DNA from: Peduovirus P24E6b
Length of the DNA: 31,128 nucleotides
Direction: 5' to 3' (one strand)
Sequence record: NC_049389.1
Both the position numbers and the translations under genes were made by a program. Below are positions 1-31,128 of this stretch, one piece after another. The notes under the pieces were generated by a model. It was not told the DNA's origin. It did no database searches and saw only the letters and a program-made list of their open reading frames with translations. Within the stretch, counting starts at the first letter, position 1, and the number at the start of each line of letters is the position of its first letter.

Positions 1-19
1 GGCGAGGCGGAGACAGGCA
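1..19. other. cos: cos-like cohesive-end sequence at the left terminus
   Basis: Window begins ggcgaggcggagacaggcac, which closely resembles the P2 19-nt cohesive end as I recall it (GGCGAGGCGGGGAAAGCAC). Position immediately next to the portal gene matches P2. Recollection-based, not verified. Confidence 0.45.
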
Positions 20-189
20 CTGCGCGCTGGCGGTGGTGCTGATTTTATTTTTTCAGCGTCTGAGCGCGTCGTGAAGGCGCTTAGTCTGCCCGTTGAGGCG
101 TTGGTTTGCCTGCGGGCTGTTTTGTGCGGTGGTGAGCGTGTGAGGGCGTGATGACGGGATGTAAAAAAGCCGCCCGCAGGCGGCGATGT

Positions 190-1224
190 TCAGCCGTTGT
201 CAGTGTCCAGTGAGTAGTTTTTAAAGCGGATGACCTCCTGACCGAGCCAGCCGTTTATCTCGCGGATCCTGTCCTGTAGCGGGATAAGCTCATTGCGGAC
301 AAAGACCTTTGCCACTTTCTCAATATCTCCCAGTGACCCGACGTTCTCCGGCTTGCCGCCCATCAACTGAAAGGGGATGCGGTGCGCGTCCAGCAGGTCT
401 GCGGCACTGGCTTTTTTGATATTAAAAAAATCGTCCTTCGTTGCCACTTCACTGAGCGGGATAATTTTAATTCCGTCGGCTTTCCCCTGCGGGGCATAGA
501 GAAACAGATTTTTAAAGTTGTTGCGGCCTTTCGACTTCACCATGTTTTCGCGAAGCATTTCGATATCGTTGCGATCCTGCACGGCATCGGTAACGTACAT
601 GATGTATCCGGCATGAGCGCCATTTTCGTAATACTTGCGGCGGAACAGCGTGGCCGACTCATTCAGCCAGGCAGAGTTAAGGGCGCTGAGATATTCCGGC
701 AGGCCGTACAGCTCCTGATTAATATCCGGCTCCAGCAGGTGAAACACGGAGCCGGGCGCGAAAGGTGTCGGCTCATGGAAGGACGGCACCCACCAGTAAA
801 CATCCTCTTCCACGCCACGGCGGGTATATTTTGCCGGTGAGGTTTCCAGTCTGATGACCTTACCGGTGGTGCTGTAACGCTTTTCCAGAAACGCATTACC
901 GAACACCAGAAAATCCAGCACAAAGCGGCTGAAATCCTGCTGGGAAAGCCACGGATGCGGGATAAATGTCGAGGCCAGAATATTGCGTTTGACGTAAATC
1001 GGGGAGCTGTGATGCACGGCAGCACGCAGGCTTTTTGCCAGACCGGTAAAGCTGACCGGTGGCTCATACCATCTGCCGTTACTGATGCACTCGACGTAAT
1101 CCAGAATGTCACGGCGGTCGAGTACCGGCACCGGCTCACCAAAGGTGAATGCCTCCATTTTCGGGGCGCTGGCGGTCATTTTTTTTGCCGCAGGTTGCGG
1201 TGTTTTCCCTTTTTTCTTGCTCAT
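190..1224 (-). CDS. Q: portal (capsid portal) protein, P2 gpQ-like
   Basis: 344-aa ORF, same length as P2 Q as I recall; first gene next to cos, transcribed leftward and followed by the large terminase, as in P2. Confidence 0.85.
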   Translation of the reverse strand: MSKKKGKTPQPAAKKMTASAPKMEAFTFGEPVPVLDRRDILDYVECISNGRWYEPPVSFTGLAKSLRAAVHHSSPIYVKRNILASTFIPHPWLSQQDFSRFVLDFLVFGNAFLEKRYSTTGKVIRLETSPAKYTRRGVEEDVYWWVPSFHEPTPFAPGSVFHLLEPDINQELYGLPEYLSALNSAWLNESATLFRRKYYENGAHAGYIMYVTDAVQDRNDIEMLRENMVKSKGRNNFKNLFLYAPQGKADGIKIIPLSEVATKDDFFNIKKASAADLLDAHRIPFQLMGGKPENVGSLGDIEKVAKVFVRNELIPLQDRIREINGWLGQEVIRFKNYSLDTDNG

Positions 1225-2996
1225 CAGTAAAACTCCAGAATGGTGGATGTCAGCGGGGTGCTGATACCGGCGGTGAGTGGCTCATTTAACAGGGCGTGCA
1301 TGGTCGCCCAGGCGAGGTCGGCGTGGCTGGCTTCCTCGCTGCGGCTGGCCTCATAGGTGGCGCTGCGTCCGCTGCTGGTCATGGTCTTGCGGATAGCCAT
1401 AAACGAGCTGGTGATGTCGGTGGCGCTGACGTCATATTCCAGACAGCCACGGCGAATAACGTCTTTTGCCTTGAGCACCATTGCGGTTTTCATTTCCGGC
1501 GTGTAGCGGATATCGCGCGCGGCGGGATAGAACGAGCGCACGAGCTGGAACACGCCGACACCGAGGCCGGTGGCATCAATACCGATGTATTCGACGTTGT
1601 ATTTTTCGGTGAGTTTGCGGATGGATTCCGCCTGAGTGGCAAAGTCCATGCCTTTCCACTGGTGACGCTCAAGTATTCTGAATTTGCCACCGGCCACCAC
1701 CGGCGGTGCCAGCACCACGCATCCGGCGCTGTCGCCACGGTGTGACGGGTCGTAACCAATCCATACCGGGCGGGAGCCGAACGGATTGGCGGCAAACGGC
1801 GCATAGTCTTCCCATTCTTCCAGCGTGTCGACCATGCAGCGTTGCAGCTCCTCAAACGGGAACACCGACGCCTTGTCGTCAACAAATTCACACATGAACA
1901 GGTTTTTAAAATCGTCGGCGCTGTTTTCGCGTTTGAGCTGCTCAATGTCGAACAGCGTGCAGCCGCCTTTCAGGGCATCCTCAATGGTGACAATCTGCCG
2001 CCACTGGCCGTCCGCACAGAGAAGCCCACCGGCAAGGGCGTTATGACTGACGTCGATTTCCACGCGTTCGGCGGCGCTGGCGCGTCCCCGGTTGAACAGT
2101 TCACCCGACCAGAACGGGTAGGCGTCGTGCGCCAGCGTGGACGGGGTGGAGAAATAGGTCGAACGCAGGTGACTCTGTGAGGCCATACCTGATGCCACCT
2201 TACGCAGTACCTGAAAATTCGGGATCCAGAAAATCTCGTCGACGTACAGGTCGCCGTTATGGCTCTGTGCGGTGTTGGAGTTGGTGCCGAGAAAAATCAG
2301 TTTTGCGCCGTTATTGCCCAGGACAATCGGGTCACCGGTCAGGTCAACGTCAACCAGACGGGCAAAGGCGATGATGTATTCGCGGAACACATACGCCTGC
2401 GTTTTACTGGCCGACAGAAAAATCTGGTTATGGCCGGTTTTCAGGGCGCGCAGCAGCGCCTCGCGGGAAAAATAAAACGTCGCGCCAATCTGGCGGGATT
2501 TCAGGATATCGCGGATGCGGTGCTCAAGCCCGGCGCGATACCAGTGCAACTGATAGTCGAAAGACTGCTCAAAGAAAATCTGCTCCAGCTTTTCGATGGC
2601 CTCGTCACTGAAAAAATTCTTTTTCGGTTTGCGCCGCCCGCCTTTGTTGCGGTTAGCGACGTTCGGATTAAGGTCTGCCTCGTTGCCGGTCTGACTGTAA
2701 CGGTTTACCCGTGCCAGTCGTTCAATCTGGCGTCCCAGCAGGTCAATTTCCTTGAAGTCACCGCCGGTTTTCTGCGGTTTGATAATGAGCTGGGTCAGCC
2801 GCGCTTCCAGGCTCATTTCGACACGGCTGATGGGGGCAACGCTGTCCCAGCCGTCGCGCTGTTTCCAGCTCTGCACCGTCGGGCGTTTCATCTGCAACAT
2901 GGCGGCAATCTGCGGCACGGAAAACCCCTGCCAGTACAGCAGCGCCGCCTGACGACGCGGGTCGTGCAAAAGAGTGGTGTCTGTGGTGATGGTCAT
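1224..2996 (-). CDS. P: terminase large (ATPase) subunit, P2 gpP-like
   Basis: ORF runs to 3026 but an internal ATG at 2996 has a GAGGT Shine-Dalgarno 5 nt upstream (minus strand) and gives 590 aa. Position beside the portal and divergent from the scaffold gene matches P2. Confidence 0.85.
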   Translation of the reverse strand: MTITTDTTLLHDPRRQAALLYWQGFSVPQIAAMLQMKRPTVQSWKQRDGWDSVAPISRVEMSLEARLTQLIIKPQKTGGDFKEIDLLGRQIERLARVNRYSQTGNEADLNPNVANRNKGGRRKPKKNFFSDEAIEKLEQIFFEQSFDYQLHWYRAGLEHRIRDILKSRQIGATFYFSREALLRALKTGHNQIFLSASKTQAYVFREYIIAFARLVDVDLTGDPIVLGNNGAKLIFLGTNSNTAQSHNGDLYVDEIFWIPNFQVLRKVASGMASQSHLRSTYFSTPSTLAHDAYPFWSGELFNRGRASAAERVEIDVSHNALAGGLLCADGQWRQIVTIEDALKGGCTLFDIEQLKRENSADDFKNLFMCEFVDDKASVFPFEELQRCMVDTLEEWEDYAPFAANPFGSRPVWIGYDPSHRGDSAGCVVLAPPVVAGGKFRILERHQWKGMDFATQAESIRKLTEKYNVEYIGIDATGLGVGVFQLVRSFYPAARDIRYTPEMKTAMVLKAKDVIRRGCLEYDVSATDITSSFMAIRKTMTSSGRSATYEASRSEEASHADLAWATMHALLNEPLTAGISTPLTSTILEFY

Positions 2997-3169
2997 GAAT
3001 ACCTCGCCGTGATGAATACACGGCAAGGCTACTGAGTCGCGCCCCGCGATTCGCTAAGGTGCTGTTGTGTCAGTGATAAGCCATCCGGGACTGATGGCGG
3101 AGGATGCGCATCGTCGGGAAACTGATGCCGACATGTGACTCCTCTAATCACTATTCAGGACTCCTGACA

Positions 3170-4024
3170 ATGGCAAAAAAAGTCTCAAAATTCTTTCGTA
3201 TCGGCGTTGAGGGTGACACCTGTGACGGGCGTGTCATCAGTGCGCAGGATATTCAGGAAATGGCCGAAACCTTTGACCCGCGTGTCTATGGTTGCCGTAT
3301 TAACCTGGAACATCTGCGCGGCATCCTGCCTGACGGTATTTTTAAACGTTATGGTGATGTGGCCGAACTGAAGGCCGAAAAGATTGACGATGATTCGGCG
3401 CTGAAAGGCAAATGGGCGCTGTTTGCGAAAATCACCCCGACCGATGACCTTATCGCGATGAACAAGGCCGCGCAGAAGGTCTATACCTCAATGGAAATTC
3501 AGCCGAACTTTGCCAATACCGGCAAATGTTATCTGGTGGGTCTGGCCGTCACCGATGACCCGGCAAGCCTCGGCACGGAATACCTGGAATTCTGCCGCAC
3601 GGCAAAACACAACCCCCTGAACCGCTTCAAATTAAGCCCTGAAAACCTGATTTCAGTGGCAACGCCCGTTGAGCTGGAATTTGAAGACCTGCCTGAAACC
3701 GTGTTCACCGCCCTGACCGAAAAGGTGAAGTCCATTTTTGGCCGCAAACAGGCCAGCGATGACGCCCGTCTGAATGACGTGCATGAAGCGGTGACCGCTG
3801 TTGCTGAACATGTGCAGGAAAAACTGAGCGCCACTGAGCAGCGCCTCGCTGAGATGGAAACCGCCTTTTCCGCTCTTAAGCAGGAGGTGACTGACAGGGC
3901 GGATGAAACCAGCCAGGCATTCACCCGCCTGAAAAACAGTCTCGACCACACCGAAAGTCTGACCCAGCAGCGCCGCAGCAAGGCCACCGGTGGTGGCGGT
4001 GACGCCCTGATGACGAACTGCTGA
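3170..4024 (+). CDS. O: capsid scaffolding protein, P2 gpO-like
   Basis: ORF starts at 3104, but ATG at 3170 (MAKKVSKFF...) gives 284 aa, the P2 O length as I recall. Acidic, coiled-coil-like C-terminal part; directly upstream of the major capsid gene. Confidence 0.8.
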   Translation: MAKKVSKFFRIGVEGDTCDGRVISAQDIQEMAETFDPRVYGCRINLEHLRGILPDGIFKRYGDVAELKAEKIDDDSALKGKWALFAKITPTDDLIAMNKAAQKVYTSMEIQPNFANTGKCYLVGLAVTDDPASLGTEYLEFCRTAKHNPLNRFKLSPENLISVATPVELEFEDLPETVFTALTEKVKSIFGRKQASDDARLNDVHEAVTAVAEHVQEKLSATEQRLAEMETAFSALKQEVTDRADETSQAFTRLKNSLDHTESLTQQRRSKATGGGGDALMTNC

Positions 4025-4082
4025 CCGGCGTCAGTCAGTCCGGGAAAACCTTCACGATTAACCCTTAATTTCAGGAAAAACT

Positions 4083-5156
4083 ATGCGCCAGGAAACCCGC
4101 TTTAAATTTAATGCCTACCTGTCCCGTGTTGCCGAACTGAACGGCATCGACGCCGGTGATGTGTCGAAAAAATTCACCGTTGAACCGTCGGTCACCCAGA
4201 CCCTGATGAACACCATGCAGGAGTCCTCTGACTTTCTGACCCGCATCAACATTGTGCCGGTCAGCGAAATGAAAGGGGAAAAAATTGGCATCGGTGTCAC
4301 CGGCTCCATCGCCAGCACCACCGACACCGCCGGTGGCACCGAGCGTCAGCCGAAGGACTTCTCGAAGCTGGCGTCTAACAAGTACGAATGCGACCAGATT
4401 AACTTCGATTTTTATATCCGCTACAAAACGCTGGACCTGTGGGCGCGTTATCAGGATTTCCAGCTCCGTGTCCGTAACGCCATTATCAAACGCCAGTCCC
4501 TTGATTTAATCATGGCCGGTTTTAACGGTGTGAGGCGTGCCGAAACCTCTGACCGCAGCAGCAATCCGATGCTGCAGGATGTGGCGGTCGGCTGGCTGCA
4601 GAAATACCGCAATGAAGCCCCGGCGCGCGTGATGAGCAAGGTCACTGACGAGGAAGGGCACACCACCTCTGAGGTTATCCGCGTGGGTAAGGGCGGTGAT
4701 TATGCCAGCCTTGACGCACTGGTGATGGATGCGACCAACAACCTGATTGAGCCGTGGTATCAGGAAGACCCTGACCTTGTGGTGATTGTGGGACGTCAGC
4801 TACTGGCGGACAAGTATTTTCCCATCGTCAACAAGGAGCAGGACAACAGCGAAATACTGGCCGCTGACGTCATCATCAGCCAGAAACGCATCGGTAACCT
4901 GCCGGCGGTACGCGTCCCGTACTTCCCGGCGGATGCGATGCTCATCACAAAGCTGGAAAACCTGTCCATCTACTACATGGATGACAGCCATCGCCGCGTG
5001 ATTGAGGAAAACCCGAAACTCGACCGCGTGGAGAACTACGAGTCAATGAACATTGATTACGTAGTGGAAGACTACGCCGCCGGTTGTCTGGTGGAAAAAA
5101 TTAAGGTCGGTGATTTCTCCACACTGGCTAAAGCGACCGCAGAGCCGGGAGCGTAA
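4083..5156 (+). CDS. N: major capsid protein, P2 gpN-like
   Basis: 357-aa ORF between the scaffold and small terminase genes; length and position match P2 N. Confidence 0.85.
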   Translation: MRQETRFKFNAYLSRVAELNGIDAGDVSKKFTVEPSVTQTLMNTMQESSDFLTRINIVPVSEMKGEKIGIGVTGSIASTTDTAGGTERQPKDFSKLASNKYECDQINFDFYIRYKTLDLWARYQDFQLRVRNAIIKRQSLDLIMAGFNGVRRAETSDRSSNPMLQDVAVGWLQKYRNEAPARVMSKVTDEEGHTTSEVIRVGKGGDYASLDALVMDATNNLIEPWYQEDPDLVVIVGRQLLADKYFPIVNKEQDNSEILAADVIISQKRIGNLPAVRVPYFPADAMLITKLENLSIYYMDDSHRRVIEENPKLDRVENYESMNIDYVVEDYAAGCLVEKIKVGDFSTLAKATAEPGA

Positions 5157-5159
5157 CCG

Positions 5160-5903
5160 ATGACGAGTCCCGCACAGCGCCACATGATGCGGGTCTCGGC
5201 AGCGATGACCGCGCAGCGGGAAGCCGCCCCGCTGCGACATGCAACTGTCTATGAGCAGATGCTGGTTAAGCTCGCCGCAGACCAGCGCACACTGAAAGCG
5301 ATTTATTCAAAAGAGCTGAAGGCCGCGAAAAAACGCGAACTGCTGCCGTTCTGGTTGCCGTGGGTGAACGGCGTGCTGGAGCAGGGCAAAGGTGCACAGG
5401 ATGACATTCTGATGACGGTCATGCTGTGGCGTCTGGATACCGGCGATATTGCCGGTGCGCTGGAGATTGCCCGTTATGCCCTGAAGTACGGTCTGACCAT
5501 GCCGGGTAAACACCGCCGTACCCCGCCGTACATGTTCACCGAGGAGGTAGCGCTTGCGGCCATGCGCGCTCACGCTGCCGGTGAGTCTGTGGATACCCGC
5601 CTGCTGACGGAGACCCTTGAACTGACCGCCACGGCTGACATGCCTGATGAAGTGCGCGCAAAGCTGCACAAAATCACCGGTCTGTTTCTGCGTGACGGTG
5701 GTGATGCCGCCGGTGCGCTGGCTCACCTGCAACGTGCGACACAGCTCGACTGTCAGGCAGGTGTCAAAAAAGAGATTGAACGACTGGAGCGGGAGCTGAA
5801 ACCGAAGCCGGAGCCGCAGCCCAAAGCGGCCACCCGTACCCCGCGTAAGAGCCGGAGCGTGACACCGGCAAAACGTGGACGCCCGAAAAAGAAAGCCAGT
5901 TAA
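5160..5903 (+). CDS. M: terminase small (endonuclease) subunit, P2 gpM-like
   Basis: 247-aa ORF with a basic K/R-rich C-terminal tail (PKPEPQPKAATRTPRKSRSVTPAKRGRPKKKAS); length and position match P2 M. Confidence 0.8.
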   Translation: MTSPAQRHMMRVSAAMTAQREAAPLRHATVYEQMLVKLAADQRTLKAIYSKELKAAKKRELLPFWLPWVNGVLEQGKGAQDDILMTVMLWRLDTGDIAGALEIARYALKYGLTMPGKHRRTPPYMFTEEVALAAMRAHAAGESVDTRLLTETLELTATADMPDEVRAKLHKITGLFLRDGGDAAGALAHLQRATQLDCQAGVKKEIERLERELKPKPEPQPKAATRTPRKSRSVTPAKRGRPKKKAS

Positions 5904-6002
5904 CAACCGAATGCGCCCCGCGCCAGGGCGGCACGCCGGTCAGTGAGGGTGAATCACCTGACGCTGTACCGGCGTCCACCGCCCGACTTTTCAGAGGTAG
6001 TC

Positions 6003-6512
6003 ATGATGACGCTGATTATTCCGCGAAAGGAGGCTCCCGTGTCCGGTGAGGGTACGGTGGTCATCCCGCAACCGGCAGGCGACGAGCCGGTGATTAAAAA
6101 CACGTTCTTTTTTCCCGATATCGACCCGAAGCGCGTCCGGGAACGTATGCGCCTTGAGCAGACCGTCGCCCCCGCCCGTCTGCGTGAGGCCATCAAGTCA
6201 GGCATGGCGGAGACGAATGCGGAGCTGTACGAGTACCGCGAACAGAAAATTGCCGCCGGTTTTACGCGTCTGGCGGACGTTCCGGCGGACGACATCGACG
6301 GTGAAAGCATCAAAGTTTTTTACTACGAGCGCGCCGTGTGTGCGATGGCGACCGCGTCGCTTTATGAGCGTTATCGCGGCGTGGATGCCAGTGCGAAAGG
6401 CGACAAGAAGGCCGACAGCATTGACAGCACCATTGATGAGCTGTGGCGGGATATGCGCTGGGCAGTGGCGCGCATCCAGGACAAGCCGCGCTGCATCGTG
6501 AGCCAAATCTGA
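6003..6512 (+). CDS. L: head completion/stabilization protein, P2 gpL-like
   Basis: ORF begins 5943; ATG at 6003 preceded by GAGGT gives 169 aa (MMTLIIPRKEAP...). Position after M as in P2. Confidence 0.75.
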   Translation: MMTLIIPRKEAPVSGEGTVVIPQPAGDEPVIKNTFFFPDIDPKRVRERMRLEQTVAPARLREAIKSGMAETNAELYEYREQKIAAGFTRLADVPADDIDGESIKVFYYERAVCAMATASLYERYRGVDASAKGDKKADSIDSTIDELWRDMRWAVARIQDKPRCIVSQI

Positions 6513-6715
6513 TGAAGACCTTTGCGCTACAGGGCGACACGCTCGACGCCATTTGTGTCCGGTATTACGGGCGCACTGAGGGCGTGGTTGAGACCGTGCT
6601 CGCCGCAAATTCGGGACTGGCTGAACTGGGGGCGGTGCTGCCACATGGCACCGCCGTCGAACTGCCCGACGTTCAGACCGCGCCCGTGGCTGAAACTGTC
6701 AATCTGTGGGAGTAA
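6512..6715 (+). CDS. X: tail protein X, P2 gpX-like
   Basis: ATG at 6512 overlaps the L stop (ATGA-type coupling); 67 aa (MKTFALQGDTLDAICVRYYG...); order L-X-Y as in P2. Confidence 0.75.
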   Translation: MKTFALQGDTLDAICVRYYGRTEGVVETVLAANSGLAELGAVLPHGTAVELPDVQTAPVAETVNLWE

Positions 6716-6718
6716 CGC

Positions 6719-7000
6719 ATGACAGCAGAAGAAAAAAGCGTCCTGTCGCTTTTCATGATTGGGGTGCTGATTGTTGTCGGCAAGGTGCTTGCCGGTGGTG
6801 AACCCATCACCCCGCGTCTGTTTATCGGGCGCATGTTGCTCGGTGGTTTTGTCTCGATGGTTGCCGGTGTTGTTCTGGTGCAGTTTCCTGACCTGTCACT
6901 GCCTGCGGTGTGCGGTATCGGCTCCATGCTGGGTATCGCCGGTTATCAGGTGATTGAGATTGCCATTCAGCGCCGTTTTAAGGGCAGGGGGAAACCGTAA
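6719..7000 (+). CDS. Y: holin, P2 gpY-like
   Basis: 93-aa protein with hydrophobic transmembrane stretches (VLSLFMIGVLIVVGKVLAGG, LLGGFVSMVAGVVLV) and a charged C-terminus; immediately upstream of the endolysin. Confidence 0.8.
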   Translation: MTAEEKSVLSLFMIGVLIVVGKVLAGGEPITPRLFIGRMLLGGFVSMVAGVVLVQFPDLSLPAVCGIGSMLGIAGYQVIEIAIQRRFKGRGKP

Positions 7001-7497
7001 TGCCGGTAATTAACACGCATCAGAATATCGCCGCCTTTCTCGACATGCTGGCCGTGTCCGAAGGGACGGCGAATCATCCGCTGACGAAAAACCGGGGCTA
7101 TGACGTGATAGTCACCGGACTGGACGGGAAGCCGGAAATTTTCACCGACTACAGTGACCACCCGTTCGCGCATGGCCGACCGGCGAAGGTGTTTAACCGT
7201 CGCGGTGAAAAATCCACGGCCTCCGGTCGCTATCAGCAGCTTTACCTGTTCTGGCCGCATTACCGCAAACAGCTTGCCCTGCCGGATTTCAGTCCGTTGT
7301 CACAGGACAGACTCGCCATTCAGTTGATCCGCGAACGCGGTGCGCTGGATGACATCCGGGCGGGATGTATTGAGCGCGCCATTTCACGCTGTCGCAATAT
7401 CTGGGCGTCCCTGCCGGGTGCCGGTTACGGTCAGCGTGAGCATTCACTGGAAAAACTGGTCACCGTCTGGCGTACCGCTGGCGGCGTACCGGCTTAA
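7000..7497 (+). CDS. K: endolysin (lysozyme-like), P2 gpK-like
   Basis: 165-aa ORF following the holin, start overlapping the holin stop; size and position match P2 K. Confidence 0.8.
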   Translation: MPVINTHQNIAAFLDMLAVSEGTANHPLTKNRGYDVIVTGLDGKPEIFTDYSDHPFAHGRPAKVFNRRGEKSTASGRYQQLYLFWPHYRKQLALPDFSPLSQDRLAIQLIRERGALDDIRAGCIERAISRCRNIWASLPGAGYGQREHSLEKLVTVWRTAGGVPA

Positions 7498-7511
7498 ACG
7501 GAGTAAACACC

Positions 7512-7937
7512 ATGAAGAAATTATCCCTTTCACTGATGCTGAACGTGTCGCTGGCGCTGATGCTGGCACTGTCCCTGATTTACCCGCAGAGCGTGGCCGT
7601 CAGTTTTGTCGCCGCATGGGCGATTCTGGCGATGGTTATCTGTGTGTTTGCCGGTGGTGTCGGCGTGTATGCCACTGAGTATGTGCTGGAACGCTACGGG
7701 CGGGAGCTGCCGCCGGAATCGCTGGCCGTGAAGATTGTCACGTCGCTGTTTTTGCAGCCGGTGCCGTGGCGCAGACGGGCGGCGGCTCTGGTTGTGATGG
7801 TGGCGACATTTATCTCGCTGGTCGCTGCCGGGTGGATTTTTACCGCGCTGATTTATCTCGTGGCGTCGCTGTTTTTCCGGCTGATACGCACGGCCTGCCG
7901 TCAGCGTCTTGAGGGGCGGGAACCATGTCAAGGCTGA
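7512..7937 (+). CDS. lysA: lysis regulatory membrane protein LysA-like
   Basis: 141-aa, strongly hydrophobic multi-TM protein following the endolysin; matches P2 lysA position and length. Confidence 0.7.
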   Translation: MKKLSLSLMLNVSLALMLALSLIYPQSVAVSFVAAWAILAMVICVFAGGVGVYATEYVLERYGRELPPESLAVKIVTSLFLQPVPWRRRAAALVVMVATFISLVAAGWIFTALIYLVASLFFRLIRTACRQRLEGREPCQG

Positions 7938-8368
7938 TGATTGTGATGGTTGTGTTGTTATCGCTGGCGGTGGCGGGGCTGTTTCTGGCGAAGCATGAAA
8001 ACGCCAGCCTGCGCGCCTCGCTGGACAGGGCGAACAACGTCGCCAGCGGGCAGCAGACGACCATCACCATGCTGAAAAATCAGCTTCATGTTGCCCTCAC
8101 CAGAGCAGACAAAAACGAGCTGGCGCAGGTGGTACTGCGTCAGGAACTGGAGAACGCCGCGAAGCGTGAAGCACAGCGCGAGAAAACCATCACGAGATTA
8201 CTGAATGAAAACGAAGATTTTCGCCGCTGGTACGGCGCTGACCTGCCTGATGCTGTGCGCCGGTTGCACCAGCGCCCCGCCTGCACCGATGCCAGTGATT
8301 GTCCACAACGCCTGCCCGAAAGTGAGTCTTTGCCCGATGCCGGGCAGCGACCCGGAGACGAACGGTGA
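7925..8368 (+). CDS. lysB: inner-membrane spanin component (Rz-like), LysB-like
   Basis: 147 aa with N-terminal TM helix (LMIVMVVLLSLAVAGLFLA), coiled-coil-like middle and proline-rich C-terminus; contains the embedded lysC frame. Confidence 0.75.
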   Translation: MSRLMIVMVVLLSLAVAGLFLAKHENASLRASLDRANNVASGQQTTITMLKNQLHVALTRADKNELAQVVLRQELENAAKREAQREKTITRLLNENEDFRRWYGADLPDAVRRLHQRPACTDASDCPQRLPESESLPDAGQRPGDER

Positions 8369-8495
8369 TTTAAGTGCCGATATCCGGCAGCTTGAGAACG
8401 CGCTGGCGCGCTGTGCCAGCCAGGTAAAAATGATTAAACACTGTCAGGACGAAAACGATGCTCAAACCCGACAGCCTGCGCAGGGCGCTGACTGA
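8205..8495 (+). CDS. lysC: outer-membrane lipoprotein spanin component (Rz1-like), LysC-like
   Basis: 96-aa ORF in the +1 frame inside lysB; N-terminal lipoprotein signal with lipobox (MKTKIFAAGTALTCLMLCAGC) and a proline-rich region, typical of embedded o-spanins. Confidence 0.7.
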   Translation: MKTKIFAAGTALTCLMLCAGCTSAPPAPMPVIVHNACPKVSLCPMPGSDPETNGDLSADIRQLENALARCASQVKMIKHCQDENDAQTRQPAQGAD

Positions 8496-8925
8496 TGCCG
8501 TCACGGTGCTGAAAACTAACCCCGATATGCTGCGGATATTCGTGGATAACGGGAGTATTGCCTCCACACTGGCGGCGTCGTTGTCATTCGAAAAGCGTTA
8601 CACGCTCAATGTCATTGTGACCGACTTTACCGGTGATTTTGACCTGCTCATCGTGCCGGTGCTGGCGTGGCTGCGGGAAAATCAGCCCGACATCATGACC
8701 ACCGACGAAGGTCAGAAAAAGGGCTTCACGTTTTATGCAGACATCAACAATGACAGCAGCTTTGATATCAGCATCAGCCTGATGCTGACCGAGCGCACGC
8801 TGGTCAGTGAGGTGGACGGCGCACTGCATGTGAAGAATATCCCGGAACCCCCGCCGCCGGAGCCGGTCACCCGCCCGATGGAGCTGTATATCAATGGCGA
8901 ACTGGTGAGCAAGTGGGATGAATGA
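8458..8925 (+). CDS. R: tail completion protein, P2 gpR-like
   Basis: 155-aa ORF; order R-S after the lysis cassette as in P2; length matches. Confidence 0.75.
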   Translation: MLKPDSLRRALTDAVTVLKTNPDMLRIFVDNGSIASTLAASLSFEKRYTLNVIVTDFTGDFDLLIVPVLAWLRENQPDIMTTDEGQKKGFTFYADINNDSSFDISISLMLTERTLVSEVDGALHVKNIPEPPPPEPVTRPMELYINGELVSKWDE

Positions 8926-9370
8926 GTTTAAGCGTTTTGAAGACCGGCTGACCGGACTGATTGAATCGCTGTCACCGTCAGGGCGTCGGCGACTGAGTGC
9001 CGAACTGGCGAAGCGTCTGCGGCAGAGTCAGCAGCGTCGGGTGATGGCACAGAAAGCCCCGGACGGCACACCCTACGCGCCACGTCAGCAGCAGAGCGCC
9101 AGAAAAAAGACCGGTCGCGTTAAGCGAAAAATGTTTGCGAAACTTATCACCAGTCGTTTTTTGCATATCCGCGCCAGCCCTGAACAGGCCTCAATGGAGT
9201 TTTACGGCGGAAAGTCACCGAAAATCGCCAGTGTGCATCAGTTCGGTCTGTCGGAAGAAAACCGGAAAGACGGTAAGAAGATTGATTATCCGGCGCGTCC
9301 TCTGCTCGGCTTTACCGGTGAGGATGTGCAGATGATTGAAGAGATTATCCAGGCTCACCTTGACCGTTAG
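8918..9370 (+). CDS. S: tail completion protein, P2 gpS-like
   Basis: 150-aa ORF overlapping the R stop; length and position match P2 S. Confidence 0.75.
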   Translation: MNEFKRFEDRLTGLIESLSPSGRRRLSAELAKRLRQSQQRRVMAQKAPDGTPYAPRQQQSARKKTGRVKRKMFAKLITSRFLHIRASPEQASMEFYGGKSPKIASVHQFGLSEENRKDGKKIDYPARPLLGFTGEDVQMIEEIIQAHLDR

Positions 9371-9436
9371 TTGTGCCATTCCCGACACCTCATCGTCACA
9401 TTGCCGACGGTATGACCCGGCGGCATCCTTCCCGTT

Positions 9437-10072
9437 ATGAACACTCTCGCAAATATTCAGGAACTCGCGCGCGCACTGCGCAACATGATTCGCACCGGCA
9501 TTATCGTCGAAACCGACCTTAATGCCGGTCGCTGCCGTGTGCAGACCGGCGGCATGTGCACCGACTGGCTTCAGTGGCTGACTCATCGTGCCGGACGTTC
9601 ACGCACATGGTGGGCACCTTCGGTGGGGGAGCAGGTGCTGATTCTGTCCGTGGGCGGCGAACTCGACACGGCGTTTGTTCTGCCGGGGATTTATTCCGGT
9701 GATAACCCCGCGCCGTCTGCGTCGGCGGATGCCCTGTACATCCGTTTCCCTGACGGGGCGGTGATTGAGTATGAACCTGAAACCAGTGCACTGACGGTAA
9801 GCGGAATTAAAACGGCCAGCGTGACGGCTTCTGATTCTGTTATCGCCACGGTGCCGGTGGTCATGGTGAAAGCGTCAACTCGCATCACCCTGGACACACC
9901 GGAGGTGGTCTGCACCAACAGGCTGATTACCGGCACGCTGGAAGTACAGAAGGGCGGGACGATGCGCGGCAACATTGAACACACCGGCGGTGAACTCTCA
10001 TCAAATGGTAAGGTACTGCATACCCATAAACACCCCGGCGACAGCGGCGGCACAACCGGGAGCCCTCTATGA
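9437..10072 (+). CDS. V: baseplate central spike protein, P2 gpV-like
   Basis: 211-aa ORF opening the baseplate block V-W-J-I; preceded by a 66-bp intergenic gap (candidate late promoter). Confidence 0.8.
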   Translation: MNTLANIQELARALRNMIRTGIIVETDLNAGRCRVQTGGMCTDWLQWLTHRAGRSRTWWAPSVGEQVLILSVGGELDTAFVLPGIYSGDNPAPSASADALYIRFPDGAVIEYEPETSALTVSGIKTASVTASDSVIATVPVVMVKASTRITLDTPEVVCTNRLITGTLEVQKGGTMRGNIEHTGGELSSNGKVLHTHKHPGDSGGTTGSPL

Positions 10073-10416
10073 CAGCGCGTTATCTCGGAATGAATTGCAG
10101 TGATGGCCTGACTGTCACTGACCTTGAGCATATCAGCCAGAGTATCGGCGATATCCTGCGCACACCGGTCGGCTCGCGGGTGATGCGTCGTGATTACGGC
10201 TCGTTGCTGGCGTCAATGATTGACCAGCCGCAGACCCCGGCGCTTGAGTTGCAGATTAAGGTCGCCTGTTACATGGCGGTGCTGAAATGGGAACCCCGCG
10301 TCACCCTGTCATCCGTCACCACTGAGCGCAGTTTTGACGGGCGAATGACGGTCACGTTAACCGGCCAGCACAACGACACCGGCCAGCCACTTTCGTTAAC
10401 CATCCCTGTGAGTTGA
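10069..10416 (+). CDS. W: baseplate wedge protein, P2 gpW-like
   Basis: 115-aa ORF whose start overlaps the V stop; length and position match P2 W. Confidence 0.8.
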   Translation: MTARYLGMNCSDGLTVTDLEHISQSIGDILRTPVGSRVMRRDYGSLLASMIDQPQTPALELQIKVACYMAVLKWEPRVTLSSVTTERSFDGRMTVTLTGQHNDTGQPLSLTIPVS

Positions 10417-10420
10417 AACC

Positions 10421-11329
10421 ATGCCGATTATCGACCTGAACCAGCTACCCGCACCGGATGTGGTCGAGGAGCTGGACTTTGAAACCATTCTCGCCGAACG
10501 CAAGGCGACACTGATTTCCCTTTACCCGGAAGACCAGCAGGAGGCGGTCGCCCGTACCCTGACGCTGGAATCCGAGCCTCTCGTCAAATTGCTGGAGGAA
10601 AATGCTTATCGTGAGCTTATCTGGCGTCAGCGTGTGAATGAGGCCGCACGGGCGGTGATGCTGGCCTGTGCCGCGGGTAATGACCTTGATGTGATTGGTG
10701 CCAATTACAACACCACGCGTCTGACTATCACCCCGGCAGATGATTCGACTATCCCGCCGACACCGGCAGTGATGGAATCTGATACCGATTATCGTCTGCG
10801 TATTCAGCAGGCGTTTGAAGGTTTAAGCGTCGCCGGGTCGGTGGGTGCCTATCAGTATCATGGCCGCAGTGCTGACGGGCGTGTCGCGGATATCTCTGTC
10901 ACCAGTCCGTCTCCGGCCTGCGTCACCATCTCTGTGCTGTCACGTGAGAATAACGGTGTCGCATCCGAAGACCTGCTGGCGGTGGTGCGTAACGCCCTGA
11001 ATGGCGAGGACGTCAGACCGGTGGCCGACCGCGTGACCGTGCAGTCTGCCGCCATTGTTGAATACCAGATAAACGCCACGCTTTACCTTTACCCTGGTCC
11101 CGAAAGTGAACCCATCCGCGCGGCCGCCGTGAAAAAACTGGAAGCATACATCACGGCACAGCACCGGCTGGGGCGCGACATCCGTCTGTCTGCCATTTAT
11201 GCCGCTTTGCATGTGGAAGGCGTGCAGCGTGTCGAACTGGCCGCACCACTGGCCGACATCGTGCTCAACAGTACGCAGGCGTCTTTCTGCACCGAATACC
11301 GCGTCGTGACCGGAGGCTCGGATGAGTGA
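10421..11329 (+). CDS. J: baseplate wedge protein, P2 gpJ-like
   Basis: 302-aa ORF; position and size match P2 J. Confidence 0.8.
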   Translation: MPIIDLNQLPAPDVVEELDFETILAERKATLISLYPEDQQEAVARTLTLESEPLVKLLEENAYRELIWRQRVNEAARAVMLACAAGNDLDVIGANYNTTRLTITPADDSTIPPTPAVMESDTDYRLRIQQAFEGLSVAGSVGAYQYHGRSADGRVADISVTSPSPACVTISVLSRENNGVASEDLLAVVRNALNGEDVRPVADRVTVQSAAIVEYQINATLYLYPGPESEPIRAAAVKKLEAYITAQHRLGRDIRLSAIYAALHVEGVQRVELAAPLADIVLNSTQASFCTEYRVVTGGSDE

Positions 11330-11852
11330 TTCGCGACTGCTGCCGACCGGCTCATCACCGCTTGAAGTTGCTGCCGCAAAAGCCTGTGCGGAAATTGAAA
11401 AAACGCCGGTCAGGATTCGTGAGCTGTGGAACCCGGACACCTGCCCGGCAAATTTGCTGCCGTGGCTGGCATGGGCGTTTTCGGTCGACAGGTGGGATGA
11501 AAAGTGGCCGGAAGCGACAAAACGCGCCGTTATTCGCGATGCCTATTTCATCCACTGTCATAAAGGCACTATAGGCGCAATCCGGCGTGTGGTGGAGCCG
11601 CTCGGCTATCTCATTAACGTAAAGGAATGGTGGGAGACAAACGACCCGCCCGGCACCTTTCGCCTTGATATCGGTGTGCTGGAAAGCGGCATCACGGAGG
11701 AGATGTATCTGGAAATGGAACGGCTGATTGCCGATGCCAAACCCGCAAGTCGCCACCTTATCGGTCTGAACATTATCCAGGACATTCCCGGCTATCTGTA
11801 TACAGGCGGTGTGGTCTGTGATGGTGATGTTATTACTGTTTATCCCGGATAA
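11322..11852 (+). CDS. I: baseplate protein, P2 gpI-like
   Basis: 176-aa ORF overlapping the J stop; position and size match P2 I. Confidence 0.8.
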   Translation: MSDSRLLPTGSSPLEVAAAKACAEIEKTPVRIRELWNPDTCPANLLPWLAWAFSVDRWDEKWPEATKRAVIRDAYFIHCHKGTIGAIRRVVEPLGYLINVKEWWETNDPPGTFRLDIGVLESGITEEMYLEMERLIADAKPASRHLIGLNIIQDIPGYLYTGGVVCDGDVITVYPG

Positions 11853-11862
11853 GTGAGAAACA

Positions 11863-14622
11863 ATGAGCACGAAATTTAAAACCGTTATCACTACTGCCGG
11901 AGCCGCAAAGCTGGCTGCCGCCACTGTCCCCGGCGGGAAAAAAGTAAACCTGTCTGCAATGGCCGTGGGTGACGGTAATGGCAAATTACCGGTGCCGGAT
12001 GCCGGTCAGACGAAACTGGTGCATGAGGTCTGGCGTCACGCTCTGAATAAAGTCAGTGTGGATAATAAGAATAAAAACTATATTGTGGCTGAACTGGTTG
12101 TTCCGCCAGAAGTGGGCGGCTTCTGGATGCGTGAGCTTGGTCTGTATGACGATGCCGGAACACTGATTGCGGTATCCAACATGGCAGAAAGCTATAAGCC
12201 AGAACTGGCTGAAGGCTCCGGACGTGCGCAGACCTGCCGCATGGTTATTATTCTCAGCAACGTGGCGTCCGTTGAGCTGAGTATTGATGCCAGCACAGTG
12301 ATGGCTACGCAGGATTACGTCGATGACAAAATCGCAGAGCATGAGCAGTCCCGCCGCCATCCTGACGCCACGCTGACAGAAAAAGGTTTTACTCAGTTAA
12401 GCAGTGCAACAAACAGCACCAGTGAAAAGCTGGCGGCAACGCCAAAAGCGGTCAAGGCTGCGAATGACAACGCAAATTCACGTCTGGCGAAAAATCAGAA
12501 CGGTGCAGATATCCAGGATAAATCAGCTTTTCTGGACAATGTTGGCGTTACCAGCCTGACGTTTATGAAAAACAATGGCGAAATGCCGCTTGATGCTGAT
12601 CTGAATACGTTTGGTCCTGTTAAGGCTTATTCAGGTATCTGGTCTAAAGCAACATCCACCAACGCAACACTGGAGAAAAATTTCCCGGAAGATAATGCTG
12701 TCGGTGTGCTTGAGGTTTTTGCTGCCGGCAATTTTGCAGGTACGCAACGCTTTACCACGAGAGACGGCAATGTATACATGCGTAAACTCGCCAATAGGTG
12801 GAATGGCACTGATGGTCCGTGGGGCGTATGGCGTCACACTCAATCTGCTACCCGCCCTTTGAGTACGACTATAGACCTGAATACGCTTGGAGCCGCCGAG
12901 CATCTTGGTTTATGGCGTAACAGTAGCTCAGCTATAGCTTCATATGAACGCAATTATCCAGAGGAAGGCGGCTTTGCTCAGGGGATGCTTGAGATCCTCG
13001 AAGGCGGAAATTATGGAAGAACGCAACGTTATACCACTCGCCGTGGAAATATGTATGTCCGCTGTCTTGCGGCAAGCTGGGATGCATCAAATCCGCAGTG
13101 GGAACCGTGGTTAAGAGTCGGTCATCAGTCAGAGAGTCGTTATTACGAAGGTGATTTAAATGTTCTAACCGACCCCGGTATTTACAGTGTTACAGGAAAG
13201 GCAACAAACGGTCCGATGCTGGACACCGTTGGCGCGACACTACTTGGGATACTGGAAGTAATCAGACGTTTTGATGGTGTGTCTGTCTGGCAGCGTTACA
13301 CAACCACAGGGAAATCAGAAACCACACAGGGACGCACTTTTGAGCGCGTCTACGCCGGGAGCAAATGGACCGAATGGCGAGAAGTATATAACTCCTTTTC
13401 GTTGCCTCTGAATCTGGGCATCGGTGGCGCAGTGGCAAAACTATCCAGTCTGGACTGGCAGACCTACGATTTTGTGCCGGGCAGTCTGATAACCGTGCGG
13501 CTTGATAACATGACCAACATTCCCGACGGTATGGACTGGGGCGTCATTGATGGCAACCTGATAAACATCGCAGTTGGTCCGAGTGATGATTCCGGTACGG
13601 GGCGCTCAATGCATGTATGGCGCAGCACTGTAAGTAAAGCGAACTACCGCTTTTTTATGGTGCGTATTTCAGGAAATCCGGGAAGCCGCACGATCACGAC
13701 AAGACGTGTGCCAATTATCGACGAAGCTCAGACATGGGGCGCGAAACAGACATTCAGTGCTGGCCTTTCTGGTGAACTGTCCGGCAATGCGGCGACAGCA
13801 ACAAAGCTGAAAACAGCCCGTAAAATTAATAACGTTTCGTTTGATGGAACATCAGATATTAACTTGACGCCGAAAAATATTGGTGCATTTGCTTCAGGAA
13901 AAACAGGAGACACCGTTGCGAATGATAAAGCCGTTGGGTGGAACTGGAGTAGCGGAGCCTATAACGCAACTACTGGTGGGGCATCAACGTTAATTCTTCA
14001 TTTTAATATCGGTGAAGGAAGTTGTCCCGCCGCCCAGTTCCGCGTTAATTATAAGAACGGCGGTATTTTTTATCGTTCTGCTCGTGACGGTTACGGATTC
14101 GAGGCTGACTGGTCTGAGTTTTATACCACAACGCGAAAACCTACAGCGGGAGATGTCGGTGCACTGCCGTTATCTGGTGGTCAATTGAATGGTGCTCTGG
14201 GTATAGGAACATCCAGTGCTCTTGGCGGTAATTCGATTGTTTTGGGTGATAATGACACGGGCTTTAAACAAAATGGTGATGGTAATCTGGATGTTTATGC
14301 TAATAGCGTCCATATTATGCGCTTTGTCTCGGGAAGTATTCAAAGTAATAAAACCATAAATATTACGGGGCGTGTTAATCCCTCGGATTACGGTAACTTT
14401 GATTCCCGCTATGTCCGGGATATCCGGCTTGGTGGTGCTGCCACATACAAACCTGCGAACAATGGCATGACATGGACACATCAGGCACCGTCCGGGTGTG
14501 TATATTCCGGCATTATTGTTCAGGATACCGGCTCAAACTCTGCCGATAACATTGGTGGTGTATATTACAGGCCGGTTCAGAAATACATTAACGGGACATG
14601 GTATAACGTGGCGCAGGTATAA
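11863..14622 (+). CDS. H: tail fiber protein, P2 gpH-like with mosaic central/distal region
   Basis: 919 aa. N-terminal ~190 aa and C-terminal ~150 aa (ALGGNSIVLGDNDTGFKQNGDG..., ...YINGTWYNVAQV) resemble P2 H as I recall. The central part is lower GC and contains three tandem ~80-aa repeats. Confidence 0.85.
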   Translation: MSTKFKTVITTAGAAKLAAATVPGGKKVNLSAMAVGDGNGKLPVPDAGQTKLVHEVWRHALNKVSVDNKNKNYIVAELVVPPEVGGFWMRELGLYDDAGTLIAVSNMAESYKPELAEGSGRAQTCRMVIILSNVASVELSIDASTVMATQDYVDDKIAEHEQSRRHPDATLTEKGFTQLSSATNSTSEKLAATPKAVKAANDNANSRLAKNQNGADIQDKSAFLDNVGVTSLTFMKNNGEMPLDADLNTFGPVKAYSGIWSKATSTNATLEKNFPEDNAVGVLEVFAAGNFAGTQRFTTRDGNVYMRKLANRWNGTDGPWGVWRHTQSATRPLSTTIDLNTLGAAEHLGLWRNSSSAIASYERNYPEEGGFAQGMLEILEGGNYGRTQRYTTRRGNMYVRCLAASWDASNPQWEPWLRVGHQSESRYYEGDLNVLTDPGIYSVTGKATNGPMLDTVGATLLGILEVIRRFDGVSVWQRYTTTGKSETTQGRTFERVYAGSKWTEWREVYNSFSLPLNLGIGGAVAKLSSLDWQTYDFVPGSLITVRLDNMTNIPDGMDWGVIDGNLINIAVGPSDDSGTGRSMHVWRSTVSKANYRFFMVRISGNPGSRTITTRRVPIIDEAQTWGAKQTFSAGLSGELSGNAATATKLKTARKINNVSFDGTSDINLTPKNIGAFASGKTGDTVANDKAVGWNWSSGAYNATTGGASTLILHFNIGEGSCPAAQFRVNYKNGGIFYRSARDGYGFEADWSEFYTTTRKPTAGDVGALPLSGGQLNGALGIGTSSALGGNSIVLGDNDTGFKQNGDGNLDVYANSVHIMRFVSGSIQSNKTINITGRVNPSDYGNFDSRYVRDIRLGGAATYKPANNGMTWTHQAPSGCVYSGIIVQDTGSNSADNIGGVYYRPVQKYINGTWYNVAQV

Positions 14623-14625
14623 TTT

Positions 14626-15153
14626 ATGCAGCATTTAAAAAATATTACGGCGGGTAATCCAAAAACGGTTGAACAATATCAATTGACAAAGGGTTTTGAT
14701 GTTGTCTGGTTTTTTTCAGAAGATGGTAAGAACTGGTACGAAGAACAAAAGTATTTTGCTGATGACACGATAAAAATAGCGTACGACAAAGATAATATTA
14801 TCCGCTATGTGGAAAAGGATGTGACAGCTATCAGACCGGATGGATTAAGTGTTGTTGAAGTGGCGGATATTACTGCTAACCGACGGGCGGACATTTCAGG
14901 GGGCTGGATGTTTAAGGACGGCAAAGTGATTAAACGCATTTATACGGCAGAGGAATTGCTGCAGCAGGCAGAAAACCGGAAAGCCAGACTTCTTGCAGAT
15001 GCTGAATCCGTGATTTTGCCGCTGGAGCGCGCGGTCAGACTGAACATGGCAACAGATGAGGAGCGTAGCCGACTGGATGCATGGGAGCGTTACAGCGTTC
15101 TGGTCAGTCGTGTGGATCCTGCAAATCCTGAATGGCCGGAAATGCCGCAATAA
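14626..15153 (+). CDS. G: tail fiber assembly (chaperone) protein, P2 gpG-like
   Basis: 175-aa ORF immediately after the tail fiber gene; size and position match P2 G. Confidence 0.8.
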
Positions 15154-15374
15154 GTTGTATGATCTCTGGAGTGAGCAAACATATCTATGGCACAGAGTAA
15201 AGCCTAATCTGACAGGCCGCTCTGTGTCTGGAGTAGATTTTAGTAAAGCATTATTTTATTAGTGCAAATTCTAATCAATACATTTTATGTATATGATATC
15301 CTGCAGACTTTAATGACTTGGTTTAGGCTAACCAGATAACACTGAAGGAATATTTTTGATAATTAAGGTGCGGT

Positions 15375-15968
15375 ATGTTTACTAAGCGACGATTAAAAAA
15401 TATTAACTGGGAGGCAAGTTCAGTGATTCTTGCCATGGTTCTCTTTGTTGGAAATATATTTTATACAAATCATCGTGATGATATAAGCATGGAGGCTGAG
15501 AGGGACAGTATCAGAACAATGTTTGCATATGAAATCGCTAATAACCATCGCGCTCTCACTTTTCTTGATAAAACGAGATATATTGGCTTTGACGAAAATT
15601 CGGAGCATTTTGTTGGCGAGCCTTTTGCCATTAATGTCAAATCATTAGGGGGGCCTCGCTTACAGATTGCATTAAACCAGACTGATAAAGTGTTTAAATC
15701 CTACTTCAGCGAATTAAGTAAGCTTGATAAAGAGGATGTTACTCTTCTTATGGACTATTACCATGAGCAAAGCATCCTGCTGGAGCGTGTAAAATCTACG
15801 TTACAGAAGATGAAAAGTGGTAATGATATTAAAGTTGATATTGATGGTTACTTATTAGAAGAACACTTCATGAATGAGCTTAATCTTTCTAATATTTTGC
15901 TTAAACGCTATAGCCATTTGTTGTCACAACACGCCAAAGAACATAAAACAAAAGATTTACATAATTGA
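15375..15968 (+). CDS. hypothetical membrane-anchored protein encoded in AT-rich cargo at the P2 Z/fun position
   Basis: 197-aa ORF with AAGGTG Shine-Dalgarno 5 nt upstream; N-terminal hydrophobic segment (SVILAMVLFVGNIFY), then a charged, probably helical soluble domain. Surrounded by AT-rich non-coding DNA unlike the backbone. No recognisable family from sequence alone. Confidence 0.6.
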   Translation: MFTKRRLKNINWEASSVILAMVLFVGNIFYTNHRDDISMEAERDSIRTMFAYEIANNHRALTFLDKTRYIGFDENSEHFVGEPFAINVKSLGGPRLQIALNQTDKVFKSYFSELSKLDKEDVTLLMDYYHEQSILLERVKSTLQKMKSGNDIKVDIDGYLLEEHFMNELNLSNILLKRYSHLLSQHAKEHKTKDLHN

Positions 15969-16174
15969 TAATCTGCTAATGGTTATTCATGGGGTAACTA
16001 TGTTTTATATGTAATCCAACTCAGATGAATTATTGATTCTGGATAATAACCGCAGAGCGGCATATACCCTGACAGGCAAATGTCCGCTTCTTGTTCAAAG
16101 CAGACCGTCAGATTTGATAACTTTTGGGCTATGTAAATTGTCAGTCGGAAAATGAGTGAGTTCAAATCAGGACA

Positions 16175-16197
16175 GGCGGGCGAATTGCCCGCCTTTT
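16175..16197 (+). terminator. rho-independent terminator downstream of the cargo gene
   Basis: GGCGGGC-gaatt-GCCCGCC perfect 7-bp GC-rich stem followed by TTTTCTTT. Confidence 0.7.
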
Positions 16198-16297
16198 CTT
16201 TATCTGTTGTTTCATCCACTGACCAGCCAGGTCAAATAGCGTCTCATGCTCTGCACAACAGAAAATAGTTGCACCCATTAACCACGGAGTTAAACGG

Positions 16298-17488
16298 ATG
16301 AGTGACTATCATCACGGCGTGCAGGTGCTGGAGATTAACGACGGCACCCGCGTCATTTCCACCGTATCCACTGCCATTGTCGGCATGATCTGCACGGCCA
16401 GCGATGCGGATGCGGAAACCTTCCCCCTCAATAAACCTGTGCTGATTACCAATGTGCAGAGCGCAATTGCAAAGGCCGGTAAAAAAGGCACGCTGGCGGC
16501 ATCGTTGCAGGCCATCGCAGACCAGTCAAAACCGGTCACCGTTGTCGTGCGCGTGGAAGACGGCACCGGTGATGACGAGGAAACGAAACTCGCGCAGACC
16601 GTTTCCAATATCATCGGCACCACCGACGAAAACGGTCAGTATACCGGACTGAAAGCCCTGCTGGCGGCAGAGTCGGTAACCGGTGTTAAACCGCGTATTC
16701 TCGGCGTGCCGGGACTGGATACCAAAGAGGTGGCTGTTGCACTGGCATCAGTCTGTCAGAAGCTGCGCGCTTTCGGGTATATCAGCGCATGGGGCTGTAA
16801 AACCATTTCCGAGGTGAAAGCTTACCGCCAGAATTTCAGCCAGCGTGAGCTGATGGTCATCTGGCCGGATTTCCTCGCATGGGATACTGTCACCAGTACC
16901 ACCGCCACCGCGTATGCCACCGCCCGTGCGCTGGGGCTGCGCGCTAAAATCGACCAGGAGCAGGGCTGGCATAAAACGCTGTCCAATGTCGGGGTGAACG
17001 GTGTTACCGGCATCAGCGCATCTGTATTCTGGGATTTGCAGGAGTCCGGCACCGATGCTGACCTGCTTAACGAGTCAGGCGTCACAACGCTGATTCGCCG
17101 TGACGGTTTCCGGTTCTGGGGTAACCGTACCTGCTCTGATGACCCGCTGTTCCTCTTTGAAAACTACACCCGCACCGCGCAGGTGCTGGCCGACACGATG
17201 GCTGAGGCGCACATGTGGGCGGTGGACAAGCCCATCACCGCAACGCTGATTCGCGACATCGTTGACGGCATCAATGCCAAATTCCGTGAGCTGAAAACAA
17301 ACGGCTATATCGTGGATGCGACCTGCTGGTTCAGCGAAGAATCCAACGATGCGGAAACCCTCAAGGCCGGAAAACTGTATATCGACTACGACTATACCCC
17401 GGTGCCTCCTCTCGAAAACCTGACCCTGCGCCAGCGTATTACCGATAAATACCTGGCAAATCTGGTCACCTCGGTTAACAGCAATTAA
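16298..17488 (+). CDS. FI: contractile tail sheath protein, P2 gpFI-like
   Basis: 396-aa ORF heading the FI-FII-E-T-U-D block; length matches P2 FI. Confidence 0.85.
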   Translation: MSDYHHGVQVLEINDGTRVISTVSTAIVGMICTASDADAETFPLNKPVLITNVQSAIAKAGKKGTLAASLQAIADQSKPVTVVVRVEDGTGDDEETKLAQTVSNIIGTTDENGQYTGLKALLAAESVTGVKPRILGVPGLDTKEVAVALASVCQKLRAFGYISAWGCKTISEVKAYRQNFSQRELMVIWPDFLAWDTVTSTTATAYATARALGLRAKIDQEQGWHKTLSNVGVNGVTGISASVFWDLQESGTDADLLNESGVTTLIRRDGFRFWGNRTCSDDPLFLFENYTRTAQVLADTMAEAHMWAVDKPITATLIRDIVDGINAKFRELKTNGYIVDATCWFSEESNDAETLKAGKLYIDYDYTPVPPLENLTLRQRITDKYLANLVTSVNSN

Positions 17489-17500
17489 GGAGCCTGACCG

Positions 17501-18019
17501 ATGGCAATGCCGCGCAAACTCAAGTTAATGAACGTCTTTCTGAACGGCTACAGCTATCAGGGCGTTGCAAAGTCCGTCACGCTGCCAAAACTGACCCGTA
17601 AGCTTGAAAACTATCGCGGTGCGGGGATGAACGGCAGCGCACCGGTAGACCTCGGCCTTGATGACGATGCGCTGTCAATGGAGTGGTCGCTCGGGGGCTT
17701 CCCGGATTCGGTTATCTGGGAGCTTTACGCCGCAACCGGTGTGGATGCCGTGCCGATTCGTTTTGCCGGCTCTTACCAGCGCGACGATACCGGCGAAACG
17801 GTGGCCGTCGAGGTGGTCATGCGTGGCCGTCAGAAAGAAATCGACACCGGCGAGGGTAAACAGGGAGAAGACACCGAGTCGAAAATCTCCGTGGTCTGCA
17901 CCTATTTCCGGCTGACGATGGACGGTAAGGAGCTGGTCGAAATCGACACCATCAACATGATTGAGAAGGTGAACGGCGTCGACCGGCTGGAGCAACACCG
18001 CCGAAATATCGGCCTGTGA
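17501..18019 (+). CDS. FII: tail tube protein, P2 gpFII-like
   Basis: 172-aa ORF directly after the sheath gene; length matches P2 FII. Confidence 0.85.
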   Translation: MAMPRKLKLMNVFLNGYSYQGVAKSVTLPKLTRKLENYRGAGMNGSAPVDLGLDDDALSMEWSLGGFPDSVIWELYAATGVDAVPIRFAGSYQRDDTGETVAVEVVMRGRQKEIDTGEGKQGEDTESKISVVCTYFRLTMDGKELVEIDTINMIEKVNGVDRLEQHRRNIGL

Positions 18020-18075
18020 TTTTCATCCGGTCAGCCTGGCTGACCGGTTAACCCTGATTCAGAAGTGAGAAAACC

Positions 18076-18351
18076 ATGAACAAAGAAAATGTCATTACCC
18101 TGGACAATCCGGTCAAGCGTGGTGAGCAGGTTATCGAACAGGTCACGCTGATGAAACCCAGTGCGGGGACGCTGCGCGGTGTCAGTCTGGCTGCGGTCGC
18201 AAACTCAGAAGTCGATGCACTGATTAAGGTGCTGCCGCGCATGACGGCACCGATGCTGACCGAGCAGGAAGTCGCCGCGCTGGAACTGCCTGACCTTGTG
18301 GCGCTGGCCGGTAAGGTGGTCGGTTTTTTGTCGCCGAACTCGGTGCAGTAA
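18076..18351 (+). CDS. E: tail assembly chaperone, P2 gpE-like
   Basis: 91-aa ORF upstream of the tape measure gene, ending just after a TTTTTTG slippery heptamer. Confidence 0.8.
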   Translation: MNKENVITLDNPVKRGEQVIEQVTLMKPSAGTLRGVSLAAVANSEVDALIKVLPRMTAPMLTEQEVAALELPDLVALAGKVVGFLSPNSVQ

Positions 18352-18503
18352 CGTTCCCGAAAAATCTGTCGGTCGATGACCTGATGGCGGATGTGGCAGT
18401 GATATTTCACTGGCCGCCATCAGAACTGTATCCCATGAGCCTGACCGAACTCATCACATGGCGCGAAAAGGCGCTCCGGCGAAGCGGAAACACGAATGAG
18501 TAA
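18076..18503 (+). CDS. E': tail assembly chaperone frameshift product E+E' (programmed -1 frameshift)
   Basis: Slippery heptamer T_TTT_TTG at 18324-18330 in the zero frame of E. After a -1 shift the frame stays open to a TAA at 18501-18503, overlapping the T start at 18496; translated extension ...VAELGAVTFPKNLSVDDLMADVAVIFHWPPSELYPMSLTELITWREKALRRSGNTNE. Confidence 0.75.
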
Positions 18504-20943
18504 CAATGTAAAATTACAGGTATTGCTCAGGGCTGTTGACCAGGCATCCCGCCCGTTTAAATCCATCCGCACAGCGAGCAAGTCGCTGTCGGGGGATATC
18601 CGGGAAACACAAAAATCACTGCGCGAGCTGAACGGTCACGCATCCCGTATTGAGGGATTTCGCAAGACCAGCGCACAGCTCGCCGTGACTGGTCATGCAC
18701 TTGAAAAGGCACGGCAGGAGGCCGAAGCCCTTGCCACACAGTTTAAAAACACTGAACGTCCGACCCGTGCTCAGGCGAAAGTGCTGGAATCCGCAAAGCG
18801 TGCGGCGGAGGACTTACAGGCAAAATATAACCGCCTGACGGATTCCGTTAAACGCCAGCAGCGGGAACTGGCCGCTGTGGGAATTAATACCCGCAATCTT
18901 GCACATGATGAGCAGGGGCTGAAAAACCGTATCAGTGAAACCACCGCACAGCTTAACCGGCAGCGCGACGCGCTGGCGCGTGTCAGTGCGCAACAGGCAA
19001 AACTTAACGCAGTAAAACAGCGTTATCAGGCAGGAAAGGAGCTGGCCGGAAATATGGCCTCAGTGGGCGCTGCCGGTGTGGGGATTGCTGCTGCGGGAAC
19101 GATGGCCGGAGTTAAGTTGCTGATGCCCGGTTATGAGTTTGCGCAGAAAAACTCAGAATTACAGGCTGTGCTCGGTGTGGCAAAAGACTCCGCCGAAATG
19201 ACCGCACTACGCAAACAGGCGCGCCAGCTCGGCGACAATACCGCCGCCTCGGCGGATGATGCGGCCGGTGCACAGATAATCATCGCGAAAGCGGGTGGGG
19301 ATGTTGATGCCATTCAGGCGGCAACGCCGGTCACGCTGAATATGGCGCTGGCGAACCGTCGCACAATGGAAGAAAACGCCGCCCTGCTGATGGGGATGAA
19401 ATCCGCCTTTCAGCTTTCAAACGATAAGGTCGCTCATATCGGGGATGTTCTCTCCATGACGATGAACAAAACCGCCGCTGATTTTGACGGCATGAGCGAT
19501 GCGCTGACCTATGCCGCACCAGTGGCAAAAAATGCCGGTGTCAGCATTGAAGAAACCGCCGCAATGGTCGGGGCGCTGCATGATGCAAAAATTACCGGTT
19601 CAATGGCGGGGACGGGAAGCCGTGCCGTGTTAAGTCGCCTGCAGGCACCGACGGGAAAAGCATGGGATGCACTCAAAGAGCTTGGCGTGAAAACCTCAGA
19701 CAGTAAGGGGAATACCCGACCAGTATTTACCATTCTGAAAGAAATGCAGGCCAGTTTTGAGAAAAACCGGCTCGGTACTGCCCAGCAGGCTGAATACATG
19801 AAAACTATTTTCGGGGAGGAGGCCAGCTCAGCCGCCGCCGTGCTGATGACTGCCGCCTCAACCGGAAAGCTGGACAAACTGACCGCTGCGTTTAAAGCCT
19901 CAGACGGGAAGACCGCCGAGCTGGTAAATATCATGCAGGACAACCTCGGCGGTGACTTTAAGGAGTTTCAGTCCGCTTATGAGGCGGTGGGGACTGACCT
20001 GTTTGACCAGCAGGAAGGCGCACTGCGTAAGCTCACGCAGACGGCCACAAAGTATGTGTTAAAACTCGACGGCTGGATCCAGAAAAACAAATCACTGGCG
20101 TCAACCATTGGCCTCATTGCCGGTGGCGCGCTGGCGCTTACTGGCATCATCGGTGCCATTGGTCTTGTAGCCTGGCCGGTTATCACCGGCATCAATGCCA
20201 TCATCGCGGCAGCAGGCGCAATGGGGGCAATCTTCACGACGGTTGGTAGTGCCGTTATGACGGCCATCGGGGCGATTAGCTGGCCGGTTGTGGCCGTGGT
20301 GGCCGCCATTGTCGCCGGGGCGTTGCTTATCCGTAAATACTGGGAGCCTGTCAGCGCATTCTTTGGCGGTGTGGTGAAAGGGCTGAAAGCGGCATTTGCG
20401 CCGGTGGGGGAGCTGTTCACGCCACTGAAACCGGTGTTTGACTGGCTGGGCGAAAAGTTACAGGCCGCGTGGCAGTGGTTTAAAAACCTGATTGCCCCCG
20501 TCAAAGCCACCCAGGACACCCTGAACCGTTGTCGTGACACGGGTGTCATGTTCGGGCAGGCACTGGCTGACGCGCTGATGCTGCCGCTTAATGCGTTCAA
20601 CAAACTGCGCGGCGGTATTGACTGGGTACTGGAAAAACTTGGCGTCATCAACAAAGAGTCAGGCACGCTTGACCAGACCGCCGCCAGAACTCATGCCGCC
20701 ACGTATGGCACCGGTGGTTATATTCCGGCGGCCAGCTCTTATGCAGGTTATCAGGCTTATCAGCCGGTCACGGCACCGGCTGGCCGCTCTTATGTGGACC
20801 AGAGTAAAAACGAATATCACATCAACCTGACGGGCGGTACTGCGCCGGGGACACAGCTTGACCGCCAGTTACAGGATGCACTCGAAAAATACGAGCGGGA
20901 TAAACGTGCGCGCGCCCGTGCCAGCATGATGCATGACGGTTAA
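18496..20943 (+). CDS. T: tail tape measure protein, P2 gpT-like
   Basis: 815-aa ORF with coiled-coil-like N-terminus and Ala/Gly-rich hydrophobic stretches; length and position match P2 T. Confidence 0.85.
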   Translation: MSNNVKLQVLLRAVDQASRPFKSIRTASKSLSGDIRETQKSLRELNGHASRIEGFRKTSAQLAVTGHALEKARQEAEALATQFKNTERPTRAQAKVLESAKRAAEDLQAKYNRLTDSVKRQQRELAAVGINTRNLAHDEQGLKNRISETTAQLNRQRDALARVSAQQAKLNAVKQRYQAGKELAGNMASVGAAGVGIAAAGTMAGVKLLMPGYEFAQKNSELQAVLGVAKDSAEMTALRKQARQLGDNTAASADDAAGAQIIIAKAGGDVDAIQAATPVTLNMALANRRTMEENAALLMGMKSAFQLSNDKVAHIGDVLSMTMNKTAADFDGMSDALTYAAPVAKNAGVSIEETAAMVGALHDAKITGSMAGTGSRAVLSRLQAPTGKAWDALKELGVKTSDSKGNTRPVFTILKEMQASFEKNRLGTAQQAEYMKTIFGEEASSAAAVLMTAASTGKLDKLTAAFKASDGKTAELVNIMQDNLGGDFKEFQSAYEAVGTDLFDQQEGALRKLTQTATKYVLKLDGWIQKNKSLASTIGLIAGGALALTGIIGAIGLVAWPVITGINAIIAAAGAMGAIFTTVGSAVMTAIGAISWPVVAVVAAIVAGALLIRKYWEPVSAFFGGVVKGLKAAFAPVGELFTPLKPVFDWLGEKLQAAWQWFKNLIAPVKATQDTLNRCRDTGVMFGQALADALMLPLNAFNKLRGGIDWVLEKLGVINKESGTLDQTAARTHAATYGTGGYIPAASSYAGYQAYQPVTAPAGRSYVDQSKNEYHINLTGGTAPGTQLDRQLQDALEKYERDKRARARASMMHDG

Positions 20944-20957
20944 GGAGGTGACGAAAA

Positions 20958-21437
20958 ATGATGCTCGCGTTAGGTATGTTTGTTTTTATGCGCCAGACGC
21001 TGCCACACCAGACCATGCAGCGTGAATCAGATTATCGCTGGCCGTCAAATTCCCGTATCGGCAAACGGGATGCCTTTCAGTTTCTCGGTGTGGGTGAGGA
21101 AAACATGACGCTTGCCGGTGTGCTTTATCCCGAACTGACCGGCGGAAAGCTGACGATGACCACGCTCAGGCTGATGGCAGAGGAAGGCCGGGCGTGGCCG
21201 TTGCTGGATGGCACCGGCATGATTTACGGCATGTATGTCATCAGCAAGGTGAGTGAAACAGGGAGTATTTTCTTTGCAGACGGCACACCCCGGAAAATTG
21301 ATTTTACGCTGTCGCTCACCCGCGTTGATGAATCACTGGCCGCGCTTTATGGCGATATCGGTAAACAGGCGGAATCGCTCATCGGTAAGGCTGGCAGTAT
21401 GGCGACTAAATTCACGGGTATGACGGGGGCGGGATAA
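20958..21437 (+). CDS. U: tail protein, P2 gpU-like
   Basis: 159-aa ORF after the tape measure gene; length matches P2 U. Confidence 0.8.
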   Translation: MMLALGMFVFMRQTLPHQTMQRESDYRWPSNSRIGKRDAFQFLGVGEENMTLAGVLYPELTGGKLTMTTLRLMAEEGRAWPLLDGTGMIYGMYVISKVSETGSIFFADGTPRKIDFTLSLTRVDESLAALYGDIGKQAESLIGKAGSMATKFTGMTGAG

Positions 21438-22600
21438 TGCTGGATGCACTGACATTTGATGCAGGCAGTACGCTGACGCCGGATTACATGCTGATACTCG
21501 ACAGCAGGGATATTACCGGCAATATCAGCGACCGTCTGATGAGCATGACCCTGACGGATAACTGGGGCTTTGAGGCTGACCAGCTTGATATTGAACTGAA
21601 CGATGCCGACGGGCAGGTCGGGCTGCCGGTTCGTGGCGCTGTCCTGACGGTGTATATCGGCTGGAAAGGTTTTGCCCTGGTATGCAAAGGGAAATTTACC
21701 GTTGATGAGGTTGAACACCGGGGCGCGCCGGATGTGGTCACCATCCGCGCCCGGAGTGCAGATTTTCGCGGGACGCTCAATTCCCGCCGGGAAGGCTCCT
21801 GGCATGACACCACGCTCGGTGCGATTGTTGAGGCAATAGCCTACCGTAACAGGCTGGAAGCCAGTGTCGCGCCGTCACTGGCCGGAATTAAAATCCCGCA
21901 CATCGACCAGTCGCAGGAGTCTGATGCGAAATTCCTGACCCGTCTTGCAGAACGCAACGGCGGAGAGGTGTCGGTAAAAATGGGAAAACTGTTGTTTCTC
22001 AAAGCGGGGCAGGGGGTGACGGCCAGCGGTAAAACAATCCCGCAGATTACCATCACCCGCAGTGACGGCGACCGCCATCATTTTGCGATTGCTGACCGTG
22101 GAGCCTATACCGGCGTAACAGCAAAGTGGTTACACACCAAAGACCCGAAACCGCAAAAGCAGAAGGTAAAACTGAAACGCAAAAAGAAAGAAAAACACCT
22201 GCGCGCACTGGAGCACCCGAAAGCGAAACCGGTCAGGCAGAAGAAAGCGCCAAAAGTACCGGAAGCGCGCGAAGGTGAATACATGGCCGGTGAGGCTGAC
22301 AACGTTTTTGCCCTGACCACGGTATATGCCACGAAAGCGCAGGCCATGCGCGCCGCTCAGGCGAAGTGGGACAAACTGCAACGGGGTGTGGCGGAGTTCT
22401 CCATCAGCCTGGCTACCGGTCGGGCAGATATTTACACGGAAACGCCGGTCAAAGTGTCAGGCTTTAAGCGCGTCATAGACGAGCAGGACTGGACCATCAC
22501 TAAGGTGACACATTTTCTGAATAATAGCGGCTTCACGACGTCCTTAGAGCTTGAGGTCAGGCTTTCTGATGTGGAGTACGAAACAGAAGATGATGAATGA
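21437..22600 (+). CDS. D: tail/late control protein, P2 gpD-like
   Basis: 387-aa ORF overlapping the U stop; contains a lysine-rich segment (PKPQKQKVKLKRKKKEKH); length matches P2 D. Confidence 0.8.
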   Translation: MLDALTFDAGSTLTPDYMLILDSRDITGNISDRLMSMTLTDNWGFEADQLDIELNDADGQVGLPVRGAVLTVYIGWKGFALVCKGKFTVDEVEHRGAPDVVTIRARSADFRGTLNSRREGSWHDTTLGAIVEAIAYRNRLEASVAPSLAGIKIPHIDQSQESDAKFLTRLAERNGGEVSVKMGKLLFLKAGQGVTASGKTIPQITITRSDGDRHHFAIADRGAYTGVTAKWLHTKDPKPQKQKVKLKRKKKEKHLRALEHPKAKPVRQKKAPKVPEAREGEYMAGEADNVFALTTVYATKAQAMRAAQAKWDKLQRGVAEFSISLATGRADIYTETPVKVSGFKRVIDEQDWTITKVTHFLNNSGFTTSLELEVRLSDVEYETEDDE

Positions 22601-22681
22601 TGTTTTTATTTTATCTGTTTGTTTTATAAGGATAAATTAACTAAAATGGCACCATCAACAAAACCGGAAGAGGTGCTCGCG

Positions 22682-22900
22682 ATGTTTCATTGTCCTTTAT
22701 GCCAGCATGCCGCACATGCGCGTACAAGCCGCTATATCACTGACACGACAAAAGAGCGTTATCACCAGTGTCAGAACGTGAATTGCAGTGCCACGTTCAT
22801 CACTTATGAGTCGGTACAGCGATACATCGTGAAGCCGGGAGAAGTCCACGCCGTAAGGCCGCACCCGTTGCCATCAGGGCAGCAAATTATGTGGATGTAA
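22682..22900 (+). CDS. ogr: late gene transcriptional activator, Ogr-like zinc-finger protein
   Basis: 72-aa product MFHCPLCQHAAHARTSRYITDTTKERYHQCQNVNCSATF... with a CxxC-N22-CxxxxC zinc-binding arrangement; matches P2 Ogr as I recall it, and sits between D and the att/int region. Confidence 0.85.
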   Translation: MFHCPLCQHAAHARTSRYITDTTKERYHQCQNVNCSATFITYESVQRYIVKPGEVHAVRPHPLPSGQQIMWM

Positions 22901-22910
22901 TTACAAACAG

Positions 22911-22937
22911 AAAGCCCCTCAGTCGAGGGGCTTTTTT
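22911..22937 (+). terminator. rho-independent terminator after ogr
   Basis: AAAGCCCCTC-agtc-GAGGGGCTTT perfect 10-bp stem followed by TTTTTT. Confidence 0.8.
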
Positions 22938-23115
22938 GTCGATGTGGTCAATGTGTGGACGTAACCAGAAATAAATCCTTTTATTTCACGTGATTAGATA
23001 TCAAAAAATGTCACCAATAACTGACTTGGTAGCCCCCGCCGTAGCGGTATTTTCTGTTGTATTACAATTAGTTAAATTACTCATATCGCTTCAATTGGCT
23101 CTAGTTAACTCTGGT
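22938..23115. other. attP: putative attP region (between ogr terminator and integrase 3' end)
   Basis: Positional inference only: in P2 attP lies between ogr and int. AT-rich, with short repeats (tagttaa twice) and A-tracts; the core cannot be defined without the host attB. Confidence 0.35.
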
Positions 23116-24111
23116 TTATGGACGCATTATGGACATTCCTGACACCGGGTTAAGAGTCACAGCATCTTGTAAGAAATCCGGTGCAAAGTGTGCGTAGGTC
23201 ATAGTTTGCTGAATGTTAGAATGACCCAGGATGCGCTGCAATGTGATTATGTTACCTCCATTCATTATAAAATGTGTGGCAAATGTATGCCTCAAAACAT
23301 GTACTGCTTGTCCGTCAGGTAAATCGGGTTTTACTTCCCTGAGAGCGTTACGCACTTTGTAGTAACTGGCATTAAAAAGCCTGCCTGAATTTTTGGTCTT
23401 GATCCGTTTAATCAGGTCCTGCGAAACGGGAATTGTCCTGCGTTTTCCGTTTTTAGTTTTCATAAACGTAACCATCTGGTTAATGATGTGTTCAGCTTTT
23501 AAATTAGACACTTCACTCCAGCGTCCACCAGTAGAAAGGCAGACCAGAGTTGCATTTAATTCATCACCATCAAGCATGGATAACAGCCGCGTAATCTCTT
23601 CACTGGACAAAAAAGCCATTTCCGTAACAGCTTCACGTAACCGTTTAATCTCACGGAACGGGTTGTGGGAGTGGTATTCACCGGCGTCAATTAACTTGGT
23701 GAACATCCCGCTCATTATTGCCAGATGTCGATTTACGCTGGCTGGTTTTAGACCATCGTTCATCATTACAACGCGATAATCAGTTATCGTTTTCTTTGTT
23801 AGCTGGTCAGCTCTGGACACTCCCATTTCTGCAAATTTGGCGATTATTGTCGTTAAACGCCCCCGTTCAATATCTCCACGCTCATGTGATTTTCCGTGAT
23901 ATATCCACCATCTACCTAACAACTCTGTAAGAGTTCGGCGGTCGGCTGGTTTCTCCAACCACTCTTTGTTGTGGTAGTTAACCAATACATGACGTTCGAA
24001 TGCCTGAGCTTCACCTTTAGTTTTAAATTTCCGCCTGATACGTTTTCCATCTGCACCCTGCGGTCTGACGTCCACTTCATAACGACCATCATCGAGCTTT
24101 TTAATAGACAT
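23116..24111 (-). CDS. int: tyrosine integrase (site-specific recombinase), P2 Int-like
   Basis: 331-aa ORF with C-terminal tyrosine-recombinase signature (HVLRHTFATHFIMNGGNIITLQRILGHSNIQQTMTYAHF: conserved R, H-x-x-R, H, Y); adjacent to the immunity repressor as in P2. Confidence 0.85.
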   Translation of the reverse strand: MSIKKLDDGRYEVDVRPQGADGKRIRRKFKTKGEAQAFERHVLVNYHNKEWLEKPADRRTLTELLGRWWIYHGKSHERGDIERGRLTTIIAKFAEMGVSRADQLTKKTITDYRVVMMNDGLKPASVNRHLAIMSGMFTKLIDAGEYHSHNPFREIKRLREAVTEMAFLSSEEITRLLSMLDGDELNATLVCLSTGGRWSEVSNLKAEHIINQMVTFMKTKNGKRRTIPVSQDLIKRIKTKNSGRLFNASYYKVRNALREVKPDLPDGQAVHVLRHTFATHFIMNGGNIITLQRILGHSNIQQTMTYAHFAPDFLQDAVTLNPVSGMSIMRP

Positions 24112-24204
24112 AAAGCCCTCCGATGACGCTGTTTACTTCTACTACTTGAAAATTAATGCAATTTTCTTTCGTACATTTACTACACACATATGCTGAATAA
24201 ATCG

Positions 24205-24501
24205 TCAGCCAGTCTTCTGGTCTGAGTGGTGCAAGGTTGTTGAGTCTTGCCCAATGTGTGCGAGAGCCGGGGCTATTTGTCCAGCTGCTGGATCTGTTTC
24301 ATCAAACATGAACCAGTCACGATACTTGCGAAAGCGTGGATGCTTAAACAGCTTCATACCTGCTTCCATAGGCATTTTTGATTTTCCTGATTCATATCCA
24401 TGATATGTGTAGTAATTAATTCCAATTAATTCAGCAAGTTCCTTAGTTTTAAGGCGTTCGGATTCACGGATGAGCTTTAGTTTCTCACTTTGTTCACTTG
24501 A
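24205..24501 (-). CDS. C: immunity repressor, P2 C-like
   Basis: ORF extends to 24522, but the second ATG (MSSEQSEKLKL...) gives 99 aa. The C-terminus ...GQIAPALAHIGQDSTTLHHSDQKTG resembles the P2 C C-terminus as I recall; divergent from cox. Confidence 0.75.
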   Translation of the reverse strand, partial: SSEQSEKLKLIRESERLKTKELAELIGINYYTYHGYESGKSKMPMEAGMKLFKHPRFRKYRDWFMFDETDPAAGQIAPALAHIGQDSTTLHHSDQKTG

Positions 24502-24597
24502 CATAATTTTGCTAATCTCCAATTATATTGCTACTTGGCAATTTGTGATTCACTCAAAAAGGCTCTAGATGGCTCCAGTTGGTGAATCGCAAATCTT
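24502..24597. promoter_or_regulatory. C/cox divergent promoter-operator (immunity switch) region
   Basis: 96-bp gap between divergent repressor and cox-like genes. Contains a 13-bp imperfect inverted repeat (atttgtgattcac at 24541-24553, gtgaatcgcaaat at 24582-24594) flanking direct GGCTC-N5-GGCTC repeats. Confidence 0.5.
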
Positions 24598-24969
24598 ATG
24601 GAGGATAGCAAAGTGACGACAAATGTAGAAATTTCTTGTCCAACTAGCGATGAGGCAAGTTTCGAAAATGAAGCCAAACGTAAAAGCATTCAGATTTCAG
24701 AGCGCCCATCTGATTTGCTGTCGAAAGAAGGTTTTGCTCTTTACATCGGTAAGACACCACGCGCGGTGGCTGAAATGGCTAAAGCAGGAAAGCTGCCAGC
24801 CTTCTACATGACAGACCCATTAAAACCAAGAGGGAAAGCTGAATTATGGATTAATCGCCGTGAGTGGGACAAGTACGCAGCCCAACTGGTTGATGAAGCT
24901 CCGACAGAATGGCATGACTGGAAAAATCGCATTAGTTACAGCAAATCAAGACATGGCCGTGCGGCTTAA
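24598..24969 (+). CDS. cox: Cox-like excisionase/early repressor
   Basis: First gene of the rightward early operon, divergent from C. 123 aa as drawn (a GTG at 24613 with GGAGGA upstream is an alternative start); longer than the 91-aa P2 Cox I recall. Confidence 0.55.
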   Translation: MEDSKVTTNVEISCPTSDEASFENEAKRKSIQISERPSDLLSKEGFALYIGKTPRAVAEMAKAGKLPAFYMTDPLKPRGKAELWINRREWDKYAAQLVDEAPTEWHDWKNRISYSKSRHGRAA

Positions 24970-24979
24970 GGTGGAAAGG

Positions 24980-25150
24980 ATGAACGAGCCTCGTTGTATT
25001 GCTCAGTTATTGCGTAACGAAAGCCCCAGGGCGATTGACTTCACCATCACCCACGGTAAGGGGCGTAAGGGAATCATTATCCGCACCAAAAAACAGAGTC
25101 CGTTAAAAAAGGCTCTGACCTTTCTGAAAAGCCGGAGGGTATGGAAATGA
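24980..25150 (+). CDS. small basic hypothetical protein (P2 orf78 position)
   Basis: ATG at 24980 preceded by AAGGTGGAAAGG gives 56 aa (MNEPRCIAQLL...KGRKGIIIRTKK...); the ORF-track version from 24860 overlaps cox and is probably over-extended. Confidence 0.35.
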   Translation: MNEPRCIAQLLRNESPRAIDFTITHGKGRKGIIIRTKKQSPLKKALTFLKSRRVWK

Positions 25151-25647
25151 CAGTGATGACGCTCAATCTCGTTGAAAAACAGCCAGCAGCTATGCGCCGG
25201 ATAATTGGCAAGCATCTTGCCGTCCCTCGCTGGCAGGATACATGTGATTATTATAATCAGATGATGGAGCGCGAACGGCTAACGGTTTGCTTTCATGCAC
25301 AGTTAAAACAGCGTCACGCAACGATGCGTTTTGAAGAAATGAACGACGTCGAACGTGAACGACTGGTATGTGCAATTGATGAATTGCGTGGGGCATTCTC
25401 AAAACGCCGTCAGGTCGGTGCAAGTGAGTATGCATATATTAGCTTTTTAACTGTCAGTCAGCGCCGTACTTTATTTATGCATGCCGGATTGACTGAAAAA
25501 GAATTCAACCAGCCATACTGGCGAATTAATGAAGAGTCATGTTACTGGCGTGATGCTTTATTCCGTGCATTACGTGAATTATTCAGTCTGTTTGAGTATG
25601 CACCGACAATTCTGACGTCGGTAAAACCAGAGCAATATCTGCATTAA
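25141..25647 (+). CDS. B: replication protein B-like
   Basis: 168-aa ORF in the early operon between cox and A; position and size match P2 gene B (166 aa as I recall). Confidence 0.6.
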   Translation: MEMTVMTLNLVEKQPAAMRRIIGKHLAVPRWQDTCDYYNQMMERERLTVCFHAQLKQRHATMRFEEMNDVERERLVCAIDELRGAFSKRRQVGASEYAYISFLTVSQRRTLFMHAGLTEKEFNQPYWRINEESCYWRDALFRALRELFSLFEYAPTILTSVKPEQYLH

Positions 25648-25710
25648 GTAATTAACCAGAGTTTTTAACGCACTTAATTGTGCGGGGCTTCTTTTTGCCT
25701 GGAGAAAGTC

Positions 25711-25935
25711 ATGCATACAGTTTCTGAAAATGAGTGCGGTAAATACGCATTACTGCTGCAACAGGCCAGAACCGAAGCACAGGCCGATGCAGCGACGCGC
25801 TTTTCTTCTCATCTTGACGCCATGATTCGCCACATCACAAAGGCGGAGTTATCCCGCGTGGAGATAGTCGAGCTGCTCAGTCAGGAGTCGGAAAAATTTC
25901 ACAACATCGGATTGTCTCGCGGGGAGGTGCTTTGA
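25711..25935 (+). CDS. hypothetical early protein (P2 orf80 position)
   Basis: ATG at 25711 with GGAG upstream gives 74 aa; in the small-ORF cluster between B and A. Confidence 0.5.
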
Positions 25936-26234
25936 TGTCCTGTTCTCGTTCAGTTGTTTTACTGAACAATGCCTTAAAAATCGCCGTTATGAAAAATGGC
26001 GATTTGTCTCTTATTCAACTTGGTCTTGATAAAGAAAAACGCGAAATAACTGAATCTGTTATCGCGATTTATCAGAGTGAATTAAACCTCCTGTCTGATG
26101 TGGTCAATTTACTTGTTAAACGCGCTGTATTTCACAAGCAAATTTCCTCAGTGGATGAACTGACAAAATTAACGACAGAACTTGCCAGTTATTGCGCTGA
26201 TGTATCCAGGAAACTTAACGATAAAAGGAGCTGA
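25932..26234 (+). CDS. hypothetical early protein (P2 orf81 position)
   Basis: 100-aa ORF, start overlapping the previous stop (translational coupling). Confidence 0.5.
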
Positions 26235-26236
26235 TA

Positions 26237-26461
26237 ATGCCGGACAACGTAGATTTTATTCAGGAACAACAGGCTGAATTACTGGAGCGCCAGATTAACG
26301 CGGCAAGGGTAAAACATTGCGGTGTTTCTGCGCTGGTTTGCGAAGAGTGTGACGCACCAATACCTGCTGCCCGTCGTGCGGCTTATCCGTCAGCCACGCG
26401 TTGTGTTTCCTGTCAGTCAGTCTTTGAAGCAAAAAACAAACATTACCGGAGAACGGCATGA
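26237..26461 (+). CDS. DksA/TraR-type C4 zinc-finger protein (P2 orf82 position)
   Basis: 74 aa with CEECDAPIP...17 aa...CVSCQS, a CxxC-N17-CxxC arrangement typical of the TraR/DksA zinc-finger family. Confidence 0.6.
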   Translation: MPDNVDFIQEQQAELLERQINAARVKHCGVSALVCEECDAPIPAARRAAYPSATRCVSCQSVFEAKNKHYRRTA

Positions 26462-26733
26462 GTATTCGTATTGAAATTGGCGAACGTTATGTCGTTACCA
26501 GTGACAGCTTTCAGTTTATTCTCCACGAGAAAAAGAGAGCGGAAAGCGGTAAAAACGCCGGTCAGGAATGGCTGGCGGTGGTTGGTTATTACCCGAAATT
26601 AAGCCAGCTCGTTTCCGGCCTGATGCATCACGATATTCTGACCGGAAGCGCAAAATCTTTTGCTGATTTAAACGCGCAGGTTGAGCAACTCAGCAAGCGT
26701 TGTTCAGAGGCTTTTGGCTCATATGGCCGTTAA
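26458..26733 (+). CDS. hypothetical early protein (P2 orf83 position)
   Basis: 91-aa ORF overlapping the previous stop and the start of A. Confidence 0.5.
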   Translation: MSIRIEIGERYVVTSDSFQFILHEKKRAESGKNAGQEWLAVVGYYPKLSQLVSGLMHHDILTGSAKSFADLNAQVEQLSKRCSEAFGSYGR

Positions 26734-29002
26734 AGCCTCCGGGCGTTTTGTCCCTCCGTCAGCATTTGCCGCAGGCACCGGTAAGACATTTACCGGTGCT
26801 TATGCATGGAACGCGCCACGCGAGGCCGTCGGGCGCGAAAGACCCCTTACACGTGACGAGATGCGTCAGGTGCAAGGTGTTTTATCCACGATTAACCGCC
26901 TGCCTTACTTTTTGCGTTCGCTGTTTACTTCACGCTATGACTACATCCGGCGCAATAAAAGCCCGGTGCACGGGTTTTATTTCCTCACATCCACTTTTCA
27001 GCGTCGTTTATGGCCGCGCATTGAGCGTGTGAATCAGCGCCATGAAATGAACACCGACGCGTCGATGCTGTTTCTGGCTGAGCGTGACCACTATGCGCGC
27101 CTGCCGGGAATGAATGACAAGGAGCTGAAAAAGTTTGCCGCCCGTATCTCATCGCAGCTTTTCATGATGTATGAGGAACTCAGCGATGCCTGGGTGGATG
27201 CGCATGGCGAGAAAGAATCGCTGTTTACGGATGAGGCGCAGGCTCACCTCTATGGTCATGTTGCTGGCGCTGCACGTGCTTTCAATATTTCCCCGCTTTA
27301 CTGGAAAAAATACCGTAAAGGACAGATGACCACGAGGCAGGCATATTCTGCCATTGCCCGTCTGTTTAACGATGAGTGGTGGACTCATCAGCTTAAAGGC
27401 CAGCGTATGCGCTGGCATGAAGCGTTACTGATAGCTGTCGGGGAGGTCAATAAAGACCGTTCTCCTTATGCCAGTAAACACGCCATTCGTGATGTGCGTG
27501 CGCGCCGCCAGGCAAATCTGGAATTTCTTAAATCGTGTGACCTTGAAAACAGGGAAACCGGCGAGCGCATCGACCTTATCAGTAAGGTGATGGGCAGTAT
27601 TTCTAATCCTGAAGTTCGCCGGATGGAGCTGATGAACACCATTGCCGGTATTGAGCGTTACGCCGCCGCAGAGGGTGATGTGGGGATGTTTATCACGCTG
27701 ACCGCGCCGTCAAAGTATCACCCGACACGTCAGGTCAGAAAAGGCGAAAGTAAAACCGTTCAGCTAAATCACGGCTGGAACGATGAGGCATTTAATCCAA
27801 AGGATGCGCAGCGTTATCTCTGCCGCATCTGGAGCCTGATGCGCACGGCATTCAAGGATAATGATTTACAGGTCTACGGTTTGCGTGTCGTCGAGCCACA
27901 CCACGACGGAACGCCGCACTGGCATATGATGCTTTTTTGTAATCCACGCCAGCGTAACCAGATTATCGAAATCATGCGTCGCTACGCGCTCAAAGAGGAT
28001 GGAGACGAAAGAGGAGCTGCGCGAAACCGTTTTCAGGCAAAGCACCTTAACCGGGGCGGTGCTGCGGGATATATCGCGAAATACATTTCAAAAAATATCG
28101 ACGGCTATGCACTGGATGGTCAGCTCGATAACGATACCGGTAAGCCGCTTAAAGATACTGCCGCGGCTGTTACCGCATGGGCGTCAACGTGGCGCATCCC
28201 GCAATTTAAAACGGTTGGCCTGCCGACAATGGGGGCTTACCGTGAACTACGCAAATTGCCTCGCGGCGTCAGCATTGCTGATGAGTTTGACGAGCGCGTC
28301 GAGGCTGCACGCGCCGCCGCAGACAGTGGTGATTTTGCGTTGTATATCAGCGCGCAGGGTGGGGCAAATGTCCCGCGCGATTGTCAGACTGTCAGGGTCG
28401 CCCGTAGCCCGTCGGATGACGTTAACGAGTATGAGGAAGAAGTCGAGAGAGTGGTCGGCATTTACGCGCCGCATCTCGGCGCGCGTCATATTCATATCAC
28501 CAGAACGACGGACTGGCGCATTGTGCCGAAAGTTCCGGTCGTTGAGCCCTTGACTTTAAAAAGCGGCATCGCCGCGCCTCGGAGTCCTGTCAATAACTGT
28601 GGAAAGCTCACCGGTGGTGATACTTCGTTACCGGCTCCCACGCCTTCTGAGCACGCCGCAGCAGTGCTTAATCTGGTTGATGACGGTGTTATCGAATGGA
28701 ATGACCCGGAGGTCGTGAGGGCGCTCAGAAGCGCATTAAAACACGGCCTGAGAAGACCAAACCGTCAGCAAAGAAACGGAAGCCCGTTAAAACCGCATGA
28801 AATAGCGCCATCGGCCAGACTGACCCGGTCGGAACGAATGCAAATTACCCGTATCCGCGTTGACCTTGCTCAGAACGGTATCAGGCCGCAGCGATGGGAG
28901 CTTGAGGCGCTGGCGCGAGGGGCTACCATAACATATGGCAGGAAGACGTTTATATATCCTACAATCGATGTGTGTTTGGGATATTCTGCTTTTACAAAAT
29001 GA
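26723..29002 (+). CDS. A: rolling-circle replication initiator (nickase), P2 gpA-like
   Basis: Start at ATG 26723 (MAVKASGRFVPPSAFAAGTGK..., the P2 A N-terminus as I recall), 759 aa; contains an HxH motif (PHWHMM) and a GYIAKYISK tyrosine motif consistent with HUH-type initiators. Confidence 0.85.
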   Translation: MAVKASGRFVPPSAFAAGTGKTFTGAYAWNAPREAVGRERPLTRDEMRQVQGVLSTINRLPYFLRSLFTSRYDYIRRNKSPVHGFYFLTSTFQRRLWPRIERVNQRHEMNTDASMLFLAERDHYARLPGMNDKELKKFAARISSQLFMMYEELSDAWVDAHGEKESLFTDEAQAHLYGHVAGAARAFNISPLYWKKYRKGQMTTRQAYSAIARLFNDEWWTHQLKGQRMRWHEALLIAVGEVNKDRSPYASKHAIRDVRARRQANLEFLKSCDLENRETGERIDLISKVMGSISNPEVRRMELMNTIAGIERYAAAEGDVGMFITLTAPSKYHPTRQVRKGESKTVQLNHGWNDEAFNPKDAQRYLCRIWSLMRTAFKDNDLQVYGLRVVEPHHDGTPHWHMMLFCNPRQRNQIIEIMRRYALKEDGDERGAARNRFQAKHLNRGGAAGYIAKYISKNIDGYALDGQLDNDTGKPLKDTAAAVTAWASTWRIPQFKTVGLPTMGAYRELRKLPRGVSIADEFDERVEAARAAADSGDFALYISAQGGANVPRDCQTVRVARSPSDDVNEYEEEVERVVGIYAPHLGARHIHITRTTDWRIVPKVPVVEPLTLKSGIAAPRSPVNNCGKLTGGDTSLPAPTPSEHAAAVLNLVDDGVIEWNDPEVVRALRSALKHGLRRPNRQQRNGSPLKPHEIAPSARLTRSERMQITRIRVDLAQNGIRPQRWELEALARGATITYGRKTFIYPTIDVCLGYSAFTK

Positions 29003-29117
29003 ATGGTGTCGGAACATAATATTTTCAGGTGTTCAAAGAGTTTGTTCTGATGTTCTTGCTATTTTTGTTTCTTTTGATGAAAATGGCGTCTTTAAAATTG
29101 GTTAAAAGGTGTGTTGT

Positions 29118-29606
29118 ATGGATGGTTTATGGGAAAAAATATCGTCTTATAATATATTTAACAATCTCTTTCCCGGTGCTTTGTTTATTTATTTGTTTGA
29201 GCGGGCAACCAATGTGATATTATCCACAGATGATGTTGTTAAGAATGTGGTACTTTACTATTTTACGGGGATAATTATCGGAAGGATTGGGTCTATTGTT
29301 TTTGAGCCTGTGTTGAAATTTTTGGGGCTGGTAAAATTTGTTCCATATGAGGAATATATCTCAGCATGTAGAAAGGATAATAAAATAGAGCTTCTTCAAG
29401 AAACTGCAAATATGTATAGGACGTTATTCTCTATGTCCTTGGTTTTTTTGTTTTCTTTGTTTTTTGTTTCGTTTGTAGTTGGTGGTGATTACATGGCGTC
29501 GAAATGGATTTCATTGTTTTTGATTTTTGTTTTTATTGTGTCGTACGTTAAGCAAATTAAGTTTATTACATTAAGAGTGAGTAAGGCTAATAATAAGCTG
29601 CCCTAA
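29118..29606 (+). CDS. hypothetical polytopic membrane protein in AT-rich cargo after gene A
   Basis: ATG at 29118 (ORF track begins at GTG 29109); 163 aa with about four hydrophobic helices (FPGALFIYLF, VVLYYFTGIIIGRIGSIVF, LFSMSLVFLFSLFFVSFVVGG, WISLFLIFVFIVSYV); local GC about 30%. Confidence 0.6.
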   Translation: MDGLWEKISSYNIFNNLFPGALFIYLFERATNVILSTDDVVKNVVLYYFTGIIIGRIGSIVFEPVLKFLGLVKFVPYEEYISACRKDNKIELLQETANMYRTLFSMSLVFLFSLFFVSFVVGGDYMASKWISLFLIFVFIVSYVKQIKFITLRVSKANNKLP

Positions 29607-29614
29607 GGCAGCTT
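29595..29614. terminator. hairpin between convergent cargo genes (probable bidirectional terminator)
   Basis: AAGCTGCC-ctaa-GGCAGCTT perfect 8-bp stem; the + gene stop codon lies in the loop and the minus-strand gene stop is at 29621-29623. Confidence 0.55.
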
Positions 29615-29620
29615 AACGAA

Positions 29621-30706
29621 TTATTCTTCAGTCTTATAACTCCTTGCGTATGAGCGTGGGGTGACTGCAGTCCAGCCATCTCTGGCGGGGGCATTACTAG
29701 AATGGCGTTTATTGGTGCCTTCTGTGGCGACTACTTTGGCTCCACGCCTTGTAAAAGCATTAATGACCGCTTGATGAGGGTGTTTATCGGAATCCGGTGC
29801 GCATGATATAAATGCACAAACACCACTTCTTCCTCCTTCGCTTACAATATTTCCAACGAGCTTATTTAGCACCGCTGGACCGATGTTTCTCCTGCTTCCA
29901 TGGTGGGGCACTTGAATAAATGATAATGAGTTATTATTTATATGATCAGCAGCCATATCTAATGCAGTTATTCCTGCATCACCTGTAAATACTAGTGTTT
30001 TATTGTCAATTTCAATTTTTAATATAACGCTTGAATTGTTTTGTGCAGTAGTTGTGTCCTTGTCATCAATTCCCTCATCAGAGAACCAATCAGCAATATA
30101 CTCGACTTGTTCTTTGGCTTTCTCAAAAAAGTAGTTATATGCATCTGTACCACTGGTTGCAGTTGTTTCTGCTTTTTCAGGCATTCTTGCAAAATCGGGG
30201 ATTAATGTTTCATAGTATGCTTGTGTTGGTCCAATAACAACCAGTTTAGAATTGTCCCAAGTCCTGCCTTGAAAAGGCTCCTTAATTTCTATTCCTTTTT
30301 TTTTCGCTGATTTGACGGCATCATAGGCTTTTTGTAGATTATCTTGTATACGTCTGGCAATACTTGCATCTGTTATCCTTCCATCAGCAAATTCCTGCGC
30401 GAGATTTTCATTATGCTCCCAAGGCTGGTGAATCCAGAACTCTTTGACTTCCGCATTCTCAATCACATGCTCAAGGCCGCCAGCATGGTCGCTATCTGGA
30501 TGCGTGGATATGAGTAAGTCAATAGTATTTGTATGATAGTATTTCTGTAAATGTTCAATTATTTGTGGACCAGTGCTTGCGTACCCCGCATCAATTACGA
30601 CAACTTTTTGCTCTGCTCTTGTTCCGTGGAGGTTGCCCCATCTTATGCAGATAGCATCTCCACTTTTTTTTTCTCCAACTGCTAAGAAATCAACTTCGTA
30701 ACCCAT
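29621..30706 (-). CDS. metallo-beta-lactamase-fold hydrolase, ComEC-like (predicted nuclease) in cargo at the P2 tin/old position
   Basis: 361 aa; motifs STHPDSDHAGG (HxDxDH-type MBL motif II, nt ~30485-30505) and VPHHGS near the C-terminus as in ComEC/Rec2-type MBL domains; AAGGG Shine-Dalgarno 8 nt upstream; AT-rich codon usage unlike the backbone. Confidence 0.65.
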   Translation of the reverse strand: MGYEVDFLAVGEKKSGDAICIRWGNLHGTRAEQKVVVIDAGYASTGPQIIEHLQKYYHTNTIDLLISTHPDSDHAGGLEHVIENAEVKEFWIHQPWEHNENLAQEFADGRITDASIARRIQDNLQKAYDAVKSAKKKGIEIKEPFQGRTWDNSKLVVIGPTQAYYETLIPDFARMPEKAETTATSGTDAYNYFFEKAKEQVEYIADWFSDEGIDDKDTTTAQNNSSVILKIEIDNKTLVFTGDAGITALDMAADHINNNSLSFIQVPHHGSRRNIGPAVLNKLVGNIVSEGGRSGVCAFISCAPDSDKHPHQAVINAFTRRGAKVVATEGTNKRHSSNAPARDGWTAVTPRSYARSYKTEE

Positions 30707-31128
30707 TCTTGTGCCCTTCTGTAGTTTTCAACTTTATGTAAGTGTTGTACGCCAAAGTAGTGCAGGACTTGATTAGGCAATCAAAGACCTTTAAAACAAT
30801 ATCAGGATGCATAAATATTCGTGTCTAGATCAATAGATTAGATCGAGTTTTTGATAATCAATTTGCGCCTGCTTCTTGATAACCGTTGTTAGTGTAAATT
30901 TTGCGCAATGTAATTGGCAAATCACTGCGATATGAGTTGCGTGCCAGCCAGCTTTAATATGCAGACTTTGCTATATCTTTCTACACGATTTTTATTTTCA
31001 GATGTGCAAGCATTAGGCGCATTGTTTTGCATGCGTTGGAGCTGCTAGTTTAGATCGTGCTCCGTCAGAATAGGCGCGACACCATGGTGGTCATGCACCT
31101 GCATTAAAACCGACCCATGAAGCGGGCG
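30707..31128. promoter_or_regulatory. AT-rich non-coding region: promoter region for the MBL-fold gene plus right-end packaging (cos-proximal) sequences
   Basis: About 420 bp with no ORF of 60 aa or more, upstream of the minus-strand gene start at 30706 and running to the end of the window. Confidence 0.4.

Follow-up and report, generated by a model that had tools for sequence, protein, structure and literature searches.

Gene H of Peduovirus P24E6b raises the question of what three consecutive, diverged repeats in the middle of a P2-type tail fibre represent, and what part they play in the fibre. The window analysed was the whole stretch of 31,128 nucleotides in record NC_049389.1, and the nucleotide coordinates given here are positions within it. 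We conclude that the repeats are, with high probability, three "pyocin knob" domains in tandem, carried within a mosaic fibre of the P2 type. The observation of three repeats is correct but ordinary, as the knob domain, a gp37 with three knobs, and the mosaic H of phage L-413C have all been published.

Gene H and its three tandem repeats

The gene order V-W-J-I-H-G in this region is that of P2 and D8, and the present H shares its entire DNA sequence (100% identity) with the gpH gene of D8 and 12W, both Escherichia phages. Because H has an N-terminal Phage_tail_fib domain and a neighbouring chaperone gene, it was taken to be a tail fibre, and its N-terminal tail-collar fibre domain and its place in the gene order, after baseplate gene I and ahead of chaperone gene G, identify it as one of the P2 gpH type. 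The features discussed below are as follows.

11863..14622, + strand: gene H, tail fibre protein of 919 aa; open reading frame confirmed
11863..12315, + strand: N-terminal baseplate-attachment domain, P2 H-like (Pfam Phage_tail_fib PF12571, aa 1-151, E=3e-57)
12370..12495, + strand: phage tail fibre repeat (Pfam Phage_fiber_2, aa 170-211)
12589..12864, + strand: knob 1, pyocin-knob-type domain (aa 243-334)
12865..13143, + strand: knob 2, pyocin-knob-type domain (aa 335-427; 40% identity to knob 1)
13144..13407, + strand: knob 3, diverged pyocin-knob-type domain (aa 428-515)
13408..13782, + strand: domain D4, uncharacterised (aa 516-640; T6 gp37 counterpart aa 400-515)
13783..13881, + strand: GNAATATKLKTARKINNVSFDGTSDINLTP motif, putative junction element (aa 641-673)
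13873..14166, + strand: Mu S'-like / gp37_C segment (aa 671-768; 8JU3, E=3e-48 for that stretch)
14383..14619, + strand: C-terminal tip cassette (~aa 841-919; likeness to the C-termini of Mu S and P2 H)
14626..15153, + strand: gene G, tail fibre assembly chaperone (Pfam Caudo_TAP)

Upstream of the repeats a Mu S-like stretch extends as far as aa 231, and a Pfam search of H left aa 212-678 without any match. Domain D4 likewise had no Pfam match and no sequence relative in the PDB, and its monomer model was of low confidence (pLDDT ~30). In P0021 the GNAATATKLKTARKINNVSFDGTSDINLTP motif directly follows knob 3.

The three consecutive units reported in the initial annotation were recovered, each of ~90 aa, with domain-profile boundaries at aa 244-333, 335-425, and 428-514; in the list above, unit 1 begins at aa 243, one residue before its profile boundary. 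Their DLN motifs, 92-93 aa apart, begin at residues 246, 338, and 431. All three intervals originally marked for the repeats were in frame, but the second began three codons past its DLN. Common to every unit are the motifs DLNx(F/L), G-x-(W/Y), N-x-P, G-x-LE(V/I), QR(F/Y)TT, Y/F-x-R, and W-x-x-W.

Pairwise alignment, which had been proposed as a check, found units 1 and 2 clearly alike, with a Smith-Waterman score of 180 against 26 +/- 4.9 for shuffled sequences (z=31; none of 1000 shuffles scored as high) and an hhalign E-value of 4.9e-28 at 40% identity. As single sequences, unit 3 and either of the others were marginal (z ~2.4-2.6; 24-25 of 1000 shuffles as high), and the kinship of unit 3 is supported by profiles and by the predicted fold. 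HMMs of the orthologues of unit 1 or 2 matched unit 3 units and the reverse, with E-values from 5e-6 to 4e-3; profile comparison of unit 3 by hhalign gave E=2e-4, BLASTP aligned H units 2-3 out of register onto units 1-2 of T6 gp37 (E=3e-13), and the predicted strand pattern was identical across all three units. All three modules are homologous to one another; by sequence, unit 3 is weakly similar to units 1 and 2, and its assignment as a knob, which draws on the profiles and the monomer model, is a probable one.

At the DNA level, TRF found no tandem repeat, and the sole direct repeat was a 17-nt stretch coding for DLNT(F/L)G at a spacing of 276 nt. The duplication is therefore ancient and can be seen in the protein alone.

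Assignment of the repeats to the pyocin knob domain

Proteins 75-99% identical to H are publicly named "pyocin knob domain-containing protein", and the pyocin knob is presumably also the CDD domain 'pyocin_knob'. NCBIfam gave no match for H, for its single units, or for T6 gp37, and, with Pfam also blank over the repeats, the public name does not come from either library. Membership of the H units was assigned from our own profile and fold search. When whole H was searched against PDB sequences with phmmer, the matches, to Mu S/S', 9CUY (a short tail fibre), and S16 gp37, all lay outside the repeats; whole-protein phmmer was insufficient, and a profile of the unit was needed to find their PDB relatives.

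The profile, built from 16 repeat units, matched the R1 pyocin fibre 6CL5 (E=3.9e-8), the R2 fibre 6CL6 (E=4.6e-7), 6CT8 (E=1.8e-5), and the tail fibre of Pseudomonas phage Pa193, 9B45 (E=4.3e-4). The best stretch covered chain positions 140-209, or about residues 457-526 by arithmetic from the construct start, and lies inside Knob2 (445-528). A second stretch, on the C-terminal half of Knob1, was weak (7.1 bits, i-E 72) and by itself not significant.

Structure prediction, also suggested at the outset, was run with AF2 and gave pLDDT values of ~67-89, mostly 74-89, across aa 236-505, with the same helix-turn followed by five strands in each unit. In knob 3 the β3-β4 loop is longer and the β4-β5 loop shorter. 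The top Foldseek match of the model was again 6CL5 (E=2.7e-7), followed in order by phi812, 6CL6, phi11 gp45, NF5 RBP, P68, and 80alpha. Overall TM-scores to the templates were low (0.2-0.3), because the model is a monomer of an expected intertwined trimer. The H units have the marks of the knob fold, an antiparallel β-sheet of 5-6 strands with variable loops in ~85 residues. Knobs follow one another in trimeric fibres or tailspikes, and the three contiguous units of H, in a protein identified as a tail fibre, share this arrangement.

The knob domain was found in 2363 cluster representatives. Among the best 150 of these 2363, proteins carried 1-7 knob copies (mode 3) at a median spacing of 95 aa, and the arrays were centred ~43% along the protein length. 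Within the present window the domain was absent from all reading frames other than H, and it was absent from P2 H. The pyocin knob was first defined in crystal structures obtained for the R1 and R2 pyocin fibres (Buth et al. 2018, PMC6116203) and has been described as a mobile pseudo-domain (PMC12143355). Three pyocin knob domains have been reported in gp37 of the T4-like phages HP3, ES12, and ES21 (PMC9127763), all of which were among the tblastn matches of the present module.

Origin, exchange, and role of the knobs

The initial annotation had proposed that the middle of H was a horizontally shared module, and this was borne out. Residues 226-640 of H, covering K1-K2-K3 and D4, are colinear with aa 105-515 of T6 gp37 (BBF63668) at 53% identity, and by tblastn the block is present in ~200 T-even-type gp37 genes. 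The region is also carried by 323 E. coli genomes. Each H unit is nearer to its positional T6 counterpart than to its neighbours in H (~30-40% identity), so the triplication is older than the separation of the P2-like modules from the T-even ones. The divergence of the H and gp37 blocks is old and does not reflect a recent transfer. Lower GC in the middle segment, originally offered as a sign of transfer, is a weak argument, because the C-terminal parts (0.468 and 0.451) and G (0.455) are lower than the knobs (0.495); the N-terminal part is at 0.523.

Peduovirus 11W, P24B2, 899, and vB_YpM_50 and Yersinia phage L-413C have the same H architecture as the present phage, and the H of L-413C is 913 aa long. 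Compared with L-413C, aa 231-620 show 61% nucleotide identity and the flanks 97-98%, with sharp breaks between them. Across these six P2-like phages the knob region and the tip are the two main exchanged blocks, the remainder being 92-100% identical in five; outside the cassettes (aa 1-230 and 621-845), identity is 94-100% for all pairs. In L-413C the exchanged block additionally includes D4. There are at least four alleles per knob and two tip alleles. Relative to the present H, the knob alleles of L-413C are 47-67% identical and its tip allele 45%, whereas the tips of the Y. pestis phages L-413C and vB_YpM_50 are 98% alike and their knobs 47-67%. Recombination moves one to three knobs at a time as a cassette, and the knobs assort independently of the tip. 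For L-413C, a mosaic H was already described by Garcia et al. 2008 (cited in PMC2893161). Phages 11W and 899 also diverge over a short patch, aa 191-220.

Positive selection on the knobs was considered and rejected, as dN/dS was 0.06-0.21 with dS saturated. These values indicate that recombination with old alleles is the source of the variation.

By analogy with the pyocin structures, each repeat would form one globular bead on the trimeric fibre shaft, with three β-sheets packed about the threefold axis and the variable loops facing outward. The fibre runs from a P2 H-type, baseplate-binding N-terminus through the three knobs and D4 to the Mu S'-like segment and the tip, the tip being separately exchangeable and probably folding with the help of chaperone G. 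The triplication is ancient, with the same K1-K2-K3 order in T-even gp37 and no DNA repeat remaining. The identity of the domain, the mosaic make-up of the fibre, and the exchange of cassettes are shown by these data; we infer that the knobs make the shaft longer and serve mainly its folding and rigidity, and they may in addition bind surface polysaccharide weakly, in an accessory role.

A stronger form of that last proposal, which would supplement the knob assignment, makes the array an accessory (secondary) cell-surface binding site whose outward loops bind LPS or O-antigen sugars and help to orient the fibre, so that knob swaps would tune host range alongside the tip. We hold this to be possible but doubtful. 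Accessory binding has been proposed for pyocin Knob2, where R-type fibres vary most, and sialic acid is bound by a β-prism of knob-like form in the K1F endosialidase (Buth et al., PMC6116203); in Pseudomonas Migulavirinae fibres, knob2 similarity follows the host spectrum (PMC12625404). That the knob region and the tip are the two main exchanged blocks of P2-like H genes fits as well. However, the knob variation consists of recombined old alleles under purifying selection, with no sign of positive selection in place, and predicted loops showed no significant excess of variable positions relative to strands (Mann-Whitney p=0.087). L-413C and vB_YpM_50, both grown on Y. pestis, share their tip but not their knobs, and in T6-type gp37 the module occupies that end of the distal half-fibre which is most remote from the tip that binds the cell.

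A bolder variant, to which we give slightly less credence, would have the knob array determine specificity as well as the tip and reassort freely with it, single knobs of ~270 nt being exchanged from a pool that T-even gp37 has in common. It would be the combination of knob alleles and tip allele that decides host range, and the allele counts given above are compatible with this.

The initial annotation had called the repeat segment a horizontally acquired receptor-binding module, in effect the primary receptor-binding part of the fibre. Horizontal sharing of the module, its lack in P2 H, and the occurrence of knobs in receptor-binding proteins speak for this, yet we consider it improbable. 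At aa 243-515 of 919 the knobs occupy the middle of the shaft; ~330 residues separate them from the C-terminal tip, which is swapped separately, and the ~400 residues after them include the Mu S'-like segment and the tip. The tip is homologous to those of P2 H and Mu S, has the dedicated chaperone gene G adjacent, and is exchanged independently of the knobs. The homologous module is moreover N-proximal in T6-type gp37, and T2/T6-type fibres bind their receptor via gp38, at the end opposite to the knob module (PMC8309999). Chance resemblance, or recent tandem duplication in the phage lineage, for which the weak pairwise similarity of unit 3 might speak, deserves practically no credence given the z of 31 for units 1 and 2, the profile and fold support for unit 3, the lack of a DNA-level repeat, and the closeness of each unit to its T6 counterpart; recent duplication was rejected outright on the missing DNA repeat.

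With the repeats read as pyocin knobs, the Pfam-blank aa 212-678 can be annotated as three pyocin-knob domains and one uncharacterised domain. For phage engineering, the junctions at ~aa 231, 620, and 841, together with the knob-by-knob cassettes, mark swap-tolerant sites in P2-like fibres, and if the knobs bind surface glycans they would offer an additional point at which P2-based or pyocin-based particles could be retargeted. Beyond the correct annotation of H, the significance is small.

Comparison with known fibres

P2 H (NP_046775) is 669 aa long, as given in the initial annotation. The likeness of the two termini to P2 holds well at the N-terminus (84% over aa 1-207) and loosely at the C-terminus (39% over aa 770-919, with a 68-residue gap), which matches Mu S about equally well. 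The middle segment is not uniformly conserved in P2-like H proteins, being absent from P2 H, where its place is taken by a Gp34_trimer-like segment together with a second Phage_fiber_2 repeat.

The three knobs are alike in order and spacing in T6 gp37 and H, but the block stands near the N-terminus of T6-type gp37, after the gp36-binding end, and in mid-protein in H. Beyond the block, T6-type gp37 has a long shaft and then the intramolecular chaperone Peptidase_S74, a domain that Pfam did not detect in H. The GNAATATKL...FDG motif is upstream of the block in T6 gp37 (aa 70-106, in a short match covering aa 63-106) and downstream in H (aa 641-673). H shares a module with gp37 but is not itself a gp37, having neither its N-terminus nor its C-terminal Peptidase_S74 domain.

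Like the knobs of the R1 and R2 pyocins (6CL5 and 6CL6), those of H are ~85-90 aa long and lie in tandem upstream of the tip. In both, adjacent knobs have arisen by duplication and diverged (20% identity in R2 pyocin, 30-40% in H), and in both it is the knob region and the C-terminal domain that vary. H and pyocin knobs are ~14-19% identical in structural alignments. The carrier is a P2 H-type coliphage fibre in one case and an R-type pyocin fibre in the other; H has three knobs where the R1 and R2 pyocins have two, and beyond them the pyocins have an iron-containing shaft and a lectin-like foot, whereas H continues with D4 and the Mu S'-like segment.

Three related units in the tail fiber gene H

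The genome in the window belongs to a P2-like (Peduovirus) phage and keeps the P2 gene order V-W-J-I-H-G, in which the tail fiber assembly chaperone gene G adjoins the tail fiber gene H. The H DNA is 100% identical to gpH of Escherichia phages D8 and 12W, many further Peduovirus H genes share 94-97% identity with it, and the repeat region alone is present in 323 of 5426 complete E. coli genomes. The protein is indeed longer than P2 H, at 919 aa versus 669 aa, as the initial annotation had stated.

Gene H and its repeated units
11863-14622, + strand: gene H, 919 aa
12589-12864, + strand: unit 1, starting at aa 243 in this parts list
12865-13143, + strand: unit 2
13144-13407, + strand: unit 3

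The same annotation had described three tandem repeats of about 80 aa, and pairwise alignment and profile comparison confirmed three consecutive related units. The intervals it marked all share the H reading frame, and each starts at a DLN motif or close to one (aa 246, 338, and 431); the domain profile refined the boundaries to aa 244-333, 335-425, and 428-514. Units 1 and 2 gave a local alignment score of 180, against 26 ± 4.9 for 1000 shuffles (z = 31), and hhalign aligned them at 40% identity (E = 4.9e-28). Compared as single sequences, unit 3 was marginally similar to units 1 and 2 in the shuffle test (z about 2.4-2.6). With profiles made from orthologous units of seven proteins, those of units 1 and 2 matched the third units at E values of 5e-6 to 4e-3, reciprocal matches were found, and hhalign also linked unit 3 (E = 2e-4). 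BLASTP against T6 gp37 returned a shifted alignment that placed H units 2-3 onto T6 units 1-2 (E = 3e-13). A 16-unit alignment has in common the pattern D-L-N-x-L, G-x-W/Y, N-x-P, G-x-L-E-V, Q-R-Y-T-T, Y/F-x-R, W-x-x-W. Across the repeat region, no tandem repeat is left at the DNA level.

Pyocin-knob identity and mosaic make-up of H

Pfam assigned to H an N-terminal Phage_tail_fib domain (aa 1-151), one Phage_fiber_2 repeat (aa 170-211), a gp37_C match (aa 679-754), and a weak gp37_trimer match (aa 805-851), with no family on aa 212-678; NCBIfam gave no match for H. Proteins 75-99% identical that were retrieved by database search are named "pyocin knob domain-containing protein" by NCBI. When searched against all PDB sequences, the 16-unit profile matched the R1 pyocin fiber 6CL5 (E = 3.9e-8), the R2 fiber 6CL6 (E = 4.6e-7), 6CT8 (E = 1.8e-5), and the Pseudomonas phage Pa193 tail fiber 9B45 (E = 4.3e-4), with no further significant match; the stretch aligned in the pyocin fiber is Knob2. 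An AlphaFold2 model of H aa 226-640 had a pLDDT of about 67-89, mostly 74-89, over the three units, each of which has the same short helix and five strands. Foldseek ranked 6CL5 first (E = 2.7e-7), followed by phi812, 6CL6, phi11 gp45, NF5 RBP, P68, and 80alpha receptor-binding proteins. Because the PDB profile matches, the model, and the Foldseek ranking agree, the repeats are three tandem pyocin-knob-type domains, knobs 1 to 3.

The unit profile found 2363 cluster representatives at E<=0.001 among 1.84 billion proteins. In the best 150 of these 2363, there are 1 to 7 knobs per protein, most commonly 3 (53 proteins), with a median start-to-start spacing of 95 aa and arrays centered at about 43% of protein length. 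By copy number, spacing, and position in those 150, the three mid-fiber knobs of H, spaced at 92 aa, are therefore a typical arrangement.

Closest relatives of segments of H
aa 1-207: P2 H, 84% identity
aa 226-640, knobs 1-3 and the following domain, D4: T6 gp37 aa 105-515, 53% identity, colinear
aa 641-673: T6 gp37 aa 70-106, GNAATATKLKTARKIN..FDG motif
aa 671-768: variable part of Mu S' (8JU3), strong match
aa 770-919: P2 H, 39% identity, loose relationship
about aa 846-917: similar to the tips of Mu S and a short tail fiber

Of the two termini previously called P2-like, the N-terminus is so, and the C-terminus is loosely related. No knob was found in the 669 aa of P2 H. By tblastn, the knob region matched 225 phage records; T-even-type gp37 genes, at about 58% identity, make up about 200 of these. 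D4, at H aa 516-640 (window 13408-13782), has a conserved counterpart at T6 gp37 aa 400-515. Pfam assigned it to no family, sequence search returned no relative of solved structure, and its monomer model is of low confidence (pLDDT about 30).

The motif GNAATATKLKTARKIN..FDG..DI.LTP occurs at window 13783-13881 and in T6 gp37, downstream of the knob module in H and upstream of it in T6 gp37. Such opposite flanks are expected if the motif is a shared recombination joint. In the relative P0021, the GNAATATKL motif comes straight after knob 3, and D4 is absent. Judging from these sequences, the conserved GNAATATKL motif may be a recombination joint between tail-fiber modules. Conserved motifs as recombination joints are an old idea in the tail-fiber literature.

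Low GC, taken earlier as a sign of a swapped middle segment, is a weak indicator: the knobs are at 0.495 and the N-terminal part at 0.523, and GC is still lower in the C-terminal parts of H (0.468 and 0.451) and in G (0.455). The baseplate genes upstream of H are at 0.576.

Probable accessory loci outside H

Between G and the sheath gene FI, where P2 has fun(Z), lies an ORF of very low GC (about 0.34-0.39; window 0.52). It had no Pfam or PADLOC match, is labeled hypothetical in phage D8, and was probably gained by horizontal transfer as an accessory gene (moron). Two genes after replication gene A, at the P2-like genome end, match PADLOC PDC-M48, a candidate anti-phage defense system, at what we take to be the P2 old/tin accessory-gene hotspot. 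The fold of component B is that of a metallo-beta-lactamase (Pfam PF00753, E = 2e-13), and the protein resembles the LmuA and Avs1a models more weakly.

15375-15968, + strand: ORF of 197 aa
29118-29606, + strand: PDC-M48 component A, 162 aa, E = 6e-49
29621-30706, - strand: PDC-M48 component B, 360 aa, E = 9e-99

Cassette exchange, knob function, and known systems

H was compared with its counterparts in L-413C, vB_YpM_50, 11W, P24B2, and 899. Two main blocks are exchanged, the knob region (window 12553-13722) and the tip (about aa 841-919, window 14383-14622); what is exchanged is one knob or several together and, separately, the final ~80 codons. The L-413C block includes D4 as well. Outside these blocks, five of the six phages have H genes that are 92-100% identical, apart from aa 191-220, a short stretch in which 11W and 899 also diverge.

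Divergent blocks compared with the window (nucleotide identity)
L-413C: aa 231-620, 61%; flanks 97-98%
11W: knob 3, aa 421-510, 73%
P24B2: knobs 1-2 and part of knob 3, aa 241-460, 76-82%
899: middle of knob 1 to the end of knob 3, aa 291-520, 65%

Since dS is saturated in the divergent blocks and dN/dS is 0.06-0.21, their variation reflects recombination with old alleles under purifying selection and not positive selection in place. vB_YpM_50 has the knobs of the window (96-100%) and the tip of L-413C (98%), while 11W has the tip of the window and a different knob 3; knob and tip alleles thus assort independently.

The knobs are pyocin-type domains in mid-shaft that are exchanged as modules. 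By analogy with the pyocin fiber structure, each would form a bead of three chains in which the sheets lie on the threefold axis and the loops face outward, and the knobs would serve as modules that aid folding, stiffen the shaft, and make it longer. Accessory binding of surface polysaccharide, as proposed for pyocin Knob2 (PMC6116203) and for Pseudomonas phage fibers (PMC12625404), can also be proposed for H and fits the knob region being one of its two main variable blocks. The results give this role no positive support: predicted loops hold no significant excess of variable positions (p = 0.087), no positive selection is seen in the divergent blocks, and the Y. pestis phages L-413C and vB_YpM_50 have a common tip with different knobs. 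As for the initial view of a receptor-binding module, a primary role of this kind is unlikely, because the knobs are followed by about 400 further residues that include the exchangeable tip, G follows the fiber gene, and T6-type gp37 carries the same module at the end farthest from the adhesin.

The three-repeat finding is correct and already known. The knob family and its tandem organization are published (PMC6116203), as are "Three pyocin knob domains" in the distal long tail fiber protein of the T4-like phages HP3, ES12, and ES21 (PMC9127763), all three among our tblastn matches to the knob region. The pyocin knob is also listed as a mobile pseudo-domain common to several phage families (PMC12143355). 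The exact H protein is in GenBank, and near-identical proteins bear the knob label. A mosaic H in L-413C, whose architecture is the same as that of the window H, is published as well (PMC2893161). To these known systems, the present comparison makes a modest addition, namely a knob-by-knob cassette pattern, independent of the tip, among P2-like phages.

Follow-up and report, generated by a model that had tools for sequence, protein, structure and literature searches.

A conserved, mobile single-gene cargo in the Z/fun slot of the P2-like phage P24E6b encodes a predicted membrane-anchored protein, tentatively an envelope-level exclusion factor

Between the tail fibre assembly gene G and the tail sheath gene FI, Peduovirus P24E6b carries an AT-rich stretch with a single gene, and the question raised by this locus is whether that gene is a foreign, independently expressed anti-phage factor, as a preliminary description had proposed. 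The window, to which all coordinates refer, is the whole 31,128-nucleotide stretch of sequence record NC_049389.1. The phage is P2-like, and its G–FI interval is identical to that of Escherichia phage D8/12W. This interval is the known Z/fun cargo slot of P2-like phages, framed by inverted repeats; the placement at the P2 Z/fun position in the preliminary description is borne out by the conserved G and FI flanks, by the annotated inverted repeats of the Z region, and by the documented variability of the hotspot. The features of the interval are listed below, with the boundaries of the Z-region repeats taken from the GenBank records AJ512685 and AJ512677 and the activator and start positions of pF transferred by alignment from the annotation of the P2 record.

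14626..15153, plus strand: tail fibre assembly gene G, the left flank (Pfam Caudo_TAP, 3.1e-34)
15126..15238, no strand: left inverted repeat of the P2 'Z region' (aligned to the AJ512685/AJ512677 feature 'left inverted repeat')
15185..15232, plus strand: predicted stable hairpin just 3′ of the G stop codon, without a U-tract (RNA fold)
15227..16082, plus strand: foreign cargo, consisting of a 148-bp AT-rich leader, the ORF and a 114-bp trailer (homology borders, GC)
15365..15370, plus strand: putative ribosome-binding site AAGGTG, 4 nt 5′ of the ATG
15375..15968, plus strand: 197-aa ORF, member of phrog_3829
15408..15467, plus strand: codons of the single predicted transmembrane helix, residues ~12–31 (the only hydrophobic segment)
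16052..16077, plus strand: diverged direct copy of the inner end of the left repeat (repeats D4 and I8)
16083..16173, no strand: right inverted repeat of the Z region, core 16096–16114 (AJ512685 feature 'right inverted repeat')
16174..16202, plus strand: predicted Rho-independent terminator, stem-loop 16174–16194 plus T-run (−20.1 kcal/mol, z = −4.5)
16205..16274, plus strand: late promoter pF region, with the putative activator (Ogr) site at ~16205–16230 and the transcription start at ~16272–16274
16298..17488, plus strand: tail sheath gene FI, the right flank (Pfam Phage_sheath_1, Phage_sheath_1C and Gp18_domIII_N)

In the DNA alignment, homology to P2 and Wphi extends past G (which is 77% identical to G of both phages) up to 15226 and restarts at 16083, and the cargo is therefore 15227–16082 and not all of 15154–16297, the span first proposed for the island; its description as a foreign, AT-rich, single-gene cargo stands. 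The compositional break is also confirmed, as the 856-bp cargo has a GC content of 0.346, which is the lowest among all 856-bp windows of the 31 kb (mean 0.521, sd 0.064) and far beyond chance. The AT-rich leader, previously given as about 220 bp, is shorter: 148 of the 221 bp belong to the cargo (GC 0.30), whereas the first 73 bp are the conserved left inverted repeat (GC 0.47). This repeat overlaps the 3′ end of G and is kept in P2 and Wphi, as is the sequence of the hairpin at 15185..15232 (−22.6 kcal/mol, z = −4.1). The core of the left repeat (15206–15224) pairs with 16096–16114 over 19 nt with 79% complementarity, which makes it the longest inverted repeat of the region, and the right inverted repeat is 89–95% identical in P2 and Wphi. 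Just inside the right border of the cargo, the direct copy at 16052..16077 reads GCAGAG-N11-CTGACAGGC, and its counterpart in the left repeat (15191–15217) reads CACAGAG-N11-CTGACAGGC, with an equal spacing of 11 nt. The 9-mer repeat by itself is expected by chance, but the combined pattern at the cargo border is not, and the copy is possibly a recombination scar. A single gene with an ATG start occupies the interval, as had been described, and no RNA or tRNA genes were found in it.

Between the same conserved arms, unrelated cargos are carried by P2 (fun(Z), on the minus strand), Wphi (orf44), 9W, 11W, 569R9, and vB_YpM_115, and the slot is empty in Yersinia phage P37; the cargo with the 197-aa gene is absent from P2, Wphi, and P37. 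The slot hosts proven anti-phage genes, namely Fun(Z), which blocks T5 (note in the P2 sequence record), and Shedu, as the cargo of P2-EC31 is the Shedu protein SduA (match 9e-163), and it has been described as a second defence-enriched locus of P2 (Vassallo et al.). The non-defence cargo of the slot elsewhere includes tail-fibre swaps, invertases, a LysR regulator, and the NepI efflux pump. Kinship of the 197-aa protein to P2 Fun(Z) or Wphi gp44 was considered and rejected, since no similarity was found for either, the best BLASTP alignment to Fun(Z) having E = 3.3 over 19 residues.

A strong terminator had been noted at 16175–16197, and the stem-loop and T-run predicted at this position agree with it. 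The same hairpin is nonetheless part of the conserved backbone and not the cargo's own, as had been claimed: it lies 3′ of the unrelated cargos of P2 and Wphi, and in cargo-less P37 it comes immediately after the stop codon of G. It is therefore the backbone terminator of the V operon and ends the operon together with any cargo upstream. No terminator was found inside the 114-bp trailer, and none between G and the ORF, the first strong one lying downstream of the ORF, so that read-through from the late operon is at least as likely as independent expression. The leader contains no convincing sigma-70 promoter (two sites in the consensus scan vs. 3.6 expected by chance), and the only plus-strand site of the scan would place the transcription start within the ribosome-binding site. 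In P. ananatis and Proteus, a homolog is located 3′ of terminator hairpins, and its own promoter would therefore be needed there; the upstream sequences are not conserved. The proposal of an independently expressed moron is thus retained for its distinct composition and its absence from relatives and given up for its own terminator, and the mode of expression of the gene is one that we infer here.

The ORF product belongs to phrog_3829 (E = 2e-137, residues 1–197 on profile positions 1–197 of 197), a small family confined to Enterobacterales and annotated in PHROG as 'function unknown'. Its NCBI homologs are named 'lysogenic conversion protein', but 'putative lysogenic conversion protein' is also given to unrelated ORFs in AJ512677 and AJ512685, no NCBIfam model was found behind the name, and the NCBIfam search gave nothing meaningful; the name is no evidence of function. 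The family accessions were not found mentioned in the literature, and the protein gave no Pfam match, no PDB sequence match, and no family at E ≤ 10 among the 5027 defence-protein HMMs of PADLOC-DB v2.0.0, whose models include the PD systems of the P2 hotspots and the PDC candidates. An exhaustive search of 1.84 billion representative proteins returned only 29 relatives, all of them stand-alone and 43–218 aa long (165–218 aa for the full-length ones), with no extra domains and no informative fusion. Substitution rates indicate that the gene is under purifying selection, with a dN/dS of 0.14 at dS 1.7 in comparison with the Salmonella homolog; between very close relatives the ratio is 0.5–0.7, a figure that few substitutions underlie. 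In the nine-residue block IRTMFAYEI, conservation reaches at least 90% between branches whose overall identity is only 28%, the ATG start is supported by the conservation of residues 10–16, and length and architecture are kept across Enterobacteriaceae, Erwiniaceae, and Morganellaceae. The databases also contain truncated fragments of 91–165 aa, and in one E. coli strain an IS1 lies within the leader. The gene is uncharacterised but conserved, in a slot that is already known as a variable hotspot.

The single N-terminal hydrophobic anchor and helical body proposed earlier are both recovered, with exactly one hydrophobic segment at residues ~12–31 (Kyte–Doolittle 19-residue mean 1.54) and a remainder that is predicted to be helical. 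A strong single hydrophobic helix at residues 12–31, with predicted membrane insertion, is present in all 65 full-length homologs. AlphaFold2 models a four-helix bundle (pLDDT 81.6, pTM 0.72), in which the membrane helix runs on into helix 1 as one helix (residues 12–66); the pLDDT was 61.5 with close homologs alone and reached 81.6 when the Proteus branch was added. The N-terminal tail is more positive than the flank past the membrane helix in 62 of the 65 homologs and contains up to 8–10 Lys/Arg in distant relatives. Cysteines in the soluble domain are either absent or form a strictly conserved pair (C82/C87 in Morganellaceae); the distant relatives P0095, P0099, and P0102 likewise have two cysteines close to the C-terminus. 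As read from two features, the charge bias and the cysteine pattern, the bundle probably faces the periplasm.

The structure prediction and Foldseek comparison suggested in the preliminary description yielded this helical bundle with generic matches only, none at E ≤ 0.001, and the fold searches of PDB and BFVD gave no match to described exclusion proteins. Of the structural analogues that have a biological context, the best are the sensor domains of Tar, Tsr, PcaY, PilJ, and MCP2201 and the surface bundles OspC and Vsp. The similarity to the sensor domains is generic (Foldseek E ≥ 0.085), no match to Pfam 4HB_MCP or TarH was found in any of 38 family members at E ≤ 5, and unlike these sensors, the 197-aa protein has one hydrophobic segment only and its relatives are stand-alone. 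A HEPN/Csx28-like effector was also considered and rejected. Csx28 is the accessory membrane pore of Cas13b. In the 197-aa protein, the Rx4-6H motif of HEPN-type membrane effectors is not conserved (R47 is invariant, but the nearest histidine, H58, lies at a spacing of 10 and is Q in Proteus) and the fold match is generic.

The full cargo was found in 11 phage records and the full island in 201 of 5426 complete E. coli genomes. Some part of the query was matched in 1018 genomes, for most of them only the right-hand backbone of the slot, and the genomes with the island make up about a fifth of these; the exact protein sequence occurs on 744 contigs. Relatives are located in the other P2 hotspot (portal to gpA) of Proteus and Providencia, where they adjoin a CBASS cyclase with a 4TM effector, an AbiU-like AIPR protein, DarT-Macro, a NACHT ATPase, and PDC-S49. 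They also occur in P4-like satellites directly 3′ of the primase, at the end of a lambdoid prophage in Salmonella, with a type II methylase and a restriction enzyme as neighbours, and on an IncFII plasmid, and one homolog, a single case at a contig end, lies next to a methyl-accepting chemotaxis gene. The gene is horizontally mobile, and at least five kinds of element have acquired it independently; its placement near defence genes is only suggestive as a pointer to function. From the locations of the relatives, an exclusion or defence role appears plausible. The earlier idea of an exclusion or abortive-infection candidate is thereby kept for its defence side, with abortive infection less favoured than exclusion at the envelope because the protein body is probably periplasmic.

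The explanation that we tentatively prefer, at somewhat less than an even chance, is that the 197-aa protein excludes other phages at the level of the envelope. As a bitopic inner-membrane protein, it would have a short positive N-terminal tail in the cytoplasm, followed by one transmembrane helix that would continue into a compact four-helix bundle of ~165 residues, most likely facing the periplasm. It would protect the lysogen, and also the phage in its own late phase, at the cell envelope, where it would bind either the tail-tip or ejection proteins of an incoming phage or a host component of the inner membrane or periplasm on which these depend, so that certain other phages could no longer deliver their genome (superinfection exclusion). 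Transcription would occur by read-through from the late V operon and end at the backbone terminator, and a weak promoter in the AT-rich leader may add expression in the prophage state. The anti-phage function with its mechanism, the topology, and the expression mode are those parts of the explanation that we infer. A bolder version, possible but on the unlikely side, is that the protein represents an unrecognised kind of envelope anti-phage factor, an inner-membrane-tethered periplasmic bundle that would block the entry of phages outside the standard panels (e.g., T5-like or other contractile-tailed phages), that it would be among the few defence genes common to P2-like helpers and P4-like satellites, and that the IRTMFAYEI segment, being conserved all round, would form the contact surface for an ejection protein or host entry factor.

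Published lysogen tests bear on exclusion. The natural carriers AC1 and SIDE7 were lysogenised into E. coli C, and of the two only AC1 protected, against lambda and LF82_P8; this protection was reproduced by a cloned TIR system from the other hotspot (Rousset et al.). AC1 carries the intact gene, and since no protection is attributable to the gene in AC1 or SIDE7, it is not a strong defence against lambda, T4, P1, 186, CLB_P2, AL505_P2, or T7 at prophage expression levels; the panel of that study was small and did not include T5.

The absence of an attributable defence phenotype in these lysogens would also fit a non-defence factor of lysogenic conversion, which we hold to be unlikely. Such a protein would be a bitopic connector or decoy that binds a host sensor kinase, chemoreceptor, or envelope machine at its periplasmic domain, and it would in this way retune host physiology (stress response, motility, virulence). 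MzrA and SafA, which are small N-in, C-out membrane proteins modulating sensor kinases through periplasmic contacts, provide a precedent, and the closest analogues with a context are periplasmic four-helix-bundle sensors and anchored surface bundles; the LysR and NepI cargos of the slot and the chemotaxis neighbour point in the same direction. However, the fold similarity is generic and the Pfam sensor families are not matched, the chemoreceptor neighbour was seen only once, where a contig ends, and the repeated defence-system neighbours in P2 and P4 hotspots fit inter-phage conflict better. Abortive infection, the other half of the earlier idea, is in our judgement improbable. A membrane-damaging effector would sense infection, oligomerise, and permeabilise or depolarise the inner membrane or trigger early lysis, so that the cell dies before phage release; membrane proteins are common as suicide effectors, and a 4TM CBASS effector adjoins the Proteus homolog. 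The protein is similar in topology to class III holins (e.g., T4 T), and weak Pfam matches to the HP1-type holin family were obtained for 7 of the 38 members (best E 0.058), but the Phage_holin_2_3 and Spore_YhaL matches of the family (E ≥ 0.01) are not significant and are probably driven by the membrane helix alone, and a holin was rejected on this ground. The protein also has one hydrophobic segment with no second amphipathic or membrane segment, Rx4-6H is not conserved, a stand-alone 165-residue bundle that is probably periplasmic has no obvious way of sensing cytoplasmic infection, and the gene is carried constitutively by many elements without a partner antitoxin or regulator.

An accessory role in the lytic cycle is very unlikely, although the ORF has the same orientation as the late genes and, since transcription from G meets no terminator before it, should be carried on late V-operon transcripts. 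The product of this late read-through would act on lysis timing or spare the progeny wasteful adsorption to, or injection into, infected or lysed cells, and its architecture is superficially like that of i-spanins and class III holins. The family, however, also occurs outside late operons (in P4 satellites, the portal–gpA hotspot, the plasmid, and prophage ends), the gene is dispensable in that most P2-like phages lack it and the slot of P37 is empty, and the phage already has holin, lysozyme, and LysA/B/C genes, with its own LysB/LysC located ~7 kb from the ORF. In seven loci, no lipobox ORF was found in any frame inside the gene or ≤ 250 bp after it, and the predicted domain is a compact bundle and not an extended coiled coil; a spanin or lysis protein was rejected for these reasons, the protein further differing from i-spanins (Rz or P2 LysB) by its position outside the lysis cassette. 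The chance that the gene is a selectively neutral hitchhiker or decaying remnant is slight. The database fragments, the IS1 in the leader, and the higher dN/dS among very close relatives, few substitutions as these contain, would be in keeping with decay. The low dN/dS over long distances, the conserved length and architecture across three bacterial families, the spread of the exact sequence over 744 contigs and of the island over 201 complete E. coli genomes, and the independent capture by at least five element kinds speak against it.

P2-like prophages rank among the most common prophages of E. coli, and the 197-aa gene is among the most frequent occupants of their second hotspot. No entry in current defence catalogues matches it, yet it is mobile among element types and located next to defence systems. 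If envelope exclusion is correct, prophage-encoded immunity would gain a new family of very small proteins, which would be relevant to predicting to which phages clinical E. coli are susceptible; if it is not, the gene would show where 'guilt by location' reaches its limit in a hotspot of mixed purpose. As it is one 600-bp gene, testing would be cheap.

Among known systems, P2 Fun(Z) shares the G–FI slot, the inverted repeats around it, and the terminator and pF downstream of it, and is likewise non-essential cargo, but it is 528 aa long and encoded on the opposite strand. Shedu of P2-EC31, the PD-T4, PD-T7, and PD-lambda systems (Vassallo et al.), and old/tin follow the same pattern, in which the interval between conserved phage genes takes up different single genes or small operons; unlike these defence cargos of the P2 hotspots, the 197-aa protein matches no PADLOC v2 model at E ≤ 10. 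[quoted passage not shown] It is membrane-anchored, as is predicted for the 197-aa protein, and acts where the genome enters (PMC13190303); the 197-aa protein, by contrast, lacks a nuclease or any other enzymatic domain, and most of it probably lies in the periplasm. HK97 gp15 and P22 SieA are small prophage-encoded inner-membrane proteins from tail-gene regions that block genome entry (PMC3594210); together with SNIPE, they offer a precedent for the exclusion proposed here. No sequence, profile, or fold match links either of them to the 197-aa protein, no Pfam or annotated PHROG homology to described exclusion families was found, and HK97 gp15 differs in being much smaller and in having its own promoter and terminator. 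HK97 gp15 (which is YebO-like) and P22 SieA leave the outer-membrane receptor untouched, and HK97 gp15 is also a foreign insert among tail genes (PMC3594210). With HK97 gp15, P22 SieA, T4 Imm and Sp, and lactococcal Sie, the 197-aa protein shares that it is phage-encoded and has a predicted membrane anchor.

The 197-aa protein encoded in the interval between tail-fibre assembly gene G and sheath gene FI (15154-16297; the Z/fun slot of P2) belongs to an already catalogued, uncharacterised family that matches no known defence protein, and is best described as hotspot cargo and a candidate exclusion factor. The window amounts to a nearly complete genome of a P2-like phage (Peduovirus), with genes ordered as in P2 (Q, P, O ... 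H, G, [interval], FI, FII, E, T), and Escherichia phages D8 and 12W are 100% identical to it across 15154-16297. The features of the slot are as follows.

14626-15153, tail-fibre assembly gene G (Caudo_TAP, 3e-34)
15126-15238, left inverted repeat
15375-15968, + strand, 197-aa ORF with ATG start, the sole substantial ORF of the interval; ribosome-binding site AAGGTG lies 4 nt before the ATG
16083-16173, right inverted repeat
16298-17488, sheath gene FI

By BLAST and alignment, homology to the P2 and Wphi backbone runs through G up to 15226 and resumes at 16083, so the foreign DNA (the cargo) spans 15227-16082. The gene proposed in the preliminary description was recovered between its expected flanks, and the compositional break described with it is real and extreme, no 856-bp window of the 31 kb having a lower GC than the cargo (0.346, against a window mean of 0.521, sd 0.064). 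Both repeats correspond to those annotated as 'left inverted repeat' and 'right inverted repeat' in the GenBank 'proviral Z-region' records AJ512677 and AJ512685; their best-matching cores (15206-15224 and 16096-16114) are imperfect, being 79% complementary over 19 nt. A diverged direct copy of the inner end of the left repeat, with identical 11-nt spacing, lies just inside the right-hand edge of the cargo (16052-16077). Z-slot cargos are found in either orientation depending on the phage, which would fit recombination between the repeats leading to inversion or exchange. The slot of Yersinia phage P37 (MT239398, 827-960) is empty, with neither inverted repeat nor cargo, and the G stop codon is followed there by six bases and then the terminator hairpin and pF, the late promoter region upstream of FI, which argues that repeats and cargo behave as one inserted module. 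The adjoining receptor-binding module is mosaic too, as reported for the Z/fun hotspot; GC is lower (0.43-0.45) across the 3' part of tail-fibre gene H and the whole of G (13800-15226), G is only 77% identical to that of P2/Wphi, and H encodes 919 aa versus 669 aa in P2. The minus-strand 'hypothetical protein' of 38-45 aa in the D8, 9W, and 11W records (16162-16278), which spans the terminator and the pF promoter, is almost certainly an artefact of gene calling across regulatory sequence.

A strong terminator, as previously described, does follow the gene (hairpin 16174-16194 and T-run; -20.1 kcal/mol, z = -4.5), but its assignment to the island did not hold: the hairpin also lies downstream of fun(Z) in P2 (on the opposite strand) and of orf44 in Wphi, and its presence in these phages and in cargo-less P37 indicates a backbone terminator of the V operon that insulates pF. 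The AT-rich leader of about 220 bp described earlier contains no promoter match above chance, and its sole + strand match would place the transcription start within the ribosome-binding site. No terminator was found between G and the ORF, which makes read-through from the late operon no less likely than independent expression. A very stable hairpin just after the G stop (15185-15232; -22.6 kcal/mol), conserved in P2 and Wphi and without a U-tract, may act in RNA stability or processing, or as a partial V-operon terminator. In E. coli EECO1006 (NZ_CP090319, 1711-2408), IS1 has inserted into the cargo leader, past the left repeat and ahead of an intact ORF, where it could either switch the gene off or promote its expression.

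Neither the hotspot with its inverted repeats nor the idea of exclusion genes residing there is new, and the locus has been called the Z/fun hotspot and a second defence-enriched P2 locus (PMC9519451; bioRxiv 10.1101/2024.10.15.618418). Unrelated cargos occupy it in P2 (fun(Z), 528 aa, minus strand), Wphi (orf44), 9W (251-aa ORF, minus strand), 569R9 (183-aa ORF), 11W (pseudogene remnants), and Yersinia phage vB_YpM_115 (OR545056, 1-3461), whose LysR-type regulator, hypothetical gene, and NepI-like purine ribonucleoside efflux pump show that the slot takes more than defence genes; P2-EC31 carries Shedu (SduA, 9e-163). Complete copies of the present cargo occur in 11 phage records and in 201 of the 5426 complete E. 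coli genomes; these 201 make up about one-fifth of the 1018 genomes with any query match, most of which match over the right-hand backbone of about 220 bp only.

The protein matches phrog_3829 (function unassigned) over its full length (2e-137), with no match in Pfam or in PADLOC at E <= 10, nothing meaningful in NCBIfam, and no sequence relative in the PDB; it is unrelated to Fun(Z) and Wphi gp44. Homologs are named 'lysogenic conversion protein' by NCBI, wording also borne by unrelated ORFs in AJ512677/AJ512685 and supported by no curated model or paper, and it is therefore treated as a positional label. Database searches and an exhaustive profile search of 1.84 billion representative proteins yielded a small family (about 80 clusters at 90% identity, 29 at 50%) of stand-alone proteins of one design, 165-218 aa when full-length. 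As the representative library lacks source organisms, the taxonomic range refers to source-named members, all Enterobacterales (Escherichia, Salmonella, Enterobacter, Kosakonia, Pluralibacter, Pantoea, Proteus, and Providencia). A dN/dS of 0.14 against the Salmonella homolog, with dS near-saturated, shows a real gene under purifying selection. The gene moves by itself and is found in hotspots belonging to different kinds of element:

(i) the Z slot of E. coli P2-like phages
(ii) in Providencia and Proteus, the other P2 hotspot (between portal and gpA; old/tin position)
(iii) P4-like satellites in Pantoea ananatis and Kosakonia, where it comes immediately after the primase
(iv) a Salmonella lambdoid prophage end, adjoining a type II methylase and restriction enzyme
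(v) an Enterobacter IncFII plasmid
(vi) an island in Pantoea that also carries RadC and anti-restriction genes

The Providencia/Proteus homolog stays constant while its neighbours change (CBASS cyclase with 4TM effector, AbiU-like AIPR protein, DarT-Macro, NACHT ATPase, PDC-S49), and a terminator hairpin is visible in the sequence ahead of the P. ananatis homolog. In Proteus/Providencia, a P2-like prophage or remnant adjoining ahpF/ahpC forms a fast-changing defence hotspot with cargo including DarTG, at whose edge a distant homolog is fixed. The old/tin position of the present phage, after gene A (29109-30706), is also AT-rich (GC ~0.39) and holds two divergently oriented genes that match PDC-M48, a candidate system in PADLOC (M48A, 165 aa, 7e-49; M48B, 360 aa, metallo-beta-lactamase fold, 9e-99). 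The candidate is common and cheap to test, and its spread over P2, P4, and other elements is unusual.

The single N-terminal anchor and helical body proposed earlier are supported by one hydrophobic segment (residues ~12-31) and an AlphaFold2 model (pLDDT 81.6, pTM 0.72; alignment including the 28%-identical Proteus branch), in which the membrane helix continues unbroken into helix 1 (residues 12-66) of a compact four-helix bundle, with a less confident loop at residues 67-91. An N-in, C-out topology with a periplasmic bundle is favoured by charge bias and cysteine pattern: in 62 of 65 homologs the N-tail carries more positive charge than the residues that follow the membrane helix, and in distant relatives it is very basic (e.g., MAKTKKSSKARS...GKKIKWEA); the soluble domain is either cysteine-free or, in every Proteus and Providencia member, has the strictly conserved pair C82/C87, and a pair near the C-terminus is also present in distant relatives P0095, P0099, and P0102. 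The most conserved element, IRTMFAYEI (residues 46-54; ~15 residues past the membrane), is kept on all faces of helix 1 and R95, Y128, and Y129 are likewise conserved, which suggests an interaction surface and not the bundle core alone. A spanin or lysis role was rejected, as there is no lipoprotein partner at seven loci, a separate lysis cassette is present in the phage, and the domain is predicted to be compact.

Judged by where its relatives lie, guilt by location argues strongly for a role in mobile-element conflicts, short of proof because the Z slot holds non-defence cargo too. A non-defence connector or decoy targeting host periplasmic sensors is unlikely, though it is the weightiest alternative. 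An abortive-infection membrane effector is a little more doubtful again. Phages AC1 and SIDE7 carry the cargo (96.9% identical with ORF and leader intact, and 99.7% identical, respectively), and they belong to a study in which four P2-like phages were lysogenised in E. coli C and challenged with lambda, T4, P1, 186, CLB_P2, LF82_P8, AL505_P2, and T7; AC1 alone protected, against lambda and LF82_P8, an effect reproduced by a cloned TIR system from its other hotspot (Rousset et al., 2022). The gene at prophage expression levels is therefore not a strong defence against that panel, which did not include T5, the Fun(Z) target. A lytic-cycle accessory expressed through late read-through is improbable, and a functionless hitchhiker, which purifying selection contradicts, is the least credible. 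The explanation tentatively favoured, at somewhat below even probability, is that a bitopic inner-membrane protein would use its periplasmic bundle to hinder particular phages in genome entry, on the model of HK97 gp15 and P22 SieA.

Follow-up and report, generated by a model that had tools for sequence, protein, structure and literature searches.

A ComEC-type MBL-fold hydrolase and a four-helix membrane protein, catalogued as the candidate defence pair PDC-M48, in the P2 hotspot of a coliphage

Results

A low-GC accessory island at the right end of the genome

The DNA analysed here, referred to as the window, is the whole 31,128-nt sequence of record NC_049389.1 (Peduovirus P24E6b), which is identical to that of phages D8/11W/12W. 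A cohesive-end sequence opens the window and a P2-type cos end closes it, indicating that it represents a complete linear phage genome. Downstream of replication gene A (gpA) lies an AT-rich accessory island with two genes, encoding a small membrane protein and an MBL-fold protein (Table 1). The GC content of the island is 38.8% compared with 52.9% in the remainder of the genome, and no other 2.1-kb segment of the genome is as low; by gene, it is 32.5% for the membrane gene and 41.3% for the MBL gene. The initial annotation, which was made from the sequence before this study, correctly described a low-GC island but overstated the contrast, at about 30% against 55-60%.

The distribution among phage records agreed with a variable interval beside a conserved flank, a check that had been named beforehand: the cargo was found in 4 records and the gpA flank in 84. 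Only the cos-proximal end of the interval, about 40 bp, matches other P2-like phages. In the prophage form, the island is placed between gpA and the portal gene gpQ. The pair was found in 45 of 5426 complete E. coli genomes, in the gpA-gpQ hotspot every time. This hotspot carries old and tin in P2 and also holds non-defence cargo, such as partition systems and cytolethal distending toxin (PMC9122126). The earlier placement of the island at the P2 tin/old position was thus borne out.

Table 1. Features of the accessory island and its flanks (window coordinates)
Feature	Position	Strand	Evidence
Replication gene A, conserved left flank of the hotspot	26681..29002	+	PF05840, E 4.2e-122; 84 phage records
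Candidate sigma-70 promoter for the membrane gene, TTTACA-18-CATAAT	28991..29020	+	Consensus scan, 10/12
AT-rich accessory island, gpA to right cos end (P2 old/tin hotspot position)	29003..31128	.	GC content; phage-record distribution
162-aa four-helix inner-membrane protein, PDC-M48A family, WP_021533448	29118..29606	+	PADLOC PDLC04670, E 6.8e-49, full length
Hairpin common to the two convergent genes, probably a bidirectional terminator	29595..29614	.	MFE -20.9 kcal/mol
361-aa cytoplasmic ComEC-type MBL-fold metallo-hydrolase, PDC-M48B family, WP_021533447	29621..30706	-	PF00753; PADLOC PDLC04676
Two weak promoter-like sites upstream of the MBL gene	30827-30798, 30920-30891 (span 30798..30920)	-	9/12 consensus matches
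Cos-proximal conserved end common to other peduoviruses	31087..31128	.	~40 bp match to P2-like phages

The membrane protein

The membrane gene was correctly located in the initial annotation, and its product is one residue shorter than the 163 aa given there. The ATG at 29118 agrees with the N-termini of homologues and is preceded by a Shine-Dalgarno sequence (AAGGTG, 29106-29111); the match to PDLC04670 covers positions 1-162 of 164. Hydropathy and an AF2 model (pLDDT 89.5) both support the polytopic protein with four transmembrane (TM) segments that had been proposed, with helices at residues 2-31, 40-68, 89-120 and 126-157. The charge distribution suggests an N-in/C-in topology with a cytoplasmic loop of about 40 aa. 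Alignment of homologues revealed the invariant residues Y11, P19, G20, Y48, G51, R56, G58, S59, R101, K145 and Q146. A word-indexed search yielded 176 homologues of the protein, and an exhaustive search yielded 1,227 representatives of the TM family. A fold search against the PDB gave no significant match (best E 0.2), and no sensor domain was detectable in the protein.

The MBL-fold protein

The product of the second gene is a soluble ComEC-type MBL-fold metallo-hydrolase whose metal and catalytic motifs are intact. The gene and its motifs, THPDSDH (H69/D71/D73/H74) and PHHGS (H268/H269), are as first annotated, and the motif set follows the ComEC-type pattern HPDxDH...GD...PHHGS. Residues D39, H69, D71, D73, H74, H93, D243, H268 and H269 are invariant in 113 homologues. 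PF00753 scored 50.9 bits against a cutoff of 22.7, and PDLC04676 matched the full length of the protein (E 6.4e-99, positions 5-353 of 357). A word-indexed search returned 2,399 homologues. The gene is preceded by a Shine-Dalgarno sequence (AAGGG, 30714-30718, minus strand). The protein has neither a hydrophobic segment nor a signal peptide, and its acidic C-terminal tail is conserved and common to most of the MBL family.

The AF2 model of the protein (pLDDT 92.8) matches MBL folds. Its top Foldseek match was the MBL domain of ComEC (9ic4; E 6.4e-14, TM 0.75 on target), and the HPDxDH and PHHGS motifs align with the ComEC-type structures 9ic4 and 30bt. The ComEC-like reading of the initial annotation therefore stands, as ComEC nuclease domains are the best matches by both sequence and fold. 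Judged by its fold and motifs, the protein is likely a nuclease. Pce, a phosphorylcholine esterase of pneumococcus, was the second-best fold match, which leaves room for a substrate other than nucleic acid; other matches included phosphodiesterases and lactonase-type hydrolases. Weaker PADLOC matches were to Lamassu LmuA-type MBLs, DRT-associated MBLs and Avs1a.

Several other identities were considered for this protein. ComEC/Rec2 competence protein was rejected on the scores of TIGR00361 (50.9 vs 190) and PRK11539 (27.7 vs 969) and on the absence of PF03772. In Pfam, the protein contains Lactamase_B-type domains only; this content does not support the RefSeq names "ComEC/Rec2 family competence protein" and "phosphohistidine phosphatase" or the PHROG label "tail protein" (phrog_7043, profile positions 619-901 of 1077), and all are regarded as annotation artefacts. 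Class B beta-lactamase was rejected as well, since the best bla-type score was 55.5 against a cutoff of 590 and neither a signal peptide nor a hydrophobic N-terminus is present. Scores for all bla and AiiA models were far below their cutoffs.

Organization, regulation and selection of the gene pair

The two genes are convergent and lie 14 nt apart. The hairpin that they were said to share is real: it has a 9-bp stem, the stop codon of the membrane gene is located in its loop, and its 5' arm encodes the final residues of the membrane protein. Compared with shuffled sequences, its z-score is -4.8 on the plus strand and -3.1 on the minus strand. In diverged variants of the pair (loci L107 and L110/L086), a hairpin is kept at the junction with different stem sequences. 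A simple terminator scan missed it because the T-run is weak. The promoter and terminator assignments in Table 1 are tentative, as the scan counts were no higher than in shuffled sequence. The region upstream of the MBL gene is not conserved in a variant of 73% identity, in which the match stops at query position 1706 (window position 30708).

Against diverged variants, dN/dS is 0.14-0.22 for both genes, which are thus under purifying selection. Together with the many homologues, this indicates that both open reading frames are real genes. The membrane and MBL genes are inherited together; their convergent arrangement in the window means that co-regulation is not guaranteed, and the promoters predicted for them are weak.

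The pair is a catalogued defence candidate

The A and B models of the PADLOC candidate PDC-M48 matched the two proteins over their full length, and the genes are adjacent. PDC-M48, a bioinformatic candidate, is therefore the window pair under a catalogue name. The exact accessions, WP_021533448 and WP_021533447, are also included in Table S5A of Rousset et al. 2022. In the curated P2-hotspot list of that work, system 34 ("Lactamase_B", 107 occurrences, "4 TM in protein 2") is based on a variant of the pair with about 73% identity. System 34 is absent from the cloned and tested systems in Table S2 of the same paper, no paper in the literature searched named PDC-M48 or the accessions of the pair, and no published test was found.

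No homology to Old (an ATPase-TOPRIM nuclease) or Tin was detected at E <= 1 in PADLOC, Pfam or NCBIfam, and PADLOC gave no match to any validated system, in agreement with the initial annotation, which had recognised neither protein as a named defence protein. The same annotation described the pair as a plausible uncharacterised defence module. The genomic context agrees with this description; the novelty that it implied was too high, since the pair is already present in PADLOC and in Rousset et al. 2022.

Neighbourhoods and membrane partners of the MBL family

The same convergent pair is found in a P2/186-like prophage of Yersinia and in a chromosomal island of Pantoea, beside an AbiJ-like gene. 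Relatives adjoin a type I R-M system, Tn7-like TniB/TniQ, DUF4365 and AAA_21+RloB genes, and among 99 neighbours of MBL homologues are R-M methyltransferases, HerA, AbiLi and E1-E2/JAB proteins. Genes for polysaccharide synthesis lie next to the pair in Faecalibacillus and in one metagenomic lineage.

In more than 10 phyla, the gene of an MBL homologue precedes one for a four-TM protein, and the two are often 0-20 nt apart or overlap at their stop and start codons. Every membrane-protein homologue locus examined has a ComEC-type MBL-like neighbour. The membrane partners belong to at least three unrelated four-TM families. In most other phyla, the partners of this MBL family are those of about 215 aa and about 250 aa, which the PDC-M48 A models do not cover; the natural system thus extends beyond the PDC-M48 entry. 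The hhalign probability of remote homology between the PDC-M48A family and the other two families was at most 1.4%; among the other partners compared, the longer membrane protein of locus L009 is the only one with a PDC-M48A N-terminus.

The view that the MBL can lack a TM partner and that the reverse never occurs was rejected: a four-TM gene had been missed in locus L030, and a sensitive ORF/TM scan found a TM ORF nearby in 38 of 45 loci, with several of the exceptions being truncated loci. The argument for the MBL as effector that was based on missing TM partners is accordingly withdrawn.

A gene for an E2-E1-JAB protein (cap2_3) is present in the related loci L093, L122, L030, L031, L042, L044 and L045. 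The gene order is cap2_3, MBL, four-TM in L030, L031 and L042, where the MBL belongs to the same family as that of the window, and cap2_3, two-TM, MBL in L044 and L045. The C-termini of the cap2_3-partnered MBLs showed no consistent difference with respect to a Gly-type conjugation site. In two genomes, a PDC-M48A-type membrane gene converges on an operon of the type of 6A-MBL, an anti-phage system (E2-E1-JAB cap2_3 plus MBL; NF058523/NF058524). The enzyme of 6A-MBL is a related MBL-fold protein; on NF058524 the window MBL scored 33.8 bits against 220, and no cap2_3 ORF is located within 29003-31128. Compared with 6A-MBL, the window pair would be a minimal form without the conjugation layer. 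What is new in this study is the set of at least three unrelated four-TM partners, the MBL neighbour of every membrane-protein homologue examined, the optional E2-E1-JAB component and the defence-rich neighbourhoods.

Discussion

The initial annotation proposed that a nuclease-like enzyme and a membrane protein form a defence candidate at this locus. The hotspot position, the ComEC matches, the conserved pairing, and the R-M, AbiJ-like, Tn7-like, AbiL and RloB-type neighbours all agree with that proposal. We infer a defence role for the pair, and the module is probably directed against phages or other mobile genetic elements in some way. The best overall explanation, to which we assign a probability of about 0.5, is that the island is a two-protein accessory module (PDC-M48), the preferred mechanism being an MBL nuclease effector at the membrane. 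Such a module would protect the lysogen against other phages or mobile elements.

The specific mechanism, a nuclease effector held at the membrane, is proposed tentatively and falls somewhat short of an even chance. The MBL would be the catalytic effector, a Mn/Zn-dependent nuclease or phosphodiesterase similar to the C-terminal domain of ComEC. The membrane protein may bind it through the conserved basic cytoplasmic loop, the acidic C-terminal tail of the MBL, or both, and this tethering would confine to the inner membrane a nuclease that may be toxic to its own cell, and hold it in check there. Perturbation of the membrane by a phage, or injection of DNA, may then release or activate the MBL, and the incoming DNA would be degraded. 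In other lineages, the Cap2/3-like E2-E1-JAB protein may add conjugation-based regulation to the same MBL-membrane dyad.

The C-terminal MBL domain of ComEC/Rec2 (PDB 9ic4) is the closest relative of the window MBL in sequence and fold, and both contain the HPDxDH and PHHGS motifs. This domain, which is attached to a membrane channel, has Mn-dependent phosphodiesterase/nuclease activity (Silale et al. 2021, PMC8579336). In contrast to ComEC, the window MBL is a stand-alone cytoplasmic protein with an insertion of about 120 residues and an acidic tail, and it lacks the competence channel and the OB domain. The ComEC domain works outside the cytoplasm, whereas the window MBL has no export signal. 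The proposed logic is similar to that of Kiwa, in which a small polytopic membrane protein (KwaA) acts as the sensor together with a cytoplasmic DNA-directed partner (KwaB). The likeness is a functional analogy; the partner is an MBL hydrolase in the window and a DUF4868 protein in Kiwa, PADLOC found no Kiwa match in the window, and the proteins resemble each other in neither sequence nor fold. Rst_Hydrolase-3Tm, a system of the P4 hotspot that is active against T7 (Rousset 2022), also combines a hydrolase with a multi-TM protein in a P2/P4-type hotspot. Its hydrolase is HAD-like and its 3-TM partner is unrelated to the window protein. Identity with this system was rejected, as the window hydrolase has an MBL fold, PADLOC gave no match and the published sequences (Table S2) differ.

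The variety of membrane partners can also be read differently. MBL-fold enzymes are hydrolases, and to our knowledge no signal-generating MBL has been described. In a mechanism like that of CBASS or Pycsar, the MBL would sense or make a signal, and the four-helix protein, as effector, would permeabilise or depolarise the inner membrane, leading to abortive infection. The window pair would then be a minimal "type I" of an "MBL pathway", to which a "type II" adds the Cap2/3-like E2-E1-JAB protein. The likeness to type I CBASS and Pycsar is a functional analogy, consisting of an enzyme, a swappable small TM protein and an optional Cap2/Cap3-type addition; the window has no CD-NTase or cyclase, and its enzyme has a hydrolase fold. 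This reading is favoured by the association of one conserved enzyme with at least three unrelated families of small polytopic membrane proteins, comparable to the swappable TM effectors of CBASS and Pycsar, by the two cap2_3 gene orders described above, and by the PDC-M48A-type gene converging on a 6A-MBL-type operon. The longer PDC-M48A-like protein also gave weak matches to CBASS "2TM effector" models (E 0.002-0.004). However, the nearest characterised relative of the MBL is a nuclease, in Lamassu-type, Avs1 and HamMAB systems related MBLs carry annotations as effectors or accessory enzymes, with an active MBL being required in HamMAB (PMC13069673), and the membrane protein has almost no extramembrane mass for ligand binding except the loop of about 40 aa. 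A signalling mechanism of this kind is therefore considered rather unlikely.

The Pce match raises a further alternative, a moron without a role in defence. The MBL would hydrolyse a small molecule of the host or environment or a component of the envelope, as a Pce-like esterase, a lactonase or a nucleotide phosphodiesterase, and the membrane partner would be a transporter or an anchor, with the lysogen gaining a fitness or virulence trait. The phosphodiesterase and lactonase-type fold matches, the partition systems and toxin carried by the P2 hotspot, and the polysaccharide-synthesis genes beside the pair in Faecalibacillus and the metagenomic lineage fit this reading. It is at odds with the recurrence of R-M, Abi, HerA, Cap2/3-like and Tn7 cargo genes beside relatives across phyla, and with the fact that PADLOC took the PDC-M48 candidate from defence contexts. 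The motifs (HPDxDH/PHHGS) are also of the ComEC-like type rather than that of lactonases or beta-lactamases, and an envelope substrate would not suit an MBL without a signal peptide. Such a role appears improbable.

Cytoplasmic nucleases and small membrane proteins are both typical kinds of toxin, and the cassette is mobile between elements. The pair might thus be a system of the toxin-antitoxin kind that stabilises the prophage or the hotspot cassette by addiction, in which a toxic nuclease or membrane toxin is checked by the other gene and no anti-phage role exists. Neither protein resembles a known toxin-antitoxin family in Pfam, NCBIfam or PADLOC, both are 160-360 aa long with conserved catalytic machinery, and the tight operon coupling across phyla comes without the signature of a small labile antitoxin. 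Addiction without defence is very improbable on these grounds, and toxin-antitoxin function and defence are not mutually exclusive.

The preferred reading of a membrane-held nuclease can be extended beyond the window. The ComEC-type MBL and a four-helix membrane protein may form an immune dyad that is ancient and pan-bacterial, with PDC-M48 as only one catalogued variant and with a membrane partner that was replaced at least three times. The dyad would be the minimal form of the "MBL pathway", which is elaborated in 6A-MBL by a Cap2/3-like E2-E1-JAB protein. Its mechanism would be that of a "ComEC in reverse", in which a nuclease on the cytoplasmic face of the inner membrane destroys entering phage DNA, under the control of the membrane partner and the conserved acidic tail of the enzyme. 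The generalisation is speculative, and we consider it unlikely to hold in full.

Taken from the window alone, the finding is a rediscovery of a catalogued candidate, and the pair is not a discovery, though it makes a good target for experiments. It occupies 1.6 kb, is carried by an isolated inducible coliphage (D8/11W/12W) and is found in clinical E. coli lineages. These features make it easy to test and relevant to host range in phage therapy. Should the pair prove to be a working defence, prophage-encoded immunity would gain a widespread class with an unexplored mechanism, that of an MBL hydrolase coupled to a membrane protein. In that case it would also link PDC-M48, the MBL and four-TM pairs of many phyla that existing models do not cover, and the ubiquitin-like 6A-MBL system, which are now filed separately.

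A variable cargo interval beside replication gene A

The P24E6b sequence covers the whole genome of a P2-like phage from cos to cos, beginning with a P2-type cohesive-end sequence and ending with a conserved cos-proximal segment. The island at 29003-31128 is the genome's lowest-GC 2.1-kb window (38.8% GC versus 52.9% for the remaining genome; membrane gene, 32.5%; metallo-beta-lactamase-fold [MBL] gene, 41.3%). The initial annotation was thus right to call it AT-rich, but overstated the size of the contrast. A variable interval beside a conserved flank, which it put forward as a check, was borne out: the gpA flank occurs in 84 phage records, mostly at 95-99% identity, whereas the cargo occurs in only 4 (three phages and one RefSeq duplicate). 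The interval is 100% identical in Escherichia phages D8, 11W, and 12W (Peduovirus); other peduoviruses have only its last ~40 bp in common.

The pair was found in 45 of 5,426 complete E. coli genomes (22 at ≥99% identity; 23 as a ~73% variant), and wherever its context was inspected, it sits in a P2-like prophage with gpA on one side and the portal gene on the other. In several "complete" chromosome records (H15, H16, H19, H20, H29, H30, H34, H38), the island is at 2281-4178 or 2650-4314, which indicates assemblies rotated to begin at prophage replication gene A; presumably, automated start-fixing confused a phage rep gene with the gene that marks the chromosomal origin.

A second AT-rich islet, between the tail-fibre assembly and tail sheath genes at the P2 Z/fun position, holds a lone ORF with no match in Pfam or PADLOC. 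The ORF may represent a further moron or exclusion gene, likewise uncharacterised.

Coordinates of features in the P24E6b genome
Feature	Position	Strand	Details
Tail-fibre assembly gene	14626-15153		Caudo_TAP
Second AT-rich islet	15200-16100		GC 33-39%
Lone ORF in second islet	15375-15968	+	197 aa
Tail sheath gene	16298-17488
Replication gene A (gpA)	end at 29002		PF05840, E 4e-122
Membrane-protein ORF	29118-29606	+	162 aa; ATG at 29118 after AAGGTG Shine-Dalgarno; start agrees with homologue N-termini
Hairpin between the convergent genes	29595-29614		9-bp stem; loop includes stop codon of membrane gene
MBL ORF	29621-30706	-	361 aa; motifs THPDSDH and PHHGS
Acidic tail of MBL protein (gene end)	29621-29650

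The gpA-gpQ interval houses old and tin in P2, and 18,150 such loci gave 1,650 gene arrangements, whose cargo comprises defence systems but extends to partition systems and a cytolethal distending toxin (Rousset et al. 2022, PMC9122126). For the present pair, we consider non-defence cargo quite unlikely, and an addiction module very improbable.

Two genes already catalogued as a candidate

Both ORFs, convergent and 3' of gpA, are real genes: relative to the 73%-identical E. coli variant and the Yersinia variant they show a dN/dS of 0.14-0.22, and their homologue families are large. Their positions and the motifs of the MBL ORF were as originally described, except that the membrane protein has 162 rather than 163 residues. 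The shared hairpin was also recovered (z -4.8 and -3.1 versus shuffles); diverged variants have one at the same junction with quite different stem sequences, and a bidirectional terminator is the ordinary explanation. The ~73% variant (L003) carries an additional 145-aa ORF, WP_001752367 (7826-8263, minus strand), upstream of the MBL gene and co-directional with it. In Rousset's Table S5A this ORF appears repeatedly alongside Lactamase_B; it has no match in Pfam or PADLOC and no counterpart in the window, and could be either a third component or a gene of its own.

The two proteins had been considered unrecognised, but two public resources already list the pair as a candidate. Each protein is a full-length match to PADLOC's "phage defence candidate" PDC-M48 (membrane protein to A, E 6.8e-49; MBL to B, E 6.4e-99). 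Rousset's Table S5A lists the exact proteins, WP_021533448 and WP_021533447, as "hypothetical + Lactamase_B" in the same hotspot, and in curated Table S5B the pair is system 34 (107 occurrences; "4 TM in protein 2"). It is absent from the systems cloned in that study, and the literature searched did not mention PDC-M48 or either accession. Identity with the validated "Hydrolase + 3TM" was rejected, as that hydrolase is HAD-like and from P4.

Properties of the two proteins

The ComEC-like MBL fold proposed initially holds: the protein passes Pfam PF00753 (50.9 bits; cutoff, 22.7), its AlphaFold model is confident (pLDDT 92.8), and ComEC MBL domains are its best matches among solved structures by sequence, with HPDxDH and PHHGS aligned, and by fold (9ic4, beta-lactamase-like domain, E 6e-14). 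The next fold matches are Pce phosphorylcholine esterase and then beta-CASP nucleases (Cas14, RNase J, IntS11/CPSF73). In ComEC itself, the C-terminal domain has Mn-dependent phosphodiesterase and nuclease activity (PMC8579336). Since D39, H69, D71, D73, H74, H93, D243, H268, and H269 are invariant across 113 homologues, the enzyme is very probably active; its sequence is that of an intact ComEC-type metallo-hydrolase. Identity with ComEC itself was rejected, given that the protein has neither channel nor OB domain and scores 50.9 against a TIGR00361 cutoff of 190; no hydrophobic segment or signal peptide was found. Its RefSeq name, "ComEC/Rec2 family competence protein", is misleading. It also matches PHROG 7043 ("tail protein"), but the match covers only profile positions 619-901 of 1077, suggesting that the cluster is chimeric or fused.

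Weaker PADLOC/NCBIfam matches are to MBLs of Lamassu-type LmuA, DRT-associated MBLs, Avs1a, and the 6A-MBL enzyme. Beyond the canonical fold, the protein has a ~120-residue insertion with many invariant residues and a conserved aromatic-plus-acidic C-terminal tail, which takes the forms ...Y-x-x-E-E, V-E-D-D, and P-E-E-Q-E-E (homologues in loci L005-L038 and L085-L113). The tail spans phyla, with or without a cap2_3 (E2-E1-JAB fusion) partner, and may be an autoinhibitory or partner-docking element.

The membrane protein is modelled as four long helices, as the four-TM assignment anticipated, plus a short helix in a ~40-residue central loop (pLDDT 89.5). Its charge distribution suggests an N-in/C-in topology with this basic loop in the cytoplasm, and eleven residues are invariant. 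It has no family in Pfam or NCBIfam and no structural neighbour in a PDB fold search (best E 0.2). An exhaustive profile search gave 1,227 representatives (50% identity), each of them a small protein standing on its own. Many records misleadingly name it "phosphohistidine phosphatase".

Coupling of MBL and membrane genes across bacteria

MBL relatives were surveyed in 80 species-representative loci, and the closer 45 were assessed for adjacent TM genes. Most of these have a four-TM gene immediately adjacent, usually on the same strand, directly downstream with a 0-20 nt gap. Only one partner is of the PDC-M48A type; the others belong to at least two more families (~215 aa and ~250 aa) with no PADLOC model and no detected homology to PDC-M48A (hhalign probability ≤1.4%), and all of these MBLs still strongly match PDC-M48B. 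Conversely, every PDC-M48A-family locus examined (enterobacterial prophages, a Pantoea island, Firmicutes, an unclassified bacterium, viral contigs) has an adjoining ComEC-type MBL-like gene; two of these lack a Pfam match and show DxDH...GD...HHG motifs and weak PDC-M48B matches. Only the enterobacterial lineage has the convergent layout; in other lineages both genes run in one direction, often with overlap. The coupling looks obligate. In a Melainabacteria MAG (L009, 736-3423), tandem MBL genes (365 and 274 aa) precede a 244-aa membrane protein whose N-terminus matches PDC-M48A and whose cytoplasmic loop has a long insertion; this protein also weakly matches CBASS "2TM effector" models.

Two genomes, including that of Aeromonas enteropelogenes, have a PDC-M48A-type gene in convergent orientation to an MBL + E2-E1(ThiF)-JAB operon whose proteins match the NCBIfam "anti-phage 6A-MBL system" models at full length (E 6e-63 and 6.5e-85), falling just under curated cutoffs. 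Fusions of the cap2_3 type also adjoin MBLs of the window's own family, in the orders cap2_3, MBL, 4-TM (L030, L031, L042) and cap2_3, 2-TM protein, MBL (L044, L045). Like CBASS, the dyad therefore comes in forms that have a conjugation layer and forms that lack one. The exchange of unrelated TM families on one enzyme and the Cap2/3 add-on speak for a main rival reading, with roles reversed as in CBASS/Pycsar and the membrane protein as effector; however, MBLs are hydrolases, and the defence relatives of this one resemble effectors, making that reading somewhat unlikely. An argument from MBLs without TM partners was withdrawn after a more sensitive scan.

Neighbours of the relatives include a type I R-M system, an AbiJ-like gene, Tn7-like TniB/TniQ, DUF4365, and AAA_21 + RloB, and a PADLOC scan of 99 neighbouring proteins found R-M methyltransferases, HerA, AbiLi, E1-E2/JAB, and second MBLs; having no matched control, these are descriptive rather than a statistic. 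The pair is mobile between defence-type contexts. In Vibrio sinaloensis (L005), the gene immediately upstream of it (1433-7747) encodes a 2,104-aa DEAD/Helicase_C protein that includes an MrfA Zn-binding domain, perhaps a larger defence gene or system beside the pair.

A possible mechanism

The initial observation stands with small corrections (length, GC contrast), and its reading as a defence module is supported as a hypothesis. We tentatively prefer a model, with a probability of about 0.4, in which the MBL would act as a nuclease effector, localised at the inner membrane and kept restrained by the membrane protein. Upon phage attack, the membrane protein would free or activate it; for contact or autoinhibition, the basic loop and the acidic tail are the candidates. 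Beyond the single candidate, the analysis points to a broader MBL-membrane dyad whose partners are replaceable and whose ubiquitin-like layer is optional.
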